From Elusimicrobiota bacterium (GTDB lineage Bacteria > Elusimicrobiota > Elusimicrobia > Elusimicrobiales > UBA9959): a stretch of 32,924 nt of DNA. A program made the translations under genes and the position numbers. This document shows positions 1 through 32,924 of this stretch, piece by piece (position 1 is the stretch's first letter; each line of letters opens with the position of its first letter). The notes below the pieces were generated by a model. That model saw only the letters and a list, made by a program, of their open reading frames with translations. It ran no database searches and had not been told where the DNA came from. The DNA is taken from assembly GCA_022703115.1 (NCBI GenBank), contig JAKLEK010000002.1, positions 1 through 32,924 on the forward strand, in the 5' to 3' direction.

Positions 1-723
1 AAGCCGCGAAATGAACACCGTCTTAGCGGCGCGGAAACCGATCTGATTTGCCGACAGACCCACCGTTATCTTTTCCTTCTCCCCTATGGAAGCGGATTTT
101 ATGAATTTCACCAGTTCGTTCATTATCTTCGACGGGACAATGACCTTGAAATCCTTTTTCGTCTTAATGCCGGAAGCGGACGCTACCGCCAGCCGCCGGC
201 CGTCGGTGGCTACCAGGGAGAACTGCTCCTTCTCGTTCTTCCAGAGCAGCCCGTTAAGGAAGTGCCTGTCATCCTCCGTAGAGGCGGAAAAGACTGTCCC
301 GCTTATCATGGAGGAAAGAAGCCCCGCGGGTATATCGAAAGAATTGGTCTCATCCAGGTCCGGAATTACCGGGTAATCGCTTTTCGGGGCTCCGCTGAGC
401 TTGAACTTGGATTTACCGCTGTTCACGGCCACCCTGTTGGAATCGTCCGCGGATATGACCACCTCGGCGTCCTCTCCGAGGTTCTGCACTATCTCCATGA
501 ACTTGCGCATGGGGACCGTTATGCTGCCTTCAGTCCTTATATCCACGTTTATATGGTGTTTTACCGCCATTTCAAGATCGGTGAACACTACTTTTAATCC
601 TTTATTCTCCGTTTCCATCAGGAAGTTCTGAAGGATCGGAATGGTGCCGCTTTTTGCGGAGACGCCGGATTGAAGGGTTTGAATTCCCTTGATGAGGTTC
701 TCGCGATTACTGGTTATTTTCAT
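1..723 (-). CDS. dnaN: DNA polymerase III beta sliding clamp, N-terminal 241 codons (gene runs off the left edge)
   Basis: Not in the ORF track because it is truncated. My own minus-strand translation from the ATG at 721-723 gives MKITSNRENLIKGIQTLQSGVSAKSGTIPILQNFLMETENKGLKVVFTDLEMAVKHHINVDIRTEGSITVPMRKFMEIVQNL...FSLVATDGRRLAVAS, a typical DnaN N-terminus. It lies directly downstream of dnaA on the same strand. Confidence 0.85.
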   Translation of the reverse strand, partial: MKITSNRENLIKGIQTLQSGVSAKSGTIPILQNFLMETENKGLKVVFTDLEMAVKHHINVDIRTEGSITVPMRKFMEIVQNLGEDAEVVISADDSNRVAVNSGKSKFKLSGAPKSDYPVIPDLDETNSFDIPAGLLSSMISGTVFSASTEDDRHFLNGLLWKNEKEQFSLVATDGRRLAVASASGIKTKKDFKVIVPSKIMNELVKFIKSASIGEKEKITVGLSANQIGFRAAKTVFISRL

Positions 724-748
724 CTTGGTCTCCATCTATAAGAGGGGT

Positions 749-898
749 TGTGTATAACGTTGATAATGTTCACTGCGGACGGTAAAAGTTATCAACATTC
801 CCTCAAAAACAATCAAGACGTTCCACAAAAAAAGACCTTTTTACTGCTTTTCAGAGTTACTGACAGTCTTTATCTTGTTTATCAACTGGTTTATCAAC
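749..898. promoter_or_regulatory. DnaA-box-like cluster in the dnaA-dnaN spacer and dnaA 3' end (candidate oriC component)
   Basis: TGTGTATAA at 749-757 is the reverse complement of TTATACACA, one mismatch from TTATCCACA. The 8-mer TTATCAAC occurs four times within 140 bp: 759-766 (minus orientation), 789-796 (as TTATCAACA), 879-886 and 891-898. The spacer 724-840 is AT-rich compared with the rest of the window. Confidence 0.45.
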
Positions 899-2223
899 TC
901 GTTAAAATAGGGGTCGGTCTGCACCATCTGCTTTATTTTGTCGCGCGCGAACATCACGGTCGTATGGTCCCTGTTGAAGGAGTCCCCTATCTCCGGGAGG
1001 GACATCTCGGTCAGGTCGCAGGCCAGGAACATGGCGATCTGCCTGGGGAACGCGATGGCCTCGGTCTTACGGGGAGATTTGAAATCCTTCTTGTCCATGT
1101 TGTACTTTTCGGCCACGACCGTCTTGATGGCCTCCACGCTTATCCTGGATTCGTCCTGGTCGCCGGGGGTCATGTGGTCCTTGATCACGTCCCTGACTAT
1201 GTCTATCGTCGGCTGCAGGTGCATGTTGGAACAGTAGTTCCCCACGGTTATAAGACAGCCTTCCAGTTCGCGGATATTCTTCTTGACGTTCTCCGCTATG
1301 AAAGTTATGACGTCTTCCGGTATAGCGAACTTGTATATCTCTTTTTTCTGCCGCAGTATGGCTATCCGGGTCTCGAAGTCCGGCATTTTGATGTCGACCG
1401 CCAGGCCCGACAGGAAACGGGAGACCAGGCGCTGGCTCAGGGCCAGTTCCTTCGGCGGCCTGTCGGAGGTCACCACGATCTGTTTTTTGGACTCGAAGAG
1501 GGAATTGAAGGTGTAAAAGAATTCTTCCTCGCTTTTATCCTTGCCTATAAGGAACTGTATGTCGTCCAGCAGGATGCAGTCCAGTTTCCGGTATTTATTC
1601 CGGAACGCTTCGGGGGTCTTGTTCTGGAGGTTCTCTATATACTCGTTCACGAAATTTTCGCTGGCGGTGTATATTATCCTCGCTCCCGGGTTAGACTTCA
1701 GCATGCCGTTCGCTATAGCGTGCAGGAGATGTGTCTTGCCGAGACCTGGAGCGCTGTATATGAAAAAGGGATTGGATTTGCCCGGGTTCTTCGTGAGAGC
1801 CACGGCGGAGGCGTAGGCGAAACGGTTGGAAGCCCCCTCTATGAAGGTCTCGAAAGTGTAGTGCGGGTTGAAAGCGAAGGACGTATCCGGCACGGTCCCC
1901 TGCACGCGAGGGGAAGCTTCCACAGCGGCGGGCGCCGGCGGCGGCGCCGGTTTGGGCTCGCTGGAAGCGAGAGAAAGCGAATAGTTTATGGAAAAATTCC
2001 TGCCGGTGGCGGCCAGGGCCGTCTTGATCAAGCCGCTCTCATAGCGCTCTTTGACGGTCTTATATATCATGGAATCCGGCACTTCCAGCTTCAATGTGTC
2101 GGCTTCAATGACCAGGGGTTTGATCGGGCTCAGCCACAGGTCCACGGAGTCCGGCCCGATCTCGGCCTCCATTCTCTTCAGGATGTCCTGCCAGAATTCT
2201 TTCAGGTCTTTGGTGTTATCCAC
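841..2223 (-). CDS. dnaA: Chromosomal replication initiator protein DnaA
   Basis: The 460-aa ORF has the Walker A motif GLGKTHLLHAIAN in an AAA+ module and the C-terminal DNA-binding helix region RDHTTVMFARDKI. The start is GTG at 2221-2223, and dnaN follows on the same strand. Confidence 0.97.
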   Translation of the reverse strand: MDNTKDLKEFWQDILKRMEAEIGPDSVDLWLSPIKPLVIEADTLKLEVPDSMIYKTVKERYESGLIKTALAATGRNFSINYSLSLASSEPKPAPPPAPAAVEASPRVQGTVPDTSFAFNPHYTFETFIEGASNRFAYASAVALTKNPGKSNPFFIYSAPGLGKTHLLHAIANGMLKSNPGARIIYTASENFVNEYIENLQNKTPEAFRNKYRKLDCILLDDIQFLIGKDKSEEEFFYTFNSLFESKKQIVVTSDRPPKELALSQRLVSRFLSGLAVDIKMPDFETRIAILRQKKEIYKFAIPEDVITFIAENVKKNIRELEGCLITVGNYCSNMHLQPTIDIVRDVIKDHMTPGDQDESRISVEAIKTVVAEKYNMDKKDFKSPRKTEAIAFPRQIAMFLACDLTEMSLPEIGDSFNRDHTTVMFARDKIKQMVQTDPYFNELINQLINKIKTVSNSEKQ

Positions 2224-2235
2224 AACCTATCCACA
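2216..2235. promoter_or_regulatory. Two tandem DnaA boxes overlapping the dnaA start codon
   Basis: A perfect consensus TTATCCACA sits at 2216-2224 and covers the GTG start (2221-2223). CTATCCACA follows at 2227-2235 in the same orientation. Confidence 0.6.
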
Positions 2236-2509
2236 ACTGTTAGTAGAATGTTTCAACCGCTGAAAAATGATTAAAAAACAAGGCTTTTTCTGGTTAGCAA
2301 CTCTATAATTTTTTTTCCTGAGCGCAGGTTGTCCGATGTCAATATGTAAAAATTGTTTCGCCCCATTCGGCCGTCGTAAGGCACCCGATAATAGTAGTCT
2401 TTTTAGACGTAAAAGTCAACAGCGGCGGAAGGGCCCGCGGGGGCCGGCCGGAACCTGTTCCAATAAGGGGATAATACCGTAATATAAAGGACAGGCCGCG
2501 AGGGGCCCT

Positions 2510-3955
2510 TCAGGCGCCGACGCCTATTCTGGTCTTCCTAAACCTGGCGGGGCTACCGCCATGGCACATCATGGCAGTCTGCGGCGGTTCTCCCTTTCCG
2601 CAATTAGCCACGCCCCAGAGACTCCAGGAATTCTCGTCCGCTATCGCGTCGCAGGAGTTCCAGAATGCCGGGGTTATACCCTGGTAGGTCGGGTTCTTTA
2701 TCATGGCGCCCTTTTTCCCGTTCTTTATCAGCCAGCCGATCTCGCAGCCGAACTGGAAATTCAGGCGTTTCTGGTCAATGCTCCAGGATTTGTTGTTTTC
2801 CATTATCACGCCGTCTTTGGTATCCGAGATGAGGGCGTCCTCCGGGACGTCGCCCGGCATCAGGCTCAGGTTGCAGATCCTGGTGATGGGGATATTGGCG
2901 TATCCGTCGGCGCGGCAGGAACCCCAGCTGCGGTCCCGGCCGATCCGCCCCGCGAATTCCCTGTTGGTCATGTAGCCGCTGAGGATGCCGTCCTTTACGA
3001 TGTGCCAGCGCTGGGCTTTGACGGCGTCGTCGTCATATCCGGCCGTGGCCAGGCCGCCCGGCAGGGTGGCGTCGGCAACCAGGTTCACGATAGGCGAGCC
3101 GTAGCGGAATTTTCCGAGTTTTTCTATGGTGGCGAAGCTGGAACCGGCGAACGATTCCTCGTAGCCCAGGACCCTGTCCAGTTCGGAGGCGTGGCCGACG
3201 GACTCGTGTATCTGCAGCGCCAGCTGGTTGCCGTAGATTATGAGGTCCTTCTTCCCTTCCGGGCAGCGGGGAGCGGTCAGAAGGGCCAGGGCCTCCTCGC
3301 GCACGCGTTCCGCGTTGCCGGCAAGGTCGAGGCTCTCTATGAGCTCGTATCCCATGGACAGGATCTGGCCGCCGTGCGGTGAAGGATAGGAGCGGGATTG
3401 CGCTTCCCCCTTGTCTATAGCGTTGGCCTCGAAGCCGGCCCCGCTGGAAAGCAGCACCTGTTCTATCTCGGAACCTTCGGTGGTCATGTGCCACTGATGT
3501 TCTCTTATGAAATTCATGCCGGACACGGCGGAGCGTATCCTTCGGTCCTTTCTGAGAACGCGGTCTATGGCGAAAAGCAGGGTCAGCTTTTTTTCAACCG
3601 GGACGGAGAAAGGGTCCTTGATGAACGGGGTCTGCCAGAAATCGCGGTAAGCGGGTTCGGCAGCCAGGCGCACGGGACGTCCTTTGAGCGAGGCGCTCGC
3701 TTTGGCTATGCTTATGGCCAGACGCGAGACGCGCGCGACTTCGCCCGCCGTCATGACGTCGCTGGAGGCGAAGCCCCAGGCGCCTTTGTATAGCACCCTT
3801 ACTCCGAAGCCCAGGGTCACGGAATCGTTGATGGCTCCGATCTCCCCGTTCCTGACGCTGAGGGTCTGACGCCGGGTCTCCACGACGCGTATGTCCGCGA
3901 AGTCCGCGCCGCTCCTGTCCGCTATTTCGACCGCCTTTCCGGCGAAAGGGAACAT
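2510..3955 (-). CDS. tldD: TldD-family metalloprotease (peptidase U62)
   Basis: The ORF track frame 2510-4219 contains the HExxxH motif HESVGHASELDRV. I place the start at the ATG at 3953-3955 (MFPFAGKAVEIADRSGADFADIRVVETR...), which has a GGAG RBS and lies 18 nt after the pmbA stop. The upstream 88 codons overlap pmbA and are low-complexity. Confidence 0.9.
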   Translation of the reverse strand: MFPFAGKAVEIADRSGADFADIRVVETRRQTLSVRNGEIGAINDSVTLGFGVRVLYKGAWGFASSDVMTAGEVARVSRLAISIAKASASLKGRPVRLAAEPAYRDFWQTPFIKDPFSVPVEKKLTLLFAIDRVLRKDRRIRSAVSGMNFIREHQWHMTTEGSEIEQVLLSSGAGFEANAIDKGEAQSRSYPSPHGGQILSMGYELIESLDLAGNAERVREEALALLTAPRCPEGKKDLIIYGNQLALQIHESVGHASELDRVLGYEESFAGSSFATIEKLGKFRYGSPIVNLVADATLPGGLATAGYDDDAVKAQRWHIVKDGILSGYMTNREFAGRIGRDRSWGSCRADGYANIPITRICNLSLMPGDVPEDALISDTKDGVIMENNKSWSIDQKRLNFQFGCEIGWLIKNGKKGAMIKNPTYQGITPAFWNSCDAIADENSWSLWGVANCGKGEPPQTAMMCHGGSPARFRKTRIGVGA

Positions 3956-3972
3956 ATCCGCTCCTGAACGGC

Positions 3973-5301
3973 CTAGAACATGGTGGCCGACGAGAAATTG
4001 AAATCTTTTATCTTGAGCGCCGGCGCCGAGACCGTGCCCCACAAGAGGAAAGATTCCAGCCGGTCGCCCACGGCCTCCACCCGATTGAACGCGTCCGCCA
4101 CGCTTTCGGTGAATCTCAAGTTCTTCACCGGATACGATATCCGCCCGTTCTCTATCATGAAAGTGCCGTTCCTCGTCATGCCCGTCATTTCCAGCGTTAT
4201 GGGTTTGAGAGGATTGCAATAATGGAAACTGGTAACGAGGATCCCTTTTTTCGTGGACCTTATCATTTCTTTCAGGGACCGGTCACCGGCGGCCATGACC
4301 AAATTGGAAGGGAGCGGTCCGTAGGTGTTCGGCATCGGCAGCGCGTGGCCGGTCGTCCTGACGCCGGCCTCGCGGGCCGTCTGGCGGTCGTGGGCCAGGT
4401 CCCGGGCCACTCCTTTGTCCACCAGCACGAGCCTGCGTTTCGGAACGCCTTCGTAATCGAACGGCATGCCGGCGCTAGGGCCTTCGGCCGCGTCGTCCGT
4501 TATGGTCAGCTTGTCGTTCAGGACTTTTTTGCCCAGGCGGCCGGAGACGAAGCTCTGGCCTTCCTGGTAGAAGCGGGCGCCGAAGCCGTATATGCCGAGG
4601 AAAAGAAGCAGGTTGGCGACCGCGGACGGCTCCAGTATTACCGTATAACGCCCTGGAGGAACGGCGCGCGGGCCGGCCGACCGCAACGCCTTGTCCAGGG
4701 CCGCGCGGTCAACGCGCTCGAAATCCAGGCGTCCGGAGTCGCAGGAGTAGTCTTGCGCCCAGCCGAAGCCGTCCCCGTGTCTGGCCGTTACGGAGTAGGC
4801 GGCGTAGGTCTCGCGGTGGAAGGCGCGCAGTCCCAGGCTGTTGGCGACCGTTACCATCCGCGTCCCGTTCTCAAAGGTCCCGAACCCGACCGCTCCGGCG
4901 CGCCGGCATTTTCCAGCGAAGGAAACCGCCCGCGCGGCCCTGTCCGACGGGGTCAGGTCCGCCGTGCCGGGAAAGAAGACGCTCCTGTTCTCCTTTAGTC
5001 CGGCCGGGCGCGGCAGCGGCAGCAGGCGCGGGTCTTTTTTCTGGGTCTTCAGGATCAGGTCCGCTCCGGAGAAAGCGGTCCGCAGGGAGGCCTCGGAGGG
5101 CTGGTTGAGAGAGAATTTGGCCACGCGGCCATTGTCCAGGACCCGGACGGATATCTCGGTGGCGGTATCCGCAACGTTCTGGGAGATCACGTTATCCGCG
5201 AAACGGGTCAGGGCGGAACATGTCGAAGTTACTATCACCTCGGTCCGGCGCCGGCCGGCCAGGCGGAAGATCCGGTCGCAGATGCGTTCGTGGGAAAGCA
5301 T
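3973..5301 (-). CDS. pmbA: PmbA/TldE-family protein (TldD partner, no HExxxH motif)
   Basis: The 442-aa ORF shows PmbA_TldD family similarity (e.g. LGLRAFHRETYAAYSV, SFHYCNPLKPITLEMTGMTRNGTFMIENG). It lies immediately upstream of tldD on the same strand. Confidence 0.85.
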   Translation of the reverse strand: MLSHERICDRIFRLAGRRRTEVIVTSTCSALTRFADNVISQNVADTATEISVRVLDNGRVAKFSLNQPSEASLRTAFSGADLILKTQKKDPRLLPLPRPAGLKENRSVFFPGTADLTPSDRAARAVSFAGKCRRAGAVGFGTFENGTRMVTVANSLGLRAFHRETYAAYSVTARHGDGFGWAQDYSCDSGRLDFERVDRAALDKALRSAGPRAVPPGRYTVILEPSAVANLLLFLGIYGFGARFYQEGQSFVSGRLGKKVLNDKLTITDDAAEGPSAGMPFDYEGVPKRRLVLVDKGVARDLAHDRQTAREAGVRTTGHALPMPNTYGPLPSNLVMAAGDRSLKEMIRSTKKGILVTSFHYCNPLKPITLEMTGMTRNGTFMIENGRISYPVKNLRFTESVADAFNRVEAVGDRLESFLLWGTVSAPALKIKDFNFSSATMF

Positions 5302-5330
5302 ACGTTCTGGGTCCTTACCCCTCCAGCGCG

Positions 5331-6098
5331 TCAGGGGCGGGGTTCCTGCGTGTCCGGCAGGGACGGCTGGGGCGGCGGAGCGTGCCTGGCGCCGCGTTTT
5401 CCGTGCCTGGCTTCGTCCTGGTGGCGCTTCCGTTCCGGCGAGGGCTCAGGCGCCGTTTCTTTGCGGAAAAGCGTTGGCACGGGGTCCTTGGTCTCCAGCC
5501 AGGCGCGCAGCGTCTCCTCGCTTTCGACCGAAACCGCTTCCGGCAGCATATATACCGACAGTTTGGCTTTCCTGGCCCTGTCGGAAATTTCCTCCGCCGC
5601 ATTCTTCGATTCCAGCGGACAGCCTTCTATCAGTTTCTGGGCGGAAACCGTAAAGCCGGCCAGATAGGCGGAACCGTTCTTGTTCGGTCCGAGCACGACG
5701 GTCTTTTCGGTTATGGCGTCGAAAGCCTGCTGTATCCATTCGGTCCGGATGCCAGGGGAGAGGTGATTAAGGAGAAGGGCTTTCTTGGAACCGGTATTGA
5801 ACGCCAGACGGAAAACGTTCTGTACCTTCTCCTCCTTCGGCCGGCCCTTCGTGTCCAGAAAACCGGGATCGTCCGTATCCAGCCAGGTGAGGTCCGGGTG
5901 ATGCGGGGCTTTGGAATAAGCCAGGATAGGAAGCGCGTTCCCGAAGCCCTTCACCAGTCTATAGACGTTCTGAAGCAGGTCCAGATGAATGTGGACGGCG
6001 CGTTCCGGACCGAACGCCTCCGCAAGTTTGGGATCGACGCGTTCCGGGACCGGCGCTTCCACCATAAGAATGATGCAGTTGTCGCGTGATGCGGGCAT
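5331..6098 (-). CDS. DUF2064 / TIGR04282-like glycosyltransferase-fold protein with a basic Pro-rich C-terminal tail
   Basis: The 255-aa ORF has the N-terminus CIILMVEAPVPERVDPKLAEAFGPERAVHIHLDLLQN, which resembles the DUF2064 signature (xxIFAKAPxPGxVKTRL). The last 45 or so aa are low-complexity (PEPSPERKRHQDEARHGKRGARHAPPPQPS). Confidence 0.6.
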   Translation of the reverse strand: MPASRDNCIILMVEAPVPERVDPKLAEAFGPERAVHIHLDLLQNVYRLVKGFGNALPILAYSKAPHHPDLTWLDTDDPGFLDTKGRPKEEKVQNVFRLAFNTGSKKALLLNHLSPGIRTEWIQQAFDAITEKTVVLGPNKNGSAYLAGFTVSAQKLIEGCPLESKNAAEEISDRARKAKLSVYMLPEAVSVESEETLRAWLETKDPVPTLFRKETAPEPSPERKRHQDEARHGKRGARHAPPPQPSLPDTQEPRP

Positions 6099-6252
6099 AT
6101 TTCCGGGGTCCTCGGGGGTTTGAGAAGTATCTTTGAAGTATATTATACTACATCCCGCCGCGGGAAAGAGCGTCGCGCCCCGGCGGGCCGGGCGACGGAT
6201 GCCGGTCCGCTCCCCGGCTCGGCGGAAAACCGTTCTTCCGGACCCGGATACA

Positions 6253-7416
6253 ATGAACAGGCAAAAAGCGGTAAAAGTGGTGGTATACGGCGGGATGTTC
6301 GACCCGCCGCATGAAGGGCATTTCTCGCTGATCAGGGCCGCCCTGCGGGATATCGGACCGGATATCCTCTATGTGGTGCCGGGCTTCGGCTCCCCTTTCA
6401 AAGAGCCGCCCGGGGCGGATTTCGCGGCCCGCGCCGCGATGGTCCGGAGCGGACTCAGGTCGCACGGGCTCGGCGGCGACGTCCGGATAAAGGTGCATCC
6501 GTACGAAGCGAGGCGCGGCAGGGTCACTTATACTTGGCGCACGATAGCCTTTTTCAGGAGACTGCATCCGGACGCTTCGCTATATTTCCTGATGGGTTCC
6601 GACTGTCTGGAGACGTTCCGGCGCTGGAAGAATTACCGCAGGATCCTGTCCTCGGCCCGGCTTCTGGTGGGGGTTCGCGCCGGTTTCTCTTTACGCGGCC
6701 CGGTAAGCCTTCCTTACAAGAGGCTCCGCGGCCGGTTCCCAGCCGTATCCTCCACGGCGCTGAAGGCCGGACTTTTTTCCGGCTCGCGGGTTCCGGGCCT
6801 GCCGGGTGACACGGCGAAGTATATCGCCGTCCGGGGGCTGTATCTGGGCGGCTTGAGGGCCCGCCTTAAGCGGAGCATGCCGCCGGCCCGGTTCAGGCAT
6901 ACTTTGGGGGTGGCCAGGCTGGCCCTGGCCCTTGCGCAAAGGTACGGGGCGGACCCGCGCAGGACGGCTCTCGCCGCGCTGCTCCATGACGTCGCGCGGG
7001 GACTGTCCAAAGAGGCCATGCTGGCGCGCGCCGCCGTCTGCCGCCCGGGCATGCCGGCCATGCGGGCGGCGACCCGGAACGCGCCGGTAGTTCTGCATGC
7101 ATACGCCGGCGCCGTCATAGCCGAGAAAAAATACGGGGTGAAGGACCCGGAGGTGCTGAGGGCCATAAGAGTCCACGCCTTCGGCCGGGCCTCCTCCGGC
7201 CTGCTGGACAAGATCATTTTCACCGCCGATCTCGCCGAAGCCGGAAGGAACTTCCCGGAAGCGCGCGCGATAAGGGAGCTGGCTTTCAAGGACCTGGACG
7301 CGGCGTACGCGGCGGCGCAGCGCGTTAAGCTCGCCCATGTCATAGGGCTCGGCGGCTGGGTTCATCCGGAAAGCGTGAAAGCATGGAACAGTCATCTAGA
7401 AAAAATCAGATCCTGA
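6253..7416 (+). CDS. nadD: Fusion of nicotinate-nucleotide adenylyltransferase (NadD) and a YqeK-type HD-domain hydrolase
   Basis: The ORF track frame is 6133-7416. I place the start at the ATG at 6253 (MNRQKAVKVVVYGGMFDPPHEGHFSL), which includes the NadD motif GxFDPxHxGH. The C-terminal half has the HD-domain signature RFRHTLGVARLALALAQRYG...LLHDVAR, typical of YqeK. No stop codon separates the two halves. Confidence 0.85.
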   Translation: MNRQKAVKVVVYGGMFDPPHEGHFSLIRAALRDIGPDILYVVPGFGSPFKEPPGADFAARAAMVRSGLRSHGLGGDVRIKVHPYEARRGRVTYTWRTIAFFRRLHPDASLYFLMGSDCLETFRRWKNYRRILSSARLLVGVRAGFSLRGPVSLPYKRLRGRFPAVSSTALKAGLFSGSRVPGLPGDTAKYIAVRGLYLGGLRARLKRSMPPARFRHTLGVARLALALAQRYGADPRRTALAALLHDVARGLSKEAMLARAAVCRPGMPAMRAATRNAPVVLHAYAGAVIAEKKYGVKDPEVLRAIRVHAFGRASSGLLDKIIFTADLAEAGRNFPEARAIRELAFKDLDAAYAAAQRVKLAHVIGLGGWVHPESVKAWNSHLEKIRS

Positions 7417-8273
7417 TCCTCGCGGCGGGCGGCCTGCTTGTCCTGGCCCTGGCCGCGGCGCATCACGGCTCCTCCGTGGCGGGGAGGCTGTCCTCCGGAC
7501 GGGACGTGGAACTGGTGCTGTTGAGCCGCGCCAGGCCGATGCTGTTCGTTTATCATCCTTTCTCCAGGACCGTCAACGCGATAAGGCTGCCGGCCAGGGC
7601 GGCGTCCGCCGCCGGAAGCGGAGCTTCGGCCTGTCAGCGGGCCGCGGAGGTGAGACGGTTGTTCTCCCGCTGGGGAGATACCCAGGCCGCGCCGGTGTAT
7701 ATAGAGTCGGCCGAGCCCGATCTGGAGGCTTTGGAGGAGCTGCTTAACGGCTGGCGGTCCAGGCCGGCGGGGCTTCTGCGGCTGTTAGGCGGACTGCGCG
7801 AACTGCGCCGCTCCGAAGCCACCGGCCTCACCGCCTACGAACTGCTGCTCGGAGCGCTGGAGCTCGTCCGCCTGGATTCCTCCCATTTCATAAAAGAGGA
7901 CCTGGAGCGGGTCCCTTCCGCCGGCCGAGCCGCGGAGGAGCCGCTGTCCGGGAGCCAGGTCTCCGCCGCCGCCGCGGCGCGCGTCGAGGTCCTGAACGCT
8001 TCCGGCAAGAGGGACCTGGCCGGCCGGGTCACCAAGTTCCTGCGCAAGAACGGCTACGACGTTATCAGCTTCGGCACCTATGCGGGTGTGGAAAGGCATA
8101 CAAAAATTGTAAACTGTTCCGGCGATATCGAGGCCGCGCGCGGCGTACGGTCGGCCCTCGGCCTTGGAGGACGGGAGATATATTCCAAGTCCGGAAAGGT
8201 CAATATCGCGGACGTAAGGGTGATACTCGGCGAGGATTTCGACGACAGCGTATTGAAACGGGGGGAGCCATGA
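7383..8273 (+). CDS. Membrane-anchored LytR_C domain protein
   Basis: The 296-aa ORF has an N-terminal TM helix (ILILAAGGLLVLALAAA). The C-terminus RVEVLNASGKRDLAGRVTKFLRKNGYDVISFGTYAG...ADVRVILGEDF matches the LytR C-terminal domain pattern. It overlaps the nadD-yqeK 3' end by 34 nt. Confidence 0.7.
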   Translation: MEQSSRKNQILILAAGGLLVLALAAAHHGSSVAGRLSSGRDVELVLLSRARPMLFVYHPFSRTVNAIRLPARAASAAGSGASACQRAAEVRRLFSRWGDTQAAPVYIESAEPDLEALEELLNGWRSRPAGLLRLLGGLRELRRSEATGLTAYELLLGALELVRLDSSHFIKEDLERVPSAGRAAEEPLSGSQVSAAAAARVEVLNASGKRDLAGRVTKFLRKNGYDVISFGTYAGVERHTKIVNCSGDIEAARGVRSALGLGGREIYSKSGKVNIADVRVILGEDFDDSVLKRGEP

Positions 8274-9352
8274 TAGATCTTGTAACAGTCCTGAAAACGG
8301 CCGTAGGCGCTGGAGCCAGCGATATCCACATCTGCGTCAATAAGCCCCCTATGATGAGGAAGAACGGCGAGGTGGTCCCGGTATCGCCCACGATGACGCC
8401 GCTGAGCGCGGAAGAGACCAAGGCGATCATCTATTCCGCCCTTTACGACGAGCAGCGCGCCAAGTTCGAGGCCAACTGGGAGCTGGACTGTTCTTTCGCC
8501 ATCAGCGGGGTGTCGCGGTTCAGGCTGAACGTGCTCGTGGCACGCAACGGCGTGGAAGCCGTGCTGCGCGTGATCCCTTCCGTGATCCCGACCCCGGAGC
8601 AGCTCGGCCTCAGTCCCGCGATAGTCAACCTTTCCACGCTGCACAAGGGGCTGGTGCTCGTGACCGGTCCGACCGGCTCCGGCAAATCCACCACCCTCGC
8701 GGCGATCCTGGACCTTATAAACGCCAACAAGCGCGGGCACATGCTGACCATAGAGGACCCCATAGAGTTCACGTACGAACCGAAGAACTGCATAATCAGG
8801 CAGCGCGAAATAGGACAGCACACCAAATCCTTCAATAACGCGCTGCGGGCCGCCCTCCGCGAGGACCCCAATATCATCCTGGTCGGAGAAATGCGCGATC
8901 TGGAGACCATACAGCTCACCATAACCGCCGCGGAAACCGGCCACCTTTCATTCGCCACCCTGCACACCCAGGACGCTCCCTCCACGGTGGACCGCATCAT
9001 AGACGTCTTTCCTCCGCACCAGCAGACGCAGGTGCGGGTTCAGCTGGCCAGTTCCCTGCAGGCCGTAGTTTCGCAGATCCTGCTGCCCCGCAAGGACGGG
9101 AAGGGCCGCGTGGCCGCGCGGGAGGTCATGATAATGACCCCGGCCATTTCGAACCTCATCCGTGAAGGGAAGACCCACATGCTCTATTCGGCCATAGAGA
9201 CCGGCTCCAAGGTCGGGATGATGCCGATGGATAAGGCGCTGGTGAACCTGGTGCAGCAGAACCTGGTGGCTTACGATGTGGCGCTCTCCAAAGCGCATGA
9301 CCGGGAGTCTTTCAAGACGCTCTGCGGCCGGCAGGGGGCCACCGCCGCCTGA
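8270..9352 (+). CDS. pilT: Type IV pilus retraction ATPase PilT
   Basis: The 360-aa ORF has ASDIHICVNKPPMMRKNG, the Walker A motif GPTGSGKSTTLAA and the PilT signature AISNLIREGKTHMLYSAIETG. Its start forms an ATGA overlap with the upstream gene. Confidence 0.9.
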   Translation: MIDLVTVLKTAVGAGASDIHICVNKPPMMRKNGEVVPVSPTMTPLSAEETKAIIYSALYDEQRAKFEANWELDCSFAISGVSRFRLNVLVARNGVEAVLRVIPSVIPTPEQLGLSPAIVNLSTLHKGLVLVTGPTGSGKSTTLAAILDLINANKRGHMLTIEDPIEFTYEPKNCIIRQREIGQHTKSFNNALRAALREDPNIILVGEMRDLETIQLTITAAETGHLSFATLHTQDAPSTVDRIIDVFPPHQQTQVRVQLASSLQAVVSQILLPRKDGKGRVAAREVMIMTPAISNLIREGKTHMLYSAIETGSKVGMMPMDKALVNLVQQNLVAYDVALSKAHDRESFKTLCGRQGATAA

Positions 9353-9395
9353 GTCCGAATGAGAACGGTGCGGCGCGCGGCATGAGAGGTTGATT

Positions 9396-10286
9396 ATGGA
9401 AAAAGAGATCGAAGCCCTGAGGAAGGTCCCGCTATTCGCTGATTTTCCGGACCCGGCGTTGAAAAAATTCTCGGAGACGTTCAAAAGGTCCTCCTATGAG
9501 GCCGGCGGGATAATTTTCAAGGAAGGCAGCGAGGGCGACACCCTTTTCATCCTCGTGAGCGGACGGGTGATAATAGAGAAGAAGCTGGACCGGGACGGCG
9601 GCAGCTTCAAGCCGCTGGCGGTCCTTTCCGCCGGCGAGTTCTTCGGGGAGATGTCGGTGCTGGAGAAGCAGGTGCGTTTCGCCCAGGCCAGGGCCGAGGA
9701 AGCCTCATCCCTGTACGAGATAGGGCGCGAGGAGTTCTTCGCTTTCATCAGGAACAATCCGGAGAACGGCATAGCTATCTTTACGGAGATAGTCCGCGTT
9801 ATAGCCAGGCGCCTCCAGCATACTTCCAGCGAGCTCACGATGCTCTTCGATATGAGCCGCCTGATAATGCGGGAACACCGTTCCGCGGCGGATTTTATCA
9901 GGCTGACCGTTGAAGAGGTGTCCATCTACTTCGATGGGGCCTGGAATTTCCGCGGTTACGTTTATGATCCTTTTAACGAAGAATTCGAGCAGGTGGTCTC
10001 CAAAGAGGCTTTCGCGGACGGAGGAGCGGGGACCGGCGAGGCGCCGGGAGCCGACAGCGGCTGGATAGGCGCTTCCTCGTACCGTATGGTCTGCCGCGCG
10101 CACGGCAAGCCGGCCGGCTATGTCGTGTTCTCCAAGGCCTCGGCGGTCTCCGAGCAGGAGAGGAACAGTCTGACCACGATCTTCGACACGGTTTCATGCA
10201 TCATGGGTTCCGCGATCGAGAACATAGAGCACAGGACCGAAGCGGCGATGCTGGAAAAACTAAAGACGCAGAAGAGCTCAATATGA
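9396..10286 (+). CDS. Cyclic-nucleotide-binding domain protein with an uncharacterised (GAF-like?) C-terminal half and no HTH
   Basis: The cNMP-binding fold is indicated by LRKVPLFADFPDPALKKF...FKEGSEGDTLFILVSGRV...GEFFGEMSVLE...RFAQARA. I prefer the ATG at 9396, which has a GAGAGG RBS 6 nt upstream, over the TTG at 9390. The stop overlaps the rsfS start (ATGA at 10283-10286). Confidence 0.7.
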   Translation: MEKEIEALRKVPLFADFPDPALKKFSETFKRSSYEAGGIIFKEGSEGDTLFILVSGRVIIEKKLDRDGGSFKPLAVLSAGEFFGEMSVLEKQVRFAQARAEEASSLYEIGREEFFAFIRNNPENGIAIFTEIVRVIARRLQHTSSELTMLFDMSRLIMREHRSAADFIRLTVEEVSIYFDGAWNFRGYVYDPFNEEFEQVVSKEAFADGGAGTGEAPGADSGWIGASSYRMVCRAHGKPAGYVVFSKASAVSEQERNSLTTIFDTVSCIMGSAIENIEHRTEAAMLEKLKTQKSSI

Positions 10287-10810
10287 ACGACAACATCGGA
10301 CCATCGTCGGACAGGAACGCGGGGGCGGACTTCAGGGCCATGGCCATAACCGCCGCCAGGCTGGCCGACGCAAAGAAAGCGGAGGATATCCGCATTTACG
10401 ACGCGGGGAAGCGCTCGCCGCTGACCGATTTTCTGCTTGTGGCGACCGTGGATAATCCGGCCCAGCTGGAAGCCGTGGAAGAGGAGATCTCCGTTGCTTT
10501 CAAGAAGGACGGCTTCTACGCCGGCCACAGGGACGGGGGCCAGTCCAGGCACTGGCGCGTCCTGGATTACGGCGGTCTCATCGTGCACCTTTTCGAAAAA
10601 GCCGCCCGGGAAAGTTTTTCGTTCGACTCCATATACTCGGACTACCCGACGGTGAAATGGCAGGCGAGGCCCGCCCGGTCCGGCAACACGGGGAAAAAGG
10701 TCCGGCGTCCGGCCGCGGCGCGCAAGCCGGCCGCCCGAAAGCCCGCCGTACGCAAACCCGCCGCGCGGAAGAAGGCCGTTAAGAGATCCCCGAGGTCCGC
10801 CAGGAAATGA
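10283..10810 (+). CDS. rsfS: Ribosomal silencing factor RsfS (Iojap family) with a 48-aa Lys/Arg/Pro/Ala repeat tail
   Basis: The ORF track frame is 10196-10810 and I place the start at the ATG at 10283. The core AITAARLADAKKAEDIRIYDAGKRSPLTDFLLVATVDNPAQLEAVEEEI...WRVLDYGGLIVHLFEKAARESFSFDSIY is typical RsfS. The tail is RRPAAARKPAARKPAVRKPAARKKAVKRSPRSARK. Confidence 0.85.
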   Translation: MNDNIGPSSDRNAGADFRAMAITAARLADAKKAEDIRIYDAGKRSPLTDFLLVATVDNPAQLEAVEEEISVAFKKDGFYAGHRDGGQSRHWRVLDYGGLIVHLFEKAARESFSFDSIYSDYPTVKWQARPARSGNTGKKVRRPAAARKPAARKPAVRKPAARKKAVKRSPRSARK

Positions 10811-12417
10811 AAATATCCGAGATGGAGACCGTTCTGCGGTCCGGCGCGCGTTCGGTCTTCGGACTGGACGAAGCCGGGGCCCGGAACCTGACGCTCGCCT
10901 CTCCCCCGGCCCACATAAAGGCCGACCTTTCCCTGTCCTGGCCGATCGCGGCCGCGAAGCAGCTGAAAAAGAAGCCGCTCGAGATAGCGGAAGGGCTGAA
11001 GGCCGCCGTGTCCGAGCGTTATGAAGCGGCCGTCCTCCCGCCCGGTTTCCTTAATTTCCGTCTCAGGGACGGGGACCTGATAGAGGCGGTCCGGCGGATC
11101 TGCTCGGACCCGGCGTATTTCTCCGACCCGGCCCGCTCTGCGGAAAAGGTGAACGTGGAGTTCGTCTCCGCGAACCCCACCGGCCCTATGCACCTGGCCT
11201 CCGGCCGTGGCGCCACCCTCGGGGACTCGCTGGCCCGCATCATGGCTTTCCTGGGCTGCAGGGTGGAAAAGGAATTCTACGTCAACAACATGGGCCGGCA
11301 GGTGGAACTGCTGGGCCTGTCGCTCAAGGCCAGGCTCCGGGGCGAAGAGCCGCCGGAGGGCGGGTACAAGGGAGCCTATCTGAAGGATATCGCGGCCCGT
11401 CTCCCGGCCGACGCGGCGGACTGGCCGGATGGAAGGTTCTCGGAGTTCGCGCTCGGTGAGATCCTGGCCCTCCATAAGGCGGATATGAAGGCTTTCGGCG
11501 TCGAGTTCGACAGGTGGTTCCTGGAGTCGGAACTGCACGCGGCCGGGGCTCCGGAGCGGGCGAAAGCCGAGCTGGCGGGCCGGGGTATGACCTACGAGAA
11601 GGACGGCGCGGTATGGCTCGGCACATCGTCGGGCATGGATTCGGACGACAAAGACCGGGTGCTGGTGAAATCCGACGGACGGAACACGTATTTCCTTAAC
11701 GATATCGCCTATCACCGGGACAAGTTCGGCCGCGGGTTCACGAAGGTGATAGACATCTGGGGCGCGGACCATCACGGCTACGTGCCGCGCATGGAGGCCG
11801 CCGTATCGGCGCTGGGTTACGGCAAGGACGCTTTTAAGGTCGTGATACACCAGATGGTGGCCCTGAAGCGCGGGACCGAACTGGTGAAGATGTCGAAACG
11901 CGAAGGTGATTTCGTTTCTCTCAAGGAACTGATAGATGAGGTCGGAACGGACGCGTGCCGGTTCTTTTTCGCGATGCATAGTCCGAATTCGCACATGACG
12001 TTCGATATCGATCTCGCCAAGAAACGGACGAACGACAACCCGGTGTTCTACGTCCAGTACGTGCACGCCCGCATCTGCTCCATCTTCAATAACGCGCTTG
12101 AGAAGGGCGTCGACCCGGCGCGCGGTTTCGACGCCGCGAAGCTGGTCCTGAACGAAGAGGAGAGGGGGCTGGCCCTGAAGATGATGATGATGGGCAAGGT
12201 GCTGGAAGCCTGTCTGCGGGATTGGTCTCCGCATCAGCTTACGACGTATCTCAGCGAGCTATCCGCCTTGTTCCATTCCTTTTACGACAAGCACAAGGTT
12301 CTGGACCCATCCGCTCCGGAGGCCTCGGCCTTCCGGCTGTTCCTTCTGAAGGGCGTCAAGAACGTGATCGCTTCGGGTCTCGGCCTGTTGGGCGTCAGCG
12401 CTCCCGAAAAGATGTGA
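10807..12417 (+). CDS. argS: Arginine--tRNA ligase
   Basis: The 536-aa ORF has the class I motif region SANPTGPMHLASGRGATLGD, the KMSKREG motif and a C-terminal anticodon-binding (DALR-type) region. Its start forms an ATGA overlap with rsfS. Confidence 0.93.
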   Translation: MKISEMETVLRSGARSVFGLDEAGARNLTLASPPAHIKADLSLSWPIAAAKQLKKKPLEIAEGLKAAVSERYEAAVLPPGFLNFRLRDGDLIEAVRRICSDPAYFSDPARSAEKVNVEFVSANPTGPMHLASGRGATLGDSLARIMAFLGCRVEKEFYVNNMGRQVELLGLSLKARLRGEEPPEGGYKGAYLKDIAARLPADAADWPDGRFSEFALGEILALHKADMKAFGVEFDRWFLESELHAAGAPERAKAELAGRGMTYEKDGAVWLGTSSGMDSDDKDRVLVKSDGRNTYFLNDIAYHRDKFGRGFTKVIDIWGADHHGYVPRMEAAVSALGYGKDAFKVVIHQMVALKRGTELVKMSKREGDFVSLKELIDEVGTDACRFFFAMHSPNSHMTFDIDLAKKRTNDNPVFYVQYVHARICSIFNNALEKGVDPARGFDAAKLVLNEEERGLALKMMMMGKVLEACLRDWSPHQLTTYLSELSALFHSFYDKHKVLDPSAPEASAFRLFLLKGVKNVIASGLGLLGVSAPEKM

Positions 12418-12895
12418 TCCTTCTTTTTTCCGCCAGCAGGAACAGAAGGTCTGAAAGCCGGTTGAGATACTTCGCGGCGTGCCGTCGGTCTATCCTCCAC
12501 AAAGCCAGTTCGCAGAGGCGGGCGCGGGTCCTTGCGATGTGAAGCAGGGCTCCCGCGCGGGTGCGTCCGGGGACCGAGAACCCGGCCGGTACCCCTCCTT
12601 TTGAAAGGGCCGCTATCCGCGTCGTAAGTTCCGCGGTGGATCTTTCCAGTTCTTTTCCCCCGCGCGCGCCGGCGGCATGGGCGGCTGCCGTGAAGAGGTC
12701 GCGCTGTATGCGGCGCAGTTCCGCGCGTTCTTTCCCGGTAAGGACGGCGGCGGCGAGGCCTAAGTGGGAGTTAAGGTCGTCCAGAAGGGCGAGAGCCGTT
12801 ATTACGGGGTCGGTCTTTTTCACGCGTTTTCCGCCCGGCAGGCCGGTCACGCCCCCGTCCCCCGCCCCGATATCAGGTTTGAAGCCGCTGGCCAT
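12395..12895 (-). CDS. PduO-type ATP:cob(I)alamin adenosyltransferase
   Basis: The ORF track frame is 12395-13495, and I use the in-frame ATG at 12893-12895 (MASGFKPDIGAGDGGVTGLPGGKRVKKTDPVITALALLDDLNSHLGLA...LNRLSDLLFLLAE). This matches the Cob_adeno_trans pattern (GDxGxTxLxGGxRVxK, DELNSxIG, LNRLSDxLF). Its 3' end overlaps argS convergently by 23 nt. Confidence 0.75.
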   Translation of the reverse strand: MASGFKPDIGAGDGGVTGLPGGKRVKKTDPVITALALLDDLNSHLGLAAAVLTGKERAELRRIQRDLFTAAAHAAGARGGKELERSTAELTTRIAALSKGGVPAGFSVPGRTRAGALLHIARTRARLCELALWRIDRRHAAKYLNRLSDLLFLLAEKRRITSFRER

Positions 12896-12897
12896 GT

Positions 12898-13263
12898 TCA
12901 CCGTCCGTATTGCCGCACTTTTGCGAGGATCGGGCCTATGATCTCCGGCGGCAGGGCGGCGCCGGCGCGTTCCAGCTCGTCCCCGACCCCGGCGGCGTTG
13001 AAGGAGCCGTCGGTTACGAGGATGGGGGATGATTTGTGGAGGCCGGGCCGGTCCTCCCCCCCGTCTATCCCGTCGTGCCGGTAGCCTTTGTCCCGGAGCC
13101 AGGTAAGGGCGCGGGGCTTGGACTTCAGGTCGTAGCAGAGCTGGAAGCCGTACATTCCCCCGGAAGGATCGAACCACACAATAAGATCGAAGCGCTCGTC
13201 GCTGAACCATCTCCGCGGCGGATCGCCCGGTATCTGTCTTACGTCCTTCATTTCGCGAAGCAT
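12898..13263 (-). CDS. Hypothetical small protein (121 aa) coupled to the adenosyltransferase gene
   Basis: The ORF track frame is 12898-13497. I place the start at the ATG at 13261-13263 (MLREMKDVRQIPGDPPRRWFSDERFDLIVWFDPSGGMYGFQLCYD...), which has a GGAGAGG RBS 4 nt upstream. Its stop lies 2 nt before the downstream ATG. I did not recognise a family. Confidence 0.55.
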   Translation of the reverse strand: MLREMKDVRQIPGDPPRRWFSDERFDLIVWFDPSGGMYGFQLCYDLKSKPRALTWLRDKGYRHDGIDGGEDRPGLHKSSPILVTDGSFNAAGVGDELERAGAALPPEIIGPILAKVRQYGR

Positions 13264-13399
13264 GACCTCTCCCCCGCCCGGTTCGGCCGGTGCGGGTATA
13301 GTGTATTTTAATAGCGGCCGTCGCACAAGCCCCGCTCCCCCTTTGGTTCGCCGGGCTGCCAGAAGAAGGATAGAGAGTCCGCGGCCACCGGAGGGAGCC

Positions 13400-13590
13400 T
13401 TCTGTCTGCCGGGGTTCTGTCGACCCTCGGCTGGTAATCCCGGGTACGCTGGGCTGCCGGGGGACACAGGGGTCGAAGGGCACGCTATCGGCCACACCGT
13501 GGCCGCGCTCCCACTCGGCCTCGCCGCTTACGTAAGGCTCGGCCTGCGTGACGGCCCTTTGACCCCTGTGTCCCCCGTCAACCGCTCCAA
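13400..13590 (-). ncRNA. Candidate structured RNA, copy A' (inverted paralog of copies A and B; 3' boundary uncertain)
   Basis: On the minus strand it begins TTGGAGCGG (reverse complement of 13582-13590). A 23-bp helix pairs 13459-13481 with 13554-13576, with one G-T/A-C position. Then comes CCGTCACGCAGGCCGAGCCTTACGTAAGCGGCGAGGCC, which aligns with copy B (CCGTCACGGAGGCCCGAACTTGCGTAAGCGAGAGGGCC). A hairpin GGCCAC-GGT-GTGGCC sits at 13490-13504. The strand is assigned only by homology orientation, because the helices would form on either strand. Confidence 0.4.
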
Positions 13591-13638
13591 CGGAGTAGCA
13601 CTATATTCCGTTCTGCTCTAGTTAAGGATGTTCCTTAT

Positions 13639-13885
13639 TTGGAGCGGGAGGCAGGGGAACCGGAAAAGCGGAAGCGTCCGGAGGCCGAGGCTTACGTAAG
13701 CGACGAGGACCGGGTGGACTACGCTATCCTGTTGTGTGTTCGTGGACACAACTTGGAACGCAGGCGCGCGTACGGTGTACGCGACGCCGGTTCCGCGTTC
13801 CGGGCCCCTGACAGGCCCCGCGCACCCAATTCGCGGCTGACCGTTAAACTCCAGCCAGGACCCCGAACCCGGGGGGCGTCAGGGC
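13639..13885 (+). ncRNA. Candidate structured RNA, copy A
   Basis: Five nested Watson-Crick helices join the 5' and 3' parts: 13644-48/13817-21, 13652-57/13805-10, 13660-65/13798-803, 13668-73/13791-96 and 13678-81/13787-90. All five are mirrored by different but complementary sequences in copy B. The 43-nt core at 13711-13753 is 40/43 identical to B. The palindrome CTTACGTAAG is at 13691-13700. A strong promoter for the next gene lies downstream of the element, so it is not simply the nifU-like leader. Confidence 0.5.
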
Positions 13886-13929
13886 GGCGGGCGGAGCGCA
13901 GGCTTTTGAGGAAGGGCAAATGGGGTTCG

Positions 13930-13938
13930 TGGTATAAT
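13930..13938 (+). promoter_or_regulatory. Extended -10 promoter element (TGgTATAAT) for the NifU-like gene
   Basis: A perfect TATAAT sits at 13933-13938, preceded by TG at 13930-13931. It lies 85 nt upstream of the ATG at 14023, in an otherwise GC-rich spacer. Confidence 0.5.
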
Positions 13939-14022
13939 TATAACGTACCGCGCGGACACGCCGGCAGCACGGCCGGGCGCCGCCTTTCTGGCGGGGCACG
14001 TCGGCGGTCTAACGGAGCCACA

Positions 14023-14247
14023 ATGAAAGACAAAGTTCAGAAGACCATTGAAAAGATAAAGCCCATGCTCGAGGCGGACGGCGGGTCGGTAGAGCTGATA
14101 AGCGTCGACGAAAAGAGCGGGATCGTGAAAGTGCGCCTTACCGGCGCCTGCGGCTGCTGCCCGCACGCCACCATGACGCTTAAGAACGTCGTGGAACGCA
14201 TGATAAAGGAAGAAGTCCCCGAGGTCAAGGAAGTTACCGTCGGCTGA
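14023..14247 (+). CDS. NifU C-terminal-domain (Nfu-like) Fe-S cluster scaffold protein, 74 aa
   Basis: MKDKVQKTIEKIKPMLEADGGSVELISVDEKSGIVKVRLTGACGCCPHATMTLKNVVERMIKEEVPEV contains the CxxC motif of the NifU C-terminal domain. A GGAG RBS precedes the ATG at 14023. The longer 202-aa ORF in the track is rejected. Confidence 0.85.
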   Translation: MKDKVQKTIEKIKPMLEADGGSVELISVDEKSGIVKVRLTGACGCCPHATMTLKNVVERMIKEEVPEVKEVTVG

Positions 14248-14340
14248 CGGCTGGCCGCCGGCGGCTCCGGGCTCTCCTTCCGAAGGACCGGGGGCCGTCC
14301 CCCGGGCCGGCGCAAAGCCCGTCAGGGACGTACCGCGTCC

Positions 14341-15150
14341 ATGGCGTTGTTGAACCTCCATCTGCATTCCAATTATTCGGACGGCAGCCTGACGCCGTCC
14401 GGGCTGGCCGATGCCGTCGTAAAAGCCGGGATAGGCTGGGTCTCGCTTACCGACCACGACATCTGCGCCGGCTGGAGCGAACTGGAACCGCGGCTCAGGG
14501 AGCGCGGGGTGCGGTACCTGCGCGGCGTGGAAGTGAGCACCTCGGTGCACGACAACCTCCACATACTGGGTTACGGACTGGATGTGGGAAACAAAGTCCT
14601 ATCGGACCGCCTGGCGGTTTTCCGTTCCCGCCGCGTAGAGCGGGTGAAGAAGATAATAGCCCTTTTGAAGGAACAGGGCGTCGATATATCCTTCGAAGAA
14701 CTGAACGTAGAAGCCGACCACTGCTGCGGCCGGCCCCACATAGCCGATCTCATGAAAAAGCGCGGCCTGGTACGTACGCGCCAGAAGGCCTTCGAGAAGT
14801 ACATAGCTTACGGCAGGCCGGCCTACGTGCCGCCCTGCGGGCCCGGCATAGAGGAAGCGATCCGGACCATAAAGGACGCGGGCGGCATTACGGTGCTGGC
14901 CCACCCGGGCGTCGTGTACGACATCCTCGAACTCGGCAAGTGGAAGGAAATGGGGTTGGACGGAATAGAGGCCTTCTACCCCGCGCATACCGGCGTCCGC
15001 ACGCGGGAGTTCCTGTCCATGGCCAGGGCGCACGGCCTCCTGGTCACCGCCGGCACCGATTATCACGGACCCGATACCGGCCGCGGCGAGCTGTTCGGGT
15101 ACGAATGGCACGACGAATTCTTCGGGCCGCTCAAGGAACTGTTCGTATGA
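14341..15150 (+). CDS. PHP-domain phosphoesterase (TrpH/YciV-like)
   Basis: The 269-aa ORF has LNLHLHSNYSDGSLTPSGL...SLTDHD...HILGYGLD...VLAHPG...GIEAFYP, the metal-binding His/Asp pattern of the PHP family. Confidence 0.8.
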   Translation: MALLNLHLHSNYSDGSLTPSGLADAVVKAGIGWVSLTDHDICAGWSELEPRLRERGVRYLRGVEVSTSVHDNLHILGYGLDVGNKVLSDRLAVFRSRRVERVKKIIALLKEQGVDISFEELNVEADHCCGRPHIADLMKKRGLVRTRQKAFEKYIAYGRPAYVPPCGPGIEEAIRTIKDAGGITVLAHPGVVYDILELGKWKEMGLDGIEAFYPAHTGVRTREFLSMARAHGLLVTAGTDYHGPDTGRGELFGYEWHDEFFGPLKELFV

Positions 15151-15875
15151 AAATAATCGCGCATCGCGGCGCTTCCGGTTACGCTCCCGGCAATACGCTT
15201 TCGGCCTTCGCTCTGGCATTGAAAATGGGATCGAAGGCGTTCGAACTGGACGTGCATCGTTCCCGGGACGGCCGGCTGGTGGTATGCCACGACTACGAAT
15301 TGGGCCGTCCCGCCGGCGCGCCCCTCAGGATAGCCTTATCGGATTACGCCGCCCTGAAGAAGATAAACGTAGGAGACAAGTTCGGTTTTCCATCCGAGCG
15401 CGTTCCGCTGCTCGAAGAAGCGCTGGACCTCATCGCCCCGTCCGCCGAATGGATAAATATCGAGATCAAGAACGACGGGGACGCGTATCCCGGGATAGAG
15501 GGGGACCTGCTCGCGGCCATCCGCGTCCGGCCTGGGCTTATCAAAAAGGTCCTGTTCTCAAGTTTCGATTACGGCACCGTAAAGCGGCTCAGGGCGCTGG
15601 AAAGCGGCGCCTCGCTGGGATATCTGCAGCGCGGGCTGAGGACGCTCTCCCTGCTGCCGGCCATTGTGCGCGCCAAAGCGGTGGGCGCCGTCAATTTCCA
15701 CTTCAGCCTGAGGAGCGCGTCACGCCTCAACATCGCCCTGGTCCGTAAGGCGGGACTGAAGGTCTGCGTCTATACGGTCAACAGCAAGCCGGACGCGCTG
15801 CGGCTGGCCGGCCTGGGAGCGGACGGGATATTTTCCGATTATCCGGACCTCCTCTCGCGGGGAGGAGGCCAATGA
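15147..15875 (+). CDS. Glycerophosphodiester phosphodiesterase (GDPD family)
   Basis: The start ATG at 15147 forms an ATGA overlap with the PHP gene. MKIIAHRGASGYAPGNTLSAFALALKMGSKAFELDVHRSRDGRLVVCHD...NIEIK is the canonical GDPD signature (HRG...E.D...HD). Confidence 0.85.
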   Translation: MKIIAHRGASGYAPGNTLSAFALALKMGSKAFELDVHRSRDGRLVVCHDYELGRPAGAPLRIALSDYAALKKINVGDKFGFPSERVPLLEEALDLIAPSAEWINIEIKNDGDAYPGIEGDLLAAIRVRPGLIKKVLFSSFDYGTVKRLRALESGASLGYLQRGLRTLSLLPAIVRAKAVGAVNFHFSLRSASRLNIALVRKAGLKVCVYTVNSKPDALRLAGLGADGIFSDYPDLLSRGGGQ

Positions 15876-16891
15876 GCGCCTTGCCGGCCGAGCTCAGTGG
15901 AGAGATCGAAAGGCTGGCGGCCCGCGGCCTGAGCGCCGGCTGCCTGGCGAGGCCCATGAGGGATGTCGCCGCCCTGACCCTCAGTATAAACCGGCTCAAG
16001 GAAAGGAAGAAGGCCGTTATATGCGCGCACGTCTACCAGACGCCGGACATAATCTGCGGAGTGGGCGACCTGGTCGGCGATTCGTATAAATTGGCGGAGG
16101 AGGCCCGCGGTACCAAGGCGGAGAACGTGATCTTCTGCGGCGTGCATTTCATGGCCGAAACCGCCAAGATCCTTGACCCTTCGCGCCGGGTTTTCGTGCC
16201 GTCCGGCAACGCCGGCTGCTCTCTCAGCGAAAGCATAACCGCCGCCGACGTGCGTGAACTGAAGGCCCGGCACCCCGGCCTGCCGGTGGTGACCTATATA
16301 AACACTTCGGCCGGGGTCAAGGCCGAATCGGACTGTGTCGTGACCAGCGCGAACGCCGAAAAGATCCTCGTTAAGATGTACCGCGAACATGAGCGGCTCA
16401 TCTTCATCCCGGACCGTTTCATGGGCGCTAACCTGGCCCGGAAGCTGGGCAAGACCCCCGGCAAGGATATCATCCTGTGGAACGGGTCCTGCGTAGTGCA
16501 CGAGAAGTTCGATCCCCGGCTCATAGAGACCTACCGCCGCCGGTATCCGGGCCTGGTCGCTTTGGCGCACGCCGAATGCCCTTCCGAGATAATAAACGCC
16601 GTGGACTTCATGGGCGGGACCGGCGACATGCTGTCTTACGTGCGGGATACAGGAGCTTCGGCCTATCTGCTGGTCACCGAGTGCGGCTTCGGGGAGCTGG
16701 CGCGGCTCAGGTTCCCGGAAAAGAACTTCATAGCGATGTGCAGGCTGTGTCCGTACATGAAATCCATTACGCTCGACAGCGTCCTCGACGCTCTCGAGCG
16801 CCTCCCTGCGGAATTGGAAGTGACAGTTCCGCCCGACACCGCGGCGCGGGCCCGCGTGGCCATCGAGAAGATGTTCGAACTGGCGAGATGA
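15872..16891 (+). CDS. nadA: Quinolinate synthase NadA
   Basis: The 339-aa ORF has VICAHVYQTPDI...VIFCGVHFMAETAKIL...VVTYINTSAGVKA...VTSANA...ECPSE...MCRLCPYM, typical of NadA. Its start forms an ATGA overlap with the GDPD gene. Confidence 0.9.
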   Translation: MSALPAELSGEIERLAARGLSAGCLARPMRDVAALTLSINRLKERKKAVICAHVYQTPDIICGVGDLVGDSYKLAEEARGTKAENVIFCGVHFMAETAKILDPSRRVFVPSGNAGCSLSESITAADVRELKARHPGLPVVTYINTSAGVKAESDCVVTSANAEKILVKMYREHERLIFIPDRFMGANLARKLGKTPGKDIILWNGSCVVHEKFDPRLIETYRRRYPGLVALAHAECPSEIINAVDFMGGTGDMLSYVRDTGASAYLLVTECGFGELARLRFPEKNFIAMCRLCPYMKSITLDSVLDALERLPAELEVTVPPDTAARARVAIEKMFELAR

Positions 16892-16895
16892 GAGT

Positions 16896-17642
16896 TCAGC
16901 CGGTTCGGCGCGCCAGCACTATGAGCCGGCGTGAACCCGGCCCGAAAGGCGAACCGTCGAATCCGCCCCAACACCTGAGAGGCTTAAGGCCGGCCTTGCG
17001 GAGGGCGGCGGATATCCTGGCTTTGGAATAAAGACGTACGAAATAGGTCCTGCTCTCGGCTGCGCCGCCCTTGAGCCGCGTCCGGGTGGTCACGATACCG
17101 TCCCCTGCCGGTTCGCTTTCGTCCAGCGAATAGTCGTTTTTCCCCAGCCTTTCCCAGTACCTTTGCCTGAGCTCGCTCTTCAACCGTTCCCTGTTGACGA
17201 TGTCCAGAAGGAAGTATCCCCCCGGCCTGAGCGCCCGCGCCGTTCCCTTGAGAACCCGCATGTCGTCCGAGAATTTCCGGAAATAACCGAAGCTGGTGAA
17301 AAGGCTGGTCACCGCGTCGAACTCCCCCTTGAAGGCCAGGCGGCGCATATCCCCTTTCAGGAAGCGGACCTTGACCCGGGCTTTCGCGGCCCTTTCCGCG
17401 GCCTCCTTCAAATAGTCGGCGGAAAGGTCGTAGCCGGTGACCTCCAGCCCTTTTTTCGCCAGCGGTACGGCGTGCCGGCCGGGCCCGCAGCAGAGGTCCA
17501 GCAGCCGGTCCCCGGCGCGGAGCTTCATCTTCCGTATAACGAAGGAGGCCTCTGCGCCGGCTTTGGCTAGGGCCGCGGGAGAGGCGGGGTTGTAGAAGGA
17601 AGTCTTAAAAAAAGATCTGTGCCATTCGCCCGGTATGCGCAT
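16896..17642 (-). CDS. Class I SAM-dependent methyltransferase
   Basis: The 248-aa ORF has motif I, LLDLCCGPGRHAVPLAKKGLEVTGYDLS. It is convergent with nadA, separated by a 4-nt gap. Confidence 0.8.
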   Translation of the reverse strand: MRIPGEWHRSFFKTSFYNPASPAALAKAGAEASFVIRKMKLRAGDRLLDLCCGPGRHAVPLAKKGLEVTGYDLSADYLKEAAERAAKARVKVRFLKGDMRRLAFKGEFDAVTSLFTSFGYFRKFSDDMRVLKGTARALRPGGYFLLDIVNRERLKSELRQRYWERLGKNDYSLDESEPAGDGIVTTRTRLKGGAAESRTYFVRLYSKARISAALRKAGLKPLRCWGGFDGSPFGPGSRRLIVLARRTG

Positions 17643-17700
17643 AAGGGTCCCTCCGTCAGGTCCGGATGTTCCGCGGTTTAATTTTACCTATAATATCAGC

Positions 17701-18576
17701 ATGAAGTATATCCAGATCATAGCCGCTTCGGTGATATGGGGCAGCGCGTACCCGTTCACTAAATATCTGGTCGGGGAGGTCTCCCCGCTGACGGCCGTTA
17801 CCTTGCGGACTTCGATAGGCGCGCTGGTGCTGCTGGCGGCGTCCGGAGTACGTTTCGAGCCCGCCGGTCCCCGGCCCCGGTTCTTCTGGAAGATCTTCGC
17901 GCTTTCCCTGCTGGGCGTGTCCGTCCAGCAGTACGTGCAGGCCTACGCCCTGAGGTTCACCAGCGCGGGGCATGCCGGCTGGCTTATAGTGACCATCCCG
18001 ATAATGGTGGCGGCCGCCATGGCGCTGCTCGGAGAGCGGCTGGGCCGACATAAAGCGGCCGCCCTCGCTCTGGGTTCGGCCGGCGCCCTGCTGGTCGTCT
18101 TTTCCGGCGCCCCCGGGCCGGCCGGGACCGCGGCCGCCGCGATGAGGGCCGACATGATCTTTCTGATAAGCTGCCTGAACTGGACCGGCTATGTGGTGCT
18201 GAGCAGGAAATGGTTCTCGGCCCGGTCTCAGGCCGAGATCACCTCGGCCACAATGTTCACGGCCATGCTCACTCTGCTGGCGGTCTGGGTCGTCTCGGGA
18301 GGAGCCGCCGATCTCGCGTCGCTCTCGTTCAAAGGCTGGTTATGCGCGGCGTATCTGGGGGCGCTGTCTTCGGCGCTGGCTTACACTTTCTGGAACAATT
18401 CCGTGGAAAGGCTGGGCCCGGTTACGGCGTCCTACTTCATATACCTGCAGCCTTTCGCCGCCGCCCTGTCTGCCTATATATTCATCGGAGAGCGGCCGGC
18501 CCCGTGGGCCTTTGCAGGAGGCGGCCTGATAATGGCGGGGGTCTATTTCGTGAACATGAACGGGGCGCGCCGCTGA
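17701..18576 (+). CDS. EamA/DMT-family transporter
   Basis: I place the start at the ATG at 17701 (MKYIQIIAASVIWGSAYPFTKYLV). About 10 hydrophobic helices form two EamA-like halves. Confidence 0.8.
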   Translation: MKYIQIIAASVIWGSAYPFTKYLVGEVSPLTAVTLRTSIGALVLLAASGVRFEPAGPRPRFFWKIFALSLLGVSVQQYVQAYALRFTSAGHAGWLIVTIPIMVAAAMALLGERLGRHKAAALALGSAGALLVVFSGAPGPAGTAAAAMRADMIFLISCLNWTGYVVLSRKWFSARSQAEITSATMFTAMLTLLAVWVVSGGAADLASLSFKGWLCAAYLGALSSALAYTFWNNSVERLGPVTASYFIYLQPFAAALSAYIFIGERPAPWAFAGGGLIMAGVYFVNMNGARR

Positions 18577-18588
18577 ACGCGGGGCCGC

Positions 18589-19062
18589 TCAGCCTTTAAG
18601 CATGTTCCTGTAAACGCCCGGCTCCGACCCCTCTATGACCGAGGCTCCGGCGGCTTTCCTGAAAAATTCAGCCGAGGCGGCCCAGCCTATTATCGCGTAG
18701 CCGTAGCCGGCCTCGCGCATGGCTTCCAGGGTCCTTAGGGTCAGGGCCTTTCCCAAACCGGCTTTGCGCTGAGCCTCGTCCACGCCCACCGGCCCGAAGA
18801 ACCCTTTGCACGTGGCGTCGTAGCAGGCGAAGCCGGCGATCTTTCCGTCTTTCAGGGCCACGAAGCAGGAGCAGGGCAGGCGGGAGAAGGCGGCCTCGCA
18901 CTCCGACGCCCAGGCTTTAGGGAATTTCGCCGCCACCCAGTCCCTTACCACGTGTCTCTCTGGAGGGATGACCCTTTTTATCGTTATGCCGGAAGAGGCC
19001 AGGTCCTCGTACAGCTTTCCGGGGTCGGGGAGCGCGTAGAGTTTCACCAGCAGATCGGCCAT
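18589..19062 (-). CDS. GNAT-family N-acetyltransferase
   Basis: The 157-aa ORF has the acetyl-CoA binding motif VGVDEAQRKAGLGKAL. Confidence 0.8.
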   Translation of the reverse strand: MADLLVKLYALPDPGKLYEDLASSGITIKRVIPPERHVVRDWVAAKFPKAWASECEAAFSRLPCSCFVALKDGKIAGFACYDATCKGFFGPVGVDEAQRKAGLGKALTLRTLEAMREAGYGYAIIGWAASAEFFRKAAGASVIEGSEPGVYRNMLKG

Positions 19063-19063
19063 A

Positions 19064-19651
19064 TCATTCCTCCGGTGCGTCCTGCGGGGGTTGTCCGCCG
19101 CCCGTCCCGAAGTCCAGTTTGTCTTCTTCTTTTTCCGTACGATCCGCCGCGGGTTTCGCCGCGGAGGATTTTTTGCCGGCGGATGGTTTTTTCCTGGGTT
19201 TCGGTTCTTTGATGATCGGATTGGTCTTTTTGTCGAAAGTGTAAACGGGCGGACGGTCTATCCTGTTGAATTTATACTCGGATACCGGCGGAGGCGGTGT
19301 CTTTTTCGCCTTTTTCTTATTATCCTTTTTCTTTCCGGCCGGGGCCGGCTTGGCGGGTTTCGGCAGCAGCGTGATGCGTCCGCCGTCCGCCGGTACGCCG
19401 GCTTCCGGGGTGTCGACGAGGTCCTCTTCCGGGGCGTTCTCTTCCGCAGGCTCCCCGTCGGTCGCCGCCGGCTTTTCGGCCGCTTTCCCGTCCCTGGTTT
19501 CCGCGTTCCCTTCCGCCGCGTCCTCTTTCTCCACCGCGGCGCCGGCCGACGAGTCCTGGCCGGAGGTTTCCGGCATGCGTATCCGGACCTGGGCCGAGGC
19601 GGCGGACAGCAGTGTCAGCGTAAGGGAGAGCGAAACAAGCAGGATCTTCAT
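19064..19651 (-). CDS. Secreted low-complexity Lys/Pro/Ala/Glu-rich protein
   Basis: The 195-aa ORF has a signal peptide, MKILLVSLSLTLTLLSAASAQ. The rest is acidic, then strongly basic, low complexity. Its stop lies 1 nt before the GNAT start. Confidence 0.55.
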   Translation of the reverse strand: MKILLVSLSLTLTLLSAASAQVRIRMPETSGQDSSAGAAVEKEDAAEGNAETRDGKAAEKPAATDGEPAEENAPEEDLVDTPEAGVPADGGRITLLPKPAKPAPAGKKKDNKKKAKKTPPPPVSEYKFNRIDRPPVYTFDKKTNPIIKEPKPRKKPSAGKKSSAAKPAADRTEKEEDKLDFGTGGGQPPQDAPEE

Positions 19652-19671
19652 GGTATATCGGGTCCTTTAAT

Positions 19672-20547
19672 TCAGCGGCGCAGGCCGTTCTCTGCGGCTT
19701 TCACGCTGGCTTCCAGCAGCGAGGCCAGCGTGACGGGGCCGACCCCGCCCGGCACCGGCGTTACGGCTTTTACTTTACCGTTCAGGTCTTCGAAGTCGGC
19801 GTCCCCGCACATTTTGCCGTTCTCGTCCAGGTTGGTTCCCACGTCTATCACCACGCAATCGGGCGAAAGCATGCCCGCCTTCAGCCAGCGCGCCCTGCCG
19901 GCCGCGGTCACCACGATGTCAGAAGCCTTGAAAACGGAGGCGATGTCGGCGGTCTTCGTGTGGCAGACGGTCACTGTGGCGTCTAATCCGGTCAGCATGT
20001 GCGCCAGCGGGCGCCCCACTACCGCGGAGCGCCCCGCGACGGCGACCCGCCGGCCTTTGACCTCTATCCCGTGATGCTTTAAAAGGCGGATCACCGCGAG
20101 CGCGGTGCAGGGAACGAAAAAGCCCGCGCGCTCCGGGTCGCCGCCTCTGGAAATGAACAGGCGGCCCATGTTGGCTGAGGAAAGCGCGTCAACGTCCTTC
20201 GCGGCGGGGACGGCGTCCCACATGCCGGTCGTTTCGAACCCTTCCGGCAGAGGGCGCTCTATCATGACCGCGTCGGTCCCCGCGTCGGAACCGAGCCTGG
20301 AGAGAAGCTTCAGGAACCCGGCCAGGCCCTCCCCTGCGTCCGGCTTGATGAGCTCGGTCCGTATGCCCAGGCGCGCGCACGCGGCGAGTTTGCGCTGGAC
20401 GTAGATGGCGGACGGGGAGTCTTCGAAATAATTGACCACCGCCAGCGAGGGCGGGCGTCCCGCCGCCGCGGAAAAAGCGGCGATCCGCGGCGAGAGCGCG
20501 TCGAGGATGCTCTTCGAGAGGGTTTTTCCTTCCAGCAGCGCCGTCAT
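19672..20547 (-). CDS. folD: Bifunctional methylenetetrahydrofolate dehydrogenase/cyclohydrolase FolD
   Basis: The 291-aa ORF has YVQRKLAACARLGI, PCTALAVIRLLKHHGIEVKGRRVAVAGRSAVVGRPLAHML and GGVGPVTLASLL. Confidence 0.93.
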   Translation of the reverse strand: MTALLEGKTLSKSILDALSPRIAAFSAAAGRPPSLAVVNYFEDSPSAIYVQRKLAACARLGIRTELIKPDAGEGLAGFLKLLSRLGSDAGTDAVMIERPLPEGFETTGMWDAVPAAKDVDALSSANMGRLFISRGGDPERAGFFVPCTALAVIRLLKHHGIEVKGRRVAVAGRSAVVGRPLAHMLTGLDATVTVCHTKTADIASVFKASDIVVTAAGRARWLKAGMLSPDCVVIDVGTNLDENGKMCGDADFEDLNGKVKAVTPVPGGVGPVTLASLLEASVKAAENGLRR

Positions 20548-20597
20548 TCCTTAATATTACCAAATTTGTCCCGGTCCCGGCAGGGCGGCGGGACCAT

Positions 20598-20630
20598 AAA
20601 AAAACCGCCCGCTTGCGGCGGACGGTTTTT
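20598..20630 (-). terminator. Intrinsic terminator (potentially bidirectional) after the small repeat-protein gene
   Basis: A7 (20598-20604) is followed by an imperfect GC hairpin CCGCCCGC-TTGC-GGCGGACGG and then T5 (20626-20630). On the minus strand the hairpin is followed by a run of 7 U. Confidence 0.6.
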
Positions 20631-20653
20631 CGTACTGCGGAGAAAAAGACGTC

Positions 20654-20893
20654 TTATTTCTTTTTCTTGGTCTTGGCGTTGACCATCTTGGCGCGGCCGA
20701 TATCGCCGGCCTTGTCGAGATAATAGAGGTAGCCCGGCTCCTTCCTGACGCCGACCTTGGTCACCTTCTGGGGCTTTCCGCCCTTTTTCCCGCCGCGGGC
20801 CATCTTGGCGCGGGCGACGTCCCCGGCCTTGTCTATGTAATAGAGGAAACCGTCCTCTCTCTTTACGCCTACTTTCTGTACTTTTTCACCCAT
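20654..20893 (-). CDS. Small basic protein (79 aa) made of two tandem ~38-aa repeats
   Basis: KVQKVGVKREDGFLYYIDKAGDVARAKM is followed by KVTKVGVRKEPGYLYYLDKAGDIGRAKM and a KTKKKK tail. An AGGAGGA RBS lies 7 nt upstream of the ATG, and the gene has its own promoter and terminator. Confidence 0.7.
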   Translation of the reverse strand: MGEKVQKVGVKREDGFLYYIDKAGDVARAKMARGGKKGGKPQKVTKVGVRKEPGYLYYLDKAGDIGRAKMVNAKTKKKK

Positions 20894-20929
20894 TATAAGG
20901 TCCTCCTGCAGAACGAGTCTCTAACGAAA

Positions 20930-20958
20930 ATTCTACACTATATCGTCGTAGAAATCAA
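20930..20958 (-). promoter_or_regulatory. Sigma-70-like promoter for the small repeat-protein gene
   Basis: On the minus strand, TTGATT (reverse complement of 20953-20958) is followed by a 17-nt spacer and TAGAAT (reverse complement of 20930-20935). The -10 element is about 37 nt upstream of the ATG. Confidence 0.5.
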
Positions 20959-20987
20959 TACCGGGCAAGAAGCAGAACGAGATATGG

Positions 20988-21271
20988 TTGGAGGGGAGGC
21001 CGGGGATTTGGCGGAGCAAACCGTCACGGAGGCCCGAACTTGCGTAAGCGAGAGGGCCGGGCGGACTACGCTATCCTGTCGTGTGTTCGTGGACGCAACT
21101 CGTGAGGGGGGGCTGGGCTATCGAAGGTTTGCTACGGACACTGTGCGAGGCCGTCTGAGGGCCATAGGCCTTGAAACGGCACTGGCATAGCCGAGACCCC
21201 GTGTTTGCGGAGCCAAACCCCGGACAGGCCCCCGAACCCTACGCGGAACTCTTGATGTCGCCCAGCCGGAC
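20988..21271 (+). ncRNA. Candidate structured RNA, copy B
   Basis: It begins TTGGAGGGG. The helices are 20993-96/21229-32, 21000-05/21218-23, 21007-12/21212-17, 21016-20/21204-08 and 21025-29/21199-203. The same AGG/ACAGG internal loop and the 4-nt bulge followed by AGGCC are present as in copy A. CTTGCGTAAG is at 21039-21048, and the core is at 21058-21100. A copy-specific inserted domain is closed by GGCTAT/ATAGCC (about 21115-21192). Confidence 0.5.
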
Positions 21272-21277
21272 GCGCGG

Positions 21278-22177
21278 TCAGAGATTTTCGGAGAAGAACT
21301 GGGAGACGCGCTTCTTGTAGACCTCGCCTCCGACCTCGGCGCACTTGCCGTGCGACGCCCCCGTTATGGTCCACAGCTGTTTCTTCTCCGATCCGCACAG
21401 GGAGAACAGTTCCTCCGCGTCCCGCAGCGGAACGATATCGTCGTGGTCGCCGTTTATCAGAAGCACCGGGGCCTTCACTCTGGATATATTGTGCGCCGGA
21501 CTGAACGGCTCCGGGTCCGCGCCCAGCTTCATCCTTACGAAGGCCAGCGTCACGGGCACCAGCGGAAAATACGGCACCCGCGTCCGTAGCCAGCTCCAGT
21601 TGGATATGACCCGCTTGTATGAAAGGAAGGTGTTCTCGGCCAGCAGGCATTTGATCTCCGGGTATTTGGCCGCCGCGAACACGGCCACCGAACCTCCCAT
21701 GGAGGAGCCGAAAACCGCCGTGCGCTCCATGGCGTGCGGCCGGTGGGCCTTGAGGAAATCGTAAGCCGCGTCGAAGTCCCGGGTCTCCAGATAGCCCACG
21801 CTGGACAACGTGCCGCCGCTTTCCCCCGAGCCGCGGAAGTCGAAATAGAACAGATTAAAGCCCTTCTCGGCCAGGAACCAGGTGTCCCGGAGCAGGTCGC
21901 CGCGGTTGACCCCCATGCCGTGGCACAGGATTATGGTCTTATCCGTTTCCCCCCCTTCCGCGGGGATGAACCAGCTCTTCAGCGTCAGGCCGTCGGAGGT
22001 GGGAAGATCTATGGTCTCGTAGGCCAGGCCGAACTGGTCGGGGTGTACGGTCACCGGGGTGCGCCGTTTGGGCGGACGTATTATGGAGTAGCTTTTGAAG
22101 TACGCCGTCACCAGGGTGGCGGCGGCCAGGCCAAGGGCAGAAAATAAAGACCAGTTCAGGATTTCCGCGGAGTTCAT
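21278..22177 (-). CDS. Membrane-anchored alpha/beta hydrolase
   Basis: The 299-aa ORF has an N-terminal TM helix, the nucleophile elbow GSSMGGS, and candidate catalytic Asp/His contexts INGDHDDIVP and GASHG. Confidence 0.8.
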   Translation of the reverse strand: MNSAEILNWSLFSALGLAAATLVTAYFKSYSIIRPPKRRTPVTVHPDQFGLAYETIDLPTSDGLTLKSWFIPAEGGETDKTIILCHGMGVNRGDLLRDTWFLAEKGFNLFYFDFRGSGESGGTLSSVGYLETRDFDAAYDFLKAHRPHAMERTAVFGSSMGGSVAVFAAAKYPEIKCLLAENTFLSYKRVISNWSWLRTRVPYFPLVPVTLAFVRMKLGADPEPFSPAHNISRVKAPVLLINGDHDDIVPLRDAEELFSLCGSEKKQLWTITGASHGKCAEVGGEVYKKRVSQFFSENL

Positions 22178-22362
22178 GTTTTCCTCGATATCCGGTAAGG
22201 AACGTTCCGCCGCGCAAAACGGCGGCTTTAAACGGCGTTCCGGCCCCTTTCCGGGGCCGCGCGCCGGTTCAATTATATTATTATCGGTCCTTATCTGACA
22301 AATCCCCCGGCCGCCAGGGTTGCCGGGGCGGAAATAATTTTGCTATTGTTATTGACCGACCT

Positions 22363-23610
22363 ATGATGATATACGTCCTTGCCGGCGTCATAGTCCTCCT
22401 TCTGGCCGTGGTCGGTTTTCTGCTGAGCAGGATCTACGCTTTTAAGCTGGACAACCCGGCCTCCGACAAGGGGGACCGGGACGCCTCCCTGCGGAACACC
22501 TGGAACAAGTTCGATGAACTGCTGACCAGCCTGCTCACCATCCATGAGATAGGCATAGTCAACGCCGGTTCCATAAAGAAGGAGGATTTCTTCCAGACCG
22601 TGGTGGAGAGCGCCTGCGACCTCATACACTCCCCCAGGGGCTCGCTCATGGTCCTGGACTCCGCGGCGAACGAGCTGAGGATCGTCGCGTCCAAGAACCT
22701 CTCCAAGGAGTTAATGGCGGGCCTCAGCATAAAGCCGGGGCAGGGGATCGCCGGCCGGGTGTTCGAGACCGGGGAGACTATCTTCGTTACGGACCCGGAA
22801 CATAACACGCAGTATAAGGATTTTATCGGATACGACGAACAGAAAGACCCTTTCATCGCCCTTCCGCTTAAGGTCAAGGAAAAGCCGTTCGGGGTGCTGA
22901 ACCTCCATCTGCCTAAAGATAAGGAGTCCTTCACCGATTACGACCTGAAATTCCTTACTCTGCTGGCCGGAGAGACCGCGATAACTCTGGAGAACATCAA
23001 GCTTTACGAAAGCATAGAGAACTTCTACCTGGAAATGGTGCAGACCCTGGCGCGCGTCATAGACGCGAAGGACGCCTATACCGGTGACCACGCCGGCCGG
23101 GCCCGTAAAAAGGCCCACGCCCTGGCCGAAGAACTGCACATGCCGGAGCAGATGACCAAGTATGTGGAGTACGCCGCCCTTCTGCACGATATAGGCAAGA
23201 TCGGGATCGACGGCAGCATCCTCTCCAAGCCGGGCCGCCTGACCGACGCCGAATACGCGGAGATAAAGAAACACCCCGCGATAGGCTACCAGATATTGTC
23301 GCCCATCCATTTCCTGGGCCCGGTCGCGCAGATGGTGCTTTACCACCAGGAGTGGTATAACGGCATGGGCTATCCGGAAGGCCTCAAGGGAGAGGAGATC
23401 CCCCTGGGCGCGAGGATCGTGGCCACCATCGACGCCTGGGACGCCATGATGAGCGACCGGCCTTACCGCAAGGCCCTTTCCCGCGAGATCGGGATCTCGG
23501 AGCTGACCAAAGGCGCCGGCAAACAGTTCGATCCCCAGGTCGTAGAGGCCTTCCTGAAACTGGAGAGCAGGGAATGGAAGGACGCCGGTCTGGCCGCCGG
23601 AGGGGAATGA
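22363..23610 (+). CDS. TM-GAF-HD-GYP domain protein (putative c-di-GMP phosphodiesterase)
   Basis: The 415-aa ORF has an N-terminal TM helix and a GAF-like region (RGSLMVLDSAANELRIVAS...GIAGRVFETGETIFV). The HD-GYP motifs are HAGRARKKA, LLHDIGKIGI and HHEWYNGMGYP. Confidence 0.85.
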   Translation: MMIYVLAGVIVLLLAVVGFLLSRIYAFKLDNPASDKGDRDASLRNTWNKFDELLTSLLTIHEIGIVNAGSIKKEDFFQTVVESACDLIHSPRGSLMVLDSAANELRIVASKNLSKELMAGLSIKPGQGIAGRVFETGETIFVTDPEHNTQYKDFIGYDEQKDPFIALPLKVKEKPFGVLNLHLPKDKESFTDYDLKFLTLLAGETAITLENIKLYESIENFYLEMVQTLARVIDAKDAYTGDHAGRARKKAHALAEELHMPEQMTKYVEYAALLHDIGKIGIDGSILSKPGRLTDAEYAEIKKHPAIGYQILSPIHFLGPVAQMVLYHQEWYNGMGYPEGLKGEEIPLGARIVATIDAWDAMMSDRPYRKALSREIGISELTKGAGKQFDPQVVEAFLKLESREWKDAGLAAGGE

Positions 23611-23649
23611 TCCCCGTTCCCGTGCCCCGGTCCCTTACCCCAGCCGAAA

Positions 23650-24813
23650 ATGCTTACCATAGTTCCCACCCCTCTGGGCAATCTTGAGGACGTGACGGTG
23701 CGGGCGCTCAGGGTCCTGCGCGGCTGCGACCTGGTGCTCTGCGAAGATACCCGCCGGACCGTCAAGCTGCTTAACAGATATTCCATCTCCAAGAAGCTGG
23801 CGCGCTATAACGAGCGCGACGAGCGTTCCGTCTCCGAGGCCGCCGCCCTGCTGAGGGCCGGAAAGAACCTGGCTCTGGTGTCCGACGGGGGCATGCCCTG
23901 CATCTCCGACCCCGGCTGGAGACTGGTGGCGCTGGCCCGGGCCGAGGGACTGCCTGTTTCGGTCCTGCCGGGCCCGTCGGCCGTGGTGACCGCCGCCGCC
24001 GGTTCCGGCCTGCCGGCCGATTCTTTCGTCTTCCTGGGCTTCCTGCCGCGCGCCCGCGGCAGGATCCTGAAGGCTCTCAAGCCGGCCCTGGAACTGGGCA
24101 GGACGGTCATCCTTTACGAGTCCCCTTTCAGGATAAACAGGTTCGCGGACCTCGTCTGCGCCGAGTTCGGGCGCGACACGCGCATGGCGCTGGCCAGGGA
24201 GCTGACCAAGGTATACGAGGAATGGCTCACCGGCACGGCCGGGGAGGTCAGGGACAGGCTGGCCGCCTCTGGGCCGGTAAAAGGGGAGCTGGTGGTTCTG
24301 CTCCGCTCGGCCTCGGCCCGCGACGACTCTTCCGGCCCCGAAGGCGAGGCCCGCCGTCCGGTGATGTTCGTCTGCGCCGGGAACACCTGCCGCAGCGTCA
24401 TGGCCATGTATTACGCCGCGAAGGCGGCTTCCGACCGGGGCCTCGACCGGGACTTTTCCTCCTGCGGCCTGGCCGCGGACCCGGCCGCTCCGCCGCCGGC
24501 GCAGGTGGCCGCGGTCCTTGAAAAGGAAGGCGTGCCTTTTTCCGGGCATTCGCCTGAAAGCCTGACCCGGGAGCTGGCGGAAGAGGCCTCTCTCATCCTG
24601 GTCATGACGCGTTCCCAGAAAGCCGCCGTGCTGGACCGGTTCCCGGCCGTTTTCGACAAGACCTTTACCCTCCTCGAGTACGCCGGACAGGGCGAAGGCG
24701 ACGTGCCTGACCCCTTCGGCGGGGACGAAGCCGTTTATGCGGCCGGTTTCCGCCGGATAAAGAAGGCCGTGGACGCCGTCCTGAACAAACTGGCGGAAAA
24801 AGAGCTAAAATAA
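23650..24813 (+). CDS. rsmI: Fusion of 16S rRNA (cytidine1402-2'-O)-methyltransferase RsmI and a low-molecular-weight phosphatase (YwlE-like)
   Basis: Residues 1-222 are RsmI-like ([36 protein letters not shown]...LYESPFR...KGELVVLL). From about nt 24361 comes an LMW-PTP domain with the P-loop [15 protein letters not shown] (Cys codon at 24373-24375) and the DP acid loop VPDPFGG. The two parts are in one frame with no stop codon between them. Confidence 0.85.
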
Positions 24814-24884
24814 GATTATGCGGAAGGCGGAAACCTCCGCGGGTCCGGAGCGGCCGGCGTGCCGGCGTTCCAAGGAGCTGGCAA

Positions 24885-26135
24885 ATGTACGAAGAGATAC
24901 GCAGGAACGATCCGCAGCTTTATAAAGCCGTCAGGGGAGAGGTCCTCAGGCAGCAGAACAACCTGGAGCTCATAGCCTCCGAGAATTATACCTCTAAAGC
25001 GGTGCTGGAGGCCCTGGGCTCGGTCCTCACCAACAAATACGCCGAAGGTTACCCCGGCAAACGCTATTACGGCGGCTGCGAATACGTGGATGTGGCCGAG
25101 AAACTGGCGATCGACCGCGCCAAGAAGCTTTTCGGAGCTGAACACGCCAACGTCCAGCCGCATTCCGGCACCCAGGCCAATATAGCGGCCTATCTGTCCC
25201 TGATCGAGCCCGGCGACACCGTGATGGGGCTCAACCTTTCGCACGGCGGCCATCTTTCGCACGGCCATCCGCTCAACTTTTCCGGCCGCTACTTCAAGAT
25301 CGTCACGATGAACGTGCACAAGGACACCGAGCTCCTGGACTACGAAGAGGCCGAAAAGCTGGTGGAGAAGACCCGGCCCAAGCTCATCATGGCCGGAGCC
25401 TCCAATTACTCCCGCGTCTGGGACTGGAAGCGTCTCAAGAGGATGGCCGACAACTGGAAAGCCTTCCTGGTCACCGATATCGCTCATTACGCGGGGCTCA
25501 TAGCGGCCGGGGTCTATCCCTCGCCGGTGGAATACGCGGACGTGGTCACGACCACCACCCATAAGACCCTGCGCGGCCCCAGAGGCGGGCTTATCCTCTC
25601 TAAGGCCCCTTATGCCAGAGCCATAGACCGCACCAATTTCCCCGGAAACCAGGGAGGGCCGCTCATGCACGCGGTGGCCGCCAAGGCCGTATGCTTCAAG
25701 GAGGCCCTTTCCCCGTCCTTCAGGGAGTATCAGAAGCAGGTGGTCAGGAACGCCAGGAAACTGGCCCGGGAGCTGGCGGCCCGCGGCTACAGGATAGTGG
25801 CCGGAGGCACCGACTGCCATCTGATGAGCCTGGACCTGCGCGCCAAGAACATCACCGGCAAGGAGGCCGAGGCCGCCCTGGACAAGGCCGGCATCACCGT
25901 CAACAAGAACACAATTCCTTTCGACCCCCAGCCCCCCATGGTCACCAGCGGCATCAGGATAGGGACCCCGGCCGTGACGACCCGCGGCATGAAGGACAGG
26001 GATATGGCCGCCATAGCGGACTTCATAGACGACGCCGTGAAGCACAAAGGGGACGACAGGGCGCTGAAGGCCATAGCCGAAAAGGTCAGGGCCATGTGCG
26101 CCAGATTCCCGATGTACCCGGGGTTCGAGGCCTGA
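24885..26135 (+). CDS. glyA: Serine hydroxymethyltransferase
   Basis: The 416-aa ORF has [26 protein letters not shown] and the PLP-lysine region [14 protein letters not shown]. Confidence 0.97.
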
Positions 26136-26283
26136 AATCGGAGGATTTAAGGTGTTTCCGGGCCCCTAATATTATAGAATCTATTATTATTGGAAGGTCC
26201 CGCAGTATAACGGCTTTACCGGGCCCGGCAGGCCCGGCGCCGTTCCGGGGCCTCCGGATATGATTCGGTTCTCGGGAGCTACG

Positions 26284-27144
26284 ATGACAAAGAAATCCGT
26301 GGCCGGTATAGCCGTTGTCGGCGGAAGCGGCCTTTACGCCATGAGCGAGCTCAAGGACGTAAAGGATATAAAAGTAAGGACGCCGTTCGGCGACCCTTCC
26401 GACAAGATCGTTCTGGGCCGTCTTTCCGGGGTGCCGGTGGCTTTTCTGCCCAGGCACGGCCGGCGGCACACTATTCTGCCCGGAGAGATAAACCAGCGCG
26501 CCAACATGTGGGCGCTGAAGTCTCTGGGGGTGCGCACCGTCATCTCGGCCAGCGCGGTCGGCTCTCTCCGGTCCGAGCTTGCTCCCACCCATTTTGTTTT
26601 CCCCGACCAGTTCGTAGACGAGACCAGGGGGAGGGTTTCCACCTTCTTCGGGGCGGGAATTGTGGGGCATGTGCCTATGGCCGAACCCTTCTGTTCCTCC
26701 CTTTCCCGCCTTATGTACAAGGCGGCGCTGAAGCTCGGCATCCGCTCCCATCTGGGCGGGACCTACGTCTGCATGGAGGGACCCGGCTTCTCCACCAGGG
26801 CCGAATCCTTCTATCACAGGAAGATGGGCTACTCCATCATCGGGATGACGGTGGCCACCGAAGCCAAGCTTGCCCGTGAGGCGGGCTTCCACTATGTGCC
26901 GGTATCGCTGGTCACCGACTACGACTGCTGGAAGGAAGGAGAAGAGGTGGACCAGGAAAAGGTGGTCGGCATACTGCACAAGAACATAGAGAATATCCGC
27001 CGGCTGCTGGTGAAGGTCATCCCCGCGGCCGCCGCCGCCGGCTGCTCCACTAACTGCGCCGGACTGATAAAGAACTCGGTGTTCACGCGCAGGGAGCATT
27101 TCCCGCCCAAGCTTTATAAAGCGCTAAAACCGCTTATAGGGTGA
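26284..27144 (+). CDS. mtnP: S-methyl-5'-thioadenosine phosphorylase
   Basis: IAVVGGSGLY...FLPRHGRRHTILPGEINQRANMWALKSLGVRTVISASAVGSL...GPGFSTRAES...MTVATEAKLAREAG. I prefer the ATG at 26284 (GGGAG RBS) over the ATG at 26260. Confidence 0.88.
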   Translation: MTKKSVAGIAVVGGSGLYAMSELKDVKDIKVRTPFGDPSDKIVLGRLSGVPVAFLPRHGRRHTILPGEINQRANMWALKSLGVRTVISASAVGSLRSELAPTHFVFPDQFVDETRGRVSTFFGAGIVGHVPMAEPFCSSLSRLMYKAALKLGIRSHLGGTYVCMEGPGFSTRAESFYHRKMGYSIIGMTVATEAKLAREAGFHYVPVSLVTDYDCWKEGEEVDQEKVVGILHKNIENIRRLLVKVIPAAAAAGCSTNCAGLIKNSVFTRREHFPPKLYKALKPLIG

Positions 27145-27148
27145 ACTT

Positions 27149-27604
27149 ATGAGCAAAAAGACCAGAAAACACAGGCCCGGCCGGACGAACAGGTTCAGCC
27201 CCGTCCATAAGAAGCTCATAGAGACGGCCAAGAAAGCGCAGAAACACTCCTATTCCCCCTATTCCCGCTACCCGGTCGGGGCGGCGGTCCTCATGGAGTC
27301 TGGCCGCATCTACTCCGGCTGCAACGTGGAGAACGCCTCGTTCGGCCTGGCCTGCTGCGCGGAGAGGGTGGCCATATTCAACGCGCTCAGCCACGGCGAA
27401 AAGAAGGTGCGGGCCGTGTGCGTGGTCGCCAAATCCGCCAAGCCCTGCGGGGCCTGCCGGCAGGTGATAATGGAATTCGCCCTGAAGAACGCGGACGCCA
27501 TCTTCGTTAACTGGCAGCCGCTGGAGAAAAAGGAGAAGGTAACGCAGGTGAAGGTCTCCCGGCTCCTGCCGATGCCCTTCGATCCGTCCGAAGCCGGCCT
27601 GTGA
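27149..27604 (+). CDS. cdd: Cytidine deaminase (small homotetrameric type) with a basic N-terminal extension
   Basis: The zinc motifs are CAERVAIFNA and PCGACRQVIMEF, preceded by SPYSRYPVGAAVL...GCNVENAS. Confidence 0.88.
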   Translation: MSKKTRKHRPGRTNRFSPVHKKLIETAKKAQKHSYSPYSRYPVGAAVLMESGRIYSGCNVENASFGLACCAERVAIFNALSHGEKKVRAVCVVAKSAKPCGACRQVIMEFALKNADAIFVNWQPLEKKEKVTQVKVSRLLPMPFDPSEAGL

Positions 27605-27687
27605 AAAAGCCCGGCGACGACAGCCAGGATTAGGGAAGGGAAAACAACCGTTTTTTGGGTGTTCCCGGGGATTTGCAGTAGCAGCGG

Positions 27688-27725
27688 CTGGAGGGGCGGC
27701 AGGACCCCGAACCCAGGGTCAGGGC
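27688..27725 (+). repeat. Short fragment related to the 5' and 3' ends of the structured-RNA family (copy C, minimal)
   Basis: CTGGAGGGGCGG is followed by CAGGACCCCGAACCC (27700-27714), which is identical over 15 nt to 13856-13870. GTCAGGGC (27718-27725) is identical to 13878-13885. The fragment lies 46 nt upstream of the accB ATG. Confidence 0.45.
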
Positions 27726-27770
27726 ACAATAGTCCGGGCCATAAACGGGGGACGCGACAGTGGAGGTTCA

Positions 27771-28148
27771 ATGGACGTCAAGACGCTCAGCAAGATAACC
27801 AAATGGATGGAATCGACCGACCTGGAAGAGGTCACCTGGAAGAACGGCGGTGACAAGATCAGCCTCAAGGTCAACAACACCCCGGAACCGCACAGCAAGT
27901 TCTCCTCCTCCGTGGTGACCGTATCCGCTCCGTCCATAGGCGTATTCCGTTTTGCGAGGCCCGGCAAGGCCAATGCCGTCAAACAGGGCATGACCGTAAA
28001 GAAAGGCGCCGAGCTCGGCGTCGTAGAGGCCGCGAAGGAATTCAAGCCGGTCTCCGCCCCCGTCGACGGCAACCTGAAGATCGTTTCCGTCGAAGACGGG
28101 CAGACCGTGGAATACGGCCAGCCCCTGTTCTTCATAGAGCCGAGGTAG
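27771..28148 (+). CDS. accB: Biotin carboxyl carrier protein-like (AccB) with an atypical biotinylation motif
   Basis: The 125-aa ORF aligns by eye to the E. coli BCCP C-terminal domain (SPMVGTFY... / SAPSIGVFRF...; ...GQPVEFDEPLVVIE / GQTVEYGQPLFFIE). The motif around the target Lys is VVEAAKEFK instead of EAMKMM. A GGAGG RBS is present and accC follows. Confidence 0.8.
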   Translation: MDVKTLSKITKWMESTDLEEVTWKNGGDKISLKVNNTPEPHSKFSSSVVTVSAPSIGVFRFARPGKANAVKQGMTVKKGAELGVVEAAKEFKPVSAPVDGNLKIVSVEDGQTVEYGQPLFFIEPR

Positions 28149-28225
28149 TCCCCGTCCGCGCCACGGCCCCCGGGCCGGAGGCAGCGGACCTTTCCGCCGG
28201 AACCCCTTTATCCGGCGCGGCCGCC

Positions 28226-28245
28226 GCCCGCGGTATACCGCGGGC
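28226..28245. promoter_or_regulatory. Perfect 20-bp palindrome in the accB-accC spacer
   Basis: GCCCGCGGTATACCGCGGGC is a perfect palindrome. It is flanked by an 11-nt direct repeat GTCCGCGCCAC at 28154-28164 and 28249-28259. Confidence 0.4.
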
Positions 28246-28275
28246 CAGGTCCGCGCCACATGGAGGTCTACGATA

Positions 28276-29631
28276 ATGTTCAAGAAGATCCTGGTGGCTA
28301 ATCGCGGGGAAATAGCGATAAGGGTCATGCGCACCCTTCGCGAAATGGGCATAAGGTCCGTGGCCGTCTATTCCGAGGCAGACCGCTCCTGCCTGCACGT
28401 CAGGGAGGCCGACGAGGCCGTCTGCATCGGTCCGGCGGTCGCCCGGGAAAGCTATCTGCATATCCCGGCCGTGATCTCCGCCGCCAAGGTCACCGGCGCC
28501 GAAGCCATCCATCCCGGCTACGGGTTCCTTTCCGAGAATCCGGCTTTCTCCGCCGCCTGCGAAAGCAACGGCATAGTATTCATCGGCCCTTCACCCAGGG
28601 CCATAGACATGCTGGGCCACAAGGCCAGCGCCAGGAAGATAGCCATGAAGGGCGGCATACCCGTCACCCCGGGCACGAAGAACTGCGTTACCCGGGACTG
28701 CCTCAAAGAAGCGGAGAAAATAGGCTTCCCCATCATGATAAAGGCCGCCGCCGGCGGCGGCGGAAAGGGTATAAGGATAGTGCGGGAAAAGTCCGCTCTG
28801 GCCCATGAGTTCGAGATGGCTTCCTCCGAGGCCAAGTCCGCCTTCAACAACGGGGACGTATACTTCGAAAAATACATCGAAGGCCCGCGCCATATAGAGG
28901 TGCAGTTCGCCCGGGACTCCCGCGGGAACGCGGTCGCTTTCCCGGAGAGGGACTGCTCCATCCAGCGCCGCCATCAGAAACTGCTGGAAGAGTCCCCCTC
29001 TCCCGCCGTCAACCAGAAGCTTCGCGAGCGCCTGGAGGAAGCGGCGGTGCGCCTGGCCGATACCGCCGAATACGTCGGCGTCGGCACGGTCGAGTTCCTG
29101 ATGGACAAGGAAAGGAACTTCTACTTCATGGAAGTCAACACCCGGCTGCAGGTCGAACATCCCGTCACCGAGGCCATAACCAGGACCGACCTTGTCAGGG
29201 AACAGGTGCTGATAGCCGCCGGCGAGAAGCTGAGCCTGTCCCGGAACCGGGCGTCCTCTTTCGACGGTCACGCTATAGAGCACCGCATCAACGCCGAGGA
29301 CTTTACCAGGAATTTCGCCCCGTCGCTGGGGCGCGTGGAGGAATGGGTGGTGCCCGGCGGGCCCGGCATCAGGCTGGACACGCACATGTACCAGGGCTAT
29401 AAACTCCCGCTCTACTACGACAGCATGCTGGCTAAACTCGTCGTCTGGGGCCCGGACCGCGCGGCCGCGATAGCCCGCTCCCGGCGCGCCCTGGGAGAGT
29501 TCAGGGTCGGCGGCCTGTCCACCACCATAGACGTGCACCGCCTCATAGTGGATTCCCCGGAGTTCAACGCGGGGGATGTGGACACCGGCTTCATGGAAAA
29601 GCTGCTGGCCCCGGCCGCGGTCAAGGCATGA
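28276..29631 (+). CDS. accC: Biotin carboxylase
   Basis: The 451-aa ORF has MFKKILVANRGEIAIRVMRT, the ATP-grasp motif MIKAAAGGGGKGIRIV, and EMNTRLQVEHPVTE (here EVNTRLQVEHPVTE). Confidence 0.97.
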   Translation: MFKKILVANRGEIAIRVMRTLREMGIRSVAVYSEADRSCLHVREADEAVCIGPAVARESYLHIPAVISAAKVTGAEAIHPGYGFLSENPAFSAACESNGIVFIGPSPRAIDMLGHKASARKIAMKGGIPVTPGTKNCVTRDCLKEAEKIGFPIMIKAAAGGGGKGIRIVREKSALAHEFEMASSEAKSAFNNGDVYFEKYIEGPRHIEVQFARDSRGNAVAFPERDCSIQRRHQKLLEESPSPAVNQKLRERLEEAAVRLADTAEYVGVGTVEFLMDKERNFYFMEVNTRLQVEHPVTEAITRTDLVREQVLIAAGEKLSLSRNRASSFDGHAIEHRINAEDFTRNFAPSLGRVEEWVVPGGPGIRLDTHMYQGYKLPLYYDSMLAKLVVWGPDRAAAIARSRRALGEFRVGGLSTTIDVHRLIVDSPEFNAGDVDTGFMEKLLAPAAVKA

Positions 29632-30101
29632 ACACAGCGGCCAAGATCATGTCCCTCGATAAGGCCCGGGCTTTCCGCCGGGCCGCGGCGAGGACCGGCC
29701 GGAAAACGGTTTTCACGAACGGCTGCTTCGATATAATCCATGCCGGGCACGCCCTCCTGCTCGAAAAGGCCAGGTCCCTGGGCGGAACCCTGATCGTGGG
29801 GCTGAATTCAGATTCTTCCGTTCGCCGGCTGAAGGGGCCCGCGCGTCCCGTAAACTGCCAGGGCGACAGGGCCAGGGTCCTGGCCGCCCTCGCCTCCGTG
29901 GACGCCGTCGTGGTCTTTTCCGAGGATACTCCGCTGGCCCTGATAAAGGCCCTTAGGCCTGACGTGCTGGTCAAAGGGGCCGACTACGCGGGCGCCGAGA
30001 TAGTGGGCCGGGAGTTCGCCGGCCGGACCGTCCGGGTCGGGCTTCTCAAGGGGCGCTCCACCACCGGCCTTATAAAAAAGATGTCGTCCCGCGCCCGCTG
30101 A
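29628..30101 (+). CDS. D-glycero-beta-D-manno-heptose 1-phosphate adenylyltransferase (RfaE domain II type)
   Basis: The 157-aa ORF has VFTNGCFDIIHAGHALLLEKARSLGGTLIVGLNSDSSVRRLKGPARPVN...VVFSEDTP...PDVLVKGADY...GRSTTGLIKK. Its start forms an ATGA overlap with accC. Confidence 0.85.
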   Translation: MNTAAKIMSLDKARAFRRAAARTGRKTVFTNGCFDIIHAGHALLLEKARSLGGTLIVGLNSDSSVRRLKGPARPVNCQGDRARVLAALASVDAVVVFSEDTPLALIKALRPDVLVKGADYAGAEIVGREFAGRTVRVGLLKGRSTTGLIKKMSSRAR

Positions 30102-30115
30102 ACCGGGCCTTCCCT

Positions 30116-31741
30116 TTAATTTCCCTTCGATCTTCCGTCGTTCAGCCTTTTTTCAAGCGCCCCGGCCAGCGCCCGGGCCGGAGCGTATGTCCCGTTGAGC
30201 CGCAGGCTGCGCTCCAGGTACCCGGCGGCCCCGGAGAGATCCCTCCTCAGGAAACGCGCCATGGCCAGGTTGTAGAAGGCCAGATGATTGCCGGGGTCCA
30301 GTTCGGCCGCCAGACTGAAGAGCGGTTCAGCCCCGTCCAGATCGTTCGCCGCCGCGCGCAGGGTCCCGAGTTCGTTGCGGACTATGGAGCGCTGTCTGTC
30401 GTCCGAAGCCGCGCCCAGAGCCCCCTCCAGCGCCGTATAAGAGCCGCGCCGGTCCCCCGCCGCGCGCAAAGCGTCGGCGAGGCGCAGCAGGCTAAGGAAG
30501 TTGCCGGGGTTCCTGGCGGAGTCGTAGCTCCAAAGCGACACGTCGTCCCGCCATACCTTTAGCCGGTCCTGTATGTTCACTGCGTAGAGCAGAAAAAGGC
30601 CCCCCGCCGCCGCCATGACCGCGCTGCGGGTCCTCGTCCCGTCCCCTATCCCGCGCGCGGCCGCCGCGAAGACGATGCCCAGGCCCGCGAGCGGCAGGTA
30701 CAGGAGGCGTTCCGCCGCGTAGACCGCTATGGAGATTATGTTCAGTACGGGCAGAAGCGCGGCCAGAGCCCAGAGAAGACCCCAGGCCGCCGCTTTTTGC
30801 CCCCGTACGCGCAGGAAGACGGTCAGCCCGGCGTAACCCAGGGCCAGGGCGCCGGCGGCAGGCAGAAAGGCCGCCAGAGCGCCCAGGCGCGCGTTGATGG
30901 CGTCAGTGTAGGTGACCATCATGGAAAAGGGGAAAAGAACGATCTCGGCGTATTTCGCGAAAAGCAGGAACGGAACCGCGGCCAGCGAGGAGAAAGGCAT
31001 GTCCGGGGGCGCGGCCTGCTGGAGCCGGCCGAGCATCGCGAACCGCAGCAGCACGAACAGCGCGGCCGGCAGGGCCAGATAAAGCCCTATATCCTTCAGA
31101 TAGCTCCTGAGCGGCCTTCCACAGGCAAAGACATAGGCGAGGGCGATCAGCGGTACGGCCGCCGCCGTCTCCCGCGTGAAAAGGCCGGCCGCGGCGGCCA
31201 GGGCGGACGGCAGCATGTACCTCCGGTCGCCGGTTTCCACCCTTTTTACGAAAAAGACGGCGGAACAGAGGATGAAGGCCGTGGAAAGGACCGAAGACCG
31301 GCCGGAGATCCATACGAACGATTCGACGTTAGTGGGGAACAGCGCGAAGAACGCCCCCGCGAGCGCGGCGTACGGGCCGGAAAACCCCAGGAGAGCGCAG
31401 AGCCGAATCAGCAGCAGCACGTTGCAGCAGTGCAGAAGCAGATTGACCGTCCGGTGGAAAGCCGGGCTCGTCCCGGCTACCGCGTGGTCCAGCGCGAAAG
31501 ACAGCGTGGTGAGGGGCCGGTATATATCCGTGTTCAGTCCCGGATGGTCGGACTGCGTGGACGGGTCGGAGAAGAAGGAGAGAACGTTGGAGAGGGACCG
31601 TATGGACCGGTTGTTCTCTACGAAATGGTGATCGTCGAAGACGAACCCGCCGCTCAGCGAGCGGCCGTACACGACGAAGACGAGGGACAGTACGGCCGCG
31701 GAGACCCAGAGCGGTCTCAGACGTGGCAGGATCTTCTCCAT
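30116..31741 (-). CDS. Polytopic membrane protein with C-terminal TPR repeats (TMTC / DUF1736-like putative glycosyltransferase)
   Basis: The 541-aa ORF has an N-terminal loop FVFDDHHFVENN, about 10 TM helices, and C-terminal TPR-like repeats (NHLAFYNLAMARFLRRDLSGAAGYLERSLRLN). Confidence 0.65.
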   Translation of the reverse strand: MEKILPRLRPLWVSAAVLSLVFVVYGRSLSGGFVFDDHHFVENNRSIRSLSNVLSFFSDPSTQSDHPGLNTDIYRPLTTLSFALDHAVAGTSPAFHRTVNLLLHCCNVLLLIRLCALLGFSGPYAALAGAFFALFPTNVESFVWISGRSSVLSTAFILCSAVFFVKRVETGDRRYMLPSALAAAAGLFTRETAAAVPLIALAYVFACGRPLRSYLKDIGLYLALPAALFVLLRFAMLGRLQQAAPPDMPFSSLAAVPFLLFAKYAEIVLFPFSMMVTYTDAINARLGALAAFLPAAGALALGYAGLTVFLRVRGQKAAAWGLLWALAALLPVLNIISIAVYAAERLLYLPLAGLGIVFAAAARGIGDGTRTRSAVMAAAGGLFLLYAVNIQDRLKVWRDDVSLWSYDSARNPGNFLSLLRLADALRAAGDRRGSYTALEGALGAASDDRQRSIVRNELGTLRAAANDLDGAEPLFSLAAELDPGNHLAFYNLAMARFLRRDLSGAAGYLERSLRLNGTYAPARALAGALEKRLNDGRSKGN

Positions 31742-31758
31742 TTACGCGTTTCCGGACG

Positions 31759-32694
31759 TCAGTCGGCCGCGCCGGCGGGCTTGGCCGAAGCGTCCCGCGC
31801 CATCACGTCGTCCACGGCTTTAGCCAGGTCTTCCAGATAGGCGTCGCCCCGGGGGTGATGGGTCAGCGCCACCAGTATGTAATGGCGGCCAGGCCCGGTC
31901 ACAACGGCCGCGTCGTGCAGCCAATCCTCCCAGGACCCCCACTTGCGTATTATGTCCAGGCCGCGTCCGGCCAGGCCCTTCACGAACTTGATATCGTCGT
32001 GGGGGAGCTTCGGGGAGGCGAAGATCTCTCTCATGGTCCTGGAAGCTTCCGGAGATACGAGGCGTCCCTGTTCCAGCAGCAGGAAGTAGCGCATCACCTG
32101 GCGCACGGTGACGGCGTGGGAGTGGTCGGCGATGGGATCGCCGATGCGCTCCCCCCCCTTACCGTAATGCTTCCCCACCCATATGCCGCCGCCGCGTTCC
32201 TTGTCGTAGAACCCGGCTCCGGTGAGGGTTTCCTGTATCCGGCGCAGACCCAGCTCCCTGGAGTATTTGGCGGCCATGGCGTCGCTGGATATCTTCGCCA
32301 TCAGACCCAGCTCCTTGCGGACCCGTCGTTTCGGACATTCGGCGGCCTCGGGATGGAGCTGGAAATAGGCGTACAGTATCCCTATCTTGGCCACGCTGGC
32401 GGCGTATTCGATCTTGTCCGGACGTATCAGGGCCAGCCGTCCGGTCTTGAGGTCGAGAAGTCCGAGGTCCGTGTGCTCCGCTCCCATGCCCTGCTTCGCG
32501 CGCAGCTCGGCGTCGATGCGCTCCAGCTCGGCCTGCAGGGCCGGGTCCGTGGGAGAGTCGTAGCTCAGGGTGAAATCCGGCAACGGGGGCGGCGCGGCCT
32601 TAACGGGGCGTCTGGCCGAGCAACCGGAAAGATAGAGCGCCGCCGCGCAAAGAACGATTAGCGGCGCCGCCAGCAGATTAGTGGTATTATCCAT
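31759..32694 (-). CDS. Lipoprotein, class A beta-lactamase-like serine hydrolase
   Basis: The 311-aa ORF has a lipobox, LYLSGCS. It has the SxxK motif ASVAKIG, an SDN-like SSDAMA and a KTG-like KWGS. Confidence 0.6.
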   Translation of the reverse strand: MDNTTNLLAAPLIVLCAAALYLSGCSARRPVKAAPPPLPDFTLSYDSPTDPALQAELERIDAELRAKQGMGAEHTDLGLLDLKTGRLALIRPDKIEYAASVAKIGILYAYFQLHPEAAECPKRRVRKELGLMAKISSDAMAAKYSRELGLRRIQETLTGAGFYDKERGGGIWVGKHYGKGGERIGDPIADHSHAVTVRQVMRYFLLLEQGRLVSPEASRTMREIFASPKLPHDDIKFVKGLAGRGLDIIRKWGSWEDWLHDAAVVTGPGRHYILVALTHHPRGDAYLEDLAKAVDDVMARDASAKPAGAAD

Positions 32695-32821
32695 GAGCCC
32701 TCCGCTTGTCAGGTCCCCTCCGGGACCATATTACCGGGAATACCCAGTTATTATACATATATGCGGAATCGGGGTCAGGTCTTTGCTTTTGGCGGCCGGC
32801 AGCTGGCGGTCATGGCGCAAT

Positions 32822-32859
32822 AAGAACGGCCCCGCCCCATGCGGGGCGAGGCCGTTCTT
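32822..32859 (-). terminator. Intrinsic terminator for the truncated right-edge gene
   Basis: AAGAACGGCC pairs with GGCCGTTCTT (10 bp) around an inner stem CGCCCC/GGGGCG with an ATGC loop. On the minus strand the 3' arm ends in GUUCUUAUU. The hairpin sits 15 nt after the putative stop at 32874-32876. Confidence 0.65.
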
Positions 32860-32873
32860 TGATGGACGATGGC

Positions 32874-32924
32874 TCAGTAACCCGAGGAGGCCGCCACTCC
32901 GTTGATCCTGTCCCTTAAGTAGGT
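32874..32924 (-). CDS. 3' end (16 codons) of an unidentified gene entering from the right edge
   Basis: The minus-strand frame reads ...TYLRDRINGVAASSGY followed by a stop, with a strong terminator hairpin after it. It is too short to assign a function. Confidence 0.3.
   Translation of the reverse strand, partial: TYLRDRINGVAASSGY

Follow-up and report, generated by a model that had tools for sequence, protein, structure and literature searches.

The window, that is, the whole stretch of 32,924 nt analysed here, is a housekeeping stretch from an Elusimicrobiota bacterium. The ArgS encoded here has 80% identity to its counterpart in an Elusimicrobiaceae MAG, and short proteins identical to those of the window occur in anaerobic-digester and activated-sludge metagenomes. 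The element A' lies in a divergent intergenic region of 758 nt, with a hypothetical gene (hyp121) on one side and a NifU-like gene on the other. hyp121 is followed by a gene for a PduO-type cobalamin adenosyltransferase (Cob_adeno_trans), and A' points toward both of these genes. Two other copies of the element, A and B, are present in the window, and a scan without filters found no further copies there. The features are as follows.

12898 to 13263, minus strand: hyp121, hypothetical gene of 121 aa without a Pfam match; flanks A'
13297 to 13311: -10-like box TATAGTGTATTTTAA, conserved in the closest relative (L018); between hyp121 and A', i.e. downstream of A'
13377 to 13451, minus strand: 3' tail after A' (CAGCGTACCCGGGATTACCAGCCGAGGG...); 81% identical, inverted, to the start of contig L005
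13452 to 13583, minus strand: A', complete canonical element, three-way-junction hairpin of 132 nt (model R1 match, MFE fold, end-to-end alignment)
13452 to 13481, minus strand: A' P1b and P1, 3' strand (GCCCTTCGACCCCTGTGTCCCCCGGCAGCC; repeat finder, model R1)
13482 to 13508, minus strand: A' P3 arm, GCGC-GGCCAC-GGT-GTGGCC-GATAGCGT, with the hairpin proper at 13490 to 13504 (family-invariant ACGG.GT; stem covaries GC/CG/AU)
13509 to 13553, minus strand: A' P2 arm, CGTCACGC-AGGCC-GAG-CCTTACGTAAGCGG-CGA-GGCC-GAGTGGGA (invariant columns; inverted copy of A 13679 to 13708)
13554 to 13583, minus strand: A' outer helix P1 and P1b, 5' strand (GGTTGACGGGGGACACAGGGGTCAAAGGGC), with the UGACG/CGGCA A.G mismatch and an A.C position (repeat finder, model R1)
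13582 to 13590, minus strand: A' 5' leader motif TTGGAGCGG, also in A (13639 to 13648) and B (20988 to 20997)
13584 to 13646, no strand: AT-richer spacer between the 5' ends of A' and A; contains the minus-strand -10-like TATAGT at 13600 to 13605
13647 to 13816, plus strand: A, same family, with an extra domain between P2 and P3 (about 13712 to 13760); leader from 13639 (model R1)
13930 to 13938: conserved extended -10 of nifU, TGGTATAAT; downstream of A
14023 to 14247, plus strand: NifU-like gene; flanks A
20987 to 21245, plus strand: B, same family; P1, P1b and P2 kept, P3 replaced by a domain of about 100 nt (local model R1 match, block common with A)

The segment 13459 to 13481 (GGGGGACACAGGGGTCGAAGGGC) was paired with 13554 to 13576 at 22 of 23 positions, the exception being G13475/T13560. 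This agrees with the near-perfect 23-bp helix described in the first-pass annotation, and the helix is even longer, since a repeat finder independently returned arms of 30 nt each (13452 to 13481 and 13554 to 13583) with 90% complementarity. The exception had been located correctly as a G-T position. On the minus strand, which is the strand of the family, it is an A.C 1x1 mismatch at the site of the P1/P1b internal loop in relatives, and it is A.A in the 99.4%-identical strain L232, which indicates a tolerated loop position and not a wobble pair. The closing helix (GGTTGACGGGGG... paired with ...CCCCCGGCAGCC) is about 20 bp long and carries the UGACG/CGGCA A.G mismatch. The minus-strand fold of A' had an energy of -96.6 kcal/mol, with z = -6.0 against shuffles. 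The area of the element also yields spurious ORFs such as 13262 to 13621.

The interior of A' at 13519 to 13548 is an inverted copy of A 13679 to 13708 with 90% identity. Over roughly its first 100 nt, the minus strand of A' could be aligned to A and B, across TTGGAG...GGGGA...AGGCC..CTTRCGTAAGCG..GAGG, and the proposed alignment of its interior with B, including the bulged CTTACGTAAG hairpin, was upheld together with the homology of A' to both copies. The P2 arm of A' holds two tandem-GA internal loops and an ACGU-capped hairpin. The GGT-triloop hairpin was found in A' and A with both sequences as first given (GGCCAC-GGT-GTGGCC on the minus strand at 13490 to 13504; CGCGTAC-GGT-GTACGCG at 13767 to 13783). 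The P2 signature AGGCCGAGCCTTACGTAAGCGGCGAGG and the P3 signature CCACGGTGTGG of A' fit AGGCC-N3-5-CTTRCGTAAGCG-N1-3-GAGG and ACGG(T/G)GT. The leader motif described for A and B was also present in A', so that all three copies begin TTGGAG[CG]GG, and the motif (GGAG[CG]GG or GGCGGAGACC) occurs in about 30 copies elsewhere. The TTGGAGCGG starts lie at 13590 (minus) and 13639/13640 (plus), which leaves 49 nt between them and matches the head-to-head arrangement at about 50 nt noted earlier; the model matches of A' and A are 65 nt apart.

We then searched 185,579 species genomes with a pattern derived from the block common to A, B and A' (AGGCC N3-5 CTTRCGTAAGCG N1-3 GAGG), which favours copies with the exact P2 signature. 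At least 118 loci were found. All but one chance match (L141) came from Elusimicrobia MAGs or from unclassified bins that group with them (SKS/DBS), two of which are among the ArgS relatives of the window. A covariance model, R1, was built from 56 copies taken from other genomes only; its calibration was quick, so that its E-values are rough. In the window, R1 recovered A' on the minus strand at 13453 to 13581 with 93.2 bits (E 4.9e-21) over model positions 1 to 130 of 130, and this was the best match there. The plus strand of A' reached only 16.9 bits. The covariance-model search proposed for this locus thus returned A' at full length, and the match and the fold of A' go beyond chance, as shown by the E-value of a model without window sequence and by the z-score of the fold. 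A' aligned end to end with 87 copies from other genomes. Its subtype, GGGAGCGCGGCCACGGTGTGGCCGATAGCG, is carried exactly by two other copies (L090 and L094), and L142 is a close variant without TGTGG.

In total, about 150 copies of the element were aligned from other Elusimicrobia genomes, with a median length of 135 nt (about 130-135 nt). Several copies per genome were found, up to 11 in the genomes sampled among the matches listed, as counted on MAG contigs, and Elusimicrobia genomes contain roughly ten or more each. The density was about one copy per 100-200 kb in unbiased sequence, against three copies in 33 kb in the window. Rfam 15 gave no match in the window at the gathering threshold and nothing overlapping A' or A at E<=10, and a search of Rfam 15 with a canonical pair gave nothing credible. 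A full-text literature search on non-coding RNAs or repeats of Elusimicrobia returned nothing relevant. These results show that A' is a genuine complete copy of an uncatalogued, Elusimicrobia-specific element family.

A' is the canonical form of the element, and A and B are variants with extra domains. A matched R1 with 56.6 bits (E 1e-10) over the full model with an insertion in global mode, and with 45.9 bits in local mode, where the insertion appeared as [43]. B gave a local match through P2 only (21024 to 21064, 29.3 bits, E 3e-5); its MFE fold closes GGGGAUUUGGC/GCCAAACCCC, and it shares a 49-nt block with A at 92% identity. The first-pass annotation had treated A' as an inverted and diverged third copy that lacks a 43-nt core. 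The homology, the minus strand and the absence of the 43-nt block held, whereas A' turned out to be the standard form, which matches about 150 copies elsewhere end to end, and not a diverged or truncated one. The 43-nt block occupies the expansion point between P2 and P3, where other copies hold different optional hairpins (L051, L124, L143, L151). Its exact A/B form had no match in the 185k species genomes and was found in metagenomes in this species only. This indicates that the block is a local insertion and not the core of the family. The three modules named earlier correspond to P1, P2 and P3. It had also been considered that the hairpin could be a generic REP-type palindrome. The family is indeed dispersed and multi-copy like REPs, but it is not a bare palindrome, since every copy has the other modules.

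The consensus fold begins with P1, an outer helix of about 20 bp that has a different sequence in each copy and often carries a conserved A.G mismatch (UGACG/CGGCA). Its length is near-constant, as it extends 1-4 bp past the model in most copies. Inward of P1 there is an internal loop, then P1b of 7 bp (GCAAAAC/GUUUUGC or GGAGGGC/GCCCGAC-type), and then a three-way junction with two nearly invariant arms (AGGCC-GAG-GCUUGCGUAAGC... and ..CACGGUGUG..). The consensus of P2 is NNUCNCGG-AGGCC-GAG-GCUUGCGUAAGC-GNC-GA-GGCC-GAG... with two tandem-GA internal loops, and that of P3 is ..GCGNNCAC-GGU-GUGNNCG-A-CGCC with a bulged A. P2 is the most conserved part of the family; its columns AGGCC..CTT.CGTAAGCG..GG, as well as ACGG.GT of P3, were invariant in alignments of 88 and 56 sequences. 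Optional extra hairpins or domains occur at fixed junction sites (A, B, L073, L124, L143, L151), and the optional hairpins often include GCGAAGC, a motif known as an unusually stable DNA mini-hairpin.

Covariation supported this fold. In 118 model-aligned copies, 91.7% of cells were paired compared to 69.5% after shuffling, and 41 of 46 pairs were altered on both sides. All 17 pairs of the P1 columns covary across the family. The covariation score was 0.453 compared to 0.122 in shuffled alignments (reached in 0 of 500) and 0.05-0.07 when partners were slid by 1-3 columns. This alignment was fitted to R1; a trimmed MAFFT alignment gave the same RNAalifold consensus, and MFE folds of about 100 single copies were in agreement with it. 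The alignment had to be trimmed to the element, as RNAalifold on the plain MAFFT alignment with long flanks recovered the inner hairpins only. Compensatory changes were also seen between orthologous copies (L130 and L122, and the 15 copies between pheS and pheT). In 97 of 100 copies the element's own strand formed the more stable fold, and the mean difference from the complement was 11.8 kcal/mol. In P1, G.U exceeded A.C on the own strand by about 5 to 1 (103:45 by folding, 118:23 by alignment), and this bias was independent of gene direction (29:10 in ++ contexts and 33:12 in -- contexts). As the bias is the same with or against the flanking genes, selection acts on the element's own strand and not on an mRNA that crosses it. 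These results show that the fold of the own strand is conserved by selection, whichever way the neighbours are transcribed.

We examined the genomic behaviour of the copies with genes called by a crude GC3-based caller. Orientation relative to the neighbours was near random (34 --, 25 ++, 20 +- or convergent, 11 -+ or divergent), and the downstream gene was co-oriented with the element in 37 of 101 cases. In about 30% of the copies, the start or the end lies no more than 12 nt from a stop codon, and many abut a stop or start codon within 0-12 nt. The neighbours are ordinary housekeeping genes of 164 Pfam families. Among the families shared by at least two of 136 neighbouring proteins there was no transposase, integrase or RT, and no RAYT (Y1 HUH) transposase. 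TSD-like matches were no commoner than in re-paired flanks, and conserved terminal repeats were not found, the arms being unique to each copy; a MITE was thus ruled out. There was no association with tRNA genes and no link between orientation and GC skew (62:66). The element was absent from viral contigs, and two P1 arms, considered as guide-like sequences, had no match in IMG/VR. In two genomes a copy directly adjoins the RNase P RNA gene at its 3' end, and these two copies have opposite orientations. Copies were also found at contig ends, where they break assemblies.

Core identity between copies was 0.76 within genomes and 0.72 between genomes, which is barely higher within genomes and argues against recent copying bursts. 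P1 identity was about 0.47-0.49 and equal within and between genomes. Across species with just 65-80% ArgS identity to the window, the core shows almost no variation. The same intergenic sites are filled in several genomes, for example pheS-pheT and lysS-lolC-like sites. The pheS-pheT site is occupied in 15 of 44 Elusimicrobia genomes, with 13 copies antisense and two sense to the operon. The arms and outer flanks of these copies are homologous, so that the element has inverted in place. Spacers without the element are 2-3 nt long (TAATG) and have no hairpin, so that the inserted unit is the whole hairpin including its arms. A conserved core dropped into an existing terminator hairpin, considered as an explanation for the unique arms, was ruled out by these empty sites. 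Adjacent copies (within about 150 nt) lay head to head, 5' to 5', in all 15 cases including A'/A. Their spacers measured 8-112 nt, typically about 55 nt and AT-rich, with five pairs at 8-17 nt, and the orientation of the flanking genes was arbitrary. The head-to-head layout of A' and A is therefore the rule of the family and not a local accident.

At the locus itself, five relatives that keep both hyp121 and nifU have an intergenic region of about 90-180 nt without the element, compared to 758 nt here, so that A' and A are a gain in this lineage. BLAST searches with A, B and A' in the argS neighbourhoods of 16 relatives found no homologue. The start of contig L005, which matches the 3' tail of A', adjoins the nifU promoter in a strain of about 96% identity; judged from this repetition, the tail is probably part of a longer repeated unit. 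The -10-like box shared with L018 and the nifU TGGTATAAT both lie outside the A'/A pair, so that A' is not the leader or riboswitch of the adjacent gene. In our reading, the two copies were gained together, between two divergent promoters that already existed.

Signals for transcription were sought at the element's ends. A scan of 13584 to 13646 gave no consensus sigma-70 site. Upstream of A', the TATAGT is replaced in strain L232 by TATACT, 6 nt nearer GGAG, and some copies elsewhere have -10-like hexamers 6-7 nt before GGAG (L044, L056, L123). About 100 copies aligned at their ends showed no common promoter or terminator signal, and 32 GGAG-type copies showed no -10 at a fixed position. T4+ was found within 25 nt downstream in just 12 of 102 copies, about as often as on the other side, and not after A'. 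Most single copies have no room for a promoter, and the 8-17 nt spacers of other head-to-head pairs are too short for two side-by-side promoters. Divergent promoters within 13590 to 13640 are possible.

We prefer to read the element as a folded RNA module to which a factor binds rather than as a REP-like single-stranded DNA element, and give this reading about an even chance of being correct. The working molecule would be an RNA with the sequence of the element's own strand, and either a local promoter or read-through would produce it; a conserved partner, protein or RNA, would dock at the invariant apical loops and tandem-GA internal loops, and P1 would serve only to close the structure. The optional hairpins and domains at fixed junction sites, the tandem G.A loops and the bulged A form an architecture of the RNA type, and the near-invariant core across the ArgS range given above favours RNA as well. 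In a subset of copies, a conserved 3' tail (CCCCGACUNNGCAUCUCGCGG) is single-stranded and the 5' start is GGAG; these features favour RNA together with the -10-like hexamers of some copies, as do the hexamer upstream of A' kept by turnover (TATAGT to TATACT) and the missing link to GC skew, i.e. the absence of a replication-strand bias. Counting against RNA are the lack of an aggregate promoter or terminator in about 100 copies and of a fixed -10 in 32. In addition, for copies that abut stop or start codons and for the 13 of 15 antisense pheS-pheT copies, an own-strand RNA needs an antisense or internal promoter, and at spacers of 8-17 nt a shared promoter region cannot explain the pairs. The GCGAAGC of the optional hairpins also counts against RNA. 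The strand bias alone cannot separate the two, since G.T wobble is tolerated in single-stranded DNA too.

The element could alternatively act as a REP/REPIN-like DNA element, in which a structure-specific enzyme (HUH/RAYT-type transposase, recombinase or primosome-like factor) recognises the folded single strand and copies, inverts or maintains the element, with any RNA effects incidental. This is the main rival, which we consider less likely than the RNA module. It explains the in-situ inversion that keeps arms and outer flanks, the doublets that are always inverted (15/15) even at 8-17 nt, the gain and loss between species, the missing common promoters and terminators and the antisense copies inside operons better than RNA does. 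It also fits intergenic, multi-copy occurrence in either orientation, presence or absence at orthologous sites (nifU; pheS-pheT, 15/44), insertion of the whole element with its arms into spacers of 2-3 nt, a strand-specific fold independent of host transcription, and copies at contig ends that break assemblies. However, target-site duplications and conserved terminal repeats are lacking, copy-and-paste leaves the copy-unique arms unexplained, and no transposase, integrase or RT was among the families shared by at least two of the 136 neighbouring proteins. Lagging-strand ssDNA elements show an orientation bias with GC skew, whereas the orientation here is unrelated to it. The core identities within and between genomes (0.76 and 0.72) show no recent bursts; REPs change with the species, whereas this core is near-invariant across species with 65-80% ArgS identity; and the large modular insertions of A and B are typical of RNAs.

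The remaining readings are unlikely. A special case of the RNA reading is that A' and A are two independent small-RNA genes with divergent back-to-back promoters in 13584 to 13646, acting in trans as a sponge, a scaffold or a base-pairing regulator. The recurring head-to-head layout, the typical AT-rich spacers of about 55 nt, the -10-like hexamers 6-7 nt before GGAG (L044, L056, L123), the TATAGT of A' with its TATACT counterpart in the sister strain and the common TTGGAG[CG]GG start of the three window copies are consistent with it, as is B, which sits between two convergent genes and so cannot be a leader. The scan without a consensus promoter site in that spacer, the five pairs at 8-17 nt, the lack of U-tract terminators and the single copies without room for a promoter make it improbable. 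A new class of functional RNA, either an RNP scaffold or ribozyme with a working junction core or a ~20-bp copy-specific outer helix as payload (e.g. processed to small duplex RNAs), is decidedly improbable. A new self-cleaving ribozyme, or some other RNA that is catalytic or processed, with the invariant junction and internal-loop nucleotides as active site or with the 20-bp helix cut to small RNAs, is very improbable. Known small self-cleaving ribozymes are multi-copy, without consistent gene association, and have near-invariant unpaired nucleotides and freely covarying stems. The family resembles them in those traits and in addition has an outer helix of near-constant length, but it has no similarity to any Rfam ribozyme, nothing indicates cleavage, and two P1 arms had no match among viral contigs in IMG/VR. 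A cobalamin riboswitch or leader, suggested by the adenosyltransferase gene downstream, was ruled out by gene context and the Rfam results. More generally, a cis-acting leader or riboswitch of the downstream operon (the hypothetical gene and the PduO-type cobalamin adenosyltransferase), or an intrinsic terminator or attenuator, is scarcely credible. A' does point toward hyp121 and Cob_adeno_trans and is a long, stable, GC-rich hairpin, but no Rfam model matched, cobalamin included, even at E<=10; orientation across the family is near random among neighbours of 164 unrelated Pfam families; the -10-like box conserved in the closest relative is downstream of A'; and a T-run follows within 25 nt in only 12 of 102 copies. 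The context statistics effectively refute the leader/riboswitch reading.

Elusimicrobia is an almost entirely uncultured phylum, and our literature search found no non-coding elements of this sort described for it. Starting from one odd palindrome, the analysis arrived at about 150 aligned copies of one family, whose secondary structure is well supported and whose boundaries are clear. The family combines traits usually seen apart, namely the genomic lifestyle of REPs and the conservation of functional RNAs, in which the core does not vary and the stems covary freely. If the favoured RNA module is correct, the element would be an abundant RNP component new to the phylum, whereas a single-stranded DNA element would imply a new structure-specific DNA enzyme. 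Under either version of the new RNA class, the genome would maintain at least 10 individually addressed versions, 5' to 5' when adjacent. The covariance model is also of use for annotation, as the element breaks metagenome assemblies and creates spurious ORFs.

We compared the element with known systems, whose properties are given here from general knowledge. REP/BIME/REPIN sequences of proteobacteria are 20-40 nt long, with a conserved stem sequence, and are tied to the RAYT transposase. The element shares with them intergenic GC-rich hairpins in tens of copies per genome and in both orientations, often right after stop codons, and also inverted doublets of fixed polarity, presence that varies between relatives and the lack of an ORF. 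The REP/REPIN trait of dispersed intergenic copies in both orientations with inverted doublets was found here; that of a short palindrome with a conserved stem was not, at a median of 135 nt and a P1 identity of about 0.47-0.49. The element is instead a three-way junction of about 130 nt in which conservation is confined to the apical arms and the stem sequence can vary freely, its core is conserved across a whole order or class, and RAYT-like genes were not seen among the neighbours. ERIC/IRU and Correia (NEMIS) elements are conserved over their full length and have terminal inverted repeats, with target duplications in Correia. Points of resemblance are the imperfect palindrome, about 100-150 nt long, its place in transcribed intergenic regions in either orientation and the long hairpin that it forms in mRNA. 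The element differs in having no target-site duplications, arms unique to each copy and extensive covariation.

Integron attC sites have conserved ends and a variable centre, and occur beside an integrase in cassette arrays, where all point the same way. As in attC, structure rather than sequence is conserved, the fold of one strand is functional, and mismatches or extrahelical bases mark that strand; unlike in attC, it is the ends that vary around an invariant centre, and dispersed copies occur in both orientations. None of the defining features of a MITE, an attC site, a riboswitch or an intrinsic terminator was found in the element. Orphan structured RNAs (the "motif" families of Rfam) are similar in their restriction to a clade, their covariation and their modular three-way junction with optional hairpins, and likewise have no known function. 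The element differs from them in its absence from Rfam 15, its unusually many copies, its lack of gene association, its inversion in place and its obligatory head-to-head pairing. The element thus has the lifestyle of REP/BIME, ERIC or Correia repeats together with the conservation pattern of an orphan structured RNA.

The sites of A' and A, two copies of the element family lying head to head in the window, were compared with those of close strains. L232:1-160, from a strain contig 99.4% identical, was compared with window 13640-13800. This contig was collinear with the window across A' and the spacer as far as TTGGAGCGGG, beyond which a different sequence replaced A. Of the seven mismatches, five clustered within the spacer's -10-like box. 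The divergence after TTGGAGCGGG represents either a further paralogue that has the leader in common or a chimera created during assembly of the repeat. In another strain, approximately 96% identical across the nifU-proximal region, the copy adjoining the nifU promoter (L005:1-97) had, in the opposite orientation, a 3' arm and tail with 81% resemblance to those of A' (window 13377-13473). The comparison suggests that the pair was replaced or inverted between close strains.

Metagenome contigs of this species (L001-L017) repeatedly ended inside or beside A, A' and the third copy, B. Therefore, the element family fragments short-read assemblies.

The pheS-pheT junction was examined in element-free genomes, where other, unrelated palindromic repeats occupied the spacer about 85-93 nt past the pheS stop (L160, L185, L186 and L193). 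Since unrelated repeats fill the same junction, this site, ancestrally 2-3 nt long, appears to be a hot spot where hairpin-type sequences insert. A diverged relative of the element was also present at pheS-pheT in reverse orientation (L165:2248-2464). It kept P1b- and P3-like parts and carried a segment with CUGAUGAG in place of the P2 arm; R1, the covariance model built from copies in other genomes, did not detect it. CUGAUGAG is a hammerhead-like core word and may be a chance occurrence.

The 3' end of an RNase P RNA gene (Rfam RF00010, 186-193 bits) lay 8-10 nt from an element in two different genomes (L043:7098-7611 and L096:1276-1781), co-oriented with it in one and convergent in the other.

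Two long open reading frames run through A':
13262-13621, plus strand, 119 aa
12898-13497, minus strand, 199-aa extension
Neither had family matches; the best explanation for both is that they are artefacts arising from the GC-rich hairpin. Such elements may be mis-annotated by gene callers. Adjoining B, a 79-aa basic protein (20656-20893, minus strand) with no Pfam match was found to be an internal tandem duplication, its gene containing two 93-nt repeats with 72% identity (20666-20758 and 20783-20875).

In the A' RNA, GAUAGCGU (13483-13490) was complementary to ACGCUAUC in the insertion specific to A and B (13717-13724 and 21064-21071), a match of 8 nt for which about one is expected by chance. 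Other copies (L039, L076 and L090) also had the related words GAUAGC and GCUAUC recurring in their tails.

Optional extra hairpins repeatedly contained GCGAAGC or CCGAAGG (L056, L077, L124, L143, L151 and L165). A DNA mini-hairpin of unusual stability has the sequence GCGAAGC, and the presence of this word here bears on whether the element acts as RNA or as ssDNA.

Follow-up and report, generated by a model that had tools for sequence, protein, structure and literature searches.

ERIC (enterobacterial repetitive intergenic consensus) elements are 127-bp imperfect palindromes, and their copies, as those of the Correia elements of Neisseria, are alike along the whole length; the Correia elements additionally possess conserved terminal repeats and are accompanied by a TA duplication. 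REP elements are simple palindromes of 20-40 nt, characterized by a conserved 5' GTAG and conserved stems, and the REP/REPIN systems also include a RAYT protein. The Rfam motifs of the HEARO, GOLLD, ROOL, raiA and Chloroflexi-1 type are restricted to particular phyla, exhibit strong covariation and have been found by comparative analysis. The attC sites of integrons and the attP(+) site of the CTX phage retain their structure despite variable stem sequences, have one functional strand and exhibit a cassette-like behavior. Here we describe a family of structured elements from Elusimicrobia, a group of bacteria that is almost entirely uncultured, which shares features with all these systems. The family is apparently undescribed, abundant, interspersed and specific to Elusimicrobia; its kind, a dispersed structured repeat or non-coding RNA, is familiar.

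The DNA under study, referred to below as the window, is a stretch of 32,924 nt from an Elusimicrobiota bacterium, in which we have delineated three copies of the element, A, A' and B (Table 1). An initial annotation described A and B as copies of a multi-copy structured element with five nested, covarying helices. All five complementary segment pairs of copy A lie exactly where they had been placed (GCGGG 13644-48 with CCCGC 13817-21, CAGGGG 13652-57 with CCCCTG 13805-10, CCGGAA 13660-65 with TTCCGG 13798-803, GCGGAA 13668-73 with TTCCGC 13791-96 and CCGG 13678-81 with CCGG 13787-90), a like architecture is seen in copy B at 20993-21029 / 21199-21233, and the AGG / ACAGG internal loop is found in A and B alike. 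However, the innermost helix, CCGG/CCGG in A and CACGG/CCGUG in B, is not a family-conserved pairing: its 5' segment pairs with the strand downstream of P4 to form helix P3, and its 3' segment corresponds in the family model to the end of P5 and the junction. The block shared by A and B is as similar as had been reported (40/43 over 13711-13753, and 92% over 49 nt, 13705-13753 vs 21052-21100), but it was mistaken for the core, and is really an insertion, placed after P4 and ahead of the 3' strand of P3, that occurs only in A and B of this organism. The conserved heart of the element is not this 43-nt block, but the P3-P4/P5 three-way junction, which A' possesses as well. A and B are local derivatives sharing an extra insertion of 45-50 nt, and B additionally has an expanded P5.

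Table 1. Copies of the element in the window and the parts of copy A.
Feature	Position	Strand	Description
Copy A, full element	13639..13822	+	R1 match 13646-13822, helices read directly from the sequence, minimum-free-energy fold
Copy A, layout		+	UUGGAG leader, outer stem P0/P1, P2, P3-P4 arm, insertion, P5, 3' strands to CCCCGC
Copy A, 5' arm	13644..13681	+	P0 GCGGG, loop AGG, P1 CAGGGG + CCGGAA, P2 GCGGAA, P3 5' strand GCGU
Copy A, P4 hairpin	13683..13711	+	GGCC-GA-GGC-UUACGUAAGC-GAC-GA-GGACC
Copy A, A/B-specific insertion	13712..13757	+	GGGUGGA-CUACGC-UAUCC hairpin, U-rich run, GUUGUGU/ACACAAC hairpin
Copy A, P5 hairpin	13763..13788	+	GGCG-CGCGU-ACGGUGU-ACGCG-A-CGCC; family-invariant 7-nt loop, bulged A
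Copy A, 3' arm	13789..13821	+	junction GG, P2 UUCCGC, P1 UUCCGG + CCCCUG, loop ACAGG, P0 CCCGC (13817-13821)
Copy A'	13448..13590	-	canonical short member, head-to-head with A
A'/A spacer	13591..13638	.	AT-richer, between the 5' ends; consensus promoter not found in it
Copy B	20988..21233	+	outer architecture as in A, same insertion (21059-21100), P5 domain much enlarged

The match of A, A' and B to the covariance model of the family (R1), built from unrelated genomes, far exceeds chance. Over model positions 1-135 cmsearch assigned 95.4 bits to A', which is among the 81 training sequences, and 56.4 and 37.2 bits to A and B, respectively, both of which are outside the training set. In copy A, 36 of the 49 pairs form under the family model; the match to copy B spans 20994-21234 with a 132-nt insert. 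Minimum-free-energy folding recovered the nested helices, with z-scores of -2.1 for A, -3.5 for B and -4.9 for A', whose outer stem corresponds to the inverted repeat I2 (13452-13481 / 13554-13583). Several ORF callers run through the elements; in the window, ORFs 13639-14247 and 12898-13497 have been extended too far, across A and A'.

Conservation in the family peaks in the P4 hairpin, whose pattern CGNAGGCCNNNNCTTNCGTAAGCG is common to A, A', B and more than 110 loci. A scan for this pattern returned at least 118 stretches, ~110 of them in metagenome-assembled genomes (MAGs) of Elusimicrobia and eight chance matches elsewhere. A covariance-model search of related genomes, as the initial annotation had proposed, identified at least 134 copies in 118 8-kb loci from ~35 Elusimicrobia MAGs, including 24 copies devoid of the seed pattern. 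The window contains three copies in 33 kb, and the flanking DNA contains ~16 unseeded copies per Mb outside pairs; by a rough extrapolation from copy numbers that are lower bounds, a genome would carry at least tens to perhaps hundreds of copies. The best identity among copies of the same genome has a median of 0.81, and near-identical copies within one genome are absent. Viral contigs and plasmids contain no copies. The initial annotation could not assign the element to a familiar RNA family, in agreement with the search of Rfam 15, which returned zero matches at the gathering threshold for the entire window, and none overlapping A, A' or B at E<=10 (4227 models). In the canonical head-to-head pair L027, the sole Rfam match was to ncr1175, with 16 bits vs a gathering score of 60 (E = 2.8). 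A tRNA/tmRNA scan found none, and a full-text literature search on non-coding RNAs, structured RNA motifs and repetitive extragenic elements of Elusimicrobia returned nothing relevant.

The canonical unit, of which A' is an example, comprises ~135 nt, or 165-190 nt together with the outermost helix and tails. The outer stem P0/P1 is long, GC-rich and locus-specific, and contains the purine-rich AGG / ACAGG internal loop. It is capped by the conserved core of ~95 nt, which forms a three-way junction of P2, the P3-P4 arm with tandem G.A (GA/GA) and the apex CUUGCGUAAGCG, and the P5 hairpin with the invariant loop ACGGUGU and a bulged A. P4 covaries at the pairs flanking GA; GA itself and ACGG.GT are invariant in 81-84 aligned sequences. 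The R1 model has 135 positions and 49 pairs, with 86.1% paired cells vs 63.1% in shuffles and 35-45% in slid controls, both-side changes at 45 of the 49 pairs, and a covariation score of 0.435 vs 0.116; none of 500 shuffles reached any of these measures. The covariation initially proposed for the helices has thereby been found across the family. The outer helices of A and B, described as re-coded with pairing kept, do not simply reflect long-term compensatory drift between two copies: throughout the family these stems are locus-specific, whereas the cores appear to be copied between loci.

Although A and B by themselves do not determine the strand, as had been pointed out, the family does. G.U and U.G appositions outnumber A.C and C.A by 141 to 57 (~2.5:1) across the family and by 57 to 23 in the locus-specific P1 alone, G.A/A.G outnumber C.U/U.C by 438 to 69, and the ratio is the same in every gene-context class. 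One defined strand, which is the plus strand in A and B, is the structured one. The element is non-coding, as the initial annotation had argued: the copies differ by indels whose lengths are not divisible by three. Within the conserved region, subtypes are set apart by single-nucleotide indels, the distance between conserved blocks is 1 nt longer in A than in B, substitutions track base-pairing rather than codons, and no conserved reading frame was found across the copies. A small ORF GUG...UGA running through P1-P4 was ruled out by frame-breaking indels between the subtypes.

Insertion variants arise at fixed internal sites and comprise GGGUGG-hairpin-CACUGCAGUGA modules and the insertion of A and B. 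The latter, which the covariance model treats as an insert of ~43 nt, is absent from all other loci listed, and in the metagenome collection the 43-nt block is present on only two contigs of the same organism (copies of B). Anaerobic-digester and activated-sludge samples, such as ERZ761563 and JGI 3300009838, contain this organism. A similarity of the insertion in A to 23S rRNA (the sarcin-ricin flank by eye, E. coli 23S 285-329 by alignment) is borderline, with 2 of 200 shuffles scoring as high, and lacks structural logic; it was treated as chance.

Comparison of related genomes revealed that compensatory substitutions keep the pairing in place at orthologous loci. At least 14 cross-genome pairs with both flanks homologous exhibit 113 double compensatory differences and 17 wobble vs 91 pair-breaking differences; between L108 and L130 all three P1 differences are compensatory, and between L119 and L129 there are two compensatory differences and two G.U. 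Entire units, head-to-head pairs among them, have been gained or lost. The syntenic locus L137 (68-85% nucleotide identity across the aligned genes) contains none of A, A' and B, and L132/L137 and L135 are without copy B at the corresponding syntenic position; in contigs retrieved with homologues of the neighbouring 79-aa protein, the near-identical ones show no variation and the more distant relatives are without B. Further filled and empty sites are exemplified by L044 vs L079/L123, the L043 pair vs L019, and L126 vs L074, and the window is empty at the site occupied in L066:2159-2316.

The history of the core differs from that of the stem that carries it. Pairs of copies with 93-100% identical cores have P1 identity of only 17-47%, and cores that are 95% or more identical form clusters drawn from up to five genomes, with P1 identity of 0.50 vs the background of 0.44. 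In 43 of 46 ortholog comparisons the core is nearer to a non-ortholog; for instance, L108 has the core of L017 and L113, and the P1 of its ortholog L130. Near-identical cores in unrelated outer stems are the pattern expected of gene conversion or cassette-like exchange between copies, but core identity across species could instead be due to a functional RNA being under strong purifying selection. The possibility that the locus-specific stems derive from terminator hairpins already in place, into which a core was inserted, was ruled out in the checkable cases: no matching hairpin exists at the empty sites L123, L079, L019 and L132, and stem and tails arrive together with the inserted DNA.

The elements are intergenic and scattered singly among housekeeping genes. 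According to gene calls of a crude GC3-based ORF picker, their 3' end lies at a median of 12-13 nt from the stop codon of a convergent gene, and orientation with respect to the flanking genes is random: 37 copies are antisense to both neighbours (opp,opp) and 33 sense (same,same), with 19 in the (same,opp) and 18 in the (opp,same) class. All 10 of 10 close pairs, A'/A among them, are head-to-head (-,+), with spacers of 14-111 nt. The gene between the distant (-,+) copies in L124 was considered as well and found to code for an unrelated membrane-like hypothetical protein. In the case of A, A' and B, we found neither a sigma-70 consensus promoter, a consensus that may not be Elusimicrobia's own, nor an intrinsic terminator (a GC-rich hairpin followed by a U-tract); a single terminator-like site was picked out in 13200-14100, a small hairpin within the insertion of A (13712-13729), and none in 20850-21350. 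'CACTATAT' was rejected as a promoter common to A and B: in the neighbourhood of B this sequence forms the spacer in the promoter of the 79-aa gene on the minus strand (TTGATT-17-TAGAAT), a promoter that is also conserved in relatives.

We tentatively favor, with a confidence that stops somewhat short of even, an interpretation of copy A as an enlarged member of a REP/ERIC/Correia-like family of dispersed structured repeats that works as a folded single strand. The element would act in single-stranded form, most probably as RNA produced by read-through from the neighbouring genes, and the very stable hairpin, usually no more than a few tens of nucleotides away from a stop codon, may mark, end or protect transcript ends or offer them for processing, with the invariant Y-shaped tip as the docking site for a putative protein. 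On the other hand, the elaborate three-way junction with its GNRA-like apex and 7-nt loop looks more like a dedicated non-coding RNA than a repeat, and to our knowledge it exceeds any REP, ERIC or Correia element in elaborateness. Besides, with random orientation, read-through would be antisense for about half of the copies; the strand asymmetry is unchanged in these copies, which is easier to reconcile with a single-stranded DNA process or a promoter of their own than with passive read-through. An own promoter would make the copies stand-alone genes for a trans-acting sRNA, a Y-shaped molecule of ~135-190 nt whose P4/P5 tip binds a conserved protein (as a sponge, scaffold, Y-RNA or 6S-like particle) and whose outer stem only needs to pair. 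We regard this explanation as rather unlikely, although several observations speak for it: the core is extremely conserved and contains the RNA-typical tandem sheared G.A, the C-GUAA-G apex and the invariant loop, the sense strand is favored whatever the orientation of the neighbouring genes, the random orientation is what independent genes would show, and pairing is kept at orthologous loci. About a quarter of the copies (30/121) exhibit a (U)GGAG(G/C)GG start after an AT-rich, -10-like stretch, and inserted units include a 5' leader, e.g. GCGTTATTTGAAGCC or CCTTATTTGGAGC. However, the TANNNT motif is not positionally enriched upstream of the family members (0.53 vs 0.42-0.47 in controls), no consensus promoter or terminator was found for A, A' and B, and some head-to-head pairs leave only 14-27 nt between the 5' ends, with the AT-rich spacer missing. 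The estimated copy number would also be unusual for an sRNA family, and relatives have freely gained and lost copies.

The single-stranded DNA process would involve a mobile element, one strand of which is extruded as a hairpin during replication or transfer, and whose Y-shaped tip is recognized either by a Y1/HUH transposase (of the RAYT, IS200 kind) or by a Xer/integrase-type recombinase (as in attC and CTX attP) that moves or exchanges the core. This we consider unlikely, although it accounts for strand asymmetry independent of the direction of transcription, for the lack of detectable target-site duplications, which is expected of single-stranded DNA transposons, for the gain and loss of units, for cores that act like cassettes moving between unrelated stems, and for the head-to-head doublets, which recall REPINs. 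Against it, a search of 0.98 Mb of flanks found no Y1/RAYT homologue (best tblastn E-value 1.6 with E. coli RayT as the query), no copy is split by a gene, viral contigs and plasmids are devoid of the element, copies within a genome are old, as judged from their identity, compensatory maintenance at orthologous loci is needless for a purely selfish element, and orientation is unbiased with respect to local GC skew (39 vs 29), which is a weak test. A classical MITE, i.e. a deletion derivative of a DNA transposon with transposase-bound terminal inverted repeats and target-site duplications, is very improbable. The initial annotation had allowed for it in case copies turned out to be bounded by target-site duplications and linked to a transposase. 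Units are indeed gained and lost between relatives, and the element is a multi-copy, intergenic, imperfect palindrome; but its outer stem is variable and its centre conserved, the reverse of a MITE, and we found no transposase in the loci covered, no conserved terminal inverted repeat (outer-stem identity 17-57% vs background 44%) and no target-site duplication. With borders set by minimum-free-energy folding, and hence imprecise, flanking direct repeats of 2-9 nt are no commoner than in shuffled left/right pairings, and there is no preferred flanking dinucleotide. None of ~110 true pattern matches is split by more than ~130 nt, those loci include no autonomous copy, and near-identical copies inside one genome are missing. 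A role as a cis-regulatory leader, i.e. a riboswitch or an attenuator, for the gene that follows (in the case of copy A, the NifU-like 14023-14247) is contradicted by the orientation statistics of the family and is scarcely tenable. The three-way junction is a common aptamer fold, and A and A' each point to a gene (NifU and the 121-aa ORF 12898-13263), but B, which is antisense to both neighbours, faces a hydrolase gene that converges on it with its 3' end, and a co-directional downstream gene follows only 51 of 107 copies. Judging from the sequence, the likely NifU promoter TGGTATAAT (~13929-13937) lies downstream of A and the apparently conserved ACACTATA(C/T) box of the 121-aa gene downstream of A'; moreover, the syntenic L137 has the same genes without the elements.

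Returning to the dispersed structured repeat that we favor, the family unites compensatory maintenance at orthologous loci, gain and loss of whole units and exchange of cores between unrelated stems. It may even represent a 'socket and cassette' class, in which the ~95-nt Y-shaped core would be moved or copied between long locus-specific stems, within and perhaps between genomes, by a dedicated structure-recognizing machinery, with the folded sense strand (RNA or single-stranded DNA) playing a host-level role at gene ends. Such a mechanism, which we consider doubtful, would, if true, differ from MITEs with their transposase and terminal inverted repeats, from RAYT/REP systems and from ordinary sRNA genes. 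Our analysis provides a ready covariance model, a covariation-backed consensus structure and ~130 examples, with which annotators could mask or label the tens to hundreds of intergenic sites that may be occupied in each genome. The elements are also a tractable natural system for studying the persistence of dispersed structured repeats and selection on RNA vs single-stranded DNA, and the invariant ACGGUGU and CUUGCGUAAGCG loops and AGG/ACAGG are handles for finding the partner protein, if one exists.

Among the known systems, the element resembles ERIC and Correia in being a 100-200-nt imperfect palindrome (their size class is 100-160 nt) that folds as a long hairpin, is present in multiple copies between genes and near gene ends in either orientation, acquires longer variants via insertions at fixed internal sites, and varies in presence between relatives; an effect on transcripts (processing, stability) is the working model for both. 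However, there is no sequence similarity, the Elusimicrobia copies share the three-way-junction tip and not the locus-specific outer stem, unlike ERIC and Correia, which are alike throughout, and no counterpart of the duplication typical of the Neisseria elements was found here; we know of no description of head-to-head doublets or core exchange for ERIC or Correia. With REP/REPIN sequences the element shares strand specificity, dependence on structure, the lack of target-site duplications, inverted doublets and an extragenic location near the 3' ends of genes, but it is 4-5x larger, with a branched core and variable stems, and no RAYT homologue was found in the 0.98 Mb of flanks. From integron attC and CTX attP(+) sites, with which it has in common the conserved structure, the variable stem, the single functional strand and the cassette-like behavior, it differs in having no integrase, cassette array or R/L box pattern and in its scattered, single occurrence. 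Finally, it is as phylum-restricted and as strongly covarying as the Rfam motifs mentioned above, and was likewise found by comparative analysis, but in comparison with the multi-copy motifs of Rfam its copy number and its gain and loss are more repeat-like than gene-like.

The element forms a non-coding, multi-copy family that is structured on a single strand, is restricted to Elusimicrobia and is absent from Rfam. Scanning a collection of species-representative genomes with a pattern of 18 specified bases from the shared block yielded at least 118 stretches; among the matches listed, about 110 lie in MAGs assigned to Elusimicrobia, Elusimicrobiales or Elusimicrobiaceae, several per MAG, and the 8 in other phyla lack the rest of the element and are chance matches. 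The initial annotation had proposed a covariance model to be searched in related genomes; the model obtained (R1; 135 positions, 49 pairs), which is based on 81 aligned copies and the structure seen in individual folds, revealed 134 copies across the collected 8-kb loci from Elusimicrobia MAGs, including 24 without the seed pattern. The canonical member is short and resembles copy A'. The initial annotation could place the element in no RNA family, and Rfam 15 likewise gave no match at the gathering threshold across the window, none at E<=10 that overlaps any of the three copies (A, A', B), and nothing useful on a canonical pair taken from a different genome. The window also has no gene for tRNA or tmRNA.

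The structure opens with P0, an outer stem of 4-6 G-C pairs often preceded by (U)GGA, followed by an asymmetric purine loop (AG(G) opposite (AC)AGG), the 12-17-bp stem P1, a small internal loop (GUUA / GUU) and P2. Two arms extend from the three-way junction, P3-J(CGGA)-P4 and P5, where P4 is GGCC-GA-GGC-UUGCGUAAGC-GCC-GA-GGCC and P5 is GGCG-CGCGC-ACGGUGU-GCGCG-A-CGCC. The tandem G.A is in some subtypes shifted by one position or replaced by Watson-Crick pairs; the P5 loop and the bulged A, neither of which was in the search pattern, are invariant in 81-84 aligned copies. Optional modules (GGGUGG-hairpin-CACUGCAGUGA) are located after P4 or within P5, and the insertion of copies A and B, which likewise begins with GGGUGG or GGGCGG, occupies the site after P4.

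In the 108-row model alignment 86.1% of the cells are paired (63.1% when shuffled, 35-45% with slid partners), 45 of the 49 pairs exhibit changes on both sides and 0 of 500 shuffles attain any of these measures; the values are flattered by fitting of the alignment to the model, a bias that affects neither the controls with slid partners nor the comparison of orthologs. G.U and U.G outnumber A.C and C.A by 141 to 57 (57 to 23 in the locus-specific P1 alone) and G.A/A.G outnumber C.U/U.C by 438 to 69; therefore, A and B are given here in the orientation that folds. This asymmetry is equal in all four gene-context classes.

R1 has exactly three matches in the window, each of full model length.

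Features of the window, with scores of the family model R1 where applicable
Feature	Position	Strand	R1 (bits)	Remarks
Copy A'	about 13448-13590	-	95	canonical
Copy A	13639-13822	+	56	insert of about 43 nt between P4 and the 3' strand of P3
Copy B	20988-21233	+	37	same insert as A; P5 region enlarged to about 130 nt
Possible -10 boxes	13599-13606	+/-		midway between A' and A; CACTATAT (+), ATATAGTG (-)
ORF through A	13639-14247	+		202 aa, mechanical
ORF through A'	12898-13497	-		199 aa, mechanical; real gene start about 13263
NifU-like gene	14023-14247			real gene start 14023; Pfam E = 9e-27
79-aa gene	20654-20893	-		internal tandem duplication
DNA repeat in 79-aa gene	20666-20758 / 20783-20875			72% identical
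Promoter of 79-aa gene	20930-20958	-		TTGATT-17-TAGAAT
Empty site	26136-26259			spacer; filled in L066 at 2159-2316

The long interrupted stem reappears in the minimum-free-energy folds of both A (z = -2.1) and B (z = -3.5); folding of the third copy, A', is more convincing still (z = -4.9), with 0 shuffles equally stable. All ten half-helices described in the initial annotation for A were found where they had been placed, and B exhibits the same nested layout; the fifth helix of A is not a family-conserved pairing. Of the 49 pairs in the family model, 36 are formed in A; in B, which has bases on both sides at 40 of them, 28 are formed. Compensatory pair differences number 10 between A and B and 18 between A and A'. 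The reported near-identity of a block in A and B also holds (40/43 over 13711-13753; 92% for 13705-13753 versus 21052-21100), but this '43-nt core' is not the common heart of the element, as the block shared by A, A' and B in a three-copy alignment comprises CGnAGGCCnnnnCUUnCGUAAGCG and a UUGGAG(C/G)GG start. The helices regarded as re-coded between A and B are indeed different stems, which are better described as two local stems around a converted or co-inherited segment of P4 plus the insertion. Copy A lies inside the interval originally assigned to it (13639-13885), of which 13823-13885 falls outside the family model; this segment, GCACCCAAUUCGCGG...CCCCGAACCCGGGGGGCGUCAGGGC, resembles the variable 'tail' after other copies (CCCC-GA(A/C)C...GCGG) and includes a second CCAGGACCCCGAACCC motif, like the 3' end of B. 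Two similarities of copy A to 23S rRNA, a local one between 13731-13778 (insertion and P5) and E. coli positions 285-329, whose score was reached by 2 of 200 shuffles, and one noted by eye between GAGGACCGG-GUGGAC and the 3' flank of the sarcin-ricin loop, were both judged to be chance.

Within the family, structure is maintained in place, units are gained and lost, and cores are exchanged. Copies in the same genome are not young (median best identity 0.81) and 98 of 121 copies have their closest relative in another genome, a result weakened by the few copies sampled per genome. At least 14 pairs of copies from different genomes have both flanks in common, and the pair-position differences in these orthologs comprise 113 double compensatory changes, 17 wobbles and 91 losses of pairing. 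In agreement with these counts, manual gap-free checks found the P1 differences compensatory in 3 of 3 cases between loci L108 and L130, and 2 compensatory plus 2 G.U between L119 and L129. A, A' and B are all absent from the syntenic contig L137 (68-85% nucleotide identity across aligned genes); L044:359-494 is missing in L079 and L123, the inserted DNA including about 27 nt of leader and about 21 nt of trailer; a pair of about 400 nt in L043 is wholly missing in L019; a pair in L126 corresponds to a single copy at the same site in L074; and one spacer of the window is empty where L066 is filled. Cores 93-100% identical can sit in unrelated P1 stems (17-47% identity), cores with 95% identity or more form clusters that extend to up to five genomes (P1 identity 0.50 versus a background of 0.44), and the core is nearer to a non-ortholog in 43 of 46 ortholog comparisons. 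L108 and L130 have 90% identical flanks, related P1 and different cores, that of L108 being the core of L017 and L113. Thus, a locus keeps its own outer stem, and cores are copied from one locus to another.

The L137 segment syntenic to 13264-14022 of the window (14337-14798), which is without A and A', contains a different short repeat, gtctttccggcgaaagccggaatccagaa, twice, each time with a CCGGCGAAAGCCGG hairpin. Directly after a stop codon at 10129-10170 the same contig has a perfect 17-bp hairpin (TTAACCTGGAAGTTTCA GT TGAAACTTCCAGGTTA); therefore, relatives without the element do possess long simple hairpins at gene ends.

All 10 close pairs in the family (spacers 14-111 nt), A'/A among them, are (-,+) with facing 5' ends, and none is tandem or tail-to-tail; for randomly oriented adjacent copies we estimate the chance of this at about 1e-6 (0.25^10). 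Five pairs in two genomes combine a GGAGGGG...CCCC-GACUUCGCAUCUCGCGG type with a GGGCGGAGACC...GGUAGGCCGCCC type, across a 44-46-nt spacer that is conserved in part. The site halfway between A' and A may represent two -10 boxes (TATATT, TATAGT) that overlap and face each other; there is no -35 at 16-18 nt from them, and the promoter scan made no call there.

The surroundings of the copies in the window are ordinary chromosome, with ArgS, a PduO-type adenosyltransferase, a 121-aa ORF, the NifU-like protein, a PHP-domain protein, FolD and an alpha/beta hydrolase; gene callers may over-extend across A and A'. Judging from homologues of the adjacent 79-aa protein, the organism belongs to Elusimicrobia. 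This protein has no Pfam domain and 796 homologues, the named ones mostly from Elusimicrobia; a '20S proteasome subunit' label on its relatives in a few sources looks mis-annotated. Its promoter is kept in the related loci L132 and L133, and a CACTATAT motif on the + strand upstream of B is there because it is the spacer of this promoter.

We tentatively favour the reading that the element is functionally a dispersed repeat of the REP/ERIC/Correia type: a folded single strand would act at gene ends, and its Y-shaped tip may be the docking site for a factor. A crude GC3-based gene picker, whose calls were checked by eye on the window, puts the 3' end of the element at a median of 12-13 nt from a convergent gene's stop codon. 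By the same calls the copies are oriented at random with respect to their neighbours, with 37 copies antisense and 33 sense to both neighbours, 19 between convergent and 18 between divergent genes; a cis-regulatory leader, which would act on an adjoining gene, is the least credible alternative. Hardly more probable is a classical MITE, for which the initial annotation had looked to target-site duplications and a linked transposase: neither a target-site duplication nor, among about 110 true pattern matches, a copy split by a gene was found.

The main tension is that the strand asymmetry does not depend on which way the host transcribes, and yet a promoter signal was not found, which keeps alive the readings that invoke single-stranded DNA or a promoter of the element's own. 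There is no -10 enrichment upstream of copies and no consensus promoter or terminator was found for A, A' or B; the sole promoter found near B is that of the 79-aa gene, on the opposite strand. A family of stand-alone sRNAs is rather unlikely. Somewhat less likely again is a mobile element acting as single-stranded DNA; units do come and go, and no homologue of RAYT, the Y1 transposase associated with REP elements, was found in 0.98 Mb of flanks, nor, in a weak test, a bias versus GC skew (39 vs 29).

The element is a familiar kind of object, and the family itself is without a prior description found in the full-text literature, Rfam, or phage and plasmid collections. Unlike known repeats, it has a branched invariant core, locus-specific stems with core exchange, and obligate head-to-head doublets, and these features make the family worth following up.

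Follow-up and report, generated by a model that had tools for sequence, protein, structure and literature searches.

Does the folded element in the spacer between the hydrolase gene and the small tandem-repeat protein gene encode an RNA, or is it a DNA repeat that reached this site? We addressed this question in the window (the whole 32,924-nucleotide stretch analyzed) and in related loci, which are cited by their L numbers. With modest confidence, we lean to the reading that the element, copy B, is a member of an uncatalogued modular, hairpin-forming, intergenic repeat family of the Elusimicrobiales, similar in kind to ERIC, BOX, and MITE sequences.

Copy B and its relatives in the window

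The coordinates of the three copies found in the window are shown in Table 1. Copy B, a strongly folded element of 250-280 bases, lies on the plus strand. On one side of it is the minus-strand hydrolase gene with its stop codon (21278-21280), and on the other is the promoter of the small-protein gene, with 29 nt separating its -35 box from the TTGGAG start of B. The 5' flank of B probably belongs to the repeat unit too, given its homology to the corresponding flank of copy C.

Table 1. Features of copies A, B, and C in the window
Feature	Position	Strand	Remarks
Copy A	13639-13870	+	Full-length match to the C-type covariance model, 28 bits, E = 5e-4
A, TTGGAG start	13639-13644	+
A, M2	13691-13700	+
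A, M1	13716-13753	+
A, own hairpin	13761-13790	+
A, first tail motif ACAGGCCCCGCGCACCC	~13821-13837	+
A, second tail motif, end	~13870	+
A/C spacer, 48 bp	13591-13638	.	Between divergent TTGGAG starts; conserved at two more head-to-head pairs (L020, L024)
Copy C	13437-13590	-	Covariance model score 143.7 bits
C, 3' region	13300-13436	-	Three reiterated tail-like motifs: GGCAGCCCAGCGTACCC, GACAGAACCCCGG, GGCAGCCCGGCGAACC
Copy B, full delimitation of the first-pass annotation	20988-21271	+	Identical copies in two metagenome contigs, L011 and L015
B, folded element proper	20988-21239	+
B, 5' flank GCAGAACGAGATATGG	20965-20987	+	Homologous to 5' flank of C, GCAGAACGGAATATAGTG
B, TTGGAG start	20988-20993	+
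B, rod 5' arm	21000-21021	+	CCGGGG 21000-21005, TTTGGC 21007-21012, GCAAAC 21016-21021; MFE fold, pair counts against A and L018
B, M2, CTTGCGTAAG hairpin	21039-21048	+	GCUU/AAGC-type stem, RCGY tetraloop
B, M1 (core), GGACTACGCTATCCTGTCGTGTGTTCGTGGACGCAACT	21063-21100	+
B, M4 (extra domain, 77 nt)	21116-21192	+	Closing helix GGCTAT 21116-21121 / ATAGCC 21187-21192
B, M4 inner helix	21150-21154 / 21176-21180	+	GCCGT pairs with ACGGC
B, M4 apical hairpin	21160-21170	+	GGCC-ATA-GGCC
B, rod 3' arm	21203-21223	+	GTTTGC, GCCAAA, CCCCGG; MFE fold, pair counts
B, tail motif ACAGGCCCCCGAACCC	21224-21239	+	CCCC pairs with 5' GGGG (terminal helix P1)
B, 3' extension	to 21271	+	Weakly conserved, AACTCTTGATG...CCAGCCGGAC
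B, far end	21271	+	...CCAGCCGGAC stops here
Promoter of small tandem-repeat protein gene	20930-20958	-	TTGATT-17-TAGAAT; outside the element, marks the edge of the insertion site

Copies A and B both begin with TTGGAG, are closed by a long rod, and contain the M2 hairpin, a core of 38-49 nt, and the tail ACAGGCCCC(G)CGAACCC. They share a 49-nt direct repeat that is 92% identical, BLAST gave 81% identity over 116 nt (E = 2e-22), and the two were also aligned with MAFFT. This similarity is far beyond chance, and identity between the two within this one genome is about 75-80%. The exact M2 sequence of B occurs once in the window, with one-mismatch palindromes at 13527 and 13691.

The first-pass annotation had described these features of B, the scaffold it shares with A, and an extra domain with its closing and two inner helices; all of them were recovered where it had placed them. 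It was also right in placing B antisense to its neighboring genes and beside the small-protein promoter. Its statement that A lacks the extra domain holds for the 77-nt sequence, which is missing from A, but A is not empty at that position and carries a different hairpin of 29 nt.

A third copy, C, is missing from that annotation. It stands head to head with A, with its TTGGAG at 13590-13585, and is made up of a 30-bp rod, M2, and M3 (GGCCACGGTGTGGCC-GATAGCGT), without the M1 core. No sigma-70 promoter was found on either strand of the spacer that separates the two starts.

Stem compensation and the question of an RNA product

For the rod, we used a hand-registered alignment of A, B, and L018, in which 95.6% of the cells pair. 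Between A and B, 8 of the 18 rod pairs were altered on both sides and were still paired, compared with 2.6 ± 1.4 in shuffled controls (0 of 500 reached 8) and 0-3 in slid ones. Read from the sequence, the terminal helix of B appears to have lost one whole base pair (a C and a G), so that GCGGG/CCCGC would have become GGGG/CCCC. The C-type alignment (A2) gave 16 of 51 pairs with double-sided changes, a number that 0 of 500 shuffles reached. Across the three genera of this alignment, the junction and loop sequences are nearly invariant and the stems differ with compensation. Three pairs of the M4 apical stem covary. The helices thus bear out the earlier description of a conserved folded scaffold with a variable inserted domain.

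The first 23-25 nt of M1 are invariant across genera, and M1 showed no covarying helix of its own. A helix inside M1 was discarded: only a 4-bp GUGU/ACAC stem can form there, and its extension had no support from covariation. A protein-coding core was rejected as well, since the frames differ in A, B, and L009 and conservation extends to all codon positions. The same applies to a K-turn in the inner hairpin of M4, where the 3' strand of the internal loop varies (UGAA, CGAA, UGUU, UGUCA).

Invariant junctions and compensated stems are the conservation pattern expected of a functional RNA, and they count against a repeat. The elements could be mobile or duplicating genes, perhaps borne by a mobile unit, for paralogous small structured RNAs of about 150-300 nt, with B as an independently transcribed, antisense-oriented sRNA gene; each RNA would have a 5'/3' closing helix, a rod, and a conserved junction, the junction would bind a protein or another RNA, and the modules would be optional peripheral domains. 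We consider this rather unlikely. The covariation, which is strong across three genera and is seen again between A and B and in the M4 apical stem, argues for it. An A/T-rich hexamer is found just 5' of TGGAG in many copies, which also fits such genes, as do terminator-like hairpins that follow the tail in the element orientation in L012 (our own reading) and, as a weak one, in L028. These hairpins at the ends of some copies speak against a repeat. However, simple consensus scans, which weak signals could escape, found no sigma-70 promoter or intrinsic terminator in the element orientation at A, B, or C, whereas the neighboring genes of the window have clear sigma-70 promoters. The same scans gave nothing consistent in L028 and L039. 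A sigma-54 promoter at TGGAGCGG was rejected because, in our own reading, its spacing is unsuitable.

The strand on which the elements fold was also considered. The C-type alignment has 16 G·U cells and 7 A·C cells in the element orientation, an excess that can be taken as a weak hint of an RNA strand. In the MFE tallies of 10 copies, the element strand had 58 G·U pairs and its opposite 52, with 7 single A·C mismatches on each. The G·U and A·C counts give no clear strand-specific RNA signature. In all 11 copies compared, the fold of the element strand was no less stable than that of its complement, which would again favor an RNA, but this bias is explained by the excess of G on the element strand (G 702, C 575). 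The shuffle z-scores are inconsistent between the copies, favoring the plus strand for B and the minus strand for A.

A search of the whole window with Rfam (Rfam 15) returned 0 matches at the gathering threshold. At E ≤ 10 for both element regions and at E ≤ 1 for seven related loci, only chance-level matches to miRNA and xrRNA models appeared. The lack of a match counts against the sRNA-gene reading. Multi-copy sRNA families and rod RNAs (6S, SRP, Y RNA) resemble the units in their paired 5' and 3' ends, their rod with conserved internal loops, and their paralogous copies; the units differ in that no Rfam model matched even at E ≤ 10, in having neither promoter nor terminator, and in not being syntenic. 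A possible resemblance of the tail and core to the E. coli 4.5S RNA (SRP) or the Alu domain was rejected, as no SRP covariance model matched.

Orthologous sites and distribution of the family

Eight loci of relatives, with six distinct sequences (L016, L026/L027, L030/L031, L035, L036, and L037), have the same gene arrangement. Their hydrolase proteins are 74-86% identical, and the hydrolase gene, the small-protein gene, and its promoter are kept; the promoter is conserved as TTGCAT-N17-TAGAAT/TAAAAT/TAAGAT in L016, L026, L030, L035, L036, and L037. The spacers between the two genes measure 71-416 bp and are without the element; L026/L027 have only a short tail-like remnant. The other site behaves in the same way. 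The spacer between the DUF/PduO and NifU genes contains A and C in the window and measures 760 bp there; its length is 122-189 bp in L038 and L039/L040, and a third contig has 143 bp.

Presence/absence polymorphism was therefore found at orthologous sites for B and for the A/C pair, and the conserved orthologous locus that would mark an independent sRNA gene was not found. Copy B was inserted in the lineage of the window only, 6 bp past the hydrolase stop codon and just upstream of the small-protein -35 box. No target-site duplication was evident at B in comparison with the empty sites. Because it was inserted in one lineage only, B behaves like a small mobile DNA repeat of the ERIC/BOX/MITE kind, unlike a conserved RNA gene.

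The first-pass annotation had stated that related genomes in which the protein-coding flanks alone are conserved would refute its reading, and these eight loci show just this pattern. Its proposal that the pattern of scaffold and inserted domain marks a structured-RNA gene found no support. In the orientation of B, no promoter or terminator was found to bracket it, and the G·U and A·C counts are not clearly biased by strand. The extra domain, which it had called lineage-specific, turned out to be a shuffled module, M4, that recurs on two scaffold types in at least five other copies (L018, L019, L020, and L025, with the inner hairpin in L016).

The family was found only in metagenomes and MAGs of Elusimicrobiales, where it occupies intergenic sites that are not homologous to one another, in either orientation. 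Besides A, B, and C, further copies occur in 15 or more loci; L028 has three copy loci and L039 two, and no copy was found in six further related loci that total about 95 kb. IMG/VR contained neither the core nor the C-type junction, BLAST against plasmids and phages gave no match, and a phage or plasmid origin was rejected. We found nothing relevant in the literature on repeats or ncRNAs of Elusimicrobia. The copy number looks low: the 33 kb of the window contain about 3 copies, and the richest metagenome yielded only about five distinct loci with a core. This favors RNA genes and speaks against a repeat, being unlike the swarms of classical REPs and MITEs.

The termini of the unit are conserved, with (T)TGGAGCGGG at the 5' end and CAGGMCCCGCGAACCC, the family consensus of the tail motif, at the 3' end, and their GCGGG and CCCGC pair. 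Between the termini, a long rod closes a multi-way junction in which modules are interchangeable: the M1 core, the M2 hairpin CTTRCGYAAG (also found in A, C, L024, L028, and L039), the M3 hairpin followed by GATAGCGT, and the M4 domain of about 77 nt. M4 is carried by the A/B scaffold in B, L018, and L019, by the C scaffold in L020 and L025, and even occurs without a scaffold. M1 is present on A and not on C in the window, and on C and not on A in L024. Its presence or absence on otherwise intact scaffolds argues against an sRNA gene. A phase-variable, invertible A-C segment was rejected, since the module order of L024 cannot be derived by inversion between M2 repeats.

Rearranged copies are also present. 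We found 5'-truncated copies (L021/L023; L028 7130-7200), tandem mini-units (L009), head-to-head doublets at three loci, and a 270-bp element with 32-bp perfect inverted ends that interrupts a copy (L028 6680-6950). The truncated, nested, and tandem forms weigh against RNA genes too, as does the absence of the element from the orthologous spacers of all relatives examined. In L016, a unit lies in sense orientation between the small-protein terminator and folD, that is, at another spot and on the other strand of the same syntenic block as B. Metagenome contigs break inside or beside copies in L019, L020, L024, and L025. Within short evolutionary times, copies thus appear at new sites between genes, disappear, or are reshuffled. 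The only instance resembling a target-site duplication is a 13-nt direct repeat flanking an M1 mini-unit beside tRNA-Ser in L022. A tRNA-Ser adjoins M1 units in both L009 and L022, and no tRNA or tmRNA was found in the window.

A bolder form of the RNA reading takes the copies for mobile genes that encode modular structured RNAs of a new class limited to Elusimicrobiales. These RNAs would measure 150-300 nt and combine a conserved three-way junction with a closing rod. Their function, whether protein binding, guide-like, or catalytic, would reside in the invariant 25-nt core of M1, the remaining modules would be exchangeable peripheral domains, and B would be an active antisense-oriented gene by the small-protein promoter. 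We judge this unlikely.

The orientation of many copies raises another possibility, namely, that they are cis-acting leaders (5' UTRs resembling riboswitches or attenuators) or mRNA-stability elements that regulate the downstream gene. Many are indeed sense and close upstream of a gene start: A with the nifU-like gene, C with the DUF gene, L012 with rfbD, L014 with a dehydrogenase E1 gene, and L016 with folD, as well as those in L018, L021, and L024. A hairpin and U-run overlapping the Shine-Dalgarno region come after the tail in L012. Yet B is directed at a convergent gene, whose 3' end it faces, and lacks a sense target, and the copies of L025 and L028 are not sense to the next gene. The downstream genes have no common pathway, position and orientation are not constant, and the elements are missing upstream of the orthologous genes in relatives. 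Copy A precedes the promoter of nifU itself (TTGAGG-17-TATAAT) and is for this reason outside the nifU 5' UTR. Such a role for the family is highly improbable.

Comparison with known systems and proposed origin

ERIC sequences of Enterobacteriaceae and Vibrio are imperfect palindromes that form a long hairpin; they are strictly intergenic and occur in either orientation. Their copy number is very uneven among related genomes, and they are present or absent at orthologous sites. Size variants arise from extra blocks of ~70 nt at fixed internal positions, and the elements are usually co-transcribed with their neighbors. To our knowledge, no transposase is associated with ERIC. These features of ERIC (IRU) reportedly go back to work of Hulton in 1991, De Gregorio in 2005, and Wilson and Sharp in 2006. 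ERIC is also mentioned in PMC3184786 and PMC10969869. The units described here match the palindrome, the intergenic position in both orientations, the uneven copies that are patchy among relatives, the site polymorphism, and the internal blocks of ~70 nt that cause size variants. They have no sequence similarity to ERIC, measure 150-350 nt instead of 127 nt, and come from another phylum. They also have a multi-way junction, several exchangeable modules, non-palindromic conserved termini, and a reiterated 3' tail.

Like BOX of Streptococcus pneumoniae (PMC3049150), the units combine a few boxes in variable number and order, are intergenic and strain-variable, and have a stable predicted structure. 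BOX, however, is a linear boxA-boxB(n)-boxC array with >100 copies per genome, whereas the modules here lie inside a closing rod, the copies seem few, and the sequences are not similar.

The copies are short, non-coding, multi-copy, and intergenic, as MITEs are, and share with them insertion polymorphism, truncated and nested copies, and ends that resemble inverted repeats (PMC10969869, PMC3184786). The rod arms and GCGGG/CCCGC are inverted repeats and may represent the termini. The rod is present in all copies, and the long unit of L028 has imperfect terminal inverted repeats, with an inverted tail motif at its 5' end. In contrast to MITEs, no parent insertion sequence was found for the units in the window or the loci examined, and their internal junctions are more conserved than their arms, which is the opposite of typical MITEs; copies in one genome (A vs. 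B) are divergent and not near-identical. No target-site duplication was found at the ends of two L028 units, and no transposase turned up beside the copies of the window and of the related loci examined; both results stand against a repeat.

We also considered strict REP/REPINs, that is, short GTAG/CGTC-tagged palindromes and inverted doublets that are moved as single-stranded DNA by a RAYT (an IS200/IS605-type Y1 transposase). GTAG and CGTC tags define two REP superfamilies (PMC3733652). M1 contains CTAC, the complement of GTAG, and CGTC is found beside a stem-loop in the inner hairpin of M4 and in the C-type arm. Head-to-head doublets with a conserved short spacer are seen at three loci, as in REPINs (PMC3116915). 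The covarying stems with constant loops and tags, and the long persistence within a lineage, are further likenesses (PMC3116915, PMC3337134, PMC3733652). Scale and architecture differ, however: the units are multi-branch structures of 150-350 nt in apparently low copy number, not high-copy stem-loops of 20-40 nt with a terminal tag. The tags lie inside M1, M4, and the arms, and their position relative to the hairpin departs, in our own reading, from the REP layout. No RAYT gene was found in about 330 kb of related sequence. We regard this identity as quite improbable.

Under the favored reading of a modular intergenic repeat family, the elements would spread as non-autonomous DNA through a transposase or recombinase acting in trans, or through template-switch replication. 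Whatever keeps the rod complementary would then act on the DNA itself, through selection for a hairpin or cruciform substrate or through template-switch correction of quasipalindromes, and an RNA product need not be invoked for it. In the window, B would most likely be transcribed only passively, its reverse complement forming the 3' UTR of the hydrolase mRNA. The GC-rich rod in that 3' UTR could attenuate read-through into the small-protein/folD unit or stabilize the 3' end.

The case carries a caution: covariation and a scaffold with inserted domains are insufficient to call an RNA gene, as palindromic DNA repeats produce this pattern too. If the copies are RNA genes after all, the family would be a mobile structured RNA missing from the catalogues, with a 25-nt core of exceptional conservation, and worth experiments. 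If the repeat reading is true, a phylum-specific and structurally elaborate family would join the catalogue of bacterial intergenic repeats. The family flags hotspots of strain-level rearrangement and assembly breaks in MAGs of Elusimicrobiales.

Anatomy and setting of the copies

Every feature that had been listed for copy B was found where it had been placed, and the coordinates uphold its assignment to the plus strand of the hydrolase/small-protein spacer. On one side of the copy, at 21278, the minus-strand alpha/beta hydrolase gene ends in its stop codon; on the other lies the -35 box of the promoter that serves the small tandem-repeat protein gene. B would probably be transcribed only within the hydrolase mRNA, as its antisense 3' UTR. 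That the copies are cis-regulatory leaders is contradicted by B itself, and we consider this reading very improbable.

Copies A and B have in common a 49-nt block with 92% identity, as a direct repeat, and are 81% identical across 116 nt (BLAST E = 2e-22). At the site of B's extra domain, copy A carries a different 29-nt hairpin. Compared with A and the majority of the family, B's terminal helix has lost a C in its 5' strand and a G in its 3' strand (GCGGG/CCCGC to GGGG/CCCC), which reads as a clean deletion of one base pair. The third copy, C, comprises a 30-bp rod, a CTTACGTAAG hairpin (M2), and a GGCCACGGTGTGGCC-GATAGCGT module (M3), and has no M1 core. C is followed by two to three tail-like motifs (CAGNMCCNGCGAACC), and A by two. 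Neither nhmmer nor a covariance model revealed further family copies in the window.

Coordinates of the repeat copies, their modules, and associated features
Contig	Feature	Position	Strand	Detail
Window	121-aa protein gene	12898-13263	-	
Window	Copy C	13437-13590	-	third copy, head-to-head with A
Window	A-C spacer	13591-13638		48 bp between the two TTGGAG starts
Window	Copy A	13639-13870	+	same strand as B
Window	Terminal helix of A	13644-13648; 13821-13837		
Window	79-aa protein gene	20654-20893	-	
Window	-35 box	20958		
Window	Copy B	20988-21271	+	in the hydrolase/small-protein spacer
Window	Terminal helix of B	20994-20997; 21224-21239		
Window	M4	21116-21192	+	B's extra domain
	M1			core; 23-25 nt invariant across genera
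	M2			CTTRCGYAAG hairpin
	M3			hairpin, then GATAGCGT, the inverse of ACGCTATC within M1
L009	Tandem M1 mini-units with the tRNA-Ser gene	5385-5516; 5517-5606		abutting tRNA-Ser
L022	M1 mini-unit	~7925-8150 (oriented)		at tRNA-Ser
L026	Tail-like piece	6078-6130		inside hydrolase terminator
L028	Promoter-like sites	5290-5320; 7050-7078	+	TTAACA-17-TATGAT
L028	Element interrupting a copy	6680-6950		
L028	5'-truncated copy	7130-7200		
L035	Repeat-filled spacer	3404-3819		

The window is an ordinary housekeeping chromosomal stretch of Elusimicrobiales (its genes include argS, PduO-type adenosyltransferase, nifU-like, nadA, folD, glyA, and accC) and encodes no transposase, tRNA, or tmRNA. It also encodes a 121-aa protein without Pfam or NCBIfam match, whose gene adjoins that of the PduO-type adenosyltransferase and is kept in two relatives (L019, L039). 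The 79-aa lysine-rich protein consists of two ~39-aa repeats (motif G(F/Y)LYY(I/L)DKAGD(V/I)(A/G)RAKM) and has no match in Pfam, NCBIfam, or PDB; its gene lies beside folD throughout Elusimicrobia, with a strongly conserved promoter.

Modules and distribution of the family

When the core was used in an exact scan, a single species genome carried it, the Elusimicrobiales MAG L009; the other matches were 15 metagenome contigs, which came from activated sludge, digesters, and sediments. More copies were found at loci around the flanking-gene orthologues in two genera-level relatives (L028/L038 and L039). The element had no match in Rfam 15, even at E <= 10, and was not in IMG/VR or in phage or plasmid records; we found no published description of the family. 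A coding core was rejected: the reading frame varies among copies, and conservation extends over all codon positions.

The units have in common their termini (5' (T)TGGAGCGGG, 3' CAGGMCCCGCGAACC) and the rod, and their interiors are mosaics of modules M1 to M4. M4 is found on scaffolds of the A/B type (B, L018, L019) and of the C type (L020, L025); its apical stem covaries, and its inner hairpin is found without the scaffold in L016. M1 is also exchanged, being on A and not C in the window and on C and not A in L024. Some copies are 5'-truncated (L021/L023 and one in L028), and several short contigs terminate within or next to copies.

Head-to-head doublets with a conserved spacer occur at three loci; the layout and spacer of A/C are found again in L020 and L024, there with the core on the C partner. 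These doublets, together with CTAC and CGTC tags, were leads toward REP/REPIN sequences in the strict sense (PMC3733652, PMC3116915), an identification that the mismatch in scale and layout makes quite improbable.

M1 mini-units without scaffold lie at tRNA-Ser genes in L009 and L022, the latter with a 13-nt direct repeat on both sides. This may be an insertion signature or may point to a tRNA-derived origin of the TGGAG start. The L009 array holds two 66-nt tandem units, the GCGGAG start of each resembling the complement of the tRNA 3' end, and the L022 repeat (GGAGAGGTGTGTG) is identical to the tRNA's 5' end.

A ~270-bp element interrupts one copy in L028, taking the place of the core cassette. 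Its terminal inverted repeats are perfect over 32 bp (GTGTAGCGTCTCGCAAATGGCTTTACTTTTGA), and it appears to be another MITE, unrelated to the first and nested in it. The repeated unit in L028 is ~350 nt long; its 5' end carries an imperfect, inverted tail motif, and there is no duplication of the target. The 5' extensions of the units hold promoter-like sites on the strand opposite the element, directed at the next downstream gene, and the family element might thus donate an outward promoter.

Empty orthologous sites

The B site was compared in eight relative loci representing six distinct sequences (L026/L027 and L030/L031 are identical contig pairs). All retained both genes, hydrolase and small-protein, and the promoter of the latter (TTGCAT-N17-TAGAAT, with TAAAAT and TAAGAT as variants of the -10 box), and none of the eight had the element in this spacer. 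The spacer measures 384 bp in the window, 127 bp in L036 (hydrolase 86% identical to that of the window), 94-115 bp in L026/L027 (84%), 163 bp in L037 (82%), 71 bp in L030/L031 (79%), ~70 bp in L016, and 416 bp, with unrelated repeats, in L035 (74%). The first-pass annotation had likened B to structured RNAs and had named, as a result that would refute it, relatives in which the coding flanks are kept and the spacer is not; this is the pattern seen here.

Only a short tail-like remnant lies at the B site of L026/L027. In L026, the closest relative with a long contig, it spans ~25 nt and is similar to the tail in reverse complement (GTTCCGC..GTTCGCGGCGGGGCC); either a copy once present here was lost and left it behind, or the tail derives from it. 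The L035 spacer is filled by tandem GTTGTAGCGTTATAGCGTTATGGCGTT and a long CGCAGAG-rich palindrome; unrelated repeats thus seem to land at this same spot.

In L016, a family member lies 300 bp from the site, on the other strand, in the gap between the small-protein terminator and folD. At the A/C site, the window has 760 bp of spacer upstream of nifU, where L038, L039/L040, and a third contig have 122-189 bp; despite the short nifU spacer, L038/L028 and L039 have family members at other loci. With the B and A/C sites empty and copies elsewhere in relatives, copies have been gained lineage by lineage at new intergenic sites, and B would be a lineage-specific insertion.

Conserved pairing and the nature of the element

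A and B are both predicted to fold with a multi-branch junction that a long rod closes, the rod having diverged in sequence and kept its complementarity. In an alignment of A, B, and L018, 95.6% of cells pair and 8 of 18 rod pairs show double-sided changes; shuffles averaged 2.6 (none of 500 reached 8), and slid controls gave 0-3. The structure is genuinely conserved in C-type scaffolds. An alignment of six of them from three genera, with cassettes excised, gave 51 pairs (RNAalifold) with 94% of cells pairing; double-sided changes affect 16 pairs (shuffles 7.3 +/- 1.8, 0/500; slid controls 1-3), and junction and loop sequences are near-invariant. The covariance model derived from this alignment scored 144 bits on copy C, 47 on L012, 28 on full-length copy A (E = 5e-4), and 14 on copy B, in the M2 region only; on six other related loci it found nothing.

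Compensatory changes cannot decide between RNA and DNA, because pairing is also kept by other means: arms of quasipalindromes are corrected to each other by template switching in replication, an established mechanism, and hairpin-recognising transposases also select for pairing.

As a whole, tests for a transcribed strand were equivocal. MFE tallies over 10 copies put G·U pairs at 58 for the element strand and 52 for its complement, with seven single A·C mismatches on either. The element strand, which is G-rich, was at least as stable as its complement in 11/11 comparisons. Shuffle z-scores favoured plus for B (-1.7 versus -0.3) and minus for A (-1.6 on plus versus -3.3). A, B, and C are flanked by neither a sigma-70 promoter nor an intrinsic terminator in their own orientation, and neighbouring genes have textbook promoters; the search for such signals in L028 and L039 gave nothing consistent. 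That the elements are small structured RNA genes forming a mobile family would fit the conserved junctions, the apparently low copy number, and the excess of G·U over A·C cells in the C-type alignment (16 versus 7), and we rate it the main but less likely alternative; that the family is a new mobile class of structured RNA with an invariant 25-nt core strikes us as unlikely.

With modest confidence, we favour a new family of intergenic repeats that are modular, form hairpins, and behave like ERIC and BOX elements and non-canonical MITEs. The data show its anatomy, covariation, and distribution, the empty sites, and the lack of canonical transcription signals; how it spreads, and any influence on transcripts of adjacent genes, is inferred. 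The family itself would be new and, in kind, akin to known bacterial intergenic repeats.
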